Origin: Alphaproteobacteria bacterium
Lineage (GTDB): Bacteria > Pseudomonadota > Alphaproteobacteria > Micavibrionales > Micavibrionaceae
Direction: 5' to 3'
Assembly (NCBI GenBank): GCA_044221445.1
Contig: JBGAPF010000003.1
Location: 63,740 to 95,739 of the forward strand
Length of the DNA: 32,000 bases
Part shown: piece after piece, positions 1 to 32,000 of the stretch
Position numbering within the stretch: the stretch's first letter is position 1
Layout of the letters: each line of letters starts with the position of its first letter
Made by a program: the position numbers and the translations under genes
Notes under the pieces: model-generated
What the model saw: only the letters and a program-made list of their open reading frames with translations
Told to the model about the DNA's origin: nothing
The model's database searches: none

Positions 1-1760
1 GCGGCGCGGACGTCGTCGTCTCGCTGGCCGAACGCATCCTCGGACGCATGGCCGCCGTCGCCATCAAGCATCCGCTGACCGGCAAGGTTATCGTTCCGGC
101 GGGCGAGATGCTCGACGAAGTGGTGGCAGAGGCGATCGAGACCGCCGGCATCGACGAAGTTCTGGTCCGCACCGTGCTGACCTGCAACACCGCGACCGGC
201 GTCTGCGCAAAATGCTACGGGCGCGATCTTGCCCGCGGCACGACCGTGAACATGGGCGAGGCTGTCGGCGTCATGGCCGCGCAGTCGATCGGCGAACCCG
301 GCACCCAGCTGACGATGCGAACCTTCCACATCGGCGGCGCGGCGCAAAGGGGCGCTGAACGCAACTCGGTCGAGGCTCCGATCGACGGCAAGGCCGAGAT
401 CCGCCACCAGAACGTGGTCAAGAACTCGGACGGCATCAACATCGTCATGGGCCGCAACACCGAAATCGCGATCAAAGACGGCAAGGGTTCCGAAAAGGCA
501 TCCTACCGCGTCCCGTACGGCGCGCGCTTGCTGATCGAGGACGGCGTGAAGCTGAAAGCCGGGCAGAAACTGGCCGAGTGGGATCCGTATACCTTGCCGA
601 TCATCACCGAAAAAGACGGTGTCGCGCATTACTACGACCTAGTCGAAGGCATCTCCCTCGTGGAAGCCATGGACGAGGCGACCGGCATCGCCGCCAAGAA
701 AGTCATCGACTGGCGCAGCCAGCCGAAGGGCGGCGACCTGAAGCCCCGGATCTCCCTGCTCGACAAGAAAGGCAAGGTCATCAGCCTGCCGAACGGCCTG
801 CCTGCCAACTACTACGTGTCGGTGGACGCCATCCTGTCGGTCGAGAACGGCCAGGAAGTCAAGGCCGGCGACATCATTGGCCGTATCCCGCGCGAAAGTT
901 CGAAAACGCGTGACATCACGGGCGGTCTGCCGCGCGTGGCGGAACTGTTCGAAGCCCGCCGTCCGAAAGACTCGGCGGTGATCTCGGAGATCGACGGTTA
1001 TGTCGAGTTCGGCAAGGATTACAAGTCCAAGCGCCGGATCGTCGTGACCCCGACCGACAAGAGCGTCGAGCCGCGCGAATACCTGATCCCGAAAGGCCGC
1101 CACCTGGCGGTCCAGGAAGGCGATTTCGTCCGCCGCGGCGATGCGCTGCTTGACGGCGCTCTGGTGCCCCACGACATCCTGGATGTCATGGGCGTCGAGG
1201 CGCTCGCCAACTACCTGGTCAATGAGATCCAGGACGTCTACCGCCTGCAGGGCGTGAAGATCAACGACAAGCATATTGAAGTGATCGTCCGCCAGATGCT
1301 GCAGAAAGTCGAAGTCCAGAAACCGGGCGACACAACTCTTCTGGTCGGCGAACAGATCGACCGTGACGAGTTCGAGATTACGAACCAGAAAGCCGCCGAA
1401 CAGGGCAAGCTGCTGGCTGAAGGCAAGCCGGTCCTGCAGGGCATTACCAAAGCCTCGCTGCAGACACGGTCCTTCATCTCGGCCGCCTCGTTCCAGGAAA
1501 CCACACGGGTCCTGACCGAAGCCGCGACCCAAGGCAAGGTCGACAGCCTGCTTGGCCTGAAGGAAAACGTGATCGTCGGTCGCCTGATCCCTGCCGGTAC
1601 CGGCGCCTATGTCAACCGCGTGCGCCGCATTGCCGGCGACCGCGACGACCTGGCCATCGCCGCCCAGCAGCAATCGGACGCCATTGCGCATCATGAAAGC
1701 GAGCCCTTCGCAGAACCTGAAACCGAAACGCCGAAACGCGGACGGGCTGCGGTGGCGTGA
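1..1760 (+). CDS. rpoC: DNA-directed RNA polymerase subunit beta' (C-terminal part; 5' end lies outside the window)
   Basis: The frame is open from base 3 ([24 protein letters not shown]...). It contains conserved beta' C-terminal blocks ([77 protein letters not shown]). Stop at 1758-1760. Confidence 0.97.
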
Positions 1761-1785
1761 GCTTCACGCCTTAAAAGATTTAAAG

Positions 1786-1811
1786 AGAGCCCTTTGAGGG
1801 CTCTTTTTTTT
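1786..1811 (+). terminator. Rho-independent terminator after rpoC, probably bidirectional (also serves the convergent - strand ORF ending at 1814)
   Basis: 7-bp stem AGAGCCC (1786-1792) / GGGCTCT (1798-1804) with a 5-nt loop, followed by a T8 run (1804-1811). The reverse strand has a matching A-run, the hairpin, then T-rich sequence. Confidence 0.75.
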
Positions 1812-1813
1812 CG

Positions 1814-2659
1814 TTATCCAAGATGAATGCCTTTTGCGCCCAGTTCAGCCATTTTCCCCAGCACTTCGGCCAAAGTTGCCGCCTTGCTGTCTTGGCTCCA
1901 CTCACTGTCATCTCGCGGAGAATCTTCATCGGCCGTCAGGGGCGGAAGCGGGTAATCGGGCGTCAGGAATTTTCCTGTCTCTTCCGGAAGGCGGTAAATC
2001 TCACGGGCCGGCATTTGCCGCAGGACATCGACTTCTGAATCATATTCCGCCTGGGTCAGGAAGGTATCGTCATAAACCGGTCCTTCGCCATTGCGGCGAA
2101 TGCATATCATACGGATAGGCCTGGCCGCTTTTGTAAAGCTGTCGGCAAGACTTTGCGGCAAATGCCAGCTTTCAGGGTTTTTTGCAAAAGCGACGCCCAG
2201 CAATGGCCAGTATTCGATTATCAGGCCCGACGTTTTTTTCTCTTCATCGACCCTGACGACCAGCTGATTGCCGATTTTATAAGGCGTCCCATGCGATCCA
2301 TAAGGGCCGTTCAGCATGCCCAGAAGATAAAGTACGTCCCAGGAGGGGCCGCGGGCCGCCTTGTTGCTGGGGCTTCGCGAAAACACGTCCAGTTCCTCAT
2401 TGGTCAGGATGCGAAGATTTCTCAGTACGTCAGGCCTGACCATTTCGAATTGTTGCGGAATGTTTTTTGATTTTAAGCCGGGTGACCAGAAATTATGGAC
2501 CAGGTCTTTGAATGTCCCGGATTCAAAGATGGGACGCGACCGCGCAAACCATAGAAAGCTGAATCTGGACAGGGCAATGGCAGCAGGAACCATGGCAATG
2601 GCTGCCAGCTCTTGGTGTTCTGTCAGGGCCGGTACGCCTAGAGCTATGGCAGCTGGCAA
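1814..2659 (-). CDS. Hypothetical protein (281 aa from TTG at 2659; first ATG at 2593), hydrophobic N-terminus, acidic C-terminal region; no recognisable domain
   Basis: Long ORF with coding-like third-position bias. It lies 34 nt downstream of the preceding - strand ORF. The N-terminus has two hydrophobic PAAIAL-containing segments. No P-loop, metal-ligand cluster or other motif I can name. Start codon is uncertain and there is no clear SD. Confidence 0.6.
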   Translation of the reverse strand: MPAAIALGVPALTEHQELAAIAMVPAAIALSRFSFLWFARSRPIFESGTFKDLVHNFWSPGLKSKNIPQQFEMVRPDVLRNLRILTNEELDVFSRSPSNKAARGPSWDVLYLLGMLNGPYGSHGTPYKIGNQLVVRVDEEKKTSGLIIEYWPLLGVAFAKNPESWHLPQSLADSFTKAARPIRMICIRRNGEGPVYDDTFLTQAEYDSEVDVLRQMPAREIYRLPEETGKFLTPDYPLPPLTADEDSPRDDSEWSQDSKAATLAEVLGKMAELGAKGIHLG

Positions 2660-2693
2660 CGCAACGCCGGTTAGCAGATCCAGTTTCGTTATA

Positions 2694-3515
2694 TCATTTC
2701 AGCCCAAAAACGGCCGTGGTAAATACTTTTCTCAGTTTTCCCTTCAACTGCGATATCCGGCTCTGTTCGGGTTTTGCATGATCGTCTTCATCAAACCCTG
2801 TAAAAGGCGAACGACCAGCTCGCAAATCTTTAGCGACAGGAGCAAATGTCCTGGCGACCCGGGCTTCCAGCTGCGGCAAAGTCAGGTTGTACTGGATATC
2901 GCTGACAGAATTGATAAGGCGGCGCATGACATAATGACTGACGCTCGCCAGCCACCCGCTTTTCGCCGCTGCGATGTTTTTATGATAAAGCTTTGCAGCG
3001 TCCCAGCCTTTTCGCGGTGCGATCAGCGTGCTCAGGCTGTAAAGTTTTTCGCCTTGCGCGTTGGTTTTATGGATACGCCGGCCCCGCCAATTCCAGCCCT
3101 TCTGCGGTTCGGCCCGGAATACCATTTCCTTGGACGTCCAGAGCATCGGTTCGTGCCGCATCAACATGCCGCTGTCCAGCAGATCCTGGCGTTGAAAATA
3201 TGAAAACCGATGCAGGATATTATGCACCAGCTGCCTGGGCGTCGGCTTCCAGGCAGCCACCCCCAATATATGGTCGTAGTTGCAGTCGCCGCGCGTATCG
3301 TGCTTGCGGATGAATTGGCCTATATAAACACTCCCGTTGCCGAGAATATCCTGCCCAACCAGACGCTGGTCTTTAGGAATGTCCAGATCCGCGTCGGCAA
3401 TCGCCGTAAAATTGCCTTCCCGGCTGCGAAAACGGTGTTCCAGCGTCATGTCGTCTCTGTCAGTCGTGGACATGAGGACCATCTCGCCGTAGGGCGTTAC
3501 GCCCACAGCCGCCAT
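2694..3515 (-). CDS. Hypothetical protein (273 aa from ATG 3515); coding signal continues upstream without a start codon, so possibly frameshifted or 5'-truncated
   Basis: Long ORF with GC3-rich codons. The same frame stays open and coding-like up to a stop at 3699-3701, with no ATG, GTG or TTG in that stretch. A second frame starting at ATG 3711 overlaps it. No recognisable catalytic motif. Confidence 0.55.
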   Translation of the reverse strand: MAAVGVTPYGEMVLMSTTDRDDMTLEHRFRSREGNFTAIADADLDIPKDQRLVGQDILGNGSVYIGQFIRKHDTRGDCNYDHILGVAAWKPTPRQLVHNILHRFSYFQRQDLLDSGMLMRHEPMLWTSKEMVFRAEPQKGWNWRGRRIHKTNAQGEKLYSLSTLIAPRKGWDAAKLYHKNIAAAKSGWLASVSHYVMRRLINSVSDIQYNLTLPQLEARVARTFAPVAKDLRAGRSPFTGFDEDDHAKPEQSRISQLKGKLRKVFTTAVFGLK

Positions 3516-3834
3516 GCCCCGCTCATATTCTATCAGCCCGTTCTCCAGCAGGACTGCGTTGATGGGATGGTGGCCTGCATGGAACAGGTCCTGGACGTTC
3601 CGGTAAGACAGGGATAGAAGGTTCCGTTTCAGAGATGAATGTCGCTGGAAGGGCTGACTGTTCGTTAAAAGCCGTAGGCGTAGACGCCGGAACAGAGGCT
3701 AAAGCGTTCATATGGCCAAAATATCGCAAATCGCGAATGTCAGGCAAGGAAATTAAAACCAACCCGGCAGGATGCTCTTTTCCAGGCCCTTTTTGCGCAT
3801 AAAAACCAAATTTACTATTCCTTAAAAAAGTTCC

Positions 3835-3863
3835 TTGACGGCTTTTGGGGATAAGTATACAGT
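3835..3863 (+). promoter_or_regulatory. Putative sigma70-type promoter of the str operon (rpsL-rpsG-fusA-tuf)
   Basis: TTGACG (3835-3840), 17-nt spacer, TACAGT (3858-3863). It is preceded by an A/T-rich UP-like tract (about 3800-3830). The architecture matches the rpsM promoter in this window. It implies a leader of about 225 nt. Confidence 0.5.
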
Positions 3864-4093
3864 CCGCCACGATCAAGAGTTGGATGGACTGGCTGTAAGC
3901 CGCAGTTTCCTTACGGATTTAAGGCTTAGACGCAGTCCGACGCTTCCTTTAAAAGAAGCGGCGAAGTTTGAAGAACCCGCAAAGGCGCTGTGCCCTCCGC
4001 AGCATCAGGTTATGGGTTCAACGGCGAAAGCGCCATCCACCGAACAGACGTTTGAATTTTGAACGCGCATTAACACAGGAAGAGGCAACAGGT

Positions 4094-4477
4094 ATGCCAA
4101 CCATTCAGCAGCTTATCCGCAAGCCCCGGCCCGCCGGCGGCAAAAAGGCGATGAAGCCGAAGAAGAACAAGGCTCTTAAAGGCAACCCGCAACGCCGCGG
4201 CGTGTGCACGCGCGTCTATACGACGACGCCGAAAAAACCGAACTCCGCCCTTCGTAAGGTCGCCAAAGTGCGCCTGACGACCGGCCAGGAAGTTATCTGC
4301 TACATTCCCGGCGAAGGCCACAACTTGCAGGAACACTCGGTGGTCCTGGTGCGTGGCGGTCGGGTCAAGGATTTGCCCGGTGTGCGTTACACCATCATCC
4401 GTGGCACGCTCGATACACAAGGCGTGAAAGATCGTAAACAATCCCGTTCGCGTTACGGCGCGAAGCGTCCGAAATAA
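4094..4477 (+). CDS. rpsL: 30S ribosomal protein S12
   Basis: [12 protein letters not shown]...[27 protein letters not shown]...[30 protein letters not shown] at 4094 follows GGAAGAGG. The longer tracked ORF from 3968 is an upstream read-through of the leader. Confidence 0.97.
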
Positions 4478-4489
4478 GGAGAGGCCTGA

Positions 4490-4972
4490 ATGTCCCGTCG
4501 TCACCGCGCTGAGAAACGTGAGATCCTGCCCGACCCGAAATTCGGGGATCTCATCCTTTCGAAATTCGTCAATACGATCATGTATGACGGCAAGAAATCG
4601 GCTGCCGAGAAAATCGTCTATGGCGCGCTCGAAATCGTGCGCAAAAAGGCCAAGCTGGCCAATGACAACGCCGTCATCGAATTTTTCCACACCGCCATCG
4701 GCAAGGTGAAGCCTTACGTCGAAGTGCGGTCCCGCCGGGTCGGCGGCGCCACCTACCAGGTGCCGGTCGAAGTCCGTCCCGAGCGCGCCCTCGCCCTGGC
4801 CATCCGCTGGATCATCACCGCCGCCCGCGGCCGTGGCGAACACACGATGGAAGAGCGCTTGGCCGAAGAACTGCTGATGGCCGCGAACGACAACGGCAAC
4901 GCCGTCAAGAAACGCGAAGACACGACCAAGATGGCCGACGCCAACAAGGCTTTCGCCCATTACCGCTGGTAA
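4490..4972 (+). CDS. rpsG: 30S ribosomal protein S7
   Basis: [20 protein letters not shown]...[23 protein letters not shown]...AFAHYRW. AAGGAG SD lies upstream. Confidence 0.98.
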
Positions 4973-4990
4973 ACGAGGAATTTGAGTACT

Positions 4991-7081
4991 ATGACACGCG
5001 AAACACCTATCGAGCGCTACCGCAATATCGGCATCATGGCCCACATCGATGCCGGTAAAACGACGACGACCGAGCGCATCCTGTATTATACAGGCAAATC
5101 GCATAAGATCGGCGAAGTGCACGATGGCGCGGCCACCATGGACTGGATGGAGCAGGAGCAGGAGCGTGGCATTACGATCACTTCAGCCGCCACCACCGCG
5201 TTCTGGACCGGCCCGGACGACCAGAAATACCGCATCAACATCATCGATACCCCCGGCCACGTCGATTTCACGATCGAAGTCGAACGCAGCTTGCGCGTCC
5301 TCGACGGCGCTGTCTGCCTGCTCGATGGCAACCAGGGCGTCGAACCGCAAACCGAAACCGTCTGGCGCCAAGGCGACAAATATAAAGTCCCGCGCATCAT
5401 TTTCGCCAATAAAATGGATAAGATCGGCGCCGACTTCTATTTCTGCATCGATACCGTGCAGAAACGCCTGGGTATTAACCCACTTGTGCTGACCCTGCCG
5501 ATCGGCGAGGAAAGCGAATTCGCGGGCATCGTCGACCTGATCAAGATGAAAGCGATCATCTGGGACGCCGACACCCTTGGCGCGACCTTCCGGGAAACCG
5601 ACATTCCGGCCGATCTGCAAGAAAAAGCCGCCGAATACCGCGCGAAGCTGATCGAAGCCGCCGTGGAAATGGACGACGCGGCCATGGAAGCGTATCTGGA
5701 GGGCAAAGAGCCGGATACCGCGACCCTGAAAAAATGCATCCGTAAGGGCACAACCCAGTTCAAAATCATTCCGATGATGTGCGGTTCATCGTTTAAAAAC
5801 AAGGGTGTGCAGCCTTTGCTCGACGCCGTCATCGATTACCTGCCCTCGCCGCTCGACAAAGGCATCGTGCAGGGCAAAAAAGTCGGCTCCGACGAAGTCG
5901 AAACCCGCTCGCCGTCCGATGACGCTCCGTTCGCGGCGCTCGCGTTCAAGATCATGAACGATCCGTTTGTCGGTTCCCTGACCTTCGCCCGCATTTACTC
6001 GGGCAAGCTGGAATCCGGCTCTTACGTCATCAACTCGGTGAAGGATAAAAAAGAACGCATCGGTCGCATGCTGCTGATGCACGCCAACAACCGCGAAGAG
6101 ATCAAATATGCCGAAGCAGGCGATATCGTCGCGCTGGTCGGCATGAAAGACACGACCACGGGCGACACGCTGTGCGACCCGATCAAGCCGATCGTTCTGG
6201 AGCGCATGGAATTCCCCGAGCCGGTTATCGAACTGGCCGTCGAGCCGAAATCGAAGGCTGACCAGGAGAAAATGGGCCTCGCCCTGCAGCGCCTGGCGTC
6301 GGAAGATCCTTCCTTCCGCGTGTCCGTGGACCATGAGAGCGGCCAGACCATCCTGAAAGGCATGGGCGAACTTCACCTTGAAATCCTCGTCGACCGCATG
6401 AAACGCGAATTCAAGGTCGAGGCCAATGTGGGCGCGCCGCAGGTTGCGTATCGCGAGACCTTCACCAAGAAAACCGAAGTCAACTATACGCACAAAAAAC
6501 AGACCGGCGGTACCGGCCAGTTCGCGAAAATCACCCTGGTCTTTGAACCGGGCGAGCGCGGCGCGGGCTTTGAGTTCGAAAACGAGATCGTCGGCGGCGC
6601 CGTTCCGAAGGAATATATCCCGGGCGTTGAAAAGGGTCTGAACCAGGCCAAGGAAAGTGGCATCATCGCCGGCTTCCCCGTGGTCGACTTTAAAGTCACC
6701 CTGATCGACGGTTCTTACCACGACGTCGACTCGTCTGTCCTGGCGTTCGAGATCGCGGCGAAAGCCGCTTTCAAGGAAGCCATGGCGAAGGCGGGGCCCC
6801 AGCTTCTGGAGCCGGTCATGAAAGTCGAAGTTGTGACGCCGGAAGAATATATGGGCGACGTCATCGGCGACATCAACAGCCGCCGCGGCCAGATCAACGC
6901 GATGGAAGACCGCGGCAACGCGAAAGTCGTCACCGCCCTCGTCCCGCTGGCTGCGATGTTCGGGTACATCAACGATCTGCGTTCGAAATCGCAGGGACGC
7001 GCCCAGTACACGATGCAGTTCGATCACTACGAACCGGTTCCGGCCAACGTGGCGGAGCAGGTTAAAGAAAAATACGCCTGA
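4991..7081 (+). CDS. fusA: Elongation factor G
   Basis: [36 protein letters not shown] and NKMDK GTPase motifs, with full-length EF-G architecture. ATG 4991 is preferred (GAGGA about 12 nt upstream). The tracked ORF begins at TTG 4982. Confidence 0.97.
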
Positions 7082-7117
7082 GATCAGGCCTGATTTAAAA
7101 GAAGAGGAAAAAGAGCC

Positions 7118-8296
7118 ATGGCTAAGGAAAAGTTTGCGCGGACGAAGCCGCACTGCAACATTGGGACGATTGGTCACGTTGACCATGGGAAGACGACGCT
7201 GACGGCGGCGATCACGAAGTATTTTTCGAAAGAATTCAAGGCGTACGACATGATCGACAAGGCGCCTGAAGAGAAGGCGCGCGGGATCACGATTTCGACG
7301 GCGCACGTGGAATATGAGACGGAGAAGCGCCACTACGCGCACGTCGACTGCCCGGGCCACGCGGACTACGTGAAGAACATGATCACGGGTGCGGCGCAGA
7401 TGGACGGCGCTATTCTTGTGGTGAACGCGGCGGACGGCCCGATGCCGCAGACGCGGGAGCACATCCTGCTGGCGCGCCAGGTGGGCGTGCCGTCGATCGT
7501 GGTGTACCTGAACAAGGTGGACCAGGTGGACGACGCGGAACTGCTGGACCTGGTCGAGATGGAAGTGCGCGAGCTGCTGTCCTCTTACGAATTCCCGGGC
7601 GACGACATTCCGATCGTGAAGGGCTCGGCGCTGGCCGCGCTTGAAGGCCGCAACCCTGAGATCGGCGAGAGCTCGATCCGGGCGCTAATGGACGCGGTCG
7701 ATTCCTACATTCCGCAGCCCGAGCGTCCGAAGGACCGTCCGTTCCTGATGCCTGTCGAGGACGTGTTCTCGATTTCGGGTCGCGGCACGGTGTGCACGGG
7801 CCGGGTCGAACAGGGCATCGTCAAGGTGGGCGAGGAAGTCGAGATCGTCGGGATCCGCGACACGCAGAAGACCATCGTGACGGGCGTCGAGATGTTCCGC
7901 AAGCTTCTGGACCAGGGCGAGGCGGGCGACAACATCGGCGCGCTTCTGCGCGGCACGAAGCGCGAGGACGTTGAGCGCGGGCAGGTTCTGTGCAAGCCGG
8001 GTTCGATCAACCCGCACACGGAGTTCGAGGCCGAGGCTTACATTCTGTCGAAAGACGAAGGCGGCCGCCACACGCCGTTCTTCACCAACTACCGCCCGCA
8101 GTTCTACTTCCGCACGACCGACGTGACGGGTGAAGTGATGCTGCCGGCCGGCACCGAGATGATCATGCCGGGCGACAACGCGAAAGTGACCGTGAAGCTG
8201 ATCGCCCCGATCGCCATGACCGAAGGCCTCCGCTTCGCCATCCGCGAAGGCGGCAGAACCGTCGGCGCTGGCGTCGTCGCTAAGATTTTGAAGTGA
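7118..8296 (+). CDS. tuf: Elongation factor Tu
   Basis: [44 protein letters not shown], 392 aa. Strong SD-like GAGGAAAAAGAG upstream. Confidence 0.98.
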
Positions 8297-8316
8297 GATA
8301 AAAGGACGTAATGGTT

Positions 8317-8637
8317 ATGGACACGCAAAGCATCCGCATCCGCCTGAAGGCGTTTGACCACAGGATCCTGGATCAGTCGACGCACGAAATCGTTACCACG
8401 GCGAAACGCACGGGCGCGCGTGTACGCGGGCCTGTGCCGCTGCCGACCAAAACCGAGCGGTTTACGGTCAACCGCTCGCCGCACGTCGACAAAAAAAGCC
8501 AGGAAGCTTTTGAAATCCGTACCCATCTGCGCGTCCTCGACATCGTCGACCCGACCCCGCAGACCGTGGACGCGTTGATGAAACTCGATCTGGCGGCCGG
8601 TGTGGACGTTGAGATCAAAATCGGCGAAGCCGCCTGA
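8317..8637 (+). CDS. rpsJ: 30S ribosomal protein S10
   Basis: [21 protein letters not shown]...[21 protein letters not shown] 8317 matches the usual N-terminus length. In-frame ATG 8311 is an alternative start. Confidence 0.95.
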
Positions 8638-8663
8638 TTTTTAGGTAAGAAGGACTGAAGACA

Positions 8664-9413
8664 ATGAGAACTGGTCTGATAGCACGCAAGGAAGGCATGA
8701 CCCGCTTCTTCGACAGCGAAGGGCGTCATATTCCTGTGACCGTCCTGAAAGTGGACAACTGCCAGGTCGTGGCCATCCGCAGCCAGGAAACGGATGGATA
8801 CGTGGCGGTTCAGCTGGGCGCGGGCCTGGCGAAAGCCAAAAACGTTGGCAAGGCGATGCGAGGCCATTACGCGAAAGCCAAGGTCGAGCCGAAAAAGCAC
8901 ATGGCTGAATTCCGCGTCGCGCCTGAGAACATCCTTGAAGTCGGCGCGGAACTGGCGGCGAGCCATTTCCTGCCAGGCCAGTTCATCGACGTGACAGGTA
9001 CGAGCAAAGGCAAAGGCTTCGCCGGCGTCATGAAGCGCTGGAACTTCGGTGGCCTGCGCGCCACGCACGGCGTATCCGTTTCCCACCGCTCGCACGGTTC
9101 GACCGGCCAGCGCCAGGATCCGGGCAAGGTTTTCAAGGGCAAGAAAATGGCCGGTCACATGGGTGACAAAACCATTACGACCCAGAACCTGAAAGTTGTC
9201 GCCGTTGACGAGCAGGACAATCTGATCCTGGTTCAGGGCAGCGTTCCCGGCCCGCAAAACGGCTGGGTCATGGTCTGCGACGCCGTAAAGCGCCCTGCCC
9301 CCGCAGACGTGCCGAAACCGGCAGGCCTGAGAAACAGCAATAACGCCGGAAGTCAGCAGGCTACGCAGCCCGTCGAGGCTTCCACAGAACCAAAAGAAGG
9401 TGAACAGCAATGA
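8664..9413 (+). CDS. rplC: 50S ribosomal protein L3 (with low-complexity C-terminal tail)
   Basis: [16 protein letters not shown]...[19 protein letters not shown]...[28 protein letters not shown]. Confidence 0.97.
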
Positions 9414-10033
9414 AACTGGCTGTAAAAAATCTGGACAATAAAGCTGCGGGCGATATCGAACTCGACGATGCCGTGTTCGGCGTCGAGGTGCGCGAGGATA
9501 TCCTGCACCGCATGGTCCATTACCAATTGAACAAGCGCCGCTCCGGCAACCACAAGACCAAGGGTATTTCCGAAGTCAGCGGCACCGGCAAAAAGCCCTT
9601 CAAGCAAAAAGGCACCGGCAATGCGCGTCAGGGTTCCATGCGTTCCCCGCAATTCGTCGGCGGCGCCACGATTTTCGGGCCAGTGGTCCGGTCGCACGCG
9701 ACCGACCTGCCGAAAAAGCTTCGCAAGCTGGCGTTACGTATGGCCCTTTCGGCCAAAAACCGCGACGGCAAACTGATGATCCTGGACAATGCGACGGCCG
9801 CTTCGCCGAAAACCAAGGATATGGCGGTATCGCTGGCCACGCTCGGCATCCAGTCGGCCCTGATCATCAGCGGTAACGAAATCGAACAGAATTTCGGTCT
9901 CGCCACGCGCAACCTGCCCCGCATTGACGTGCTGCCGGTGCAAGGCGCGAACGTTTACGACATCCTGCGCCGCGACATGCTTGTCCTGACAAAGGATGCG
10001 ATTGCCGATTTGACCGAACGGCTGAAGGCTTAA
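9410..10033 (+). CDS. rplD: 50S ribosomal protein L4
   Basis: ATGA overlap with the rplC stop. [34 protein letters not shown] is the typical L4 core. Confidence 0.97.
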
Positions 10034-10040
10034 GGGGATT

Positions 10041-30019: not shown

Positions 30020-31804
30020 TCAAGGCCAATGCTGGGATGTTTCAGCGTTTTTTAGGTTCAGGCGAGCCTTCCCCTGCAGGTTTGTATCGGTTGTGTCGAA
30101 AACCAGGATATTCGAATTCAGCAGCCCGGCCTTGACGCTGAAATCACCGATAGCGCAGCGTATATCCGTCGTTTTATCCTCCCCGAGCAACAGACCCCCG
30201 GCTTCGGCGATATCAAGCCCCGCCGCTTCGATCAGGAGCAGGCTCACCTTGCCGCCCGACATCGTCAAGGTCAGATGCCCGTCGCTGGTGGCAAGCACGT
30301 CGGCAAGAGACTTGCCACGCCCGTTCAGATCGATATGACCGCCAAAACGTCCTGACGATAAATCCTCGAAACGCGAATCCTTGAAAAAATCCTTGAGAGA
30401 TAATTTTTTTATCACGACATCGGTGGAGACATCAGGCATGTCTTTGCGTCCGTCAAGAACCAGTTTTCCGTAGACGGATCCCGATGCCATCCCCAGATTT
30501 AAGGGATCGAGCGACAGAACGCCGTCTTTCAATATGATCGTCACCTTAAGGCTATCCAGCGGATAGCCGGGTGCATGAAGGCTCGTGGCATCAAGAGTCA
30601 CGTTCATGTCGGCGGCCCTCAGGCGATCAAGATTGATTGGCACATCGGGCAGCACGCGGGCGCTTACGGCACGCTTTTCTGCCTCAGCCTTCTGTTCCGC
30701 CGCGACCGTTTCGCCTTTTTTGGTGGAGGGCGGGACGCCGATAAAACCCGACAGGTCGTCCATGTCAAGATAAGTGGACGTGAGCTTTGCCGTGACGTTT
30801 CCACGCTTGTTTACAGTCGCGTATTCCAGCCTGCCGTTCAGGTCGCTGTCCCCGACCTTGCCTTTGAAGTCATTGAACATCCATATATCGCCGTCTTTTT
30901 TGAGAAGTCCTGAAATGGTGTAAGGCGGCGTTGGCGGCAGGGGGATCGACGTCAGATAAAAAAGATCGGCCATATTGTCGCCTTTGAGATCGAGCGTGGC
31001 ATCGACACCCGTCAGCTTGACAGGGTCAAGAAACGTGCCTTTCAGGGCAATGGACGTTTTGCCCATGGTCAAAGTCATATCCAGGGGAAAAGGCTTGGAG
31101 GAATTACGCAAGAGAGCCACGGAGCCGCCAGTCGCATCCAGCGTAAAATCCTGATCCTGCAGTTTTCCCTTGCCGGAGATTTTAATGCTGTCCTGTTTGC
31201 TGCCACTCGAACCGCTGGCGGTATCGAGGTTCAGTTCAAGGTCGAGTTTTTTGACGTCGTCTTTGTAAACCAGCGTACTGTTTTTCAGGACCAGATTTCC
31301 GATCACAGGAAAACCATGGCGGCTTTCCGGGATTGCCGCAGCGCCGATAGCTTTTCCTTTTGAGAGCGCTGGAAAATCCCAGTTTGCCGTTTCCTCATCT
31401 TTTTTCTCAAGAATAAGCCTGGCGTCGGTAATCGTGAGTTCCGGCAGGTTAAGCTTGCCATATAGAAGCTGCCATATCTTGATACTGAAATCGATTTTAC
31501 CGATTTCCAGCATATTGGCCCCTTCCATCCCGGGGGCATTGGAAAGCCGGATCTTTTCGGCATGCAGACGAGGCGTTGTCCAGTCCCAGTCGATATCGAG
31601 CGGCCCCTCGATGGCGAATTCACGGCCGGTTGCTGACGACGCCTTGCCGCCTGCTACCGAACGCAGCCAGCCTTCGGGCAGGAAAATGAAGAACCCCGCT
31701 ATAACGCAGACAAGGATGAGAACCATCAGCCCTGTATACCGGGCAATTGTACGCAGTCTGGTACGCTTAGAAGGCACGGTTTTTTCGGGGATGTCATCGG
31801 TCAT
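30020..31804 (-). CDS. AsmA family outer-membrane biogenesis protein, apparently truncated by a frameshift near its 3' end
   Basis: N-terminal TM anchor (YTGLMVLILVCVIAGFFIF), then the AsmA-type repeat-beta region (IDWDWTTPRLHAEKIRLSN...LPELTITDARLILEKKDEETANWDF). The ORF stops at 30020, but a start-less open frame of about 73 codons continues to 29836 in the +1 frame. Confidence 0.8.
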   Translation of the reverse strand: MTDDIPEKTVPSKRTRLRTIARYTGLMVLILVCVIAGFFIFLPEGWLRSVAGGKASSATGREFAIEGPLDIDWDWTTPRLHAEKIRLSNAPGMEGANMLEIGKIDFSIKIWQLLYGKLNLPELTITDARLILEKKDEETANWDFPALSKGKAIGAAAIPESRHGFPVIGNLVLKNSTLVYKDDVKKLDLELNLDTASGSSGSKQDSIKISGKGKLQDQDFTLDATGGSVALLRNSSKPFPLDMTLTMGKTSIALKGTFLDPVKLTGVDATLDLKGDNMADLFYLTSIPLPPTPPYTISGLLKKDGDIWMFNDFKGKVGDSDLNGRLEYATVNKRGNVTAKLTSTYLDMDDLSGFIGVPPSTKKGETVAAEQKAEAEKRAVSARVLPDVPINLDRLRAADMNVTLDATSLHAPGYPLDSLKVTIILKDGVLSLDPLNLGMASGSVYGKLVLDGRKDMPDVSTDVVIKKLSLKDFFKDSRFEDLSSGRFGGHIDLNGRGKSLADVLATSDGHLTLTMSGGKVSLLLIEAAGLDIAEAGGLLLGEDKTTDIRCAIGDFSVKAGLLNSNILVFDTTDTNLQGKARLNLKNAETSQHWP

Positions 31805-31903
31805 GATCAGGCCAACGCCCGGCTCGCTTCAAAGTTCACCGCTACGCCTGCATTAATAAGAACAAAACTAGAACATTCTATAGAAATGCTTTATATATTT
31901 TCG

Positions 31904-32000
31904 ATGATCGATTCTCAGGACAGAAACAGAAGGCCCATTCCAAAAGGGCGGGGCGCCACGCTCAATCCCACCGGACGGTTCGAAAAGCTCGACGTCATGC
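31904..32000 (+). CDS. Radical SAM protein, PA0069-like family (N-terminal fragment; continues past the window end)
   Basis: Open frame MIDSQDRNRRPIPKGRGATLNPTGRFEKLDV... The KGRGAxxNPxxRFE N-terminal signature is what I recall for this family. ATG 31886 is an alternative start. The assignment rests on only about 30 residues. Confidence 0.45.
   Translation, partial: MIDSQDRNRRPIPKGRGATLNPTGRFEKLDVM

Follow-up and report, generated by a model that had tools for sequence, protein, structure and literature searches.

Positions 1814-3711 on the minus strand of the window (the whole 32,000-nt stretch of DNA that was analysed), lying between the end of rpoC at 1760 and the start of rpsL at 4094, most likely hold a single gene rather than two, disrupted by two one-base insertions to give a very recent pseudogene. 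The NCBI annotation has two CDSs at this locus, and a sequence-only reading had described two minus-strand ORFs, 2694-3515 (ORF A) and 1814-2659 (ORF B), separated by 34 nt. Their coordinates and spacing are confirmed, but the two ORFs are successive frame segments of a single gene. The features of the locus are:

1782-1808, plus strand: intrinsic terminator after rpoC, a hairpin with a 12-pair stem followed by a T-run (T8)
1814-3711, minus strand: whole disrupted gene, a putative ancestral 631-codon ORF from ATG 3711-3709 to stop 1816-1814, in three successive frames
3607-3711, minus strand: segment 1, codons 1-35 (MNALAS...ATFISETEPSIPV), the frame continuing to a stop at 3525-3523
3605-3606, minus strand: putative frameshift 1, one extra T in CCTGTC[T]TAC, where conserved coding switches frame; the exact position is ambiguous within ~3603-3625 and rests on a short motif of ~10 residues
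2700-3605, minus strand: segment 2, residues 36-337, the N-terminal domain; contains ORF A
2697-2699, minus strand: putative frameshift 2, one extra A in CTGAA[A]TGA, creating the ORF A stop codon 2696-2694
1814-2698, minus strand: segment 3, residues 338-631 plus stop, the hydrophobic hairpin and C-terminal domain; contains ORF B
2694-3515, minus strand: ORF A, 273 aa, starting at an internal ATG of segment 2
1814-2659, minus strand: ORF B, 281 aa, of which the NCBI call covers just 209 aa
2543-2692, minus strand: predicted central hydrophobic hairpin (from hydropathy), residues 340-364 and 367-389 with a short TEHQE loop between
3712-3834, no strand: divergent intergenic region from the ATG of the disrupted gene to the promoter-like site of rpsL, read directly from the sequence
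3835-3863, plus strand: sigma-70-like promoter match upstream of rpsL, TTGACG-17-TACAGT, matching at 9 of 12 positions

Reading frames of the disrupted gene

Deletion of two single bases, a T near 3606 and an A within 2697-2699, yields a continuous 631-aa ORF, which can be aligned over its full length with the 11 intact homologues (41-53% identity). When the intact homologues were compared with the window by tblastn, collinear HSPs were found in frame -1 (3638-2700) and then in frame -2 (2707-1820), abutting at homologue residues ~325-328, with the junction in the window at 2698-2700. Segment 1 carries an ATG and the N-terminal F-x-S-E motif of the family (F25 invariant, E28 in at least 90% of members), neither of which is present in the neighbouring frame. 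Segment 2 is 47-50% identical to P0002 and P0015 over its entire length, and 5' of ATG 3515 the same frame continues for 33 strongly conserved codons (SYRxxxDLxHAGHHPINxxxxxxGLIEYERG), with no start codon before them in that frame; read in this way, ATG 3515 is not the ancestral start. At the second site the homologues continue unbroken through ...VFGLNDI(S/T)K..., whereas in the window ...VFGLK is followed by a stop codon and NDITK... is read from the next frame. Segment 3 shows 46-52% identity to P0004, P0005, P0006 and P0015 over their C-terminal halves. The 34-nt intergenic spacer is thus an artefact of a one-base insertion, and the two genes that had been thought to be co-transcribed correspond in every homologue to one continuous ORF of 593-627 aa. 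An ORF of 117 aa at 3523-3876 had no match in scans of Pfam, NCBIfam, PADLOC and PHROGs.

The protein family

The 11 intact homologues come from a full HMMER scan together with a profile search; each of them corresponds to ORF A over its N-terminal half and to ORF B over its C-terminal half. Scanned with a profile, 1.84 billion representatives yielded proteins of 603-624 aa in which the first ~325 residues match ORF A and the remainder runs on into ORF B sequence. A profile search of 5.8 billion proteins returned ten of the intact full-length members, the eleventh (P0015) being added by cluster look-up; the family amounts to 13 clusters in that collection, and except for fragments at contig ends the same 5.8 billion proteins contain no separate A-like or B-like gene. 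In all 11 full-length homologues the A and B parts lie in one ORF. A metagenome scan with the 12-sequence alignment recovered just two loci, both of the P0015 type. The members are unnamed "hypothetical proteins" of uncultured Alphaproteobacteria (HNQ91747.1 is P0015, HNS45276.1 is P0002, and P0004-P0014 come from JGI and Logan). The family is very rare, uncharacterised and alphaproteobacterial. Values of dN/dS among P0004, P0008 and P0015 are 0.06-0.10; the family is under purifying selection and functional.

The earlier observation that neither protein has a recognisable domain stands: ORF A and ORF B have no match in Pfam, NCBIfam, PADLOC or PHROGs, and no match to any of the 12 full-length members in Pfam, NCBIfam or PADLOC was accepted (E<=1-10), those obtained being single-member chance matches (NUCB1_N, MFS_3 and Phage_tail_C were rejected as such). 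The HopF/AvrPphF type III effector family (AvrPphF-ORF-2, PF09143) matched one of the 12 members with E=0.27, did not recur across members and was also rejected. Sequence and profile searches of the PDB returned no credible match, the top one being mandelate racemase with E=1.2. AlphaFold2 models, which predate discovery of the full-length family, are uninformative, with a pLDDT of 37 for a homologue of A (two-sequence alignment) and 35 for B (single sequence).

Domain architecture

The family protein consists of a conserved N-terminal domain of ~335 aa, a closely spaced pair of hydrophobic helices in the centre, and a C-terminal domain of ~240 aa, likewise conserved, with an acidic tail. ORF B does begin with two hydrophobic stretches, PAAIAL occurring in each, and does end in an acidic tail, as had been noted; what looked like a hydrophobic N-terminus is in fact the central helix pair of the full-length protein. 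The Kyte-Doolittle maxima of the pair (19-residue window) are 1.87 and 1.85 in the reconstructed protein; paired segments are also present in P0005 and P0004 (maxima 1.67-1.93), and P0006 has one weaker segment (1.48). Two segments of at least 19 residues lie above the transmembrane hydropathy threshold and are conserved in the family, and from hydropathy alone the pair is predicted to form a membrane hairpin. The family protein has no N-terminal signal peptide, from which it may be inferred that both soluble domains are on the same side of the membrane. As a working guess, the intact protein could be a membrane-anchored enzyme or effector in which the N-terminal domain would use conserved His, Asp and Glu residues.

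Age and reality of the disruption

Of the 78 alignment columns that do not vary among the other 11 members, the window copy retains 77, a rate equal to that of intact members, and there are no extra stops in any of its three frame segments; neither relaxed constraint nor further decay is seen. If it is a pseudogene, it is a very young one. Conservation of this kind is also what would be expected if the gene were intact in the organism, encoding a normal member of 631 aa, and if both frameshifts were sequencing or consensus errors of the metagenome assembly; each indel lies within a short homopolymer run (TT, AAA), as this explanation would have it, although errors do not typically arise in runs of two or three bases. 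One would have to set two errors within 1.9 kb against none in more than 20 kb, where ~30 other genes tile the window from 4 to 26 kb without a frameshift. A separate Logan assembly (SRR28480390; L002), made by a second assembler, matches at 100% identity over 2.5 kb, both frameshift sites included, though the Logan contig probably derives from the reads that also gave the deposited assembly and is not fully independent. No intact allele of the window copy exists among 15 billion proteins. Sequence error is therefore an unlikely explanation, if a plausible one. The disruption is recent and probably real, because nearly all the invariant residues are kept and the neighbouring genes are unshifted.

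The rpoC-rpsL junction and the genomic context of the family

The sequence-only reading took rpoC and rpsL to be usually adjacent with no gene between them. This fails for Alphaproteobacteria: the spacing is 1.2-5.6 kb in 35 of 56 surveyed loci, including nearly all of the sampled Rhodobacteraceae. The junction often holds variable accessory genes in Alphaproteobacteria, the inserts differing between lineages, and because it is so commonly occupied, the case for acquisition drawn from an unusual location is weak. The description of the insert as accessory and of unknown function is supported; nor is the gene a core feature of the junction, a family homologue being present at the junction in none of 80 related rpoC loci and the three nearest relatives having unrelated genes there, on the plus strand. 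The junction gene in L003 and L004 encodes a divergent HAD-like protein, which was tested as a family homologue and is unrelated; the C-terminal ...GPH ending that it has in common with the family occurs at about chance level among the ORFs examined. The nearest relative by rpoC of the genome that the window comes from is labelled by NCBI as belonging to the Bdellovibrio/Micavibrio family. Literature searches on the rpoC-rpsL junction and on Micavibrionales turned up nothing relevant to the locus.

The transcription signals proposed at the two ends of the insert were found in part. The strong hairpin and T-run at 1782-1808, 6 nt beyond the opposite-strand stop codon of the disrupted gene, is called as a terminator on the plus strand alone and not as a bidirectional one. 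The site at 3835-3863 proposed as the str promoter exists, but promoter-like matches in the region are as numerous as expected from shuffled sequence, so that the evidence for it is weak. No Rfam match was found across 1500-4300.

Alternatively, the region might be a mobile or defence island that was acquired recently and stems from a phage, a plasmid or an integrative element. Its GC content is below that of the flanking ribosomal genes, the gene is missing from the junction in all relatives, the homologues are at differing chromosomal sites, and toxin-antitoxin-like neighbours (RES and RelE) occur in two of the 11 homologue contexts. The GC dip, which had been put forward as a sign of acquisition, is real but modest: 0.51-0.56 in 500-nt windows and 0.53-0.55 for the region compared to 0.573 for the whole window, a deficit of only ~3-4 points, with lower values elsewhere in the window (0.47-0.50 across 23001-24500). 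In other genomes the GC content of the family gene tracks that of the host from 0.44 to 0.64, which implies long residence. As had been claimed, the locus has no integrase or transposase ORF, and repeats flanking the insert are short ones at chance level, none of them meaningful; there is no tRNA either, and an IMG/VR scan and tblastn comparison with phage and plasmid collections gave no match. With no PADLOC match and no consistent defence-island context among the 11 homologue contexts, the defence reading is not supported, and a mobile or defence island of any kind is distinctly improbable. The broader suggestion of a two-component toxin/immunity, defence or envelope module is not supported either, since no pair is conserved across genomes (11 of 11 homologues are single ORFs).

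The family gene is always a lone gene in varied housekeeping neighbourhoods. Its immediate neighbours in the 11 contexts are mostly housekeeping genes (rpsA, ihfB/HU, alaS, fab genes, RND efflux, flagellin and rplU), and the junctions with translation genes comprise rpsA-ihfB in two genomes, a position beside rplU-rpmA in one and beside alaS in another, and rpoC-rpsL in the window. A link to FliI and the flagellum, suggested by ATP-synt_ab and flagellin neighbours, was rejected: the ATPase is part of a complete F-type/N-ATPase-like operon, and adjacency to flagellin is confined to one sub-lineage.

Possible products of the window copy

Two independent insertions, the T near 3606 and the A in 2697-2699, would shift the frame twice, so that the full-length protein could not be made, and the window copy is probably non-functional as such. 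The remaining products would be an N-terminal peptide of 62 aa and no more than two fragments besides: a truncated N-domain starting at ATG 3515, and the hairpin with the C-terminal domain. If these two fragments worked separately, the N-domain from ATG 3515 and the hairpin/C-domain from TTG 2659 or an internal ATG, the result would be gene fission giving an effective two-gene operon. A possible start codon is available for each fragment, ATG 3515 is situated 7 nt past the stop of the short upstream ORF so that re-initiation could occur, and the NCBI annotation is of two CDSs; but the split arrangement is present in no other genome, the fragment from 3515 has lost 30 conserved residues of the N-terminus, HAGHHPIN and IEYERG among them, the candidate starts of B have no Shine-Dalgarno-like sequence ahead of them, and there is no sign that the split is maintained by selection. 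Fission is thus very improbable. Programmed ribosomal frameshifting to make the full-length protein, for which nothing speaks besides the shifts themselves, would require two +1 events in a gene that is an unshifted single ORF in 11 of 11 homologues, with no Rfam element and at sites that presumably do not resemble known slippery or +1 sites, and its likelihood is negligible.

Comparison with known systems and implications

As a disrupted gene, the window copy most closely resembles the members of its own family, with which it shares collinear similarity (41-53%), every conserved motif, the hairpin and an acidic region at the C-terminus; it alone has two one-base insertions and the rpoC-rpsL location. 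It also resembles frameshifted pseudogenes that annotation has split into adjacent "hypothetical" ORFs, on the same strand, in differing frames and collinear with one homologue, but shows no further decay, as would follow from a very recent event or from indels that are errors. As an insert of 1-5 kb it is like others at alphaproteobacterial rpoC-rpsL junctions, where the inserted genes vary by lineage. A "bilobed" hydrophobic domain is a feature of the Inc proteins of chlamydiae and of some secreted effectors that insert into membranes. The family is like Inc-type proteins in architecture only, having two hydrophobic helices of ~20 residues, a very short loop, flanking soluble domains and no signal peptide; unlike theirs, its hairpin lies in the middle of the protein, away from the N-terminus, and there is no sequence similarity to any Pfam or PDB entry.

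The locus makes no long-standing question testable. What was taken for an orphan two-gene module is an artefact produced by annotating a frameshifted gene, which calls for caution in mining MAGs for defence and toxin systems, and since the rpoC-rpsL spacer is a common site for lineage-specific genes in Alphaproteobacteria, its occupancy alone is not a signal. What the locus has served to define is a protein family that is very rare and maintained by selection, in which no domain is detectable and the N-domain/hairpin/C-domain architecture is distinctive. It is rather unlikely, but conceivable, that the intact family is an undescribed class of membrane-inserting proteins of ~620 aa, with two conserved soluble domains and an Inc-like hairpin, restricted to a few uncultured Alphaproteobacteria, which might act as a secreted effector or as a factor associated with the translation machinery; the lineage of the window would then be losing the gene.

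The rpoC-rpsL junction of the window

The two minus-strand ORFs in the gap of about 2.3 kb between rpoC and rpsL lie exactly where the sequence-only reading had placed them.

1760: stop codon at the 3' end of rpoC
1782-1808, plus strand: 12-pair hairpin followed by a T-run
1814-2659, minus strand: ORF B, 281 aa from TTG (209 aa in the public annotation)
2694-3515, minus strand: ORF A, 273 aa
3711 (ATG) to 1816-1814 (stop), minus strand: reconstructed ORF, 631 codons, two bases removed
3835-3863: promoter-like match, TTGACG-17-TACAGT
4094-4477: rpsL

As that reading had also found, neither protein contains a recognizable domain, with zero matches in Pfam, NCBIfam, PADLOC, PHROGs or PDB sequences. 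A word-indexed search of 5.8 billion proteins returned no homologue of ORF B and only one of ORF A, P0002 (HNS45276.1), which is 47% identical and cut by its contig end. The first clue to the nature of the locus was that the window matches the N-terminal 50 residues of P0002 partly in one frame and partly in another: 'AVFISEMQSEP' resembles 'ATFISETEPS' in the frame of a small ORF (3523-3876), and 'SYRFIKDLHHAGHHPINPLIRHNGLIEYERG' resembles the 33 codons directly 5' of the ATG of ORF A, in the frame of ORF A, among which there is no ATG, GTG or TTG. A profile of ORF A and P0002, scanned in full with HMMER against 1.84 billion cluster representatives, led to proteins of 603-624 aa, of which the first ~325 residues match ORF A and which run straight on into the sequence of ORF B, as in the homologue P0005 ('...VFAGAVFGLNDISKTDLAVGVGLPAAIAVGGLLTEHEELG...NIPHQFEMIHPKVLENLRIL...IEYWPLLNVAFA...'); in the window, ORF A ends '...VFGLK*' and the next frame reads 'NDITKLDLLTGVALPAAIALGVPALTEHQELA...'. 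Once a T is removed from CCTGTC[T]TAC (~3606) and an A from CTGAA[A]TGA (2697-2699), the region reads as a single ORF of 631 codons, which can be aligned over its full length with 11 intact homologues (41-53% identity). The homologues are also collinear on the window by tblastn, in frames -1 and -2 with a junction at 2698-2700. Because removal of two bases restores the ORF, the homologues are continuous and the tblastn matches are collinear, the supposed cassette of two genes 34 nt apart is almost certainly a single gene read in three frames. The proposal of an undescribed two-component module is unsupported, since the 11 intact homologues span both ORFs as one protein. The hydrophobic segment with a duplicated PAAIAL, described as the N-terminus of ORF B, is present but is not N-terminal: it is the central helix pair of the full-length protein (residues 340-364 and 367-389, coordinates 2692-2543, Kyte-Doolittle maxima 1.87 and 1.85).

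Origin of the frameshifts

Across both frameshift sites the window is matched at 100% identity by a 2,545-bp contig (L002) that Logan assembled from run SRR28480390, and a collection of 15 billion proteins contains no intact allele of the window copy, only its two fragments at 100% identity. Two lesions in 1.9 kb do not reflect the general error rate of the assembly, because ~30 other genes in 4-26 kb of the window (str, S10, spc and alpha operons and beyond) tile without a frame break. These observations argue against the alternative that both frameshifts are errors, which is unlikely but draws on two facts that count against real lesions: of 78 columns without variation among the other 11 members, the reconstructed protein keeps 77, which equals the score of intact members, and the reconstructed ORF contains no further stops. 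If it is not an artefact, the disruption is very recent; the lesions are likely real, and the gene is probably a genuine recent pseudogene.

A rare protein family

A family-profile search of 5.8 billion proteins found just 13 clusters, of which 10 are full-length and the remainder are fragments that include the two pieces from the window. Members, where named, are all labelled 'hypothetical protein'; the two sources with names are MAGs that carry the label Alphaproteobacteria, and only two JGI metagenome contigs carry the family. No member matches any Pfam, NCBIfam or PADLOC model, the family profile has nothing credible in the PDB, and the family was not found in IMG/VR, a phage collection or PLSDB plasmids. 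With dS near saturation, dN/dS is 0.06-0.10 among P0004, P0008 and P0015 (HNQ91747.1), and intact members are under purifying selection. Over a range of 0.44 to 0.64, the GC content of the gene follows that of the host contig, a sign that the gene has long been resident in its hosts rather than recently transferred.

Conserved motifs include HAGHHP(I/T)N, IEYERG, STTD, EHRF, NYxHILGVAAWxPTP, HRQDLLDSG, WTSKE and PRKGW in the N-domain, and FxDLxxxFW, IPxQFEM, NGPYGS and IEYWP...AFA in the C-domain; the family alignment contains no conserved cysteine and no P-loop. The two domains should face the same compartment, because they are joined by a predicted two-helix hairpin and no N-terminal signal-like segment is found in the family. 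From the conserved His, Asp and Glu it is plausible, as only a guess, that the family is an enzyme. AlphaFold models of the ORF A homologue and ORF B, which predate recognition of the family, were uninformative (pLDDT 35-37).

Genomic neighbourhoods of homologues

The family gene (X) is solitary in 11 of 11 homologue contexts, and its neighbours differ; no partner gene is conserved, nothing marks a defence island, and none of the contexts is at rpoC-rpsL.

Neighbourhoods of X
P0009, P0005: rpsA > X > ihfB/HU (P0005, short contig, only rpsA side visible)
P0011: GGDEF > X > hypothetical > rplU-rpmA
P0015, P0002: HAD-like gene and F-type ATPase operon | X > alaS (P0002, short contig, only upstream side)
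P0004, P0008: queA region ... X | flagellin, mazG
P0012: TetR/RND | X
P0010: fabA-fabB-fabI ... X
P0006: histidine kinase | X
P0014: GDSL lipase > X > RelE/HTH

Translation-apparatus genes recur beside X: rpsA > X > ihfB/HU in two genomes, alaS in one, and rpoC|X|rpsL in the window, with rplU-rpmA one gene away in another genome (L093:3446-7646; L096:3-2398; L097:1781-4773; window 1814-4477). This adjacency is suggestive and could be either a real association or chance. Because the closest family members adjoin rpsA, the window copy was relocated or acquired at some point.

Beside the P0015 homologue is a complete F-type ATPase operon (L091/L092:646-6766), beta-epsilon-(ATPase_gene1)-a-c-b-alpha-gamma, a gene order typical of the alternative 'N-ATPase' type; a 308-aa HAD-like gene lies between this operon and X. 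In the P0004 genome, X is preceded by a T5orf172/MUG113 gene and by a RES-domain toxin gene that has a small partner upstream (L083:5342-7864); other hypothetical genes occupy the matching spot in the related P0008 genome, so that the spot is a small variable island.

Variability and composition of the junction

The C-terminus of RpoC was used to scan the GTDB species representatives for relatives; over this part the closest genomes are 76-79% identical to the window, with none nearer. From rpoC stop to rpsL start, the spacer in the 56 loci with both genes (further loci have no rpsL in the 6 kb retrieved) is 251-524 nt in 21 and 1.2-5.6 kb in 35, including nearly all Rhodobacteraceae sampled. 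The view that this junction is normally empty thus fails in Alphaproteobacteria, and the window junction is a commonly variable site. No homologue of ORF A or ORF B is present in any of 80 rpoC loci, and the presence of the gene at the window junction is lineage-specific.

Other genes occupy the junction in the three closest relatives. L003 and L004 have a divergent HAD-like gene on the plus strand, and L004 has one ORF more; these orthologous genes (L003:7825-8610, L004:7809-8570; 253-261 aa, 32% identical mutually) show faint HAD-hydrolase similarity only, and their C-termini (...G(S)APH, ...SGPH) resemble the ...GPH of most members of the 620-aa family, an ending shared at about chance level among 2349 ORFs scanned. 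The junction of L039 (ARS11) contains a methyltransferase-like gene, a thioredoxin/NHL protein, hemB and three small tandem paralogues downstream of rpoC (11325-13504; 175-185 aa; motifs 'TNCYSYALG' and 'WSHQDG'), one of which was compared with Pfam and had no match; they form a tandemly expanded, uncharacterised family of small proteins. RpsL of the window is 127 aa, versus 123 aa in L003 and L004, with a short lysine/glycine-rich insertion near its N-terminus.

The hairpin after rpoC is present; the scan calls it as a terminator on the plus strand only, and promoter-like matches in the region equal the shuffle expectation. No notable flanking repeats, mobility genes or Rfam element were found at the insert. 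Its reported lower GC is real but modest, because it is 0.51-0.56 in 500-nt windows versus 0.573 for the whole window and the lowest stretches (0.47-0.50) lie elsewhere, at 23001-24500. Directly 3' of rplQ lies a gene for a 378-aa Acyl_transf_3 membrane acyltransferase (23354-24490), with the lowest GC of the window (0.48; GC3 0.52); therefore, the insert is not the sole accessory low-GC gene flanking ribosomal operons. Directly downstream of pheT is a 355-aa ORF (26264-27331, minus strand) with no Pfam or NCBIfam match; pheS was not found adjoining pheT in the window, and an AsmA-family gene is upstream at 30020-31804.

The locus is a single gene copy, probably disrupted by the frameshifts, from an uncharacterised, predicted membrane-hairpin family that is very rare. 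Nothing at the locus is surprising to a specialist; the rarity and architecture of the family deserve structure prediction from the present alignment.
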